Positions 1 to 64,000 of a DNA stretch of 64,000 bases are shown here, one piece after another. Position 1 is the stretch's first letter, and the number at the start of each line of letters is the position of its first letter. The position numbers were made by a program, and so were the translations under genes. Source of the DNA: Piromyces finnis finn (lineage: Eukaryota; Fungi; Neocallimastigomycota); assembly GCA_002104945.1 (NCBI GenBank), contig MCFH01000019.1:434001-498000 (forward strand), given 5' to 3'. The notes below the pieces were generated by a model. That model did no database searches. It was not told where the DNA came from and was given only the letters and a program-made list of their open reading frames with translations.

Positions 1-244
1 TATGGACATACAATTCCACATGGTTTATATAATTTTAATATATAATGACATTCAGCAAGACCGCTGTAAACAGCATTTAAGAATACTGACTCTCCGTAAG
101 AACAATGTAAATGGAATACTAATAAATTGAATTATAGAATAATTAATAATTTAGCAATTTTTTTTTAAAATTTAAAAATAATAATAAGCATTTAATATTC
201 ATCAAAAAAATAAATATATGAATATTAAAAATACTATAATTATA

Positions 245-286
<42 letters not shown>

Positions 287-1922
287 GAATAAAAACTTAC
301 AAATACGAGTTTGGTATCCTTTCCATAAAGCTTGAATTTTTGTTGCCGCTTTATTTCTTGTATCAATTTTAATTGCTCTAATTTTTCTAGCTTGATAATC
401 TTTCCATGCCTTTTGTATTTTATATACACTACTTAATACTATTAATGCTTGTCTATAAAAATTTTTTTAAAAAAAAAAAAGAAAGAAAGAAAAATTATTA
501 GTGTAACTTAAAAATTAATTTTTGAAAAGTAGTAATAAAATTCTGACCTTTTCTTTATCATTGTATTTCCTAATTCCTTTAATTCTGTTAATAAAGCAGG
601 TTTAATAAGCTTACGAAGATGATAACCTTTTAAAAAAATATAATGAAAAAAGAAAAAAAGATCATTATAATATTATTTTATTTTAGTATCAATTAATTAT
701 TTTTTTGGTTAATATTATAAAATATTATTTTAAATTGCTCATTTGTTTTTTAAAATATATATATATATATAAATGAAATATTACCTTTCCAATATTTTTG
801 AATAACAATAGCTGATTCAATTTTCTAATATGGATAAATAGTACATTACATTAAAAGTAATTTATTAATACTTAATAGGTACTAGATAATTATTAAAAAT
901 GATAATATTATTACCTTTTGTAGTTTTCTTTGTTCAAGAATAGCTTCATATTTAGCCTTCCACCATGTAGAAATAACTTCAACAGCGTTATTAATATCTA
1001 TAGAAAAAAAAAGTAAATATAATATAAAATATGTAGTATAAATAAAATAAAATTAACATAGAATTTAAAAAAAAAATAATAAATTAAAAATAATAGTTTT
1101 GATGATAATTTTTGTTTTTGTTTTTTTTTTTTTTTATTTTTTACCTTCAATTTTTCTGTTAAACATTTGAGCAATTTCACTATTATGGTATAATGTCCAG
1201 CATTTATATTTTGTTTGAATAATTTGAGCAGCTCTATTCAAATCAGCAATAGGTTTATTATATATACATTGGAAAAGTTTTGCCTTAATATACAGTGTTT
1301 TTCTCCAATTTCTTTGAATAATAAGAGCAGCATTATCTTTAATTTTGCTTTGTCTTTCCATTTTATTTCTATACATTCTTTGAATAACAATAGCAGCATT
1401 ATTGTATCTTCTTCTGATTTCATTACGCATTCTCTTACCAATATATCTTCTCCATGCTATAATAAATAATTATTTTTTTAAAAAAAGAAAAAAATAGTTA
1501 ATTAAATGTATAATATAATAATATATGTATTTAAAAAATTAAATAAATATATATTAAAACTTTACCTCTTTGAATTTTAATACATGCGAAAACACGACAA
1601 TAAGCATTTGGAGGAAATTGCGAAAAACTTTTTTGTTGACTATTAACTAATGAATCATTGAACGAATTCTTCTCATAATCCTATTTTTTTTTCAATCAAC
1701 AATATTAACAAAATATAATTTAATTCACATGATGTAAAAAAAATTATAACAGTAATACTAATATTTTATTAAATTTACCTCAAATAATTTTTTCTCTTCT
1801 TCTGGAAGATTTTTTTCACTATCAAGGAAATTAGGCCTTAAAATAAAAGTGTTGTCAAATTTCTTATCTTTTAAAAGTTAAAAAAAAATAGTATAATAGT
1901 ATTAAATAGATAGTCAATTAGG

Positions 1923-1969
<47 letters not shown>

Positions 1970-4925
1970 CATTTTATACATTTGATTAATATACATACTG
2001 TTTGTCACAATTACTGAATTTTGTACATCATTTATGGAAGATGCTGATACATTATTTGAAAATGGTTCACTTCCAAAATTTACGTTAATAGAAGGATTTT
2101 CATAGTAAATATCATTAATTTTTGAAATGTTTAAGGCAATTACTGGAATACAATGACCACTTTTTATATAATCTCCTTGAATTTTTTGATCATCTTCTGA
2201 AAAAAAGGTTGAACCGTATCCAAAAGCAATTTTTTTATCTTTTGTATTATACTCCATGGATATAGTACCTTTATATATATCAATTAAAAATCCCCATATT
2301 TTATACTCGATTTTTCCAGATTTATCAGTTTTATTTAATTCAGGTTCATAACTTTAATAATAAATATATATATAGTAAATACAAAAAAAAAAAAAGTAAT
2401 AGAAAAAAATTATATATATATATATTTAATATATTTTTTCTTCATATTCTATAGATATAAATTTAAAATTAATATAATTAAAAATATCTAATATTTCTTA
2501 CTTTTTTTTGATGTTATTCCAATATATATAACCTTCATTATCAAAACCAAAGGAATATTCATCCATACCTGGATAATAATCTTGATTACGATGTTTAGCC
2601 ATATCATGTATATAATATCCTAGAGGAAGTTGATAGATTTAAAAACATTGAATATGGTTTAATTCTATTTAGTAATAATACTATGAATTAAATTTTTTAT
2701 ATTCATTCTTTATGTTTGTATAATATACAATAGATATTTATAATAATGAATATTTATAATAATAAATATTTATTTTGGAATTACCAATTCTCCATAGTAC
2801 ATTATTTGTAGCATTAACTTCAAAATAAAATTTCATTTCACGTTCAACTTTTCTAATAATTTGAGACATAATATAGATAGTAGTATCAACCGTAAATGTA
2901 TTGATTTCTTCATGAATAATTGGAATAACTAATTTATAGCCTAATGCTAATAAACGTTTTTTAAGGATGGTTGCTGCACTCAATGGATATGTTAACAACA
3001 AATTTTGAAGTTGGTGTGAAGGATGAGCTAAATCCAATACTTGAGCCATAATATTATTGCACATAAATTCTTTTCCATTTGCTTGCATTGATTTTAAATC
3101 ATTATATACTTTGTTTAAAATGTCTAATTCTATGGGTCGTGATAATAGTCTAACTTTCCATGGTCCTTCCGTAGCATAGATGGCTTTCCATGGGAAAAAG
3201 AATGTTGACTCCTTTTTCTGACTTTCATTAATATTCAATTCACTTTCTGAACTTTTATTACTATCATTTTCAGTATCCTTATTTTCATTATCTTTTTGTA
3301 AATGTTCCAAATCCAATACTTCAATATCTTTTTTTTTCGTAACAGCAGGTTTTTTTTTAAGTTTATGTTCTAAATAATGAATATAACTTTTATCCTTTGT
3401 TTTTATTTTTTTCCTTTTTTCATTCTTTTCTTTATCTATGTCTTCTCCTTCCTGATAATTTTTCATTTTGTCTTGAGAAGCGTATTCCTCATCTTCTATT
3501 TCGTCATCATTTTCTTCAATAGGATCATAATTTTCTTTTATATAATGCTCTGTTTTTTTAAATTTTTCATCAAATTTCTTTACAATTTCATCACATGTAA
3601 TGGATTTTCTTTTATGTTCCAAATAATTATTAAATTTTGTGGCGTTATCATATTCCTCATTAATTTCAAAATCTTCTAATGATTTTGCATGTTCTTCAAT
3701 TAATTGAAGAATATTATCTCTTTCATTTTCATTAATTTCAATTTGATTTCTATCTGAATTAAGAGATAAATATTTACATCTTGTATTGTCTAAATATACC
3801 TTTATATATAATTCATTATTTTTTTCGAAAGAATGACAATTATTATCATTTCATTTATTTTAATAGAATAATTTTATTAGTAATTATTTTATTATAATTT
3901 TTTATATAATAAAACAATTATTTACCCTTGGTTGGAAATATATTTGTAAATCATCAGTTTCTAAATATTCTGATTTAATACCATCAAAACACAATATTGT
4001 TTGTTGTGTTTTATTAAACCTTTTAATTTTGTTTAACATAGATTCCGATAACATATCACCAAATCTAGTAATCATACTATACCTTTTTTTTTATTGTATC
4101 AAAATTAATATTTAAAATATTAAAATAATGGATAATCAAATACAAATTTATATTTTATACCCTGAAGAAAATATATTTTGTGATTCTACTTTTTGAGTGA
4201 TTCGTCTTTTCATTATAAATTCCAAAAAATTATCCTTATGTTGCTCCAAAATATTATATAAAGCTTTATAAAATATTTATTTTATATAAATATTTAAAAA
4301 AATATATATATATATATATATATTATGTTATTTTTGAAATTTCTTATTCCAATTGTAAACATCTCTATTATCCTTTATATATTTAATTAAAACATTACTT
4401 TTTTCATTATCTATTTTTTCCTTATAAATGTTTTTTATAATATTCTTTCTAACTGTTATATTTGTAATACCCATTAAAGCTTCCATTTTTAATTGATCAA
4501 GTTCTATTTCTTTATTTGTTGACTCAATTAAATTCTTTATGTCAAGAAATCAAACGAACAAATGTTATTTAATATAATCATTATAAATTAATTAAAATAC
4601 AATTATATTTTTTTATACTAAAATATATTAAAAAAAATAGAAAAAAGAATGATCTATAGATAAAATTACATTAACATGAGCTAAATCTTTCATCTCTTGA
4701 TATGCCATCAATTTTCGATGATGGGTAGATAGTTTTCGTATCTTCATGCATACTTCATGTACTGTATTTAAATCTTTAGTAAGATTTTTATTTGCCCCGA
4801 ACCTTTTTTTTTTTTTTAATGAATATATATTTAATTTATAACAATTTAATTCACACACTTTAACTAAAATAAGATAAATAATATCTATTATTACAAACTC
4901 TATACCCTTTTTCTGTTGTATTCAT
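1..4925 (-). CDS. Multi-exon SPRY-domain protein with IQ-like calmodulin-binding motifs; 3' end runs off the window
   Basis: Probable ATG at 4925 (MNTTEKG) splices in frame to FGANKNLTK... SPRY-type motifs occur in successive exons: FYFEVNATNNVLWRIG (ORF 2738-3622), GMDEYSFGFDNEG (~2520-2620) and WGFLIDIYKGTISMEYN...IAF (~2200-2310). IQ-like repeats (IVIQRMYR, IIQRNWR, IIQTKYK) lie in 1134-1430. An open frame continues to position 1. Exon boundaries are only partly worked out. Confidence 0.7.
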
Positions 4926-6008
4926 TTTGGATTTATATCTAGTTTTATTTCAATAAATTAAAAATATATAACATATAGCATAGGATAACTATAAAAAAGG
5001 GTTTTTTCAATTTAATAGATAATAAAAGGTAAGATAATATTTACTATAACTACAATGAGCAATATAAATTATAGATGAATATACAGTAGTATATAACGAA
5101 CTTTGATATTATTTCATTTTTTTAAATATTAATAATGATTAATATTACTATCGATACAATAATAATAAATATGAAAATTATATAAAATATAGTTTGATTT
5201 TTTATTTTGGCGATTTTTATTTGATAACATATTTATTATGTATAATCTTGAAAAGTTAAATTAGTAAAAAATCTTTATAAAAATTTTTTCTTTTAAATGA
5301 TATTATACAATATATAGTACAGTTTTTTTTTTTTTTAAAAAAAAGTGCTATTTAGTTTTATAAATATAAATAGATATTTTTAATAATAGTAATAATAAAT
5401 GTATAGAAAATTTATTAGATAATAATATTAAAAAATACTCTTAAAATATAATTGTCATAGAGTGAACATATTTTTCATTTTTTAGACAAAAAAAACTAAC
5501 ACTTAAAAAAAGAAAAAATATTTATAATAAAAGATTAGATTAATAATTTATATTATATTTAACCTTTACTAAAAAATTCAAAGAAAAAATATTTAAAAAT
5601 TTTAAAGGTTACAATTAATAGTACACAATTAATACATACATAAACTATTATATATGACTATTTTTATTAAATTTTTATATTATATCTACTTTATTTTAAA
5701 AACCATTTATTATGATATATATTTTTACATTAAAGAAAATAGAGTTATTTTGAAAAATTGCATAAAACTTTTTTTTTTTTGGTGTTTATGTAACAGCTTA
5801 TGAGTATGACACATTATTTAACAATTTCTTCATATATATAATATTACAATTAAAGAATATATTAGACAGTTATTTGCAATACTGGATATTAGTAAAATTA
5901 TAAAATTAAGCATTGAAATTGTATAATTTGTAGGTTCTTTTAATACAAAAATAAAATATTTATTTTTTTTTCTTTCATAATATAAACATTTATTAGAAAA
6001 AAAGTAAA

Positions 6009-6089
<81 letters not shown>

Positions 6090-7776
6090 TATATTTCTCC
6101 AAAATAATATAATAGTAATTATTGCTGAACAAAATATTATTCATAATAGAATGTACAACAGAATAAATAAAGATGACTACCATAATACTATTTCAAGTTT
6201 TATTAATATAAATTATATTACAAATATATATTTTAAATATATTATATACATAATACAGAGTTTTATAATATAATAGAAAAAGAAATGGAGTGCATTTCGG
6301 AATGCCATTAATGAATATTAATTTTAATTTATAAAACTACTTTTGAGAAATGTTTAAATTTTAATATATACAAAAAAGGTACATATTAAATAATATATGT
6401 ATTTAAAATAAATTATTCCTATAAAATATTTATGGTAATTTTTTAAAAATTTAACATGCGTTTTGATGTTTTTTTTTATATCATGTGATATATTAACATG
6501 TGCCCATTTCAAACTCCTTCATAAGTTTTTTTTTTTTAAAGTAATTTGGTATGTTCATTATAAATGAAAAAATATATATAATACATTCTAATTATTTCAT
6601 TTTAAAAAGTAATATATATGCTTATTTATGTATATAAAATTAATAAAATATAAAATTTAATTATCACGATTATAATTAAATTATAATTTTAAAATAGTCT
6701 AATAGCATTAGGATTAATATATTTATTCCTTATAAATAATAATAAGTAAAGAGTAATATATTCATTTCCTGTAAATATAAGTGAGAAATGATCATAAGTC
6801 AATTTTTATATACCATTATAATTTTAATATATATTTTAATTTAATTCCTTATTTTTTTTTATTTCTTTATTAATAACAATTTTAAATGTAATAAATATAT
6901 TATGAATATAGTTTAATATATTTTTAAAGAAAAAAAGACTTTATTACTTTAAAAATATATAATATTTACATATTAAAACTTTAAAAACCACTTTAAATTA
7001 AGAAATAATGAAGAAAATTATACATTAAAAGCTATTTTTTTTTATTTTAATATGTTTTTTATTAAAGGTCTACGTGTCTAAATATAAATTATTTATTTTG
7101 ATAAAATTTTTACTATCTTAAATAACCATGAATAGATAATGAATAATTGATAGGTACAATTACTATTTTTATTATGATAAACAAATATAATTATTATAAC
7201 TATATTAGAGTAATGCAAAAAAAAAAAGCAAATTCTATATATGCTTTTTGTTTAATTAATTTTCTTTTCATTAACTTTAATTTTTTTTTATCTAATTGAT
7301 TTATTATTAAGTATTTTTTTTTTTAAAAAAAAATTTAAAGAATCTTAATTAAAATTTAGCTTTAATATGGCTATTTTATTCAAAAAAAAAAAAAAAAAAA
7401 AACTAATTTTTAATAAAATTAAACAATTTATAATTTTCTTTCAACCTTAATTTCTTATTATTATCTAAAAAAAATATTTATTATTAAAATTTAATTATGA
7501 AACAAATACTCAAATTAAGAAAAGGCTAAATGGCTCAATATTATTTAAAAACAAACAAACAAACATATTATACTTGCAGCTCTATTTTTAAAATAACCAT
7601 AATTAAAAATAATATACTGTTTAATTCTATTAGTTTATATTTCCTTTTTTAATTTTGTATTCTTCAATTTAGCATTTTTTTTGTTTACTTTATAATTATT
7701 TCTTTTATAAAATAACTTTAATTTTTTTTAAAAATTATTGATAAATTATAATTTAAATAAAGTTAATAATCTCTTA

Positions 7777-7892
7777 TTTTATTACAATATATTCTAATAT
7801 GTCATTTTTTCACTTGTTTTATTACAATATATTTTAGTATGTCATTTTTTCACTTGTTTTATTACAATATATTCTAATATATCATTTTTTCA
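7777..7892. repeat. 40-bp tandem repeat, ~3 copies
   Basis: Unit TTTTATTACAATATATTCTAATATGTCATTTTTTCACTTG repeated with few mismatches. Confidence 0.85.
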
Positions 7893-10800
7893 ACAAGTAG
7901 ATTATTATTAATAGAATTGATGCTTAAAGATTAACTTCTTTTGATAAAATTCATTGGAATGTATTAATAATATATTTAGATAATTGAATTGAATAATAAT
8001 ATAATAATATTATTTTCCAATAAAATAGTTGAAATTAAATGAACATTTTTTAATTAAATTTAATTTGTTAAAAAAATGTATGATACATCATTACGTCAAA
8101 TGAACTAATACATTAAATTTTAATTTCTGTATCTGCATCTTTATCGTACATAAATTGGTATTAATTTAAAGTTTATTAGATTTCTTTTATTGTCTAGCAT
8201 TTCTAATAATTATAATTATTAGAATTAGTTTTAAAAATGATAAACAATAATAGTTTCATTAACCATTACTATCACATATTATCTATATTATAATCTATAA
8301 TAATGTTATTATTTTTATTGTTATTTTTATCATTTTTAAAAATTTTCCCGTAATACCATTTTCTGTTTTATTAAATTTTAAAAAAGTAATAAATTATAAT
8401 GGCGGTAGTAACCACATTAACAATAACAATAACTAAACTATAAAGCAACAATTTATATTAGTACATGAACTAATTAAAATAATAAAATTATATTACTTAT
8501 TAATTTAGCGTAATTAATTAACTAAAAATAGAATTAAAATTTAATAATTAAATTTTAAAAAACAAACAAACAAACTAAAAATATAATAAATTAAATTAGA
8601 TTTTTTGACTAATATAATAGCATATACATTCTTTATTGCTTTTATACTTTAATTTTAGTTTATTTTATTAAATCTTTCCTTACTTTAAATGAAATAACAA
8701 TATTACTTTTACCACAATTAAATTTATTTTTGATGTGTTTTTTATTTTGGACCTTAATGAATTTATAAATCTTAAAAAATAAGAGTAAATTTCAATTATC
8801 AATTAAAAGTCCATATAAATTATTTTTTTTAAATTAAACTTTTATTTTTTTGAAAAATAGTATATATTATTATATATTAAAGGTATATAATTTTAAAAGT
8901 AAACTGTTTAATCAAACTTTTTATAAATGAATTGTTAAAACTTTTACAACAATTTTTAATTTGTGTTTAATTCGTTAATAACATATATAAACAAATTATT
9001 TCATCCTCTTTTTTTTTTTCTTCAAACCAAAGGTAGTTAAGGAAAAAAAACTTTTAATATAAAAGTTGTAAAATAAAAAAAAAATAAAGAAAAAAAATTG
9101 TAAAATAATTTAGTAATAAAATCTTAAAAAGATTAAATAAAAAGTCAAATAAAAAATAAGTATGTAATTGTTATTTTTAAAAATTAATAAAAAAAGATAA
9201 TATTTTAATTGTATTATATAAAAGATAACTATGATTTAGAGAAAATTATGATAATAATAAAAATATAAAATTAGTAATACAAATAGTATTTATATCTTTT
9301 TTTAACTATTCTCTTTAAAATATTTATAGAAATAGTATAGTTTAAATGAATATTTTAAATATAAAGTAGTATATTGTATAAATATAGTAAAAACTTAAAA
9401 TTCCTCAATATTTATAAAAGATAGAATATATTTTATTTTTTTTTTTCACTACACTTTGCAAATATTAAAATATAATAATAGAATATTTTCTAATAAAACT
9501 TTTCTATTTTTTATAAAATTATAGATTTTAATAGGCTATAAATATTTTTTTTTATAATTTTGAAACTATATATATATAAAATTAATACAAGGTAATTATT
9601 ATCATTTAAATATATTTAAAGAATAAAAGCAACAATAACAAAAAAAAAAGTTAGTCAGCTCTATACAATAATGTTTTTTTTAAAGATATGAATAATATTA
9701 TTTTAGATTGATAAATAATAATATTAATAATAATAGTAAGCGCTGGTAGTCATAAAAAAAAGTGCCATTTGATTAGATAAAAAAAAATTGAATAAAATAT
9801 TAATAATTAAAGTTACAAGATTATTAAATAAAGTCATGTGAAATATAATACAGAATAATTATTAAATGTTTGAAAAAATAAATTAAATAAAAAAAAAAAA
9901 ACATTTTTAATTAATTCATATTTGATATTTGATAGTATCATCAAACATTCAACATTTTGATAAAACTTTTAAAGTCAACAATATTGATATAATAAAAATA
10001 AAATAGAAATTTTATGAAGTATTTTTTATTAAGAATGGTTAAGAATGTTTCCTTTTTTTTTTTTCCTATTATATTAAAAAAGTGAATTTAAGATAATAAA
10101 GTTTATTAAATTAAAAATAAAAGTCAATATATATTAGAATATAATACTTTATAAAGTAATTCTAATACAAGTTTATTTTAAAAATTAATTTAAAAATAAT
10201 CAAAACAAAACTAAAACAAAAAAGTAAACTAGATAAATTATATAATAATACGTAATGTATGGAAACGTATATTATCTTAGTATTGTATTAGATAGTGAAT
10301 AAATAATAAAAAAAAAAGTAAAGGAGAGTGTTAATAAAGAAATATATTATTAAAACACTACACCAAAATAAGTAAACATATAAAATAATAAAAAATAAAC
10401 AATGATTTGAACGTGATAAAAAAATAATAGATGTATTAGAAAAGAAATAATAAGCAAAATAATTATAAAAAAAAATAAAAATTGTTTACATTAAGGAAAT
10501 TAAAAAGTGAAACGTTTTATAAACAAAAACGGTGACAACAATAAAAAAAAAAAAGAAAAGTTAGATATAAATATTAAAAATAAAATAGTAGATAGAGAGC
10601 AGTACTATTCATTAAATTGAAGAGTAGTTATATCATATCTATAAATATATAGTTATATATGTATAACTATGTTTTATTAAATGTACCATCCTTTTTTTAA
10701 TAAAAAAGTTATAATGGCAGAAATTTAATTATATATACAAGTAATGTTAAAAAGATAAAATTTAAAAAAGAATATCATTCAATATGTAATATTTTTTAAT

Positions 10801-11516
10801 AGTTAAATTTAATCGATGTCCTTAAAATATATAGAGTAAATGGAATTAAAATAGAATAATTATATATGGCGTCAGTATATTATGAAAATAAAAAATAATA
10901 TTAAAAGTTTAATAAGTTTAAATGAACATTCAATACCATTTTTTTTTTTTTTTGTATTGAATATAAAATAAGAATGTAAAAAAAAAAAAAAGATAATCAT
11001 ATATTATTTAATATAATTAAAAAGATAATTAATTAATATATAGTGGATCATATATCAAGAGTATAATCAAATTAAATTGAAAAATTAATATTATACATCA
11101 ATGTATTGCAATATATTATATTAATATACAGAAAATTAATTTAAGAATTTAAAGATTAAAATTAAAAAAATAAAGAAAAGAAATGAAAAAATAATTTATA
11201 AATTTTAAAAAAAAAAAAAATATATAAAAGGCACAAAATAGGCTGTAATTTTTAATTTTTTTTCTTTATTCTTAAAAATTTATTTTTTTTAAGTAATAAA
11301 AGAAAGAAATAAGAATCCAAAGAAATTACATTAACGACATTAAAATATATTGGGAAATAATATATATATAATAATAAACAAAAAGCAATATATAATAAAA
11401 GAAAACATTATTGTATATAGTTATTAGGAAAAAACAAATAAGCAAACATAAAATATCAATTAAATAGCAAATAATTTATATATATTAAAAATTTTTATAA
11501 TATTTAAATAAAAAAG

Positions 11517-14218
11517 ATGCTTCCATACATGAACAACAAGGACGACCATCACAGAAGATGTGCTACTGGTATTCTTCCACATCAACAACCAAGATGGCTC
11601 CCACCACCAGAAACCCTTCACCTCTGGAAGGAATTTGAAACCCCAGAACCAGCTGGTAAATATATATATATATTTTAATTAGGCCTTTTTTTAATATAAA
11701 TAAATTAAATTTAAATATTGATAAAATATGTATTATATTAATAATTTAAATTAAATATTTCATATAATTAATAGAAATTAAGGCTATTCAAAAGTCTTTC
11801 TTAAGACATGTTACTAAGACTTTTGCTAGAACTGCTTTCAACATGGATAACTTTGGTAGTTACCAAGGTACTGCTTACAGTTTACGTGATCGCCTTATCG
11901 ACAAATGGAATATTACCCAACAACACCACACTAGAGAAGATCCAAAGCGTGTTTACTATCTTTCCCTTGAATTCCTTCTTGGTCGTTCTCTTGATTCCTG
12001 CCTTTTAAGTTTAGGTGTTAAGGATATTTACAAGAAGGCTCTTGATGAATTAGGTTTCCGTCTTGAAGACCTTATTGGTGAAGAAGTTGATGCTGCCTTA
12101 GGTAACGGTGGTTTAGGTCGTTTAGCCGCCTGTTACATGGATTCTTTAGCTACCCTTGATTACCCAGCTTGGGGTTATGGTATCAGATACAACTACGGTA
12201 TCTTCAAGCAACTTATTGTTGATGGTTACCAAACTGAATTCCCAGATTACTGGTTGAATTTCGGTAATCCATGGGAAATTGAAAGATTAGATGTTTCCTA
12301 TGAAGTTCGTTTCCGTGGTTACGTTAACAAGGTTACTGAAGAAGATGGTACTATTTCCTACGTTTGGGAAGGTGGTGAAAAGGTTGTTGCCGTTGCTTAC
12401 GATGTTCCAATTCCAGGTTATGGTACTATGAACACCATTAACATTCGTTTATGGAGTGCTAAGCCAGCCAGAGAATTCGATTTCGCTATGTTCAATGATG
12501 GTAACTACGAAAAGGCTGTTGAAGAACAAAAGTCCGCTGAAAACATCACTTCTGTTCTTTATCCAAATGATAACCACATGGTTGGTAAGATTTTACGTTT
12601 GAAGCAACAATACTTCTTCGTTTGTGCTACCTTACAAGATGCTATTCGTCGTTTCAAGAAGACCAACCGTCCATGGTCTGACTTCCCATACCAAGTTTCT
12701 ATCCAACTTAACGATACTCACCCAACTCTTGGTATTCCAGAATTACAACGTATTTTAATTGATGAAGAAGGTCTCTCATGGGATGATGCTTGGGATATTG
12801 TTACCAAGACCTTCTCCTTCACTAACCACACCGTCTTACCAGAAGCCTTAGAACGTTGGGCTGTTCCATTAATTCAAGACTTACTTCCACGTCACATGAT
12901 GATTATCTTCGATATTAACCTCTTCTTCCTCCAAAAGGTCGAAAAGAAATTCCCAGGTGATCGTGACCGTCTCAGACGTATGTCTATCATTGAAGAAGGT
13001 CACCCACAAAACGTTCGTATGGCCTTCCTTGCCATCGTTGGTTCTCACACTGTTAATGGTGTCGCTGCCCTTCACTCTAACCTTATTAAGAACGATATCT
13101 TCCCAGATTTCGTTGAATTCTACGAAGGTAACAAGTTCACTAACGTTACTAATGGTATTACTCCACGTAGATGGCTCCACCAATGTAACCCAGCTCTTAG
13201 TGACTTCATTACTCAAAAGTTAGGTAGTGACAGTTGGGTTAAGGATCTTGAACAACTTAAGAAGTTAAAGGAATTCGCTGATGATGCTGCAGTCCAAAAG
13301 CAATGGATGGCTATTAAGCGTCAAAACAAGGTTCGTTTAGCCGATTACATTCATTCTATCACTTCTATTCAAGTTTCTCCAGATTCCCTCTTCGATATTC
13401 AAGTTAAGCGTATCCACGAATACAAGCGTCAATTCATGAACATTCTTGGTGTTATTCACCGTTACCTCAGACTTAAGAAGTTAACTCCAGAACAAAGAGC
13501 TAAGGAAGTTCCACGTTTAGTTGTTTTCGCTGGTAAGTCTGCTCCAGGTTACTTCATTGCCAAGTTAGTTATTAAGTTAATTAACTCTGTTGGTGAAGTT
13601 GTTAACAACGATCCAGAAATCGGTGATATCTTAAAGGTTGTTTTCATTCCAAACTACAACGTTTCTTTAGCTGAAATTATTATTCCAGCTAGTGATATTT
13701 CTCAACACATTTCTACTGCCGGTACTGAAGCTTCTGGTACTTCTAACATGAAGTTTGTCCTTAACGGTGGTATCATTCTTGGTACTGTTGATGGTGCTAA
13801 CATTGAAATTGGTGAAGAAATTGGTGAAGACAACATCTTCTTCTTTGGTGTTAAGGCCGATGAAGTTGAAGATATTCGTCACTTAAACCGTTACAGAAAG
13901 ATTGAAATGGACCCAGATCTCCGCAATGTCTTAGATGCCATTGAAAGAGGTACTTTCGGTGATCCAAAGATCTTCGAACCATTAGTTGCTACTTTAACTG
14001 TTGGTGGTGATTACTACTTAATCAGCAAGGACTTTGCCTCTTACATTGAAGCTCAAGCTGATTCTGATGAAGCTTACAAGGACAAGGTCGGATGGGCTAA
14101 GAAGTCTATTTTATGTACTGCTGGTATGTCTAAGTTCAGTAGTGACCGTTCTATTAACGAATACGCTGAAAGAATTTGGAAGATTAAGCCATGCACTGTT
14201 CCAGCTACATTAAACTAA
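11517..14218 (+). CDS. GPH1: Glycogen phosphorylase, 2 exons (11517-11655, 11775-14218)
   Basis: Motifs [55 protein letters not shown] (PLP lysine) and DGANIE. The GT-AG intron 11656-11774 joins [18 protein letters not shown]... in frame to the ORF. Strong high-expression codon bias. Confidence 0.97.
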
Positions 14219-14875
14219 ATATCATAAATTAACTCTTTATACCATACGAATACCAAATTTATAAATTACGACAACTCTAACTACCTTTTTTTTAATTTTT
14301 TTTTAATTTTATATATATAAATTTATCCCAATATATTATAGTACAAAATTTACCATAATTTAATTATAATATAAATTCCACCCAAAAATTATAAAATAAA
14401 ATATTTTTTTTTATTTATTTGCGAAATGGTTATAAAACGATAAAAAAAGCAAAATACCAAAAAAAAAGGAAAAAAAAATATAAAAAATTTGTAAAATAAT
14501 TTATATAAATGAATAATTTTTAAAATGCAAAAAAAAAAAAAAATGGACAAATTTTACCAAATAGTAAAATAAAAAAAAATATAAAATATATAAAAAAAAA
14601 AGTTATTGTGTATAAGATTAATAAAATTTAATTTTTTATTAATTTTTAGTGTATATTTATCTATTATTTATTAAAAATATATTATGAAGAGGTATTTAAA
14701 ATGAAAAGGGTGGAAAGTATGTGTAGGTAAAATGTGATGAAATTTTAATTATTATAAAAATTATAAAATATATTAGAATGAGTTATAAAAAAGTGAGTGT
14801 AGTATAGATGTTGATTATATAGAATAGAGATTAAGTAAATTAAACTAGGTACTTGTGAAGTATTCTCTAAAATTT

Positions 14876-14962
14876 CATTGAAAGTCAATTACGATTATTA
14901 TACTTTAATAGAATCACACAGTACAAATTGCAGAGTTCATTGAACTTTTATGCAATTTAAAT
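14876..14962 (+). mobile_element. Remnant 3' end of a LINE (element D)
   Basis: 14876-14910 resembles the 3'UTR motif of LINE A (17334-17368). 14915-14948 is identical to the 3' terminus of LINE C (20691-20724). Confidence 0.55.
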
Positions 14963-15001
14963 AATTATTTTATATTTATCCTTTGGTTTGCTTTTGGGTT
15001 T

Positions 15002-17540
15002 GTAATTCCAATAGTCCTATCAATAATAATGAATGATTCTAATAATGCTACAGATAATAATTCTTCCGGTAATACCACTTCAGATAATGATGCTTATGGT
15101 TTAAATTTTATTCTTAAATTATACAACCGTATTTGGGATGGAGACTTCCCCAACTCATGGAATGAATCCAGTATTGTTTCTATTCCTAAGAAGGGAGATT
15201 TGACAGATTGTGATAACTATCGAGGTATATCACTAATCAATAATGGTATTAAGTTGATTTCCAAAATTGTCACCACTAGAATCTCAGAATATGGTCTAAA
15301 GAATAATTTCATTAGACCTGAACAATTTGGTTTTCGAAAAAAGGAAGAAAGTATCAGTCTTTTCATTTCAATCCAAGAAATATGCCGTAGACGTCAATTA
15401 GATAATAAAGAGACATATTTGGCCTTTTTAGATCTCAGGAAAGCATACGATTCAGTCCCAATCGGTAATATTCTCCATAAATTAGATTGTTTAGGAATCC
15501 GAGGTAAGAGTTTACAATTCATCAAAAATTTATATTTAACATCTAAGGCTAATGTCAAATTAGATGGACAATTCTCGAAATCTTTTGATGTGAAGAAAGG
15601 AGTCCGTCAAGGATGCCCTCTTTCTCCTATTCTCTTTAATCTCTTTATTAATGATATATTTAAAGAGTGTGAAGATCTCGGAGTCAGTTTAGGTGACACT
15701 CGATGCTGTGGTGGACTTTTTGCAGATGATATGGTTATTTGTGCTCCAACAAGAGGATGCTTAAAAAAGATGCTTAGAAGAGTTAATGAATGGGCCTTGT
15801 ATAATGAAATGGAATTTGGTATCCAGAAGTGTTCAACGATGGTGATTCGTCCTGAATCAATAGAAAATCAGAACAAGAGAGATCCAACATTTTACTTAGC
15901 AGGACAACCCATTCCAACTACTGATTGTTATACTTATCTTGGTGTTCCATTTGATAAGAATCTGTCCCTTAAACCAGTTATTAAAGCTCTTAATAACAAG
16001 GTTTTGAAAGGACTTTTCTCAGTCAGTAAATTCTTAAGAAATCCTAATATTCCTATTCCCTTCAAAAAGCTAGTACTTAACTCACAAGTGATTAGCAGAG
16101 TTTCATACTTTGCACCATTACTTGGATCCAACAAAGCCAGGTCTAGGATTGCACAGAAGCATGTTAACAAAGGAATACGATGGGTTACCGGAGTTCATAA
16201 AGCTGTATCGTTTATATCTTTATACTCTATCTCAAAAGATTTGAATATTCCTCCATTGTCAGCCAAATGTGCATTAGCTCAGGTTAGATGTTTTAACAAA
16301 TGGAAAAACTCAAATTGTATTATCTCACACCTTGTCAATTACATTCCTAAATTTAGAAAATACACGTGGTGCAAATCAAGTAGGACACTTGATAAAAAAC
16401 TAAAGAAACATGGAGATGTTAAAGCAGTTAAAAACTTTTATTGGAAAGATCTCAAAGGGAATTCAATCAAAGCGCAATATTATGATGATAATAAGTTTAT
16501 TGATACTAAAGATTTTATTAAATTATGTTATGAGTACCCAGAGTTTGCCTATGGCTTCTACTGGCTATTGAAAGCAAGAAGCGGATACAAGTTGGATGCT
16601 AGAGTTGCCAAAGCTGCCAAATTTGTTGATCCAGTTTGTCCTAACTACTGTCCATGTTGCAAGTGTGGAGATCAAAGTATTAAACATTGGTTATTAGATT
16701 GTCCAACATTTAGAGATATCCGTATTAAACATTATGATTCCATAGTCCAGCTATTAAATTTTTTCAGTCAACGTAATTCCAATAGTCCTATCAATAATAA
16801 TGAAATTGATAATATCAGTAGAGATAGTAATAATATTAATAGTAATAGTAACAATAGTAATAATAACAATAGTAGTAATAGAAATAATAATATTAGTAAT
16901 GATAGCAATAGTGAAGATAATAATTCTAATTTAGATAGTAATTTAGTTAATGATAGTAATAGTTCTAATAATCCGGTGAATATTAATGTGTATGATTATT
17001 CTAGTGTGTGCAGTAAAATATTTAAATTCCTTCTTGGGGGAAGAAGTTTTAACAATATCAATTACAATTCAAGGGAATGGAAAGAACTTTGTAAGCGTCA
17101 GATTCAATCTGGTACTAATGAAGGAACACCATTCTTGACGGTAACCGCGGAACTTCTAACCAAAATCATGCCTTTTGCTATTGGCCAGCAATGGTCAATG
17201 TTCAAAAGGTTTGAAGCAACATCCAAGAGCGTCAATGCTGAAGAAACAGTAAGACAGGCCAGGAGGGCCAGCGCAACCAATGGAGATCATAATTTTGTCC
17301 CATGATAAAATTTTGATCTTTGGCTCGGTGTCCCATTGGAAGTCAAATACAATTATTATACTTTAGTATGATAGTGGCTTTCTTACTTTAATTAAAATTA
17401 CTAGAATACATTATACCCAATTTTTATTCATTTGTGTTTATTTAAACATATTTTTTTTATTTTTATTTTATTTTAATTTTTATATTTCATGTATTATAAT
17501 TTTAATTAAATTAATAATAAAGTTTAAAATATTTGATGCC

Positions 17541-17601
<61 letters not shown>
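15002..17601 (+). mobile_element. 5'-truncated non-LTR retrotransposon (LINE copy A): RT, C-terminal Cys/His knuckle, 3'UTR, poly-A
   Basis: Near-identical to the 51.7-55.6 kb element. Ends GATGCCGTT plus 58 A (17544-17601). Confidence 0.95.
15029..17305 (+). CDS. Reverse transcriptase ORF of LINE copy A (758 aa, no endonuclease domain)
   Basis: RT motifs QFGFR, LDLRKAYDSV, GVRQGCPLSPILFN, LFADD and YLGV, plus CPCCKCGDQSIKHWLLDCP. Confidence 0.9.
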   Translation: MNDSNNATDNNSSGNTTSDNDAYGLNFILKLYNRIWDGDFPNSWNESSIVSIPKKGDLTDCDNYRGISLINNGIKLISKIVTTRISEYGLKNNFIRPEQFGFRKKEESISLFISIQEICRRRQLDNKETYLAFLDLRKAYDSVPIGNILHKLDCLGIRGKSLQFIKNLYLTSKANVKLDGQFSKSFDVKKGVRQGCPLSPILFNLFINDIFKECEDLGVSLGDTRCCGGLFADDMVICAPTRGCLKKMLRRVNEWALYNEMEFGIQKCSTMVIRPESIENQNKRDPTFYLAGQPIPTTDCYTYLGVPFDKNLSLKPVIKALNNKVLKGLFSVSKFLRNPNIPIPFKKLVLNSQVISRVSYFAPLLGSNKARSRIAQKHVNKGIRWVTGVHKAVSFISLYSISKDLNIPPLSAKCALAQVRCFNKWKNSNCIISHLVNYIPKFRKYTWCKSSRTLDKKLKKHGDVKAVKNFYWKDLKGNSIKAQYYDDNKFIDTKDFIKLCYEYPEFAYGFYWLLKARSGYKLDARVAKAAKFVDPVCPNYCPCCKCGDQSIKHWLLDCPTFRDIRIKHYDSIVQLLNFFSQRNSNSPINNNEIDNISRDSNNINSNSNNSNNNNSSNRNNNISNDSNSEDNNSNLDSNLVNDSNSSNNPVNINVYDYSSVCSKIFKFLLGGRSFNNINYNSREWKELCKRQIQSGTNEGTPFLTVTAELLTKIMPFAIGQQWSMFKRFEATSKSVNAEETVRQARRASATNGDHNFVP

Positions 17602-17605
<4 letters not shown>

Positions 17606-19011
17606 ATCTCAAAAGATTTGAATATTCCTCCATTGTCAGCCAAATGTGCATTAGTTCAGGTTAGATGTTTTAACAAATGGAAAAACTCAAATTGTATTAT
17701 CTCATACCTTGTCAATTACATTCATAAATTTAGAAAATACACGTGGTGCAAATCAAGTAGGACACTTGATAAAAAATTAAAGAAGCATGGAGATGTTAAA
17801 GCAGTTAAAAACTTTTATTGGAAAGATCTCAAAGGGAATTCAATCAAAGCGCAATATTATGATGATAATAAATTTATTGAAACTAAAGATTTTATTAAAT
17901 TATGTTATGAGTACCCAGAGTTTGCCTATGGCTTCTACTGGCTATTGAAAGCAAGAAGCGGATACAAGTTGGATGCTAGAGTTGCCAAAGCTGCTAAATT
18001 TGTTGATCCAGTTTGTCCTAACTACTGTCCATGTTGCAAGTGTGGAGATCAAAGTATTAAACATTGGTTATTAGATTGTCCAGCATTTAGAGATATCCGT
18101 ATTAAACATTATGATTCTATAGTCCATCTATTAAATTTTTTCAGTCAACGTAATTCCAATAGTCCTATCAATAATAATGAAAATGTTAATATCAGTAGAG
18201 ATAGCAATAACATTAATAGTAATAGTAACAATAGTAGTAATAATAATTACAATAGTAATAGTAATAATAGTAATAATAACAATAGTAATATTAACAATAA
18301 TAGTAGTAGAAATAATAATATTAGTAATGATATTAGTAATGATAGCAATAGTGAAGATAATAATTCTAATTTAGATAGTAATTTAGTTAATGATAGTAAT
18401 AGTTATAATAATCCGGTGAATATTAATGTGTATGATTATTCTAGTGTGTGCAGTAAAATATTTAAATTCCTTCTTGGGGGAAGAAGTTTTAATAATATCA
18501 ATTACAATTCAAGGGAATAGAAAGAACTTCGCAAGTGTCAGACTCAATCTGGGACAAACGAAGGAACACCATTCTTGACGGTAACCGCGGAACTTCTAAC
18601 CAAAATCATGCCTTTTGCTATTGGCCAGCAATGGTCAATGTTCAAAAGGTTTGAAGCAACATCCAAGAGCGTCAATGCTGAAGAAACAGTAAGACAGGCC
18701 AGGAGGGCCAGCGCAACCAATGGAGATCATAATTTTGTTCCATGATAAAATTTTGATCTTTGGCTCGGTGTCCCATTGGAAGTCAAATACAATTATTATA
18801 CTCTAGTATAATAGTGGCTTTCTTACTTTAATTAAAATTACTAGAATACATTATACCCAATTTTTATTTATTTGTGTTTATTTAAACATATTTTTTTTAT
18901 TTTATTTTTATTTTTAATTTTTTATATTACATGTATTATAATTTTAATTAAATTAATAATAAAGTTTAAAATATTTGATGCCGTTAAAAAAAAAAAAAAA
19001 AAAAAAAAAAA
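17602..19011 (+). mobile_element. More strongly 5'-truncated LINE copy B with premature stop
   Basis: Begins immediately after A's poly-A. Same 3' coding region and 3'UTR as A. TGG>TAG stop at 18518-18520. Poly-A at 18986-19011. Confidence 0.93.
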
Positions 19012-20737
19012 GCTTTCCAATGAATTCCCTATCAACCGTGGTGTAAGACAAGAATGTCCTCTTTCTCCTATTCTATTTAATCTCTTCATCAATGATATTT
19101 TAAATAAATGTGAAAGGCTTGGAGTTAGCTTAGGAAATAAACGTTGCTGTGGTGGCCTTTTCGCGGATGACATTGTTTTGATTGCTCCTAGCAAGAAGAA
19201 CCTTCAGAAGATGCTCAATCTAGTCCTTGATTGGGCCAATTTAAATGAAATGTCTTTTGGAATAAATAAATGTGCAACTATTGTTGTTAAACCTATCAAC
19301 TTTAATAGATCCCCTAGTTATGTCGACCCAACATTTTACATCAGTATGTGCTCGATTCCAAAGGTTTCTTACTATACTTATCTTGGAATCCCATTCGACG
19401 AAGATCTCTTTCTGACTCCTATTCTGTCTAATATGTACAAAAAAGTTCAGAAATCCTTATTCTCTTTTAAGAACTTCCTCACTAACAATAGTGTTCTTAT
19501 TGGCTTAAAAAATATAGTAATTCATTCCTATATTTTAAGCAAAGTCTCTTATCATGTTCCTTTACTTGGTCCCAACAAAAATAGAACTAGAAGAGTCCAA
19601 TCTCTTATTAATACTGCTGTTTTATGGAGTGTCAATAGCTTTCACAATAAAAGTCTTAATAACAAAGATTTTATTTTTTGAACGAAATTCATTTATTAGT
19701 CTGTATGCTCTTACAAGAGATATGATGATTCCTACCCTTTCAGGTATTTGTGCTGCGCAACAAGTGAAATGATTTGTTAAATGGAGAAAATCAAATTGTA
19801 TTATTAAAGATCTCGTCCGATCAATTCCTCCCATGTCTCATTACTCTTGGGCAAAAGAGTCTTGCTCACTTCATAAGAAGCTTATGAAAATAAATATAAA
19901 AGGACTAAAGATATTAGAGAATATTATTGGAATAATAGTAGCCTAAATAAATGGAAGTAAAGCCATCAGATATACTAACAACAAATTCCTTAATTCAAAT
20001 CGCCTAATGCATATCGATCTCAAAAAACCTCACTTAAGTTTAGGAATTACCTGGATTATTCGTATTTGATGCGGTTATGAATACACTACCTGAATTGCTA
20101 TTGCCAGTAATAGAGTTACTCCTGACTGCCCTCGTGCCTGTCCATGTTGTGGATATGACGAACAATCTTTTTTCCATTGGATATTAGAATGTTCTGCATT
20201 CTCTGAATACAGAACTTCTTCACTTTGCTTTCTTGACGATCTTTTTACCCTTTTTTACAATATACTTACTCCCTGAAATGGAAGTAAGAAAAACAATTTA
20301 TAACTATATTTTTACGTTCTTTTTTAGCTACAAATCGATAAGGCGGAGTAAAGACATTTGAATGAACAGCTTTACAGTTCATCGGGGTCTCATGTTCCAT
20401 AGGTAGAGGGTCTCGCGGCTTTTCTTACTAAAACAACCTCTATCATTAGTAGTTCTATGAAGCTACTTTTTGATAGGTTTAGTAAGACACCTAACGTAAT
20501 CAAGAGCGCCGACGTCATACCGATATAGTAAAGGAACATTCTCAGTGTTCCGTACACAGGATTTAATGTTAGTATTTCTTCAAATGAAAACATTATGAAC
20601 TCATGGGAAAGTTTAGTGGACACCACACTATCATATCTGATGTTGCTTCTCTTTTTTATTTCATTTATTTTATTAGGTAGGGACCAATCCCACACAGTAC
20701 AAATTGCAGAGTTCATTGAACTTTAATAATTATTTTA
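19012..20737 (+). pseudogene. Degenerate LINE of a related second family (copy C), 5'-truncated within RT
   Basis: GVRQECPLSPILFNLFIND, LFADD, YLGIPF and CPRACPCCGYDEQSFFHWILEC, with stops and frameshifts. The C-terminus LAAFLTKTTSII...DRFSKT aligns with family A's TAELLTKIMPFA...KRFEAT. Stop at ~20528. Confidence 0.88.
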
Positions 20738-21416
20738 TTTTATTTTATATATATATATATTTATTATTTATATTTATTATTTATTATATCAATATGTATT
20801 ATCACCTAATATAATGTAATATCTCAAATTAAACAAATAAATAAAAGAAGTGTATTTTCTTCCTAGTCTAAAAAAAAAAGAAGAAAATCAAATTGTATTA
20901 TTAAAGAATTTAACCAATTTATTCCTCCAATACCATACTATTCTTAGGATAAAAAATTGTGTTCATTACATAAAGAAAATTATAAAAATTAGTATAAAAA
21001 GTACTATAAATATTATTGAAAGAAAAATGTAGCCTTTATAATGAAGGTAAAACTAAATAAATAAATAAATACAAGAAATGTATTTTCTTCTTTAAAAAAA
21101 AAAAACAAACTCTAAAATAATAACGAACTTATCATATTTTAAACAAAAATTGCTAGAATATATTACAGCCCTTTTTTATTCAATAATGCTCAATTTATTT
21201 TAATTTTAAAATTATTTTTTTCATAATACATGTATTAAGATAATAAAATTTTCATATTATATGCTACTACAAAATAATTATCTTTAATTTATTATTGATA
21301 ATCAATATATATATATATATATTAGAAAAATAAAATAAACAAAATAAATCAAGACAGAACAATAATAATGTGATTTTATAAAAAATATTTAAGAAAATAC
21401 ATTATTATTATTGTTA

Positions 21417-22287
21417 TTAAAATTCTTTTTTTTTATACCAAAATTCATTCTTATCCTTATCATAATGAATATAGCTAGATTTACCTCTTTTTAAATAATA
21501 GTTAAGTCTTACAACTTCATATCGATCTTTATTATTATTCTTCAAAATACAGTTATCATCGTCTAGTCCGTATTTCGTTTTATAGTAAATTCCTCTTTCG
21601 AAAGCAGTTGCAAAACAACAAGTAAGCTTTTTATAATCTTCGGGAAGATCATCAACGATTTGTAATAAATCTCCACACCATGAACCAATTAATTCTTCAG
21701 TAACATCAGCGGAGCATCCATAAAATAAAGCCATTTCTGTTCCTCTACCTGTTTCGGTAAGTGGAGGAATTAAATCAATTAAAAATCGATATAATCCCTC
21801 TTCTTCATCTTTATATGAAACTGATTTTTCATAATAATCTTTCAAATCAATAGCTTGTTTTTTAGTATGATTTACTAAATAACCATCATATTTCACAGAA
21901 TTAGTCGTATCATAATCAAAATACTCAAATGGATCTTCTTCAAAAGGAATATTTTCCCATAAGTCATGATTTTCACCAATAAATTTAACTTTTTCATAAT
22001 AAGGCTTACTAGATAAATTATCATTATTGAGTTCAAACTCTTCTAAGCCTTTAGAGATGGAAATTCCTAATAACTTTTCTTCAGAATTTGTAAACCTTTC
22101 AATTCTATCATCAATTAAAACATAATCTCCAACCCACATAACATGAAAAGGAGCTTTTCTAAGTAAATAATGAGTTTTGCATATCATACTGTTATATGAA
22201 TAACAGTCTGCATGGAACTTATCACTACTCGATAAAACGTTTCTTTGTTTCTATATTATATACCACTGCATTAAATAATTGACCCAT
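21417..22287 (-). pseudogene. Intronless uncharacterised protein, probably of bacterial type, with one +1 frameshift near 22228-22250 (289 aa if repaired)
   Basis: ATG at 22287 gives MGQLFNAVVYNIETKKRFIE*. The adjacent frame continues DKFHADCYSYNSMICKTHYLL into ORF 21417-22187. The span is 871 nt, so removing 1 nt restores a single ORF. This could be a sequencing error. Confidence 0.65.
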
Positions 22288-22963
22288 AATTTGCTTTTTT
22301 TTTTTTTTTGTTAAAAAAATAAATAAAACAAATATAAATCTTTTTTTAATGTTTTAAACGAATCTTTAATAAATAAAATCAAAACAAAAAGTAAAAAATT
22401 ATTATTTTATTTTTGATTTTAAAATGATAAGAAGAAAAAAAAAATAAAAAAAAACAAATATTGAATAATAAATACTTTTTAAAAGTTATTCTAAGTAATA
22501 TATATATATATTAACTCTATTAACTATTAGCTATATTAGATATATTATATATATTATATTATATATCTATTTTCTTTAATAAATTTATTGTCTAGCGTAG
22601 TTGTCCTAGAAAAAAAAATTTTTTTATAATATAAAAAAAAAATTATTTAGCCATTGTAGTTTTGTGATTTAATAGAACATTTTAGAAGTATTTTAATTGT
22701 GATGTAAGTATTTCTTTATTTTATTGAAAGAAATATTATTGTTACAGTTGCTATTTCAGTAGTTATTTAAATTTCTCCTGTATATTAATTTTATAATGAG
22801 AAAGTATATTTATATTGTTTGATTTATTTTATTAATAATTAAACAATATAAATATATTTTCTCATTATATTTTATTTTATTAGTAATTAAAAAAGTAAAA
22901 AAAATATTATTGTAAATAAAGAAATCAAAATACGCTTATATAGTTTTCTATTTGCTACATTAC

Positions 22964-23007
<44 letters not shown>

Positions 23008-23812
23008 TATAATTATTATAATTATTTAATTCATTGATAGAATTGATTTTAATTTCTATTTCATTTATTATCAATTATGAAAATGGTAGTGACAATATTT
23101 CATATTTATATTTATTATTTGTATTCATTTCTTATTAGTTTATATTAATAGTAATAATTGAAAGAGGCATAAATCAGTAAAATATTGGATTAGTTCTGCT
23201 ACCAGATTCATATATTCATCGTTTTATGGGAAAGATGAGGGAAGCAATCTTATATAGATTCATAAAAAATATCAATAAAACTCATTCGTCTTTAACTTGA
23301 TATATAATTGTACAAAATATTCAACTTGAAGCTAGATGATAGCTTACCTATAGATTTAACCTCACAGTCTTCATCCCATAATTCTATAAATTTTATATAT
23401 AAAGAAAAGTAAATAATAAATATATAACTTTGATATTGAATAAAAATATATTAAGTTTATTATTTTTTTTTGATTATTTTTATACATATTTTGATAATTC
23501 TTTAAACTAGTAATTATATATGATGTTTACTAATTTTTATATGATATTAAAAAAATACAATTATTTAAAAAACACTTCAAAAATACATAAACAATAATAA
23601 GAAAATATTATTTTATTTTTTATACTTTTTTTATATTGTTTTTTATTTTTAATTTTTTAAATAGTAATTATTTATACATTTTAATTTTATACATAAATTT
23701 TAGCTTTAGTTTCATTTTACTCAAAAAAAGAAAAACTATTAACTAAAGGAATATTTTTTTTGAATTTCTATAAATTTAGATTCATGATGAATCACGATGA
23801 ATCATGATGAAT

Positions 23813-24433
23813 TTAAACCATGTTTAATGGACTGTTTTCTAATGAATCTTTCTTAGATCTCTTGACCCAAAGGAAGACACCAGCTGAAGAAAGAGCAGCT
23901 GCACCTGCAATACCGGCAGCAGCTAAAGTACCATCGGTACCTTCTTCATCATCAGCTGAATCTTCAGCATTGTCTTCGGCATCAAGATCATCAACATTCT
24001 TGATATCATCTCCACCTTCAACATCACCTTCATCATTGGCATTAGCATAATCATCTGAAGCTTCACCTGCATCAGCTGCATCAGCTGCATCATTTGGTGA
24101 TTCTCCATAATCATCGGAAGCTTCACCTGCTTCTGCATCTGGATTAACACCATCAGCATCACCTGGTGTAATGTCTGATGAATCTGGATTTTCATTTGAA
24201 TCACCAATTCCTGGAATATCATCAACATTAGCATTATCTGAAATATCAGCATTATCTAAAGCATCATCTTCCTTGTCTGAACCGATATCGGCAACATCTC
24301 CAACCTTAGATGGAATATCAGAAATGTCATCCTTAGTAGCTGGAGCAATATCTTCATCATCAGAAATTTCATTACTGTTAGCGAAAGCTAAAGCAGCAAG
24401 AGTAGTGAATAATAAAATACTTTGGAACTTCAT
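23813..24433 (-). CDS. Acidic secreted protein with C-terminal TM anchor, copy 1 (206 aa)
   Basis: N-terminal hydrophobic signal peptide, D/E-rich ectodomain with 2x GEASDDY, TM LAAAGIAGAAALSSAGVFLWV followed by KRSKK. Confidence 0.88.
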   Translation of the reverse strand: MKFQSILLFTTLAALAFANSNEISDDEDIAPATKDDISDIPSKVGDVADIGSDKEDDALDNADISDNANVDDIPGIGDSNENPDSSDITPGDADGVNPDAEAGEASDDYGESPNDAADAADAGEASDDYANANDEGDVEGGDDIKNVDDLDAEDNAEDSADDEEGTDGTLAAAGIAGAAALSSAGVFLWVKRSKKDSLENSPLNMV

Positions 24434-24904
24434 TTTTGATTAGTTAGAAATTTGTATAAAAAAAAATAGTTTTAAAAAAATTTTTAGTTAATAGTTTTCT
24501 TTATAATAAATTGATTTTATGTTTATAGAATATATATATTATATTTTATTATAAAATATTAAAATAATATATATATTTTTAAAAATATTCAAAAAATAAT
24601 CAAACGATAATTTCTTATAACTTTAAAATTATAAAAATTGATTAAAAATAATGACAAAAAAATGAAGAAAAATTCAAATGTATTTATATGTTTTATTAAG
24701 CCTATGTTTTATTAATAATAATTAAAAGTTAATATTACTTTTAGCATTTAATCTTGCAAGTAATATCTCTTATATTAAAAGCTTATTTTTTAAATAATTA
24801 ATCTTGGAAACTTTGCAAATTTAAAACCATTTTAATTTATTTTTAATGGTAATATTTTTAGTAAATTGATATTAAAACTTTATTACTTATATTTAATAGT
24901 TATT

Positions 24905-25178
24905 GATATATTAAAATAATTTCTTAATGGGAAAATATAAATATTAAATGTAATGATAAAAAAAGCAAAAATTATAGTATTAATAATAAAACTAATAATA
25001 ACAAAAACATGAAAATATTTATTAAAATAATAATTATTATGGATATATTAAAATAATTTCTTAATGGGAAAATATAAATATTAAATGTAATGATAAAAAA
25101 AGCAAAAATTATGGTATTAATAATAAAACTAATAATAACAAAAACATGAAAATATTTATTAAAATAATAATTATTATG
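24905..25178. repeat. 137-bp direct tandem duplication
   Basis: GATATATTAAAATAATTTCTTAATGGG...ATTATTATG starts at 24905 and again at 25042. Confidence 0.85.
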
Positions 25179-25811
25179 AAGTAATATATATAATTATATA
25201 ATAATAATTTAATTAAATATAGTTATATATTATTATTTTAAATTGCAATAAAATATATAAGCTATTAACCTACTAATTCTACTAATTATTATAATTATCA
25301 TTGTTACTGAATAATATGTAGAACCGGGATAATTAATTATAAATATTTAACTCAAACAAATTGTATGTTTGGGTTAATAATTGAAGGATAGGGCAATATA
25401 TGCCAACCAAATTCATGTTTTTTTCTAATAAAGAAATTAAATTTAAAATTCATCTGGAATGGTAGAATAGTAATTAAAATTTTTCAAATAGTAATTAAAA
25501 TTTCAAAAACTTTAAATATGATTATTGTGTTAACTATTAAATATATTATAAATTATGAAAAAATAAATAAAATAAATTTTTTTATTATCACTTAAATATT
25601 AATAATAGTATTTATTTTTTTAAATTTTTTTATTATTTTTTTATTTTTAATTTTTTAGATAGTAATTATTTATACATTTTAATTTTTTACATAAAGTTTA
25701 GCTTTAGTTTCATTTTACTCAAAAAAAGAAAAACTATTAACTAAAGGAATATTTTTTTTTGAATTTCTATAAATTTAGATTCATGATGAATCACGATGAA
25801 TCATGATGAAT

Positions 25812-26432
25812 TTAAACCATGTTTAATGGACTGTTTTCTAATGAATCTTTCTTAGATCTCTTGACCCAAAGGAAGACACCAGCTGAAGAAAGAGCAGCTG
25901 CACCTGCAATACCGGCAGCAGCTAAAGTACCATCGGTACCTTCTTCATCATCAGCTGAATCTTCAGCATTGTCTTCGGCATCAAGATCATCAACATTCTT
26001 GATATCATCTCCACCTTCAACATCACCTTCATCATTGGCATTAGCATAATCATCTGAGGCTTCACCTGCATCAGCTGCATCAGCTGCATCATTTGGTGAT
26101 TCTCCATAATCATCGGAAGCTTCACCTGCTTCTGCATCTGGATTAACACCATCAGCATCACCTGGTGTAATGTCTGATGAATCTGGATTTTCATTTGAAT
26201 CACCAATTCCTGGAATATCATCAACATTAGCATTATCTGAAATATCAGCATTATCTAAAGCATCATCTTCCTTGTCTGAACCGATATCGGCAACATCTCC
26301 AACCTTAGATGGAATATCAGAAATGTCATCCTTAGTAGCTGGAGCAATATCTTCATCATCAGAAATTTCATTACTGTTAGCGAAAGCTAAAGCAGCAAGA
26401 GTAGTGAATAATAAAATACTTTGGAACTTCAT
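25812..26432 (-). CDS. Acidic anchored surface protein, copy 2 (identical 206 aa)
   Basis: Same protein as copy 1, 1999 bp away. One synonymous change seen (GCT>GCC). Confidence 0.88.
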   Translation of the reverse strand: MKFQSILLFTTLAALAFANSNEISDDEDIAPATKDDISDIPSKVGDVADIGSDKEDDALDNADISDNANVDDIPGIGDSNENPDSSDITPGDADGVNPDAEAGEASDDYGESPNDAADAADAGEASDDYANANDEGDVEGGDDIKNVDDLDAEDNAEDSADDEEGTDGTLAAAGIAGAAALSSAGVFLWVKRSKKDSLENSPLNMV

Positions 26433-27008
26433 TTTTGATTAGTTAGAAATTTGTATAAAAAAAAATAGTTTTAAAAAAATTTTTAGTTAATAGTTTTCTT
26501 TATAATAAATTGATTTTATGTTTATAGAATATATATATTATATTTTATTATAAAATATTAAAATAATATATATATTTTTAAAAATATTCAAAAAATAATC
26601 AAACGATAATTTCTTATAACTTTAAAATTATAAAAATTGATTAAAAATAATGACAAAAAAATGAAGAAAAATTCAAATGTATTTATATGTTTTTTTATAT
26701 TATTATTATTATTAGTAGTATCATTTAATAATAATAAAAAAAAAAACCAAGAAAAAACACTCTTTTCACTTTACTTATTCATTATATTATAATAATATAA
26801 TACAAAATTCTATTTTTTTTTTTTAATATAATTTTAATCTATTAAATTATCAAATTATCATTATGATTAAAGTTTACCATTTATGGAAATAAAATAAATT
26901 AATTAAAATATAATAAACATTTAATTATCAATATAATATTTATATATTAAATAAGATGAAAGATTAAATATGAAAAGTGAGTCGTGAATATTTTTTTAAA
27001 AAAATAAA

Positions 27009-27050
<42 letters not shown>

Positions 27051-28065
27051 TTTATAAAGTTGATATTTTATATAGATTTACTCTTAATAAAAGTTTAATC
27101 ATTTAATCTAGTAAAACTTAACCATTTTAATTTATTTTTAATAGTAGTATTTTTAGTAAATTGATTTTAATATTTTGATATTAAAACTTTATATTTTATT
27201 TTCTCTTTTACATGGCTTTATTATTACAAAATATAAATAAAAGATAATAATAAATATAATAATAACAATATCAAATAGTAAATATTAATTATTATTTATA
27301 ATAATGAAAATAGTAATGATTATATATTAGCAATAATAAAAATAATATCAAAATAAATAGATTGGGAAAAAGTAAGTTTAAGAATAAAAATAAAAATTAA
27401 AATAAAATATTTAAATTATTAAGTATTAATAACAATTAAAAATAATTTAATCATTTAGTTTATATTTTGATAATTATTTCTGATATTAACATATTATTAA
27501 GTAATATAGACATGGTAAAATAAACATTGATATGATATATTCATATATTATATTACTTTATTCAATTATTATTATCTACATTTAAAAATGTTTTAATATC
27601 AAAAATTAATCAAATGTATTAAATATATTTAATATTATCATTTTATTGCATTTTGATTTAATTTTATTGTATAATTTTACTACTCCTTACATAATTCAAA
27701 ACTATTTTTTCCCATCAATAATGAAATATCTATTTTTGTTTATTTCATTTCATTATTATTTACTATTATAATTAATATTTACTATTTACTATTTATTATA
27801 TTTATTATAATTACTTATATTTTAATATGAATTTATTTGTATTTTAAAATATACTTTAAAATATACTTATCCTATGTAAAAGAGGAAATAAAATATAAAG
27901 TTTTAATATCAAAATATTAAAATCAATTTACTAAAAATACTACTATTAAAAATAAATTAAAATGGTTTGAAATTTGAAAAAAGTTTTAAATGCTAAAAGT
28001 TTTACTAGATTAAATGATTAAACTTTTATTAAGAGTAAATCTATATAAAATATCAACTTTATAAA

Positions 28066-28110
<45 letters not shown>

Positions 28111-28692
28111 TTTATTTTTTTAAAAAAATATTCACGACTCACTTTTCATATTTAATCTTTCATCTTATTTAATATATAAATATTATATTGATAATTAAAT
28201 GTTTATTATATTTTAATTAATTTATTTTATTTCCATAAATGGTAAACTTTAATCATAATGATAATTTGATAATTTAATAGATTAAAATTATATTAAAAAA
28301 AAAAAATAGAATTTTGTATTATATTATTATAATATAATGAATAAGTAAAGTGAAAAGAGTGTTTTTTCTTGGTTTTTTTTTTTATTATTATTAAATGATA
28401 CTACTAATAATAATAATAATATAAAAAAACATATAAATACATTTGAATTTTTCTTCATTTTTTTGTCATTATTTTTAATCAATTTTTATAATTTTAAAGT
28501 TATAAGAAATTATCGTTTGATTATTTTTTGAATATTTTTAAAAATATATATATTATTTTAATATTTTATAATAAAATATAATATATATATTCTACAAAGT
28601 ATAAACATAAAATCAATTTATTATAAAGAAAACTATTAACTAAGAAACTTTTAAAACTTTTTTTTTTTATACAAATTTCTAACTAATCAAAA

Positions 28693-29313
28693 ATGAAGTT
28701 CCAAAGTATTTTATTATTCACTACTCTTGCTGCTTTAGCTTTCGCTAACAGTAATGAAATTTCTGATGATGAAGATATTGCTCCAGCTACTAAGGATGAC
28801 ATTTCTGATATTCCATCTAAGGTTGGAGATGTTGCCGATATCGGTTCAGACAAGGAAGATGATGCTTTAGATAATGCTGATATTTCAGATAATGCTAATG
28901 TTGATGATATTCCAGGAATTGGTGATTCAAATGAAAATCCAGATTCATCAGACATTACACCAGGTGATGCTGATGGTGTTAATCCAGATGCAGAAGCAGG
29001 TGAAGCTTCCGATGATTATGGAGAATCACCAAATGATGCAGCTGATGCAGCTGATGCAGGTGAAGCTTCAGATGATTATGCTAATGCCAATGATGAAGGT
29101 GATGTTGAAGGTGGAGATGATATCAAGAATGTTGATGATCTTGATGCCGAAGACAATGCTGAAGATTCAGCTGATGATGAAGAAGGTACCGATGGTACTT
29201 TAGCTGCTGCCGGTATTGCAGGTGCAGCTGCTCTTTCTTCAGCTGGTGTCTTCCTTTGGGTCAAGAGATCTAAGAAAGATTCATTAGAAAACAGTCCATT
29301 AAACATGGTTTAA
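28693..29313 (+). CDS. Acidic anchored surface protein, copy 3 (identical 206 aa)
   Basis: Inverted copy, divergent from copy 2. Confidence 0.88.
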   Translation: MKFQSILLFTTLAALAFANSNEISDDEDIAPATKDDISDIPSKVGDVADIGSDKEDDALDNADISDNANVDDIPGIGDSNENPDSSDITPGDADGVNPDAEAGEASDDYGESPNDAADAADAGEASDDYANANDEGDVEGGDDIKNVDDLDAEDNAEDSADDEEGTDGTLAAAGIAGAAALSSAGVFLWVKRSKKDSLENSPLNMV

Positions 29314-29569
29314 ATTCATCATGATTCATCGTGATTCATCATGAATCTAAATTTATAGAAATTCAAAAAAAAATATTCCTTTAGTTAATAGTTTTTCTTT
29401 TTTTGAGTAAAATGAAACTAAAGCTAAACTTTATGTATAAAATTAAAATGTATAAATAATTACTATCTAAAAAACTAAAAATAAAAAAATAATAAAAAAA
29501 TTCAAAAAATATAAAAAATAATAATATTTTAGTATTATAATTAGTGTTTAGTGTGACTTTGATAAATTA

Positions 29570-29769
29570 GTATTTATCCTAGATTTTTGGCTATTTTAGT
29601 CTGGAATTCTTCCAGAGCTTGAACTAACCTTGGATTCTCTGGCTAAACCTCTAAAGTTTTAGCCTAAAAATTCTCATTTTTAGAAAATTTCTTGGTTAAA
29701 AGTCTAGTAGAGGTCGAATTTCTTCTGGCTAAAAACTGGCTAAAATCACCAAAAATCTAGTATAAATAC
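29570..29769. mobile_element. MITE-like element with ~30-bp imperfect TIRs
   Basis: Left end GTATTTATCCTAGATTTTTGGCTATTTTAG (29570-29599) vs reverse complement of 29740-29769, GTATTTATACTAGATTTTTGGTGATTTTAG. Internal TGGCTAAA/TTTAGCC repeats. No clear TSD. Confidence 0.6.
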
Positions 29770-30156
29770 ATAAATACTAACTCATCTTTAACTAAAATAT
29801 TTTATGAAAATGAGGTTTACAGTTTTATAAATGAATAAATGAAAGGAATTTTAAAGATAGTAATTACTTTTTAATTTTAATGATTTTAATGAATTGCTTC
29901 TTTAACACACTAAATTAGTAAAAATTTCTTGGTTAAAAGTCTAGTAGAGGTCGAATTTCTTCTGGCTAAAAACTGGCTAAAATCACCAAAAATCTAGTAT
30001 AAATACATAAATACTAACTCATCTTTAACTAAAATATTTTATGAAAATGAAGTTTACAGTTTTATAAATGAATAAATGAAAGGAATTTTAAAGATAGTAA
30101 TTACTTTTTAATTTTAATGATTTTAATGAATTGCTTCTTTAACACACTAAATTAGT
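29683..30156. repeat. 237-bp tandem duplication containing the MITE right half plus flank
   Basis: GTCTAGTAGAGGTCG occurs at 29702 and 29939. The two units are nearly identical. Confidence 0.9.
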
Positions 30157-30228
30157 AATAACTTTTTAAGAAAAACTTTATCAAAATGTATCAAATAATG
30201 TACTTTTTTTTTTAATTTATTTTAGAGT

Positions 30229-30564
30229 TTATATATATAGATAAATTAATACATTTATAGGCAATAGCACGTTTTTTTTATTACTATCATTGTTAATTTC
30301 TACTAATTGAACTGGTACATAAATCTTATAATTAGAACCATCTTTTAAAATTTTATAGTTGAGTACATTCCCATTAATGCTCTCAACAAGATCATTTATT
30401 TTAAACTGCTGCTCAAACATTTCTTCATCATTTTCGTCTCTTAATGAACTTATCAAAGTTATATCATAGGTTTCTAGCACCCCTTTGGTTGCCATTCCAC
30501 AATAAATAATATTACTGCAAAATATTAATAAAATTATTAAAAGGAATACAATATATTTTCTCAT
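30229..30564 (-). CDS. Small putative secreted protein (first exon or partial)
   Basis: ATG at 30564, MRKYIVFLLIILLIFCSNIIYC signal-like start, coding-like composition. 3' exon structure is unresolved. Confidence 0.4.
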   Translation of the reverse strand: MRKYIVFLLIILLIFCSNIIYCGMATKGVLETYDITLISSLRDENDEEMFEQQFKINDLVESINGNVLNYKILKDGSNYKIYVPVQLVEINNDSNKKNVLLPINVLIYLYI

Positions 30565-30710
30565 ATTCAACATATATAATTATTAAAAATTATTATTTTT
30601 ATTACTAGTTAAAAATATTTCAATAAATATAATATTATTGATAATATTTATTTTTGTTAATATTTATTGAGATAATGATTATCTTATATTTTATTTTTAT
30701 TCTTATTTGC

Positions 30711-30797
<87 letters not shown>

Positions 30798-30966
30798 TTT
30801 TATTTTTATTAATATATAATATATATTTTTTTATTTTACTTTTTAGCAAATAACATATATTTTTTTTTTATGATAGATAAAAGTTATTATAATTTAAATT
30901 AAAATCTATTTAATGATAATAAATTATAAAGGAAAATGTTCAGTATACATATGAAATGATACGGGG

Positions 30967-31524
30967 TTTTTTTTTTTTTTTTTTTTTTTAACTTCCGAGT
31001 GCATTTCTCCCATCGATCAGAGTTAGCTCCAATGGTGGTTCTTAGAGAAACGTTGGCTCATTCCTATTGCTAGGTGGTTGTGACCCTCCTGGTCTGTCAT
31101 ACTGTTTCTTCAGCTTCGACGCTCACTTAATCCATGTACATTAGATGCATGTCGTTGTACGATATTTCACAACTACAATGCTAAGCCTCTTATAGTCAAT
31201 TTGATCACGTGTCAACCGCCCCCTAATGTTTACACTTAAATTGATTAAGGAATATTATGTGTTTTTGGCATAGCCTAAGTCACCACTTATTAAGTTCTAA
31301 TTTGGAATGTACCATGTACACTAGACCCTCTCAGGCCGGCTAGACGAGTGTTATTATCATAGTAGTAAATTAGAAAGTTCATTTATACTTACCTGAATAT
31401 CATAACCCAACCCATGGCAAACCCAGTGGGAAAATCCACAGGCACTGACATCTGCGGGGTCGAACCAGAAGCCTTATGTATGCTAAGGAAACGCCTTAAC
31501 AACCAGGATAAAAACTGGAACGAC
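30967..31524 (-). mobile_element. Complete SINE (~560 bp): tRNA-like head, core, LINE-derived tail, poly-A
   Basis: TSD AATGATACGGG at 30955-30965 and 31525-31535. Poly-T at 30967-30989 on the + strand. Head has B-box GGTTCGACCCC. Tail is homologous to the LINE 3' end. GC-rich against its flanks, no ORF. Confidence 0.88.
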
Positions 31525-32131
31525 AATGATACGGGTTAATTTTATGTAGAAAGAATTAAACTTTAATTAATATATATTTTATTAATAACTTTATTTATAA
31601 CGTTCCAATATTTCTATTCTGTCTAAATACTAAAACGTTCTGTCGTTGTCAAATATTAAAAATTCTAACTAAAACAAGAAGCCCTTTTTAATAATATTTA
31701 TTCTAATCTATTTATACTAATGAGGCTTACTTAATAATTAATTGTCCAATTATAAGGCTGGAACTATATGGATCATTCATTTACAATACTCTTTTACATT
31801 ACATGATATTACATTTGTCGTACATTTACATTATATTCTTATGCATTGTAGAAACAATTAATATTATAATAAAACTATATAAATTTAATATTAGGAAAAA
31901 TTACTAATATAATAATATGTTCAAGTCACATATTATTTTTATATCAGAAAATAATTAATTCGTATATATAATTTAACCAAAAATATTGATTGATTAAAAA
32001 ATAAAATAAAATTTGTGGATTTAAATAAAAATACCATAATAAATATGAAATATATAATGAATATAAATAACAATATCAATACATACATATATATGTATGT
32101 ATAGAATCGTTTTTATGCCAATTGATAAATT

Positions 32132-34328
32132 TTAAATTTGTATATTATATATATTATTATTATTTAAATAATGGAAAAATGATGGTAATAACAATTGATT
32201 AATATTTGTATAGCTATCAAACCTCATAAAATTTTTTAAACTTATTTGAAGTATATTATCTATAATTCTTGTGTTTTCTATTATTTCTTGTTCTTTTGCT
32301 TTAATTTCTTCTTCATAATATTTATATAGATCACCACTCGTATTAAACCATTTCAACCATATCTTGACATCATTTTCATTAATTTTTATTATATCTTCAT
32401 GCCAACAAATATTGAAATTATTCATTGAATTATATAAATAACTATTAGAATAATCAGCATTTAGTAAATATATTCCTAATGTCAATAAAAAAAAGGATTT
32501 ATTTTCATTGTTAATTTCAAACCACTCTTTATTTGTTAGCTTAATGTTAGAAAAATTACTAAAAAGTTTATATAAATCTACTGTATCATTTTTCTCGATG
32601 ATGTACTTATAATTTAATATTTCATAATCATATGTTAAACCACTATCATAAAAATTTACAATATAATTTAAAAAATTTATATAGCTATTTGTATATTCCA
32701 TGTCAATATTTAAAGATAGTATTTTATTATTTTTATTTACTTTATTTAGTTGTTTTCTTATAAATTCCATTTTATCTTTATCGATTTTATCATTTCTGAT
32801 ATTTTTAAGGAATATGTAATTAAACTGAGAAATAATTGTTTTGCGAATAAATGTACTAAGATATCTTTCATAATATAAATGTCTTACTTTTTCTGAAACA
32901 AAAATTCCAAAATTAGTTCTCATATTATTTACAGTATATATTTTATGCATAATATACAATTTTCTTCGCAACTCTAAATTTTCATTTATATCATTGAATT
33001 CCTTTTTATTTAATAATTCATTATAATTTTTTGAATTATCTAAATTAATTATATCATTATTATTAATAAAATCATGTTTGTCATTTATTGGATTATGATG
33101 TGATTCTTTATTAACATCTTCTTCTTCATTAATAAGATTAATACTTATATCATCTAAACTTTTACTTTTTCTCAATTTATTATGATCATCTCCAAATAAA
33201 TCGGAATATTCATCATCAAATTTTTGAAGAATTATAATTAAATGTTTGAAAAATGTTTCATAATTACTTTTACCATTGCTTTCATCAATTAATTCTTTGT
33301 AAAATCTAATTCTATTTCTAAAAAAATGGGGGGTTTTATAAAGTTTAACGTTTAAAATTTTATATAAATATTGTAGAAAATCCTCAATTTCTTCATCTTT
33401 AATGCCATCCACATAATCAGAATAATCAAAATCAGGATCAAGATCGCCCAAATCACAATCCATACCTTGAAAAAAGCAATCCCAAAAACCATCAATTAAT
33501 AGATTATTTATAGATATTAAGCTAAAATTAACATTATCTACAAAGTCGTTTTCAAATACATCATTAAAACTGTTATAGATATAACTAAAAAAAAGATTGA
33601 TGTTATTATTAAAAATATGATTAATTAATGATAAATTATTTTTCATATTACATAAATTCTCCCTGCATTCTTTAGATTTGTTTTCTTCTTCTTTCTTTTT
33701 TACTATCAAGTTGTATAAATTTGACAAAAAGGAATAATCAAGGTAAAAGAAATTTAGATTATAAAAATTAATATCTCTTGGGTTGATACTTTTTAATTCA
33801 TAAGCCTTTTCATCTATTTTCATTTTGGCTATGTTAAGTTTTTTGCATATATTCATAATTTCGTCGTAATATAAATATGCATTTTTATTATCAATGTATA
33901 AAATCTTTGATATTGGTTTTGAACTTTCAAAACTATTCAATATATTAAAAAAATCATTACTATTTATTTTAACCCTAAAGAAATTCAATTTCTCTTTTAA
34001 AAAATTTATTGTACTTTTTAAATGCAAAAAATTATCTTTATTTTTAATATTAAAAAAGAACAGAATAATGATTTTTAACGAGTTTTCAATCATTGATTTT
34101 TTCTGAAATAAAAATGAACTTTTAGCATTAATATTATTATCTAATTCAGAATTGATATTTTTATTATTATAATTGAATTTCATAAGCTGGTGATTTATTC
34201 TTGGTAAACTAATAAATTTTATATATTCAATTACAAAGAAGTTTATAAATTCATCATTCCTTAAAAGTGTTTTATAAATGCTATTAATATTACTATTTAT
34301 ATCAAATTCTTCATTATCATCATCATCA

Positions 34329-34362
<34 letters not shown>

Positions 34363-35788
34363 AAGTTTCAAATAAATTATCGATAATACTAGAATATTGC
34401 CTATTTGCATTTGAAATACTTTGAATTTTTAAATTTGAATTTTTATTGTCATTATTATCTTTATTATTGTAGCTGCTCCTATTGTTTTCATCGTTATTTT
34501 TGGTATTTAGATAATCTATATACATTATATCTTTTTCTTCAATTTCCTTTTTTAATTTTATGCATAATAAATCTACTAAATATTTTATCTGACTGACGAA
34601 CGCGATTACATAGTTATCGGGATCTTCTTGATATAATTTATTAACCTTGGTAAAAGGAATTTCGTACTTTTCACTAATATAATATTTGTTTTTTCGTCGA
34701 AATGGGCATTGTATTTTTTTGCTTGAAAGGGAGCGTTCTAAATTGATAAGCTTATTTTCGAGTTTATTCTTACTAACAGAGTTAAAGAGATTAATAGTGT
34801 AATAGTCTATATTTAAAATGGTTTTATAATAGTGAATATTATATAATTTAGAGAAATCGTATTTCTCGATTAATAATTTTCTATTGTTGATGTTATTTAG
34901 AATAAAATCGATTTCTTTAAGAATGCTGTTGGAATAACCAAATTTGTACACTTTTATATGCTTAATTTTATTTACATGATTAAATATAAAGTCGTTATCA
35001 TTTCTAATATCTTCAATGTAATAGGCTTCAGAAATAATAGGTTCAATTTCCACTTTGTGTTTAAGATATGTATATGGAATCCAATCCATAAATACTTCCT
35101 TTCCCATTTCTTTATATATTGCTGTTTTTTCTATATATTTCCAGTAATACTTTATCCATTCTATATTATCTTTTTCTATAAAATAATCAAGAGAATCAAG
35201 CTCCAACTGTTCGTTTTCTATTAATTCACTATATTGGATGTTTTTCGGCGTTAAATACTCCTTTATCATTAATTCATACAAATAATGTTCTAACTGGGTA
35301 TTATCCTTTTCATTTTCTAATAATAAATTAACTTTTTTTGTTTTTATTCTTTCAATATATCTTTCTTTGGGATATTTTTCACGGTATTGAACAAGATATT
35401 CTAATAAAATTATATTTCTAATTTTAATCTTTAAATAATATTGGTAGAGCTTAATGTAAAATAAGAAATTAATATATTTATTATATTCTCCTATTTTTAA
35501 TAATTTAATTAAACATTGACGGCTATTTTTAAAAAAATCTAATTCTTTTAAACATTTTAAATTGATAATATACATTTGAAGAAGATCGTAAATATCATCG
35601 ATATTATCGAAACTATTTTTGTTTATCTCTCTAATAATATCACTATTACTAAAATATTGATCAAATTGTAATAAAAAAGGGAGAATATCATTTGTTTTTT
35701 TGCATGAATCCATTAAAGCATTTAATGAAGATTCTGATAATATTTTTTGATTATTTTCATCTTTACTTTTATATTCCTTCTCGTCCAT
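32132..35788 (-). CDS. Hypothetical protein, 1218 aa, single ORF, N/K/I-rich
   Basis: Uninterrupted 3.6-kb ORF starting with ATG. No family recognised by eye. Confidence 0.75.
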
Positions 35789-37899
35789 TATTTAATTTCT
35801 TTTATATATATATTATTATTGTCATTATTATTATTATTATGTTTATTATTATGTTTATTATTATTATGTTTATTATTATGTTTATTATTACGTTTATTAT
35901 TATTATATAAATTAATAAAGATTTAAAAATAAAAAATGTATAGGATCAGTGATACTTTTATTTTAAATTGTTTACTTATTTTTATGTATATTTATTAATT
36001 ATTACTTTTACTACTTACATATATATTATTTTTATCCTATCTATGTAAACTATGTAAACTAGCTAAAAAACTAGGGAATTTCCTAAAATTTTCTATATTA
36101 ATATATAATAATTAATATTATTATTAAGATTTGTTTATTTAAGTTTTATAATTAGGTCAAATTTATTACCCTAACTTATGATAAAGAAACTATTACTTCA
36201 TTAATACTTTTGAAGCGATTATTACGAATTATTACTATTATATTATTGATTATTAATTTTCTACAGTTGATATTTTGATACTCTAATAAATTTATGGAAA
36301 TATAAAACCTTTTATACTACAACATGGCGTAGTATTTTATACAAGGTTAATCATATGAATAATTTATAACTAGTCCATAAAAAAAATATACTTAATCACA
36401 TAAAATACATAACATTGAGGTTAATTATACTAATACTAAGATTATATTTATAATATATCAATTATCAAGTAAATATTAAATTTTAATTAATAAATAATAT
36501 ATAAAATTCTTTTTATATTAAAACATTTATCCTCTTATTTATTTATATACATTTATTATTATAATAAATTATTTTACTATAAAAAAAATAGTAAATAAAT
36601 ATTTGTTTAATAACACACACGAATTTTTAAATAACTAAATATTAACATAAAAATTTAATATTAAATATATTTTTATAAACAATTTTTTTATACAATTTTT
36701 TATATATTTACTAAAATAAAAACACAATCAAAAGATATTTCATAATATTCTAGATTCTAGTAATATTGATAAAGAATTCAATGATTCTATTATTATATTT
36801 TATAATATAATTAAAGAAACTTTTTCTTTAACCTAATATTAAATAATAAATAATAGGTTAATATAAAGTTTTAATATCAATTTTTTTGTAAAAGTAACCT
36901 GTAATCTTTATAAACATACTATTTATATTATTTAAAATTTTTAAGATTATATATATAATGAAGAAAATCTAATGATATAAGAACAAAACAATAACCCCCA
37001 GCATTTTGTTTAATTGAAATTAAAGGTATGCGTAATATGAAGATAATAAAACTAACTATTTTTACTAATTTATATTATTTTAATAATATATTAAAACAGG
37101 TATTTTCAATTATTATGGGATTTATATTGTTACACATTATTTATATTTAATGGTATATTTAATAGTTCAGTTACTTGGAAACATATTTAAAGATTAGTAA
37201 ATACAAATTTTATTGAATTTACCAATTATTTCTGTTAAATACATATATTTAAATTATTCTGATTTTTTTTATTAAAGGTAATGTAATATTCGTTTAGCTC
37301 CGTGTTATTATTATTATCTTTTATACCTATATATGCTCCATAATTTATCAAAGATAAGAATACTCATTCATATCTAGAAATTCAGGGTTTTCTTATATAT
37401 TAAAAATAACTATAGAATTACATTTACTTTCTTTTTCTTCACTTTCTTTTTCTTCACTTAATAAACTATTAAATTCTATTTTTGAAAACAAAACTTTATA
37501 ATAGTAACTTTAAAATAAAATTATTATCAAATTTAAAATAATTATTACTTTCATAATATTTATCATTCTTGTAATTTTCAAATAATTCTTTCAATACTTT
37601 TTCCAATATTTCATTTCTATAAGAAATACGTATAGTATTATCCTTAATTTTAAAACAAAAACAATTAACTTTGTAATCAATTATTATATTTAAAACATTT
37701 AAGATTTTTAATATTTACTTTTTATTTTTAATTTTTTAGATAGTAATTATTTTATACATTTTAATTTTATACATTTAATTTTATACATAAATTTTAGCTT
37801 TAGTTTCATTTTACTCAAAAAAAGAAAAAACTATTAACTAAAGGAATATTTTTTTTTTGAATTTCTATAAATTTAGATTCATGATGAATCATGATGAAT

Positions 37900-38520
37900 T
37901 TAGACCATGTTTAATGGACTGTTTTCTAATGAATCTTTCTTAGATCTCTTGACCCAAAGGAAGACACCAGCTGATGAAAGAGCAGCTGCACCTGCAATAC
38001 CGGCAGCAGCTAAAGTACCATCGGTGCCTTCTTCATCATCAGCTGAATCTTCAGCATTGTCTTCGGCATCAAGATCATCAACATTCTTGATGTCATCTCC
38101 ACCTTCAACATCACCTTCATCATTGGCATTAGCATAGTCATCTGAAGCTTCACCTGCATCAGCTGCATCGGCTGCATCATTTGGTGATTCTCCATAATCA
38201 TCGGAAGCTTCACCTGCTTCTGCATCTGGATTAACACCATCAGCATCACCTGGTGTAATGTCTGATGAATCTGGATTTTCATTTGAATCACCAATTCCTG
38301 GAATATCATCAACATTAGCATTATCTGAAATATCAGCATTATCTAAAGCATCATCTTCCTTGTCTGAACCGATATCGGCAACATCTCCAACCTTAGATGG
38401 AATATCAGAAATGTCATCCTTAGTAGCTGGAGCAATATCTTCATCATCAGAAATTTCATTACTGTTAGCGAAAGCTAAAGCAGCAAGAGTAGTGAATAAT
38501 AAAATACTTTGGAACTTCAT
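37900..38520 (-). CDS. Acidic anchored surface protein, copy 4 (identical 206 aa)
   Basis: Same protein as copy 1. Six synonymous differences seen. Confidence 0.88.
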   Translation of the reverse strand: MKFQSILLFTTLAALAFANSNEISDDEDIAPATKDDISDIPSKVGDVADIGSDKEDDALDNADISDNANVDDIPGIGDSNENPDSSDITPGDADGVNPDAEAGEASDDYGESPNDAADAADAGEASDDYANANDEGDVEGGDDIKNVDDLDAEDNAEDSADDEEGTDGTLAAAGIAGAAALSSAGVFLWVKRSKKDSLENSPLNMV

Positions 38521-39068
38521 TTTGATTAGTTAGAAATTTGTATAAAAAAAAAAGTTTTAAAAGTTTCTTAGTTAATAGTTTTCTTTATAATAAATTGATT
38601 TTATGTTTTTACTTTGTAGAATATATATATTATATTTTATTATAAATTATTAAAATAATATATATATTTTTTATAAATATTCAAAAAATAATCAAACGAT
38701 AATTTCTTATAACTTTAAAATTATAAAAATTGATTTAAAATAATGACAAAAAAATGAAGAAAAATTCAAATGTATTTATATGTTTTTTAAGTCTATGTTA
38801 TATTAATAATAATTAAAAATTCATATTACTTTTAGCTTAAAACTTTTTTCAAGTTTCAAACAATTTTAATTTATTTTTAATAGTAGTATTTTTAGTAAAT
38901 TAATATTTTGATATTAAAACCTTATATTTTATTTTCTCTTTTACATAGCTTTATTATTACAAAATATAAATAAAAGATAATAATTAATAAATATAACAAA
39001 TAATAATAAAACTAATAACATAAACTAATGGAAATACTAATTAAATATATAATAATAACAACAACAAC

Positions 39069-39218
<150 letters not shown>

Positions 39219-40142
39219 TTTAATACTATATATTAATATTTCATTTTTATTATAAATTCGTTTTTTTAGATTTTTCTTTTCTAATTTAATTATTACTTTT
39301 CTTAAATAATGTAAATTAAAAAATCGCAATATATTAAATATATTATATATTATTAATTATTAATATATAAATATAATATAAATAATATATTAATGATATT
39401 CATAGTAATTTAAATATTAAATAAAAACTTTATTATTATCTAATTTAGTAGATTAATATGTAAAACGTAATATATTTATTATATTAAAATCAATTAAATA
39501 ATAAATATAATAAATTAAAATAAATATATTGTAATGTATTTTTATATTAAATTATTAAACATTATTATGAAATTCTATAGAAATAAAATAAAAACAAATA
39601 ATATTAAAGTTTAAAAAATATCATATAATGTGTTGTACTACATTGTACTACTCAAATATATTATTTTTTTAATTTTAAAATTTTAAAACTTTAATTTATA
39701 ATAAAAATTGAATAATTAAAAAAAAATGGCGCGCCAAGAGGAATCCTTAGGAAAAAATTATTTTTAAATGAACAAATGATTACTTATTAATAATTGACCC
39801 TTTTTTTTAATAAAAGTCACAAATACAAATTTAAATAGAATTAATAATATTGAAATATTGAAATCCTTCATAATACTTTATTATTATTATTATTATTTTA
39901 AAAATCATATAAATACCTACAAGAATTCCTTTTTTTTATTAATTAAATCAATTTTATAATAAACTATAAAATTAAAGAAATAAAATAAAAAAAACAACTT
40001 TTTTGTAAAACTATAAAAAATATATATATTATTTTACAAATAAAAAATTAATATATATATTAACATTAAAAGTATTTATATTAAAGAAAACTATTAACTA
40101 AAAGAAAAAAAAACACTTTTTTTTAAAAAACTTTTATCAAAA

Positions 40143-40721
40143 ATGAAATTCCAATCTGTTTTATTATTAGCTTCTTTCACTGCTTTAGCTCTTGCTAACA
40201 GTAATGAAATCTCTGATGCTGAAGATCTCGCCCCAGCTACTAAGGATGATATTACTGCTGATGTTCCAGCTGATGTTCCAGCTACTAATGAAGATGCTGC
40301 TGATGTAGCTTCTGAAGAAGAAAATCCAGATGTTGACGGTATTGCTCCAGGTGATGTTGATGATACCGCTGACAATGCTGACAATGCTGATGTCGCTGAT
40401 AATGCTGATGTTGCTGATGATGCTGGTGAAGCTTCTGATGATTACGGAGATGATGCTGCTAATGCTGATGCTAACTCAACTGATGCTGCTGAAAATTCAG
40501 ATGATTACGGTAATGAAGAAGGTGATGATATCAAGAATGTCGATGATCTTGATGCCGGAGACAATGCTGAAGATTCAGCTGATGATGAAGAAGGAACCGA
40601 TGGTACTTTAGCTGCTGCTGGTATTGCTGGTGCTGCTGCACTTTCATCTGCTGGTATCTTCCTTTGGGTTAAGAGATCTAAGAAGGATTCATTAGAAAAC
40701 AGTCCATTAAACATGGCCTAA
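40143..40721 (+). CDS. Acidic anchored surface protein, diverged paralog (192 aa)
   Basis: Same signal peptide type and C-terminal ~55 aa as the 206-aa protein. Contains GEASDDYG and AENSDDYG. Divergent from copy 4. Confidence 0.88.
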   Translation: MKFQSVLLLASFTALALANSNEISDAEDLAPATKDDITADVPADVPATNEDAADVASEEENPDVDGIAPGDVDDTADNADNADVADNADVADDAGEASDDYGDDAANADANSTDAAENSDDYGNEEGDDIKNVDDLDAGDNAEDSADDEEGTDGTLAAAGIAGAAALSSAGIFLWVKRSKKDSLENSPLNMA

Positions 40722-40944
40722 GTGAAATAAACCACTTTTAAAAAATCTTTTTTTTAGTTAGTAGTTTTTCTAAATTAGAGTTCAAAAAAAAAAAAGAAAT
40801 AATTTAAAAAGAATATAACTAAAAGAAAAAAAATAATTTTTAAAAAATGTATAAACAAAAAATGTAAAAAAAAAAAATTAATTGTATAAAAATAATTATT
40901 TACTATCAAAAAAAGTTAAATAAAATCTAATTTTTATTTAAAAA

Positions 40945-41181
40945 AAAAAGCTTTATATACATAATAATTTTTTTTATTTACTTTATGGGTAAATTATATA
41001 TTTTCTTTTTTTAATTTAAATATTAAATAAGATAAAAGTATGATCTTGTAAGTAGGATGTTCAAAAAGCTTTATATACATAATAATTTTTTTTATTTACT
41101 TTATGGGTAAATTATATATTTTCTTTTTTTAATTTAAATATTAAATAAGATAAAAGTATGATCTTGTAAGTAGGATGTTCA
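40945..41181. repeat. 118-bp direct tandem duplication
   Basis: GCTTTATATACATAAT...GTAGGATGTTCA occurs at 40950 and 41068. Confidence 0.85.
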
Positions 41182-44100
41182 GAATAATTACAAGTAGTTG
41201 ATGTCTGATATTTTAATTCTATTAGATATTAGTAAATGTATAAAGATATTACATAATATAAACAACAAACACAAGAATAATTACAAGTAGTTTGATGTCT
41301 GATATTTTAATTCTATTAGTAAATGTATTCAATGTATTTGAATTTTCTATAAAAGAATTACTTACACTTCAGATATTACATAATAAAAACAACAAACACA
41401 AAGTTTTATCTTCAACAATCCTTTTTCTTTTTCTTTTTTTATTTTATAATGTTCATCTAATCTACAAACTATTCTCAAAATTCTTTCAATAATGATTTAA
41501 CAATTTTGTCAACTCTCTAAATTTAAGATTATTAAAATAATAATTCTATTATTATTTCGATATGAAATATACCATTAGTAATAATAATAGCATAATAAAA
41601 ATCTTTTATCTTTAAAAAGTAAATGAGATAACTATTTTTCTTTTTGCTTTATTTGGAATACTAATAGGTGTAATCATAAAGGTAAAAAAAATAACACTGA
41701 ATATTTTATCAACAATTTTATGAACTTTTAATTTTTTTTTTTTTTTTTTTTTACTTTTTTTCAAGAAACTAATAATAGCAATGACTGAAATACAAAAAAA
41801 AAAGTAGAATCTACACCATATTACTCTTAAAAACCTTAAATGATTTTCTAAAAAATTGATGTTTCTATTCTTGACCAGAAACTTTCCACTTATCTTTTCC
41901 ATCAATTCTTATTAATTATTTTTATCTTTTTTAGTTAAATCACCCAACTTATTATCTACTAATGAATGAATGAGATGATTGAAAAATTTCTTTTACTCAA
42001 AGATTTATCTATCTTTAGATAATTCAAAGATGAGGAAATTCTTTATTTTGTAGTCCATTAATTGACTTATTATCTTAAATATCTCCTTAATAATTTTCTT
42101 TTTTGTGGATCGAATGATTTGAGAAAAAAATATTATTTAAAAGGCTAATGATTGTACCTTCCACAAAAAAAAAAGTTACATTCATTAATTTTCAATAAAT
42201 ATTCAACAATGATAATTCATCCTGAAATACTACAATCACAAAACGAAAAAAAAAATCATATATTTTGTTTAAACTAGACAATTCATTTCAATTACAATGA
42301 TCCTATGTTGAAGTTCTTATTCCATTCAATAGAATATTATCACTTAAAACTAGTTATTAGAATTTTTTTTAAAATTTATAAAAGAATAATATTTTCATTT
42401 AATTTTTCAAAATATAATCCCAATAATAAATTATAAAGTTGTTTTTTTCCTTTTATCATTATATATACTTTTATACTTTTAATTCAAAAATCGTTTTAAA
42501 TATTTTATGTTTTAATGCCTTGAAAAAGGAAAGAAAAAAAAACTTTAACAATACTAATTTATTAGAATGAAAAAAAAACCCTTTACAACACTTTTTAGAT
42601 TTCCATTTTTAATGATATTAAAGAATTTCATACCAAAATCGTGTCTTTTAGTTATTAACTAATATTAATCAATAAAGGTATCAATGTTAAAATGCTAAAA
42701 AAAAAACAATCAAGTTAGGTCTTTAAATTAAATGTGAAAGACTATCAAAATACATTTTTTTGTTGTCTTAATAATAAAAAAAACTAATAAATAATAAATA
42801 TATGAAAATATAAAATATAAATATTGTTTTATCCTTGGTAAAAAGTATATATATATATATAAATAGTTGAAATATTGTTTTTCCCTTTTATGTTAAAATA
42901 ATAATAAATTTAAAAAAAAAAAAAAAAACATGATCTTTAAAATTTCCTAAAACTATGGAAGTAGAAAAAAATGTTTATATGATATCTTCTAGTTTTTGAC
43001 AATAAAAAAATTAGATAAATATGTATATATTATAAATATTAAATACTAAAACTTATAAATTAATAGATCTTAAAATGTCACAATACATCATGAAAAAAGA
43101 ATATTTAAAAAAAAAAATGTATTCTTAGTTTAAAAGAATCTAAATTTCTTTACAATATTACTTATGAAAATATGCAAAAAGTGCATCATAAAAATAAAAA
43201 CAAAAAGCATGTGCCATAATTAAAAGAATAGATGCATTGTAATGGGGGACATGCTGCGAAAATAACAACAACCTATTATTTTTTAATTTATTCTAAAGTA
43301 AAAATATAAATCACTAGAATATATATTTATATATTCTTTAAATATTTTAATCATTTTTTTTAATATATTAACTTTTTTTGAAAATAAGATGATAATAAAA
43401 TATTGTTTCATTTTTATTATTATTATTTTTATATAAATACATAATATATTTTAAAATAATTTAAAAGCTAAAAATAAACTTTTTACTTAAAGTCTAAAAT
43501 GTTAAAAATGTATCATTATCCACAGATCATAAACCTTAAAACTTTGCATAATGTGTTAAAAAAACCTTTTTTTTTTTTTAAGATTTCAATAGTTAAAAGG
43601 GTTACAAATGTTTCCATATATTATTTTTTTTATACTATTTTTTTCAATTTGGATAATTTAATATGATACATATTAGAAAAAAAAAAAAGGTTAAAATAAT
43701 AAAAATAAAAAAATACCCTTAATGGTTAAATGGATTATTACTTTAGTTTAAATAATACATTAATAAAGATATGAATATCTTTTCTATATAAGTAAAAGTT
43801 AAGACGAATGTCCTTAATAATATTATATATTTGATCTGCTATCTGCTTATTATTAAAAAAAATTAAAAAAAACTTTGAATATGTGTATAAAAATAAAAAT
43901 ACTTTTTTTCTTTTTTTTTAGAAGCTTTATTTTTAATAAAAATTAAAACTTTAAAAAAAAATAATATTTTATATTTATGAAAAAACTTTATTTTTAATAA
44001 TAATCACTAAAATAATTATATTCCTAAGGTATCAATATCAATATTATTATATTTAAAAAAAGAAAATATTATAAATTGGATAATTTTTTTTTAAGTTTTT

Positions 44101-44212
44101 ATTTACTATTAATAATATTAATAATGTTTAATATTTATATATTATATGTAATGTACCTTTCATAATAATTTTTTTTTAATCTTATTAATAATACAAGAGG
44201 AGAGGAAAAAAA

Positions 44213-47089
44213 ATGTTAATAAGGATAATACTATCACTTATATTACTATCAAGAATATGTAAAAATTTAAATCAAACATAATATTGTATCTATGTACTAT
44301 AGGATATATAATGAATATTCATTTGTATTTCGTCATAATATAACTTATTATTATATATATTATCTATATTTATACATTTATACATTACTTTAAATAGATG
44401 TTGTGGTATACGGAATAACAGTAAATTTTTATACATTTTCATATGAAGATAAATGTGAATATTTGGAAGAAATAACCAACGATTTTAATGACTATTCTAA
44501 AAAAAATGGTTTAGACATTCATCTTAATAGAATTTTGCTATCACCAAGAAATATATCAGTATATGTTAATGATTATGATTCAACTGTAGAATCTATATTA
44601 AAAAAAAAAAATAAATCGTATGACCTTTTCATGATTAGTGCAGTTTATACAAACTTTTTTGATCCATATGTAGAAAATTTAAGATATTATGTATCAGAAG
44701 AAACTTTGGAATCCTATTTACATGGCATATCCTCTTCTTTGGGCATTATTAACGATAAAATAATAGGATTAGTAAATATATATTTATATATATATATTTT
44801 TTATTATTATTGAATATATTTATGTATTTATTCATAAATAAAATATTAATTTTTCATTTTACACTAAATAAATTATGATTTATTTAAATTAATCCTTTCA
44901 ATTATAATAATAATAATAATAATAATAACGACGACAACAATAATAATGATATTTATATAAGCCATTATACTTAGAAGTTGGTGTATTTTATTCTAATAAA
45001 GTATTACTTGAAAAATATAATAAAACAATACCTCAAACATGGAATCAACTTATTGATACAGCATCCTATATTCTAGAAGAAGAGAAGAAAATAGGAAATA
45101 ATGATTTAATTGGTTATTTGGGATACTTTCCAGGTAAAATATTCATCCAATAAGAAAAATTATAAATAATACATATATCTTTTTTGTTTGTTTGTTTGTT
45201 TGTTTGTTTGATAAATCTATAAATAATCATTTTTTAAAAAATAGAATAGTTGTCTATTTAAAAAATTAAAATATTTTATCATGATAAACTTAATAATATA
45301 TAATTAATTATATATATAATTAATTTATAAATATCAGAATCTGAAGGAATTATCGGTTCATTTATAGAATTTTTAAATTCATTTAGAGCTTCCTATGACA
45401 TGGGTTTACCAAGTTTTAATAGTCAAAATGCTATTGATGCCTTAATAAAAATAAAAGAAATAAAAGATAGTATTTCTTCAGGTATTAAAAAATGAATATA
45501 ATAAAATAGTCTTATTTTTTTTTTTTATCAAATTTATATTTTATTTTTGAAAATCGTTTATAGATAATACTATATAGAATATTTTAATAAATAAAAAAAA
45601 AAACATTATTTGTTTCTTTTAAAACTTTTTTTTAAATATTATTAATAAAGATGCCAATTTTAGGTGTTCTGAAGGTACGTTAACGGAAACTCTATCCAAA
45701 GGAAATACTATTTTTGGTCGATATTGGAATTTACCTTTGAATGATTTATACCATATTACAAAATTGCCTGGAGCAAAGGATGACATCTCCTCCTCTTTTT
45801 TTAACGGTTATTATTTAATTATGAATAAGAATATTGATGAGGAACATAAAAAGGCAACGGGTAAAGTTATTGATTTTATATTATCGAAAAAAACCCAATT
45901 GAAATATTTAAATAAGTTTATGAAGTATAGTGGAATGTCAGAATTATATAATAGTGAGGAATGTAATGAATTGTATTGTAATGTGTTCAAGAGTCTTCAA
46001 TTTGTAAAAAATGAAAAAGATATCATTAAACGGTATAACGAATGCAATAATCAAATTAAAAATTATATTAATGAATATATTTACGGGAATTCCAATACTG
46101 CCGAGGATACCTTAAAACATATAGATTATATCTATACCATCTATGATATTGCATACGATTCCTCTGTAGGAAAAACGATAACGGCTTTAATGATTATTGC
46201 CATCTATATCATTCTTATTTCATCCTTTTTACTTTGTGTTCGGAAATACAATATATTTTTAAAAATATTTAATAAAGATTATTGGATTGTGGCCATATCG
46301 GGTTTAATGCTTAGTATCTGTTACGGATTTTTCGCATTAGGAAAGGTTACCCTATTTAAATGTCAAACAAAGACGGTGGTAGCTTTATTTTGTACTTCTC
46401 TCTTTTACTTCCCATTACTTCTTAAATTGATTATTAATTTCCCAAACGAAAATAAATTCTCTCGTTTTATAAAAACCTATAGTACTCGAGCATTACTCGG
46501 AGTATTGTGTATCGATGCGATGACCATGTCTGGAATTTATTTCTATCCACCGTACGAGGTGGTAGAGGAATACATTGAAGATGGAATGAATTACAATGTT
46601 TGTAAATTAAAGGATGATCATGTCACGATGTATATCTATTCATTAATAGGTGTACGACTCCTGATATTTTTATCAGTTGCCTTTTTAACTTTTGTGGAAT
46701 GGAATACCGAAAGAATCTACAGAGATATACGAACCATTTCAGTTATTCTTTATGTTACCCTATTATTAGCTATTCTTTTATTAATAATTAATATTATAAA
46801 AGTTAAAGATATATATTTCAATATAATCTTTAAAGTTATGATCAGTATTTTATATGCATTAGCCGACTTTTTTGTAATATTTTGGTTGTATCTATATCAA
46901 TCCATGACCGATATAAAAGCCCTCAGTCAGGAAATTATCATTAAAAAAAGTATATTTAAGGAACCATCAATAAAACGAGTGTCAAGATCAAGATCAAAAA
47001 GAAAAACCTTTAAAGATAAAATATTAGAATTACACTATTCATCCAACAATATTGTTAGATATGACATTGACAATACCAATACCACCACT

Positions 47090-47122
<33 letters not shown>

Positions 47123-47206
47123 CTAGGAACAGAAATCGTATTATACACCAATTTAATTTCATCTGATCAAGTAACAGATATATCCGTTGATTCCGAATCA
47201 AAATAA
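44213..47206 (+). CDS. Extracellular solute-binding-protein domain + 7TM (class C-like GPCR), 5 exons, ~763 aa
   Basis: Exons 44213-44258, 44398-44771, 44962-45133, 45338-45481 and 45651-47206 have GT-AG boundaries and consistent phases. SBP-like motifs YDLF..S..Y, IGLPLYLEVGVFYSNK.LL.KY and PQTWNQLI. Multiple C-terminal TM helices. Confidence 0.85.
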
Positions 47207-47544
47207 ATTATATTTAATAAAAAGGAAAAAAAAAAAAAATTAAAATTCATCTCTATTTATATATTTATTCTTAATATTCTTACATACATTATTTATATCG
47301 TAAGTAAATATAAATTTTTAATTTATTATTATTATTATTATTATTATAATTTATATATTAATTTTCATCTTCTTTGTATTTTTTATTTTTATACCTGAAA
47401 ATATATAATAATAATAGTAAATCATTTTTAAGCAATTACCCTTGAATAGTTAAATCAATGGACATTGTTTTTTTTTTTTTTTTTTTTTTAATAGTGAATG
47501 AAACATTAGTAGTGGTTGTTAATATTATATCCCTATAATGTAAC

Positions 47545-47575
<31 letters not shown>

Positions 47576-47762
47576 TTTTCTAATGATTCTATAATTACAT
47601 ATTTATAAAATATATATATGCATATATTCTTGAATTAATAGATTCTAAAGTGTGTCGTCTTTTAGTAATTTATCTAAATAAATAAGGCATTTAATGAAAA
47701 TAAATATATATATATTTTTTTTAATGAAAATGATCATTAAAAAAAAAAAATACTATAATAAA

Positions 47763-47794
<32 letters not shown>

Positions 47795-48142
47795 GTATCC
47801 TATATGCTATATGTATTATACCTTTTTTAAAAATTAATAAAGAAAAAATTTTTAAAATGAAAAAATAATTATAGATATTAAAATGTTTTTTTTTTTTTTT
47901 AAATTTTATTAAAATAACTAAATTCTATAATAAATAAATAATAAATAAAAGAGTGTGAATTGTAGAATACATGAATCGTCGAATCATTGAGAATTTATTG
48001 CACTTTAAAAAATAGAATAAAAAAAGTGTGTTAATTGTCTATTGTCAATCGATAGAAATATAAAATTTTGAAAAAAAAATTTTTTTTTTTTGTTTTTTGT
48101 TTTCTACAGTAATATCATTTTTGTAATTAATAACAAAAGAAA

Positions 48143-48837
48143 TTATTTAAAAAGGAATTTATTTTGTATAGGTAAATCCTTTGAATAATACGAAGTAGCA
48201 TTTTCATTTGTTGGCGAAGAAGAATTAAAAAGTTTCAAATAATTTTTACTATTAAAAGTACTAAAACTTTGACTTTTGTATCTACGATAATTATTACTTG
48301 TAGTATTGTCTATAAATAGATCATCATTCAATTCATTTGAAGTGGTTGTTGTCGTCATCATTGTCGTATCCATGGTGGTCCCTTTGGTATAAGGTAATAA
48401 ATTTTTGAGCCAATCAAAAAAGTTAAATGTATTATTTTTTCTTATAGCAACATACCCAATAAGATCACTATTATTTGAATATTTACTTGTATCAATGGCA
48501 ATTCCCAATTTATTATTATGCTTAATATAATTAATTCTAGTACCAACCAAAATATGGATACAAATACAACAAAGAAGAACGAAAAGTATAGATATAATAA
48601 GAAAGTGGAAAGTATATCCTTTTGTTGATAAATAAATAAAAACTTTTACAAATACAAAGTTAGCAACATTAAAAATAATTATTGCATATATATAGTTGAT
48701 GCTTCCAAATTTTGTTGAAACTCTTCCAGTCTGTATAGCAATAGCTACTAAAGCAATAAACTAAAAGTATTTTTTTTTAATAATTTATTTTATAAAAAAT
48801 TTTTGTAAAAGAAAAGTTTTATATTTTTAATTTTGTT

Positions 48838-48876
<39 letters not shown>

Positions 48877-50908
48877 TATAAATATAAAAAAAAATAAAGA
48901 AAATAAAGAAAAAAGAAATTAGAATATGGATAGTTAATATTTAAAAATGTATATAGAAATATATTAAAAATAAAATAACACATCAAAAATAATAAAAAGG
49001 TTTCCTTACACTAATAAATAAATAAATATCGTCAATACGGTTAATGATTTTATTATTGGCATTAAAACAATAGGGTAAACGAGATTGTACAATATAACCA
49101 AACGACATATAATAAAATTCATCAGATATAAACATAATGACTTTATATATCAAGGTGACTAAAATTACTGAAATGATGATTATAAAGAGACGTTTATTAT
49201 TTAAATCCATCATTGAGACAGTGTCCGATTTAATAATATAATAAATACGAAAAGTGACAGCCAGCATTGGTACAATAATAAAACTTGCAGAAATTATTTC
49301 ATAAACAGATAAAATTTTACATTTTAAAATAAAATAAGGGGGCAGTAACATCAGAGGTTCTATCATACTCATAATATACCCAAAAATAATCATTACACAG
49401 AATATTGGTGAGATGACCTTTATATAAGGATGTTTATTAAACCTGTGTATATAATAGATAACAGATAAGGAATAAAGAATACCGATCGTTGTCACGATAT
49501 AAATAATATTAATATAAAAATCAATTCCGGTAGTGGATAATTCCTTAACATTTTTAAATACTGATATTGTTTCGTCTAACGTGTAATTTCCAGTGATAAA
49601 TTTCTTAATGACACTTGGCAAAAGAAGTCTTGTTTCAAATAAAGGTGGGCTATACCTGGATTGAAAAATGTCCTTTACATAGATTTTATTTAAATATTTT
49701 AGATTTTGACAATTATTTTCGAAATCTTTACAATACGAGGTGAATATTTTGTCATTTTCTACATTAAAATCATAGGTAGGTATACTACCAAAAGTTTTTG
49801 CTCTCAAATATTGTATTTCTTTTGAAGTGAGTTGAAGTGCCACCTCTGTCAATATCTTAGGATCAATCTTACTATGTTTATTAATAACAAGAAATTTTTC
49901 AGTGAGGGTACTAGTATACTTTGGAGGTAAAGTAAAAGCTATGGAAGTATTATAATTCTTGTTAAGGGCATTAAAATGATTATGGTGAGAAGCTTTCCCT
50001 CTAAAAAATAATGTCTCCTTCTTCATAAAGGAAGTATACACGTCATCCAAACTGACCCTAAGAGTTTTATTATAATTATTATCTGTATATGTATTTATAA
50101 AATCTTTAAAAGAATTCAATAGATATTTTGCGGTTCCATTGTAAAAGACGTTATAGAAAGATTCATCCAAATCCTTGGATAAATTATATTTATTATTTGT
50201 ATATTCTAAAAAAAGATTTAATACATCATCTTCATCACCAAGGGCTATATAAAACGGTTCCTTGGATTGAAATCTTGATAGTAATAATAGTTCATCCCAA
50301 GTTAATTTATTCATCATGTCTACAATAGCTTTTGCTTTTTCATTTGTTGTATGATAATATAAATAGTCAAAATCAAGTTCAAAAGGTAAGCCGTATATCT
50401 TATCATCAAGTTTACCATCATTTAGTAGTCTTGCATCATGGTATTCCAAGACACTTTTATCCTTTATAAAAGGTGTCATATCCAATAAATGATCTCTTGT
50501 TGGTGTTCTGCTTTTATAATATAATTCTATACTGTCACATTCTATCAATGCGACATCATTAAATAAATAACGGTCATCTAGAATCATCATATCAATAGTT
50601 GAGTTTCCCCAATGAGTGATAGCTTCTTTTATAAATTCTAAATATTCTGATGTATGATCTATATTGATAGGTAAATATTCATAAAAATAGAGTTCAACCT
50701 TTACATTTTTTAACTCTGGATTATTAACATTATGAGTAGTTAAGTATTCATTTATTAAATCTTCATATTTTTGTTCCCAAGACAAAACATCAAAAGCATT
50801 TTGCATATCAGGTTGTTTTAAAAAAATGGCTATATTTTGAGCATAGACATTGACTAATGAATAAAAAAGTAAAACAAGAGTAGTGAATGTTGTGTAATTA
50901 AATAGCAT
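48143..50908 (-). CDS. Solute-binding-protein domain + 7TM (class C-like GPCR), 2 exons (50908-49010, 48760-48143), ~838 aa
   Basis: Signal peptide. SBP motifs IDMMILDD and IYGLPFELDFDYLYY. A phase-0 GT-AG intron joins the exons. Seven hydrophobic segments can be counted. Confidence 0.85.
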
Positions 50909-51678
50909 TTTGGTATAATTGATTTAAACTATTTATATTTATGGTTATATACATATTAAGTTGAGTTGGAAAAAAAATGGAATTAGATAAAAAAAAAAAA
51001 AAAACGAAATTACAAATTAATAAGGTTTTATTATTTCAATTGAAAATGTTTTTAGGGTTAATGTCGTTTTATTATAGATATATTTCGCAATATACATTTA
51101 ATGTATATTTAATAATAATGGACTGAAATTGAAATTTTAATTTTTTTTTTCTTTATTATGAATATTATTTATTATTTTCTTTTAAAAAAAGGTAATACTA
51201 TATTTTACACATATATATATATATAAAATACATTTTTGTATTTATTATTTATTTTATTTTTTATTTCATTCTATTGATTTCCCCTTCAAAATGTGAAAAT
51301 GTGAAATGTAAAAAAAAAAAAAAAAAAAAAAAAAGCCAACATGGTGTTTATTTTAAATCCTTTAGAAAAAAAAATTTTTTTTCCACTGAATGATCTACCT
51401 ATAATTTAATATAATTTTAATTAATAAATTTCATTTACAAAACAAAAATTCAAAACAAAAGTTGGAATTTTTAATAATAATTAAAGTTTTCTCTTTTTTT
51501 TTCCATTACACAAAATAATTAAAAAAAATGAATAAAATTGGTAATAAAAGAAGAAATCGTTATTGAATAAAAATAATGGAGAGAGAGTGAATAAAATAGT
51601 CTTTTATTATTATTATTTCTCTTTTTACATTTAATCAACTATGAAATTGTCATGATTAATAATAACCATTTTTACTAT

Positions 51679-51683
<5 letters not shown>

Positions 51684-51717
<34 letters not shown>

Positions 51718-54700
51718 GGCATCAAATATTTTAAACTTTATTATTAATTTAATTAAAATTATAATACATGTAATATAAAAATTAAAATAAAATAAAAATA
51801 AAAATAAAAAAAATATGTCTAAATAAACACAAATGAATAAAAATTGGGTATAATGTATTCTAGTAATTTTAATTAAAGTAAGAAAGCCACTATCATACTA
51901 AAGTATAATAATTGTATTTGACTTCCAATGGGACACCGAGCCAAAGATCAAAATTTTGTCATGGAACAAAATTATGATCTCCATTGGTTGCGCTGGCCCT
52001 CCTGGCCTGTCTTACTGTTTCTTCAGCATTGACGCTCTTGGATGTTGCTTCAAACCTTTTGAACATTGACCATTGCTGGCCAATAGCAAAAGGCATGATT
52101 TTGGTTAGAAGTTCCGCGGTTACCGTCAAGAATGGTGTTCCTTCATTAGTACCAGATTGAATCTGACGCTTACAAAGTTCTTTCCATTCCCTTGAATTGT
52201 AATTAATATTGTTAAAACTTCTTCCCCCAAGAAGGAATTTAAATATTTCACTGCACACACTAGAATAATCATACACATTAATATTCACCGGATTATTAGA
52301 ACTATTACTATCATTAACTAAATTACTATCTAAATTAGAATTATTATCTTCACTATTGCTATCATTACTAATATTATTATTTCTATTATTGTTATTATTA
52401 CTATTGTTACTATTACTATTGTTATTACTACTATTGTTACTATTACTATTAATGTTATTACTATCTCTACTGATATTAACATTTTCATTATTATTGATAG
52501 GACTATTGGAATTACGTTGACTGAAAAAATTTAATAGCTGGACTATGGAATCATAATGTTTAATACGGATATCTCTAAATGTTGGACAATCTAATAACCA
52601 ATGTTTAATACTTTGATCTCCACACTTGCAACATGGACAGTAGTTAGGACAAACTGGATCAACAAATTTGGCAGCTTTGGCAACTCTAGCATCCAACTTA
52701 TATCCGCTTCTTGCTTTCAATAGCCAGTAGAAGCCATAGGCAAACTCTGGGTATTCATAACATAATTTAATAAAATCTTTAGTTTCACTAAATTTATTAT
52801 CGTCATAATATTGCGCTTTGATTGAATTCCCTTTGAGATCTTTCCAATAAAAGTTTTTAACTGCTTTAACATCTCCATGTTTCTTTAGTTTTTTATCAAG
52901 TGTCCTACTTGATTTGCACCACGTGTATTTTCTAAATTTAGGAATGTAATTGACAAGGTGTGAGATAATACAATTTGAGTTTTTCCATTTGTTAAAACAT
53001 CTAACCTGAGCTAACGCACATTTGGCTGACAATGGAGGAATATTCAAATCTTTTGAAATAGAGTATAAAGATATAAACGATACAGCTTTATGAACTCCGG
53101 CAACCCATCGTATTCCTTTGTTAACATGCTTCTGAGCAATCCTAGACCTAGCTTTGTTGGATCCAAGTAATGGTGCAAAGTATGAAACTCTGCTAATCAC
53201 TTGTGAGTTAAGTACTAGTTTTTTGAAAGGAATAGGAATATTAGGATTTCTTAAGAATTTACTGACTGAGAAAAGCCCTTTCAAAACCTTGTTATTAAGA
53301 GCTTTAATTACTGGTTTAAGGGACAGATTCTTATCAAATGGAACACCAAGATAAGTATAACAATCAGTAGTTGGAATGGGTTGTCCTGCTAAGTAAAATG
53401 TTGGATCTCTCTTGTTCTGATTTTCTATTGATTCAGGACGAATCACCATCGTTGAACATTTCTGGATACCAAATTCCATTTCATTATACAATGCCCATTC
53501 ATTAACTCTTCTAAGCATCTTTTTTAAGCATCCTCTTGTTGGAGCACAAATAACTATATCATCTGCAAAAAGTCCACCACAGCATCGAGTGTCACCTAAA
53601 CTGACTCCTAGATCTTCGCACTCTTTAAATATATCATTAATAAAGAGATTAAAGAGAATAGGAGAAAGAGGGCATCCTTGACGGACTCCTTTCTTCACAT
53701 CAAAAGATTTCGAGAATTGACCATCTAATTTGACATTAGCCTTAGATGTTAAATATAAATTTTTGATGAATTGTAAACTCTTACCTCGGATTCCTAAACA
53801 ATCTAATTTATGGAGAATATTACCGATTGGGACTGAATCGTATGCTTTCCTGAGATCTAAAAAGGCCAAATATGTCTCTTTATTATCTAATTGACGTCTA
53901 CGGCATATTTCTTGGATTGAAATGAAAAGACTGATACTTTCTTCCTTTTTTCGAAAACCAAATTGTTCAGGTCTAATGAAATTATTCTTTAGACCATATT
54001 CTGAAATTCTAGTGGTGACAATTTTGGAAATCAACTTAATACCATTATTGATAAGTGATATACCTCGATAGTTATCACAATCTGTCAAATCTCCCTTCTT
54101 AGGAATAGAAACAATACTGGATTCATTCCATGAGTTGGGGAAGTCTCCATCCCAAATACGGTTAAATAATTTAAGAATAAAATTTAAACCATGAGCGTCA
54201 TTATCTGAAGTGGTATTACCAGAAGAATTATTATCTGTAGCATTATTAGAATCATTACTTGATGGAATTAATGCTTTGTAAAATTCAATTGGAATACCAT
54301 CCGGACCTGATGCTTTATAATTTGGAGTAGAGAGGATAGCTGACTTGACTTCATCAATACTAATATCTTGGTTGATATTCCACTCATCAAGCATAGGAAG
54401 TGAAAAACGTTTATTCGTTGGTTCTTCATACCAATGCTCCAAATCAAGACTTACACCACTTGGATCTGATGCAAGGTTTTCGAAATGATCATGCCACACA
54501 TCTAGTTGTTCTTCCGTAGTAACAACTAATTCTCCATTTTTATTTTTAATTGGTTGAGCAATAAAGAAAGAGTCTTTTCCAATTTTTGCAGTTTTCTTGA
54601 TCCATTTCCAGGCCTTCTTAGGATTATGACTCTTCATATACTCACATCCTGTTTTAATCCAATGAAGATATTCTTGCTTCCTAAATTCATTACATCTTTT

Positions 54701-55643
54701 GTGGATGTAATCAATGAGCTTACGGTAGATTTTAATTCTTTTAATAAATTCATCTATATCATAAATTCTTTCTTTTTTAAATCTCTTATACAACTTCATT
54801 TTGATTTTTTGGAGATTAAAAATTTGTTGTGAAATATGAAATGAAGACTTTATAACATTATTTGCTGAAGTAATACTGAGCTCGTCTGCAATTGAAAAAG
54901 CAGTTGAAGTAAACTCTTTGGAAAGTTCATCTGTAGAAACATTAGGATCGTTGAATTTTGCTGAAAGTATTTGGAATTTATTATGACTGAGAATAGATTC
55001 CTTTTCCTCAATACATTTTAATCTATTCCATTTCAGAATTTTCTTAGGAACATTAAAGTCATTAGAAAAATCTTCCATAGGAATAATTTTACCATTAATA
55101 AGAAGTGGCTTATGGTCTGATACAGGATAAAAATTATTTATAAATGATCCTGAGTGAATAAGATCTTTCATCTTCGAATTGATAAGAGCATGGTCAATGT
55201 CGGAAGATTGTTCACCTCGAGTCCAAGAGATAGTCGACCCTCTAAGCGGAAGAATTTCCCAATCTCCTAATCCATTAGTTGATAACCAGTTGGATAATTT
55301 TACTTTAGACATATTAAAATCACCAACAAGAATCGATGGATGGGATGAATGAGTTTGTAACCACAAGCGAACTTCTAACTTTGCATGATCAACATAGATG
55401 TTGTGATGACTATGAGGCATATAAACATTACCAATCGAGCATTTGAATCTATTCCAAAGACTAAAAGTATAAATAGAAATAATATACTTTCCAGAGAAGT
55501 TTTCAAGTGAGGCTTGACATGAATTATGAAAACCTAAATATAAACCTCTCATTCCCGGAACTGATTCGTCAGCTTTCTTGAAAAAGTGTCTATAGTTTCG
55601 CAAAGTAACACGACAAGGATAATCTTTTTTTACGATTCATCCT
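51684..55643 (-). mobile_element. Near-complete APE-endonuclease/RT non-LTR retrotransposon (LINE copy E)
   Basis: Poly-A end (poly-T on + to 51714), same 3'UTR as A and B. Candidate TSD CTATTATTT at 51675-51683 and 55644-55652. Confidence 0.95.
51959..55603 (-). CDS. LINE ORF: APE endonuclease (N-terminus apparently missing) + RT + Cys/His knuckle, 1214 aa
   Basis: APE motifs NVYMP, ILVGDFN, SWTRG...SDIDH and SDHKP, plus the full RT motif set. The listed start is a TTG and there is no in-frame ATG at the 5' end. Confidence 0.92.
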   Translation of the reverse strand: MRNYRHFFKKADESVPGMRGLYLGFHNSCQASLENFSGKYIISIYTFSLWNRFKCSIGNVYMPHSHHNIYVDHAKLEVRLWLQTHSSHPSILVGDFNMSKVKLSNWLSTNGLGDWEILPLRGSTISWTRGEQSSDIDHALINSKMKDLIHSGSFINNFYPVSDHKPLLINGKIIPMEDFSNDFNVPKKILKWNRLKCIEEKESILSHNKFQILSAKFNDPNVSTDELSKEFTSTAFSIADELSITSANNVIKSSFHISQQIFNLQKIKMKLYKRFKKERIYDIDEFIKRIKIYRKLIDYIHKRCNEFRKQEYLHWIKTGCEYMKSHNPKKAWKWIKKTAKIGKDSFFIAQPIKNKNGELVVTTEEQLDVWHDHFENLASDPSGVSLDLEHWYEEPTNKRFSLPMLDEWNINQDISIDEVKSAILSTPNYKASGPDGIPIEFYKALIPSSNDSNNATDNNSSGNTTSDNDAHGLNFILKLFNRIWDGDFPNSWNESSIVSIPKKGDLTDCDNYRGISLINNGIKLISKIVTTRISEYGLKNNFIRPEQFGFRKKEESISLFISIQEICRRRQLDNKETYLAFLDLRKAYDSVPIGNILHKLDCLGIRGKSLQFIKNLYLTSKANVKLDGQFSKSFDVKKGVRQGCPLSPILFNLFINDIFKECEDLGVSLGDTRCCGGLFADDIVICAPTRGCLKKMLRRVNEWALYNEMEFGIQKCSTMVIRPESIENQNKRDPTFYLAGQPIPTTDCYTYLGVPFDKNLSLKPVIKALNNKVLKGLFSVSKFLRNPNIPIPFKKLVLNSQVISRVSYFAPLLGSNKARSRIAQKHVNKGIRWVAGVHKAVSFISLYSISKDLNIPPLSAKCALAQVRCFNKWKNSNCIISHLVNYIPKFRKYTWCKSSRTLDKKLKKHGDVKAVKNFYWKDLKGNSIKAQYYDDNKFSETKDFIKLCYEYPEFAYGFYWLLKARSGYKLDARVAKAAKFVDPVCPNYCPCCKCGDQSIKHWLLDCPTFRDIRIKHYDSIVQLLNFFSQRNSNSPINNNENVNISRDSNNINSNSNNSSNNNSNSNNSNNNNNRNNNISNDSNSEDNNSNLDSNLVNDSNSSNNPVNINVYDYSSVCSEIFKFLLGGRSFNNINYNSREWKELCKRQIQSGTNEGTPFLTVTAELLTKIMPFAIGQQWSMFKRFEATSKSVNAEETVRQARRASATNGDHNFVP

Positions 55644-56270
55644 CTATTATTTCTTATTATATTTTAAGTTTTTAGTTTTTGTTTACTGGCAATTATCAAA
55701 AAAAAAAAAAGCATGGCCATGATGAGAATACTTTTTGGATAAATTAATTTTATTTGGAGAATTTCATTAATAAAAAAACATTTACACTTTATTTCTTTCA
55801 ATAATCTATTATACATTCTTATTTATTTATTCAATATTGTATCTTTATATATCTTTTAATAATAACAATCATATACACAAAGAAATAATATCAATTACAA
55901 TTACCCACAGAAAGAAAAATAAACAATTACACAAAATAACAAATAATTAATTTCATCATTTTTTTTAAAGATATTTATATTTTAAAAGTTTTTATTATAT
56001 AAAAATTAATAATATTCAATTACTAAAAAAATTATTGATTAGATAATATTGATATATATATATATGGTATGTAAAATATATTTTAAATATATTTACACAA
56101 TAAATTATAAAAAAAAAATTAAAAAATTTCAAAACGACTAATAATCGTTTGCTTTTTTGATATGTTAATTATTGCGAATGTTGATGAAGAATAATTTTTC
56201 AATTATTTCTACAAAAAAAACGATATTGAATTGTTTGATTAAAGGATTAATATATGCTAAATTAGAAAAC

Positions 56271-56999
56271 TTAAACCATAGTAATTTGAGTACGAACACT
56301 TTGTAAACCAGCGCGCTTAGATTTCTTGATGTAATAGAAGACACCAGCAGAAGAAAGAGCAGCGGCACCAGCAAGACCACTAGCAACCTTTCCACTAGTA
56401 GAAAGACCTTCATCTTCATCATCAGAAGTAACATCATTGGCATTAGCACTGTCAATACCATCAACTTGGTCAATACCATCAGCATTACCGTAATCATCAG
56501 AAGCTTCACCATCATCTACAACATCTTGTGGGTTGACATCAGCATTATCAATTTGATCAATTTGATCAGTGCTTCCATAATCATCTGAAGCTTCACCGTT
56601 GTCAACATTTTGACCGCTAATACCTTCAGCACTTGGTGGAGTAACACCAGTGTTGTCAGAGTATGGTGGGACTGAATCAACACTTGGATTAGTGTTAACA
56701 GAATCAGTAACTGGGTTAGAGTTAACAGAGTCCATAGATGGTGGTGGAATAGAATCAGTAGTTGGGACATTGTTATCAACAGATGGGAAAGATGGTGGAA
56801 CAATAACTGGAGTTTCTGGAGCTTCTGGAGTTTCTACTGGAGCCATGTTGGTATCAATTTCTGGTTCAGAACTTTCTCCAAAACCATCTTCAAGTCCAAC
56901 ACCACTAATGTTGTCTTCAATATCAGAAACATCTAAACCGTTACCTAAAGTTAAGGTAAGAGTGGCAGCTAATAATAATAAAGCGTTGTAGAATTTCAT
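56271..56999 (-). CDS. Acidic, Pro/Thr/Ser-rich anchored surface protein, distant paralog (242 aa)
   Basis: Signal peptide, mucin-like segment, 2x GEASDDYG, TM GLAGAAALSSAGVFYYI followed by KKSK. Confidence 0.88.
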   Translation of the reverse strand: MKFYNALLLLAATLTLTLGNGLDVSDIEDNISGVGLEDGFGESSEPEIDTNMAPVETPEAPETPVIVPPSFPSVDNNVPTTDSIPPPSMDSVNSNPVTDSVNTNPSVDSVPPYSDNTGVTPPSAEGISGQNVDNGEASDDYGSTDQIDQIDNADVNPQDVVDDGEASDDYGNADGIDQVDGIDSANANDVTSDDEDEGLSTSGKVASGLAGAAALSSAGVFYYIKKSKRAGLQSVRTQITMV

Positions 57000-59900
57000 T
57001 TTGAATTTATTTTGATTTTATATTATACAATTAAAAAATAATTATTGTTTTGATTGATTGTTTTATAATCGTTATTTGTTAATTACAATTTCCTTTTTGA
57101 ATTTCCTATTGGTTAATACTATACAATTTCTAAATAAAATATTATATATATAACTTATATTGAAATGCCAAACTAATAAGTATATATATAATACAAAAAA
57201 CTATTTCTTTTAGCAAAAAGAAAAAGAGTTCTTTTACAAATTTTACAATATTAATTAATATCAATAGATAAAAAAAATTGATGAAATAAAAAAAAGAGAA
57301 AATTTTCTTTTTATATATGATTTTCTATTAATAAATTAATAATATTAATATTAATATTAATATTATTATTATGATTATGATTAATATTAATATTATTATA
57401 GATAGTTAATTGTCAATAGTCAATAGATTAAAACAACATCGTCATGACTAAACTATTATATATTAAAATATATTAACTTTAATTTATTAAGAATGATAAT
57501 CCAATGAGTTGATTTATTTATAATTATTTATTAATATATTAACAAGTATTTAAAAATATATTATTAAAATATTATAATATATTGAAAATTATACTCTCTT
57601 ATTTTATTTCATCTATCATTGATACCAAATAAACTAATTATAGTAACTCTAGCCTATCACAAAATCCCTTAGGTATACTATTATACTATTTAAATAAATT
57701 AAATATTTCCCATATAATATTATATATTGGTCAAATATATTACAAATTGAATGATTATGTTACATAGAATAAAAAATGAAACATATTTTTTAATACAGCA
57801 ACTTTAAAAATATTAGTTATTAAAATTAGAAATATTAATAATTAAAATTTTTTATACTTAAAACAAATATATTAGGTAAAAACCAAACTTTATTTATTAA
57901 TAAAATTAATATTATTTTTTTGTGAATCGAAACTTTAATTCTATTAAATTACCTTTTTTAATTTATTTTATTATATTAAAAACGATCAATTTTCTATATA
58001 TAAAAAATGTTTAATCATGTTTAATAATGTATTAAGATTGTATTAGAAGAAAATAAAATGTCTTAGAAAATAGTAGCTGTTAGTTGTTATCCTGATGCCG
58101 ATGTCCTCATTCATTAGAAAACATTTTTTACAATAAAAATTAGTTTAATAAACTATCATTAATAATTGTTTAGTTTTATAATCAATAAAATATAATTAAT
58201 ATAATTATATGACAGAGGAGTTTTAATGTACAAAATCAATATTTATAACTAAATATATTAGAATATTAAAAGTAATGTATTACAATAAAATGATTTACGG
58301 TAAATATTTATTTTTAAATGATAAACAATTTTGTTTGCTTTAATTGTAATTGTGGAAATTTATATACTTTATTATATTATAAATATATTATAATATATTA
58401 TATTTTATATGGTACAATAATTTTATAAATAAAAATAATATTTTTAAATAATATGAAATAATAGTTATTATTTAATAGTAGGGTTATTATTTATTATTAA
58501 ATTTTTTTTATTTTTTATTAAATACTTTTTCTATTGTTATTCCAATTTATTTAATAATTATTTATTTAATTATTTATTTAATTATTTATCTATTTAATGA
58601 TTATTTATTTAATTATTTATTTAATTATTTATCTATTTAATGATTATTTATTATTTAATAGGAATAATTACTTTTTTTAATATTCTTTTGACATCAACAA
58701 ATGTGGGTCAGATTCTATTTATTTATTAATAAATTTTTTAATTAAAAGAATTATTTTTTTATTATTCTTTCCACTACCATTTTATTTAGTTAATATTTAT
58801 TTAATAATATTTCATATCAATGATAATAGTTTAAAAATGATAGAATTTAAAGTTTAATATAAATTTTTTTTTTTTTACAAATTTTGTGCCGCATTTTAAA
58901 AACGGTGAACATTTTTAATATTCTATAATTAAAAAAAAGTGCGGCAAATTATTACATTTTTCTACATTTCTATTTTAAAAAAAAAAAAAGATAGTAAAAG
59001 GGAATTTAAAATAAAATAAAACTGGAGGTATAGTTTTTTAAAAATAAATTATATAAAATATACTAGTATTATAAATGATAATACAAATCCTTTTTGTCAT
59101 TATATAGATTTATATTTTAATAAAAAAAAAAAAAAAATGGCTAGATTTATAAATTGTGTTAATAAATGTCCATGGAAAAAATGATGACTAATTTATTACA
59201 ATATAAATTATGTACTGTAAATTTTTATTGGTTAAGTTTTGTAAAAAACATATACATTACTATTATAAAAAAATGACCTTTAGTAAAGGGTTAGATATAA
59301 TAGTAATTTATGGTGGATAATACATATATACATACATACTTTATCCACATTTTATTCTAAAAAAAAATTGACAGTTTCTATTAATCTCCAATATATATAA
59401 TATTTAAAACTTTGTTTTTTTTCTTTTTAAAGAAATAGTATAACACATATAATTTTAATCACCATTAATTTATTAAAATGTTTATAATGACCTTTAAAAA
59501 ACTTTTTTTTTTTTTTAATTACATAAAATATTAACAAAGTAGTTCTCCTATATTTTTTTTTATTATTTTATTTCAAAAAACTAAATATATTTAATTTTAA
59601 AGCAAGCAAAATTCAAAGGATTCCTTAATAAAAATTAACAGAGATTTTATTGTAAATAATGAAGATACGGAAGCTACTATCACACTTTTCATATAGCAAA
59701 AGTGGTTTATTTTATAGATATTCATACTTTATATAAATCACAATTATATATTAAAGTATACTTTTTTTTTTTTTATTAAACTTTTTTAATATTCAAAGAA
59801 CAAATATTTTTTTTACTATGATTATTATTATTTGAGTATTTCTTTTCTTTAAAAATTATTATTAGTAGTATTAGTATTATTAAGCGTATTATTATTATGT

Positions 59901-60445
59901 TAATATCGTTATTTTACTTTATAAGCATTTTTAATAAATATAATTGATAATAAATAAATGGGATGTTTGTAATATGTAATATGATAAAGAAGAAAAAAAA
60001 AAAGATTTTTATTTTTTTTCTATATAACAATATAATATTACAATTATTTAACATCTATATATAGATATTTTATTCTTTGATTTGAGAATTAAATTTATCA
60101 TAGAATGAAAATATCTATATACTAAATAAGGTTTTATATATATAGATAGATATATATCATATTAATTATCCAAAAAAAAAAATAAAATATATTATTCTAT
60201 TTTCTTTTTCTATAATACAGATTACTCTATAAAAACAACACTTTTTTTCTTTCTATAATTTTTTTTAAAAAAAAAAAAGTTTGAAATTTAATCTATAATT
60301 ATAATTTTTAAATAGAATATGATATATTACTCTAAAATTGGTCCAATATAAGAACCAATAAATAATAAATATATATATTATGTAGGTAGGAAAAGAATGA
60401 GAGGTAAAATAAAAAAAAAAAAAAAAGAATTAAATTTGTTTGTTT

Positions 60446-62572
60446 TTAAATAATAATATCTGTTTTTTCCAATTCTCTATCTAATTTTTCTTTCAAGTGA
60501 ATTAATGGATTTCTAAATAATAAACCTAATAATAATGGTATAATGGTATGGGATAATAACATCATCATATAATAAATATAATTATTTTTGTATAATCCAC
60601 CAATAGCTTCTCTTAAAATATTCATTGCTGGATAAAATGGCATGATAGGTTGTAAAACGGCAAAGGCTCTTGGTAATAATTCAATTGGGAATGTACCACC
60701 TGAACCAGCAACTTGTAAAACCATAACAACAATAGAAAAGGCTTCACCAACCTTACCGAAAGAAACTGTGACAGAATATACAAATAACATAAATACAAAA
60801 CTTGACATCATAATGGTAATAATGAATAAGGGAATATTAATGACTTGAACTTTAAGTAGAATATCACCAATTCCAATAATGAGACCTTGAGTGACAGCCA
60901 TACTACCAAATAATAAAAATCTTCCTAAAAATTTTTGATAATTTCTTAATTTTTCGGTTCCGATGGTTGTATTATCAATATCTGTTTTAACAATAGAAAT
61001 AAGTAAAGTGCATCCAACCCAACAAGCTAAAATTGTATAGAAGGGAGCCATCTTTGAACCATAAGTATTAATATCATATAAATCAATTTCATTTGTTTTT
61101 ACTGGAGTGGATAAAAAGTTGGCAACTTCTACTGGATCATTTTCGATCAAGTTTACGAATTTGTCGTACATTTCACTTTCCTTTTCTCCACTTAAAGAAT
61201 CTACAATTTTATCGATTTCGTCTTGAAGTTTTGAAAATACATTATCCATATTATCGGTTAAATCCTTGGTATTACCTAAAGCTTTTATCATACTATCTAA
61301 AGCTTTATCAGTCTTTCCCGTGGCTTTACTGACACCTGATAATAATTCATTAATACTATCCATGGATTGATTGGCATTGGTATAGGCACTATTCAAATCA
61401 CCTTTTATAGAATCACGATAGGCACTGTAGACTTCAACTTCTTCAGTTTGAATAGCTTTCAACTTGTTTTTAATTTCTTTTATTTCATTTTTAGTTTGTT
61501 TTGTATTGCTAATGATCTTTTGGGTATCACCGATAGAATCTGATATTTTTTGAAGTTTATCTTGTATACCGTCTAATTGAGGTAACTTTAAATTTTGACC
61601 TACTCTATTCAAGATACTTTTGATTTTATCGATTTTTTCGGATTTTTCTTTTAATTGCTCTGATAATTCGTTCATTTTGTCTTTCATAATTTCTTTGTTA
61701 TCTTCGAGAGGGCTTTCATCAAACGAATCAATAACATTGGCAATATCTTTACTATCATCTTTAATGGAAGAAACAGTTTCATCAATATCATTAGTTAAAT
61801 CCTTAAAGGATTTTAAAGCATTTTGCATATCTTTGATTCCATTTTGCGTGGTTCCACTAATGTTATCAACGGTAGGAAGTAATTCTTTAAAGGCATTAAG
61901 AGAGTTGTTGGTAAGATCTGCTGTAATTTCCATGGTTTTAAATATAGCTCTTAAATCTGAAATATTTGATTTAGCTTTATTTAGTTTTTCAACAAGTTCT
62001 TCGGTGGTACGAGCTGCCTTTGTTACCAAACCTATATCTTCTGCTGTATTTAATACTTTATATATAATAGCGTTAATGATATTTTGATTGATGGTGTTTT
62101 GAATGGCACCAACTGCCTTATTTACAATAATGGGTGCAATTGGATTTTTCTTGTGATTAACATAAAAATCAAATTGAGGTCTTTCAATTTTCTTTGTATC
62201 AAATATTGTGATGAGTTTGGTACTAAAGTTTTCTGGAATGACTATTTCTCCGTAGTATTCACTTTTTTCTAACATATGTTTGGCATCCTTTTCATTTGTA
62301 AAAATCCATTTCATATCCTTATTATCTTTTAAACCATCCACTACTAAATTTCCCATATTTATTTCTTCCCCAAGGATTACTGTTCCATTATCTTTATTTA
62401 CAATAGCTATTGGTAATTTACCAGTATTACCATAAGGATTCCAATTGGAATCAATATTAAGCCAAGCATAAATACCTGGAATAATTAATAAACCTACTAA
62501 AATTACAACAGCAGCAGGTCTTTTACTAATTCTTTTAATATCATCTAAAAATATAGATATAATTTTTTTCAT
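60446..62572 (-). CDS. YhgE/Pip-family membrane protein (708 aa), intronless, bacterial type
   Basis: N-terminal IPGIYAWLNIDSNWNPYGNTGKLPIAIVNKD, long coiled-coil middle, then C-terminal YGSKMAPFY..L..WVG and LQVAGSGGTFPIELLP with multiple TM helices. This matches the YhgE/Pip architecture. Confidence 0.92.
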   Translation of the reverse strand: MKKIISIFLDDIKRISKRPAAVVILVGLLIIPGIYAWLNIDSNWNPYGNTGKLPIAIVNKDNGTVILGEEINMGNLVVDGLKDNKDMKWIFTNEKDAKHMLEKSEYYGEIVIPENFSTKLITIFDTKKIERPQFDFYVNHKKNPIAPIIVNKAVGAIQNTINQNIINAIIYKVLNTAEDIGLVTKAARTTEELVEKLNKAKSNISDLRAIFKTMEITADLTNNSLNAFKELLPTVDNISGTTQNGIKDMQNALKSFKDLTNDIDETVSSIKDDSKDIANVIDSFDESPLEDNKEIMKDKMNELSEQLKEKSEKIDKIKSILNRVGQNLKLPQLDGIQDKLQKISDSIGDTQKIISNTKQTKNEIKEIKNKLKAIQTEEVEVYSAYRDSIKGDLNSAYTNANQSMDSINELLSGVSKATGKTDKALDSMIKALGNTKDLTDNMDNVFSKLQDEIDKIVDSLSGEKESEMYDKFVNLIENDPVEVANFLSTPVKTNEIDLYDINTYGSKMAPFYTILACWVGCTLLISIVKTDIDNTTIGTEKLRNYQKFLGRFLLFGSMAVTQGLIIGIGDILLKVQVINIPLFIITIMMSSFVFMLFVYSVTVSFGKVGEAFSIVVMVLQVAGSGGTFPIELLPRAFAVLQPIMPFYPAMNILREAIGGLYKNNYIYYMMMLLSHTIIPLLLGLLFRNPLIHLKEKLDRELEKTDIII

Positions 62573-63683
62573 TTTTCCCTAAATAATAATATAGGTATGT
62601 GTGTGTGTGTGAAAGTATTTCTATAAAAACTTTTAATTTTTAGAATTTTTTTTTATTCTTTTAATATATCATTTATTTATTGATAATAAAATCTATCTTT
62701 ATAATTTTTATTTTTTAATATTTAAGGAATTATGCTTTTTTTTTTAAGGTAAAAAATGGTAGGAGTAAAGCAAGATTCCTTTATAAAAGTGTTTTTATTT
62801 CCCCTAATGAATATTTTCACTTAACCTTTTTTTTTTTGTTTTTTTTTTAAAGTTTTTTAAATTCTTTTTTTTATTGTCTTTTTTTATTATATTTATACAA
62901 TCCATTAAAAAAAAAATTCTAGTTTTTTTAAGTTGTCAAAATTCATTTCTGCTTTCAACAATATTAAATTTAATAATAATATAATATTAATATATAATAA
63001 TATATAGTAATATATATTAGAATAAATACCACAACTTTTATTTTAATTTATTTTATTAATGAAATTTTTTTATAAAAATTAATTTTATAGACTTAATTTT
63101 GTGTAACATCATATAAATAATGATATTAAGAAATTTTTTATTAAATTTTTTAATTTTCACATGTATTTTTTTAAAAAAAAGTCTTTTTTCATATGATAAT
63201 TAAAATAATTTCATCTATAGATTTATTAATTCATTTATTTATTTTATTAATAAAAAAGATATTTTTATATTTAATAAAACTAAATATAAAAAAATGTTAA
63301 GAAAGCATTTACATAATAAATTATACTTCGCTATACTATTTATTTATTAGTAAAAAAATAATAAATGAAATAGGATAATTGCTATTGTCATCCTTACCAT
63401 CCTTTTTTTTTATTCTACTTTGTATTTTCTGCCTTTTAAAGAAATATCTTTTGTCAAGTAATATTAATATTAAATTTTTTGCACAATACCTAAATTAAAT
63501 TTTTTATTATTTTTTGTTGACAATTGTTATTTTTAATTGAAACATTAATATATTATTTTAAATTGATATTTATATTTTTATATATTTTATAATACATTAA
63601 TAATATTAAAATAATATATTATATTTATTATTTAATATAATATTAATATATATTAAATTATTTTTTTGTGCTTTATCACAATA

Positions 63684-63755
<72 letters not shown>

Positions 63756-63788
63756 TAAGGTATAATAATAGACATTATATAATAAATA

Positions 63789-64000
63789 GTCGTTCCAGTT
63801 TCTATCCTGGTTGTTAAGACCCGCTTAGCATTCATAAGGCTTCTGGTTCGACCCCCGCCATTGACAGTTCTTTAGCGATTTTCCTGTTTCAGGTTTGCGC
63901 TTAAAGTATAGGGGTTAAAGGTCAATTCAGGTAAGTATAACTATACCACCGGACTCTACCCTAAGCAGTTAATTCAGATTGGTAGTTTTCTCCGTATCAA
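63789..64000 (+). mobile_element. 5' part of a second SINE (related head, different body), cut off by the window end
   Basis: GTCGTTCCAGTTTCTATCCTGGTTGTTAAG...CTTAGCATTCATAAGGCTTCTGGTTCGACCCC matches the head of the 30967-31524 element. Shared core ATTCAGGTAAGTATAA at 63925-63940. Confidence 0.75.

Follow-up and report, generated by a model that had tools for sequence, protein, structure and literature searches.

Identity of the reading frame

How a gene of a bacterial membrane-protein family came to reside in the genome of a gut fungus, and what its product may do there, are the questions raised by one frame in the window, i.e. in the whole 64-kb stretch of DNA that was analysed:

60446..62572, minus strand: YhgE/Pip-family ORF, complete and intronless, 708 aa, identified from length and scaffold as GenBank ORX51100.1 of Piromyces finnis

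The best overall explanation, to which we assign a probability of about 0.7, is that ORX51100.1 is a functional descendant of a stand-alone YhgE/Pip gene that was transferred once and then duplicated.

The ORF is a single ATG-to-stop frame with no internal stops. An initial annotation, made from the sequence only, had described it as complete, intronless and carrying YhgE/Pip signatures at both ends, and profile search bears this out. The N-terminal model TIGR03061 (pip_yhgE_Nterm) matches aa 11-172 with 141.6 bits and the C-terminal model TIGR03062 (pip_yhgE_Cterm) aa 484-686 with 125.2 bits, the curated cut-offs being 96.15 and 102.2 bits, respectively. Since both models are past their cut-offs, the ORF belongs to the YhgE/Pip family; the same two models are matched by all 66 aligned relatives. 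Pfam matches are ABC2_membrane_3 (E 1.8e-20) and DUF3533 (34.5 bits, cut-off 27.6). Sequence search of PDB with the protein returned coiled-coil noise only, and 15 PADLOC matches (LmuB, JetC, ZorA), all located within the coiled-coil stalk described below, were judged compositional. Transcription is possible: four putative RNA runs from three studies, their RNA status being guessed, contain 0.76-0.87 of the words of a stretch of which the ORF accounts for 0.76.

Relationship to EsaA and phage receptors

The protein had also been called EsaA-like and phage-receptor-like. This holds at the level of the family but not for EsaA itself. The EsaA equivalog model TIGR03929 scores 67.6 bits (E 1e-18), below its cut-off of 122 bits, and no ess/esx genes (essA, essB, essC, esxA) were found at the loci of four close bacterial relatives or in the window. 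On these two grounds, identity as the type VII secretion subunit EsaA was rejected. What is shared with EsaA is an N-terminal region, homologous at superfamily level, and a long ectodomain whose helices run "there and back again"; the tip of EsaA has a beta domain, whereas that of the fungal protein is predicted to be all-helical.

In EsaA, the tip is used by phages as their receptor (10.1101/2020.08.17.254201). Enterococcus PIP_EF has six membrane spans, with a large extracellular part between TM1 and TM2, and is implicated in entry of phage DNA via a variable region of this ectodomain (PMC4999554). Lactococcus Pip, PIP_EF and Bacillus YueB have their topology, conserved ends and variable middle in common with the fungal protein. 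They are larger, roughly 900-1100 aa as compared with 708 aa. Their receptor role reflects exploitation by phages and is not a known function in the cell, and we know of no YhgE/Pip protein with a demonstrated substrate. Nothing shows service as a phage receptor in the fungus.

Genomic setting

We examined the surroundings of the ORF, for which host-type flanks and absence of bacterial neighbours had been claimed. The relevant features are:

60100..60445, minus strand: 3' flank, 13-16% GC, with a T-run straight after the stop codon; likeness to orthologous loci stops here
62573..62950, minus strand: 5' flank, very AT-rich, with no alignment to orthologous loci
51959-55603: LINE near the ORF, with its upstream ORF at 56271-56999

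Both parts of the claim are corroborated. GC content is 28-31% in the ORF versus 13-17% in 3 kb on the low-coordinate side and about 1 kb on the high-coordinate side. The remaining large ORFs of the window are eukaryotic (glycogen phosphorylase, two LINE-type reverse transcriptases and two class C GPCR-like proteins), and none adjoining our ORF is of bacterial type. At the level of the assembly, the ORF is placed within the 857-kb contig MCFH01000019.1 of GCA_002104945.1, which carries fungal genes and repeats. In other gut fungi, the flanks of related loci are similarly poor in GC (8-16%) and LINE fragments are shared, and metagenome contigs join relatives to such flanks.

Synteny with other Neocallimastigomycota, proposed as a further check, is not seen. 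Comparison of the window up to 62950 with loci of Piromyces sp. E2 and Neocallimastix lanati by blastn and tblastn revealed similarity only over 60435-62576 and LINE fragments, with no neighbouring genes in common within 10 kb. Orthology is therefore taken from the tree alone. Base composition was rejected as a signal of transfer. Donor-type genes have 28-29% GC, the same as the fungal copy, so that composition cannot speak independently for or against a given origin; ORF and flanks differ simply as coding and non-coding DNA do.

Bacterial origin

To place the fungal proteins, phylogenetic trees were constructed. In a careful maximum likelihood tree, 23 fungal rows form one clade (support 100/100, stem 0.37), which lies nested among Clostridia proteins: it is joined at 99/98 with eight bacterial rows, all from metagenome-assembled genomes (MAGs) of gut Clostridia. 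A tree of 118 rows gives the same placement. Within the 31-row clade of fungi and Clostridia, support is as low as 23-60 and singles out no exact bacterial sister. Among GTDB species genomes, the closest relatives occur in MAGs of gut Clostridia (53%, 52% and 48% identity), followed by gut Saccharibacteria (41-45%), all others reaching 38% at most; these Saccharibacteria carry the same narrow YhgE/Pip subfamily as gut fungi. The eukaryote-labelled ones among the best 120 matches, most of which have no taxon label, are exclusively gut fungi.

The Clostridia proteins (e.g. P0017, P0012-P0016) are 53-56% identical to the fungal one over full length (704 versus 708 aa) and agree with it in termini, invariant residues and domain order. 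Like the fungal gene, theirs are single genes without partners. They lie at genuine bacterial loci: that of P0017 (MAG RGIG4471, roe deer omasum) adjoins rpmG-secE-nusG-rplK, and a class I release-factor gene is found two genes upstream of that of P0014. The fungal copy differs in its eukaryotic host, in its flanks of 13-16% GC non-coding DNA and retroelements, and in its multiplication. The suggestion of horizontal transfer from a Firmicute-like donor thus finds support in the trees, which point to one ancient transfer from AT-rich uncultured gut Clostridia to an ancestor of Neocallimastigomycota.

The call as such is already published. ORX51100.1 is catalogued as a xenolog from Eubacteriales in a supplementary table of Ciach et al. 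2024 (PMC11291939), in "Cluster_15" together with ORX75554.1, ORY86437.1, ORY20582.1 and ORY86436.1. The row gives 708 aa, scaffold length 857073, 0 introns, 6 TM helices, ABC2_membrane_3 and K01421; the entry is a table row only, its family name limited to Pfam and KO, with no discussion and no structure. To this row our analysis adds a wider set of paralogues, a donor narrowed down to one subfamily, estimates of selection and a predicted fold. Our literature searches found no paper joining YhgE with Neocallimastigomycota, or "phage infection protein" with gut fungi, and the preprint of Murphy et al. 2019 mentions the family neither in its text nor in its supplement.

Expansion and selection in gut fungi

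We wondered if the gene is a lone acquisition of P. finnis. Following the suggestion to look for orthologues in other Neocallimastigomycota, we found orthologues or paralogues in Piromyces sp. E2, N. lanati, N. californiae, Anaeromyces and Orpinomyces. N. lanati has six paralogues; of the three in Piromyces sp. E2, two share one contig, and consecutive accessions (ORY86436/ORY86437 and KAG4108832/KAG4108833) indicate tandem pairs. Judging by tree and accessions, ORX51100.1 is no lone acquisition: a single old transfer was followed by expansion to at least six paralogue lineages, some of them in tandem.

Selection was measured as had been proposed. Against the Piromyces sp. E2 orthologue, dN/dS is 0.146 at dS of about 0.95, with regional values of 0.10-0.12 in membrane parts and 0.16-0.28 in the stalk. 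As estimated from these substitutions, the ORF is under purifying selection within fungi. An alignment of 17 fungal with 49 bacterial sequences has 41 family-invariant columns. Fungal copies keep every one of them, and only two columns are diagnostic of the clade. Conservation peaks in the membrane and alpha/beta domains. One N. lanati paralogue has a GC3 of 61%. Its reading as a sign of high expression is unsupported, because Wilken et al. 2019 (PMC6883316) report a preference of gut fungi for AT-rich codons that extends to their highly expressed genes.

Predicted architecture and fold

Structure of the protein was predicted with AF2. Confidence in the model is intermediate (pLDDT 73.7, pTM 0.48; pLDDT 45-85 in the stalk). 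Its parts are as follows:

62447..62572, minus strand: aa 1-42, basic amphipathic N-terminal helix (aa 2-16, K+R 6/18) and TM1 (aa 19-42), from AF2 (pLDDT 89), hydropathy and charge count
62057..62542, minus strand: TIGR03061 N-terminal domain (aa 11-172), including a membrane-proximal alpha/beta domain (aa 54-138)
61133..62047, minus strand: predicted "there and back" helical stalk (aa 176-480), with helices 190-282 and 361-459 and a helical-bundle tip at about aa 250-400
60467..61063, minus strand: C-terminal bundle (aa 504-702) of five membrane helices and short re-entrant helices, predicted type V ABC exporter (ABC-2) fold
60680..60715, minus strand: family-invariant motif Q-x-A-G-S-G-G-T-F-P-x-E (aa 620-631), pLDDT 94-95

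Hydropathy, model and charge distribution yield a topology of one TM helix, an extracytoplasmic region of about 460 aa and five further TM helices. TM1 is likely to act as signal anchor in the fungus. The ectodomain is predicted to form a hairpin stalk, about 90 residues long and with a helical bundle as its cap. In structure search, the tip matches helical bundles and the alpha/beta domain resembles 3cni. The stalk is the least conserved part of the protein, both in consensus and in regional dN/dS. The motif of the C-terminal bundle is present in all 17 fungal and all 49 bacterial aligned sequences; by the predicted topology, it would lie on the extracytoplasmic face. Further invariant polar residues are found in the stretch of the N-terminal domain (N59, D61, N84, N139, K141, N143).

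Structural comparison points to an ABCG-like fold of type V ABC exporters for the C-terminal membrane domain. Top Foldseek matches of the model are ABCH-9C and KpsM. The VIA comparison gave Z of 16-19 and rmsd of 3.3-3.5 Å over about 232 residues for membrane domains of Cdr1, ABCG2, ABCG1 and ABCG5/8, Z of 18.9 and rmsd of 13.8 Å over 350 residues for ABCH-9C, and weaker values (Z 11-13) for KpsM and Wzm. The predicted membrane-domain fold is common to ABCG2, ABCG5/8, Cdr1, ABCH-9C, KpsM and Wzm, and the Pfam match falls in the clan of ABC-2 permeases. Sequence identity is 8-16%. Unlike these exporters, the ORF protein has a 460-residue ectodomain inserted after TM1 and lacks a nucleotide-binding domain, fused or adjacent: Pfam and TIGR profiles detect none in the protein, and no ABC ATPase gene was found nearby at the four bacterial loci or in the window.

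Two further ideas about targeting were rejected. Both termini of ORX51100.1 are like those of its bacterial sisters, which speaks against an added signal or eukaryote-specific sorting tail. Depletion of N-X-S/T sites in the loop, considered as proof of luminal exposure, is a weak trend in fungal copies (observed over expected from composition 0.58 versus 0.88-0.96) and absent in ORX51100.1 (6 versus 6.0 expected).

Possible function and alternative explanations

From fold resemblance and conservation, the following mechanism can be proposed. A cytoplasmic basic helix would precede TM1, which as signal anchor would direct the protein into the ER and on to the plasma membrane or an endomembrane, leaving the stalk outside or in the lumen. 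The protein would probably work as a homodimer, as does its relative EsaA, and would retain a partner-independent activity of the donor protein. At the outer leaflet it would most likely bind or move a lipid or lipid-linked hydrophobic molecule. Such a ligand is favoured by the predicted position of the GSGGTFPxE motif and of the invariant polar residues, which is on the outer face. As a whole, the mechanism is tentative and its odds are well below even.

The same fold would suit a true ABC transporter, whose permease pairs with an ATPase encoded elsewhere, either a fungal ABCG-type nucleotide-binding domain or a transferred bacterial ATPase. Superposition of the membrane domain on those of ABCG, PDR and ABCH proteins extends to an interface-like N-terminal helix, which is nearly invariant (M1, I4, F8, D11). 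However, no ATPase gene adjoins the gene in the window or at the four bacterial loci, and we know of no use of ABC ATPases by EsaA, Pip or YueB. Moreover, the invariant polar residues, as far as conservation and model indicate, are mostly on the outer face. We consider such pairing unlikely.

Slightly less probable still is a surface stalk serving as adhesin, spacer or decoy for phages or bacteriocins on wall-less zoospores or rhizoids, with the membrane domain as a mere anchor. Ectodomains of relatives are surface-exposed and exploited by phages (PMC4999554; 10.1101/2020.08.17.254201), and the stalk evolves fastest of all parts. Nevertheless, its dN/dS is that of purifying selection, and nothing at the coarse pairwise level hints at an arms race. 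A plain anchor would not require that conservation be strongest in the membrane and alpha/beta domains, and phages have no known reason for binding a fungus.

It could also be argued that the ORF is a decaying relic, functionless in the fungus and intact by chance, as expression of ORX51100.1 is only putative. This is very improbable: a 2.1-kb ORF is intact at dS of about 0.95 with dN/dS of 0.15, every family-invariant residue is kept, several paralogues are retained across genera, and the putative RNA runs contain the ORF. Least credible of all is contamination or a chimera, i.e. an ORF of rumen Clostridium wrongly joined to fungal DNA: absence of introns, 53-56% identity to Clostridia proteins and GC equal to donor genes would agree with it, but the ORF lies inside the 857-kb fungal contig, members from at least five independently sequenced gut fungi form a single clade on a long stem, metagenome contigs tie relatives to flanks with 8-16% GC, evolution inside fungi is evident from dN/dS of 0.15 when two Piromyces species are compared, and the 44-47% divergence from the nearest bacterium argues against any recent contaminant.

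Implications

Transfers from rumen Clostridia to gut fungi are numerous; for this reason, and because ORX51100.1 is already tabulated, there is little gain in it as a further case of transfer. The YhgE/Pip family is exploited by phages and type VII secretion. Here, purifying selection has preserved a YhgE/Pip gene, and the gene has multiplied, in a eukaryote that has no peptidoglycan, type VII secretion genes or co-transferred partner. From its persistence in such a host, it is likely that YhgE/Pip proteins have a core activity which is self-sufficient and directed at a target common to bacteria and fungi, e.g. membrane lipids.

A bolder reading, which we hold to be improbable in its full form, is that gut fungi domesticated and multiplied an ATPase-less surface protein of ABC fold that acts alone at the outer face, e.g. 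by capturing and passing lipids or sterol substitutes. It would answer a need common to sterol-free anaerobic fungi and lipid-scavenging Saccharibacteria. Either way, the fungal setting narrows hypotheses on YhgE/Pip function and offers a clean heterologous test case. If the reading of domesticated lipid handling is true, the fungal copies would provide a system free of partners in which to find out what YhgE/Pip proteins do in the cell.

Genomic setting of the YhgE/Pip gene

The initial annotation described an intact gene with YhgE/Pip signatures at both ends, lying in low-complexity host DNA away from any bacterial neighbour. All these points are borne out:

60446-62572 (-): YhgE/Pip ORF (ORX51100.1), 708 aa, uninterrupted from ATG to stop

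Its product scores above the cut-offs of both curated NCBIfam models, TIGR03061 (141.6 bits, cut-off 96.15) and TIGR03062 (125.2 bits, cut-off 102.2), and gives Pfam matches to ABC2_membrane_3 (E 1.8e-20) and DUF3533. Both defining models match and the topology is as expected, which places it in the YhgE/Pip family. GC content of the ORF is 28-31% as against 13-17% in the DNA on either side, which is made up of A/T runs and simple repeats. No bacterial-type gene adjoins it among the large ORFs of the 64-kb window; the others are eukaryotic (glycogen phosphorylase, two LINE reverse transcriptases and two class C GPCR-like proteins). The public collection has a single exact match to the protein, on contig MCFH01000019.1 (857,073 bp) of NCBI assembly GCA_002104945.1. 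Given this setting and the related genes in other gut fungi described below, contamination or misassembly is considered extremely improbable.

The gene has been catalogued before. Ciach et al. 2024 (Evol Lett, PMC11291939) list ORX51100.1 of Piromyces_finnis in their supplementary "Protein summary" table, where it is assigned to Cluster_15 with Pfam ABC2_membrane_3, KO K01421, a length of 708, 0 introns, 6 transmembrane helices, a scaffold of 857073, Eubacteriales as approximate donor and WolfPSort "E.R."; the other members of the cluster come from Anaeromyces robustus (one) and Neocallimastix californiae (three). Agreement in protein length and scaffold size identifies it as the gene studied here, whose HGT status has therefore been published already, if only as a table row. 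Several paralogues carry the NCBI name "YhgE/Pip C-terminal domain". Among the papers searched, none mentions both "YhgE" and "Neocallimastigomycota", and the preprint of Murphy et al. 2019 makes no mention of the gene. Transfers from rumen Clostridia to gut fungi are a well-known class of event.

Two further features of the window were noted:

23813-24433 (-), 25812-26432 (-), 28693-29313 (+), 37900-38520 (-): four copies of a 206-aa ORF
32132-35788 (-): 1218-aa ORF

The four copies are 100% identical, lie within 15 kb and have about 40% GC; a signal-peptide-like start precedes an acidic Asp/Glu/Ser-rich body, with no Pfam match. The 1218-aa ORF has a GC content of only 20% and no Pfam match at E <= 0.001.

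Bacterial origin

Matches in a word-based protein search include a Piromyces sp. E2 protein (77% identity), Neocallimastix lanati and Orpinomyces proteins (63% and below) and uncultured Clostridia proteins (53-56%). Phylogenetic trees were constructed from 118 rows and, more carefully, from 48 rows (LG+C20+F+G4, ultrafast bootstrap/SH-aLRT). In the latter, fungal sequences form one clade (100/100, stem of 0.37 substitutions per site) nested with eight bacterial proteins (99/98); the larger tree gives the same picture. Branching order among these eight, and hence the closest sister, has support of just 23-60. The proposed HGT from a Firmicute-like donor is supported. Two of the sister proteins, both from gut Clostridia, were examined for gene context, and both sit in ordinary bacterial loci: P0017 beside rpmG-secE-nusG-rplK-rplA, P0014 immediately after a PF09992 gene and two genes downstream of one for a class I release factor. 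At 28%, the GC content of the donor genes matches that of the fungal copy, so base composition is uninformative on origin here.

Among GTDB genomes (one per species), identity is highest in three animal and human gut MAGs of Clostridia/Lachnospiraceae (53, 52 and 48%); gut Saccharibacteria follow with 41-45% and one "bacterium" with 38%, and all remaining matches are at or below 34%. This scarcity of close relatives places the donor in a narrow gut subfamily. The Saccharibacteria members (sheep jejunum, ileum and others; loci L016, L018-L021, L094) are nested among Clostridia sequences, which suggests that the subfamily has moved between bacterial phyla in the gut.

Expansion and retention in gut fungi

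Copies were found in other Neocallimastigomycota, namely Piromyces sp. E2, N. lanati, Orpinomyces, A. robustus and N. californiae, and the fungal clade comprises at least six lineages. Six copies are present in N. lanati (proteins P0007, P0011/P0121, P0018/P0133, P0023/P0135, P0028 and P0035) and at least three in Piromyces sp. E2, where a single 65-kb contig carries two. Adjacent accessions on shared contigs (ORY86436/ORY86437 and KAG4108832/KAG4108833) indicate a conserved tandem pair. The simplest history is a single transfer that predates the divergence of the genera, with duplications afterwards.

The N. lanati paralogue P0007 (L006 10001-12142, L007 854-2992, L008 804-2945; present in 48 collection blocks) has 45% GC and 61% GC3, compared with 11.5% GC in its flanks and 21% GC3 in the window copy. 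High expression is an unsupported explanation of this codon shift, since gut-fungal genes are reported to use AT-rich codons even when highly expressed (Wilken et al. 2019, PMC6883316). LINE fragments of the window (51966-52495 and 57247-57366) recur at 65-74% identity near the YhgE/Pip genes of Piromyces sp. E2 and N. lanati and near that of a metagenome contig (L005 3196-4341; L006 3608-3728 and 6781-6940; L009 3166-3264); one retroelement family populates these regions.

Comparison with the Piromyces sp. E2 orthologue gave dN 0.138, dS 0.945 and a ratio of 0.146, that is, purifying selection, with regional ratios of 0.10 (N-terminal part), 0.16 (stalk, the helical hairpin region) and 0.12 (C-terminal membrane part). 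In an alignment of 17 fungal and 49 bacterial sequences, 41 columns are invariant and only two tell fungi from bacteria. Fungal termini, including the ...LEKTDIII tail, are the bacterial ones, with no eukaryotic signal or tail added. The protein has been preserved almost unchanged, and a functionless relic is highly unlikely. Four runs from three studies, RNA by a tool's guess, contain 0.76-0.87 of sampled words of window 60100-62900, of which the ORF makes up 0.76; a DNA run contains 0.97. This fits transcripts over the ORF but is not proof of them. Local sequence comparisons covered the window up to 62950.

Predicted structure

An AlphaFold2 model from the 66-row alignment (mean pLDDT 73.7, pTM 0.48) predicts:

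aa 2-16: basic amphipathic helix
aa 19-42: TM1
aa 54-138: alpha/beta domain
aa 190-282 and 361-459: long helical hairpin, shorter helices at its far end
aa 504-702: five further membrane helices and short re-entrant helices (pLDDT 85-95)

Charge counts are compatible with an N-in/C-in topology placing a 460-residue region outside. In an exhaustive structural search, the membrane parts matched membrane domains of Candida Cdr1, ABCG2, ABCG1 and ABCG5/8 (Z 16-19, rmsd 3.3-3.5 A, ~232 residues); ABCH-9C reached Z 18.9, but with rmsd 13.8 A over 350 residues. Residues ~250-400 aligned to four-helix bundles and the alpha/beta domain to a Thermotoga ABC-2 protein domain (3cni). Best Foldseek matches were ABCH-9C and KpsM, with 3cni fifth. 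Invariant polar residues of the alpha/beta domain (N59, D61, N84, N139, K141, N143), together with Q620 and E631 of the motif Q-x-A-G-S-G-G-T-F-P-x-E, would lie on the extracytoplasmic side by the inferred topology.

N-X-S/T sites in the loop (window aa 43-500) are fewer than composition predicts in the 17 fungal sequences (observed/expected 0.58), with no depletion in sister bacteria (0.88), other bacteria (0.96) or the window copy itself (6 vs 6.0). The fungal deficit may mean that N-glycosylation of a loop in the lumen is selected against, but the sequences are not independent.

Possible role

The initial annotation also pointed to EsaA and phage receptors. Family membership stands; identity with EsaA does not, as the EsaA model gives 67.6 bits (cut-off 122), no T7SS gene neighbours the bacterial homologue in the four loci covered, and EsaA is described with a beta domain at its tip whereas the modelled tip here is helical. 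The layout of the PIP_EF phage receptor (6 spans, large TM1-TM2 loop, conserved ends, variable middle; PMC4999554) is shared; a phage-receptor role in a fungus has no evident rationale.

TM1 would probably act as a signal anchor; the protein would therefore enter the ER, leaving the stalk exposed to the lumen or cell exterior, in agreement with the WolfPSort "E.R." prediction of Ciach et al. (PMC11291939). We tentatively propose (probability about 0.3) that the protein acts, independently of ATP, on a lipid-like molecule at the outer leaflet and that the stalk forms a variable and probably dimeric projection. This guess is made because the conserved core comprises the membrane domain and the membrane-proximal domain, because proteins that export lipids, sterols and lipid-linked polymers have this fold, and because no partner was co-transferred.

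The predicted fold is also that of type V ABC exporter permeases, which require a cognate ATPase. The protein studied here has no nucleotide-binding domain, and neither in four bacterial loci nor in the window does the YhgE/Pip gene have an ABC ATPase gene beside it. That the protein pairs with an ATPase from another locus is unlikely. Slightly less likely still is a stalk serving as surface adhesin, spacer or decoy.

The transfer is real and was correctly interpreted by the initial annotation. New here are a single origin followed by expansion into at least six lineages, a narrow donor subfamily that also occurs in gut Saccharibacteria, and measured purifying selection on a protein with a predicted ATPase-less ABCG-like fold. 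The main value of the gene is as a partner-free means of learning what YhgE/Pip proteins do in the cell.
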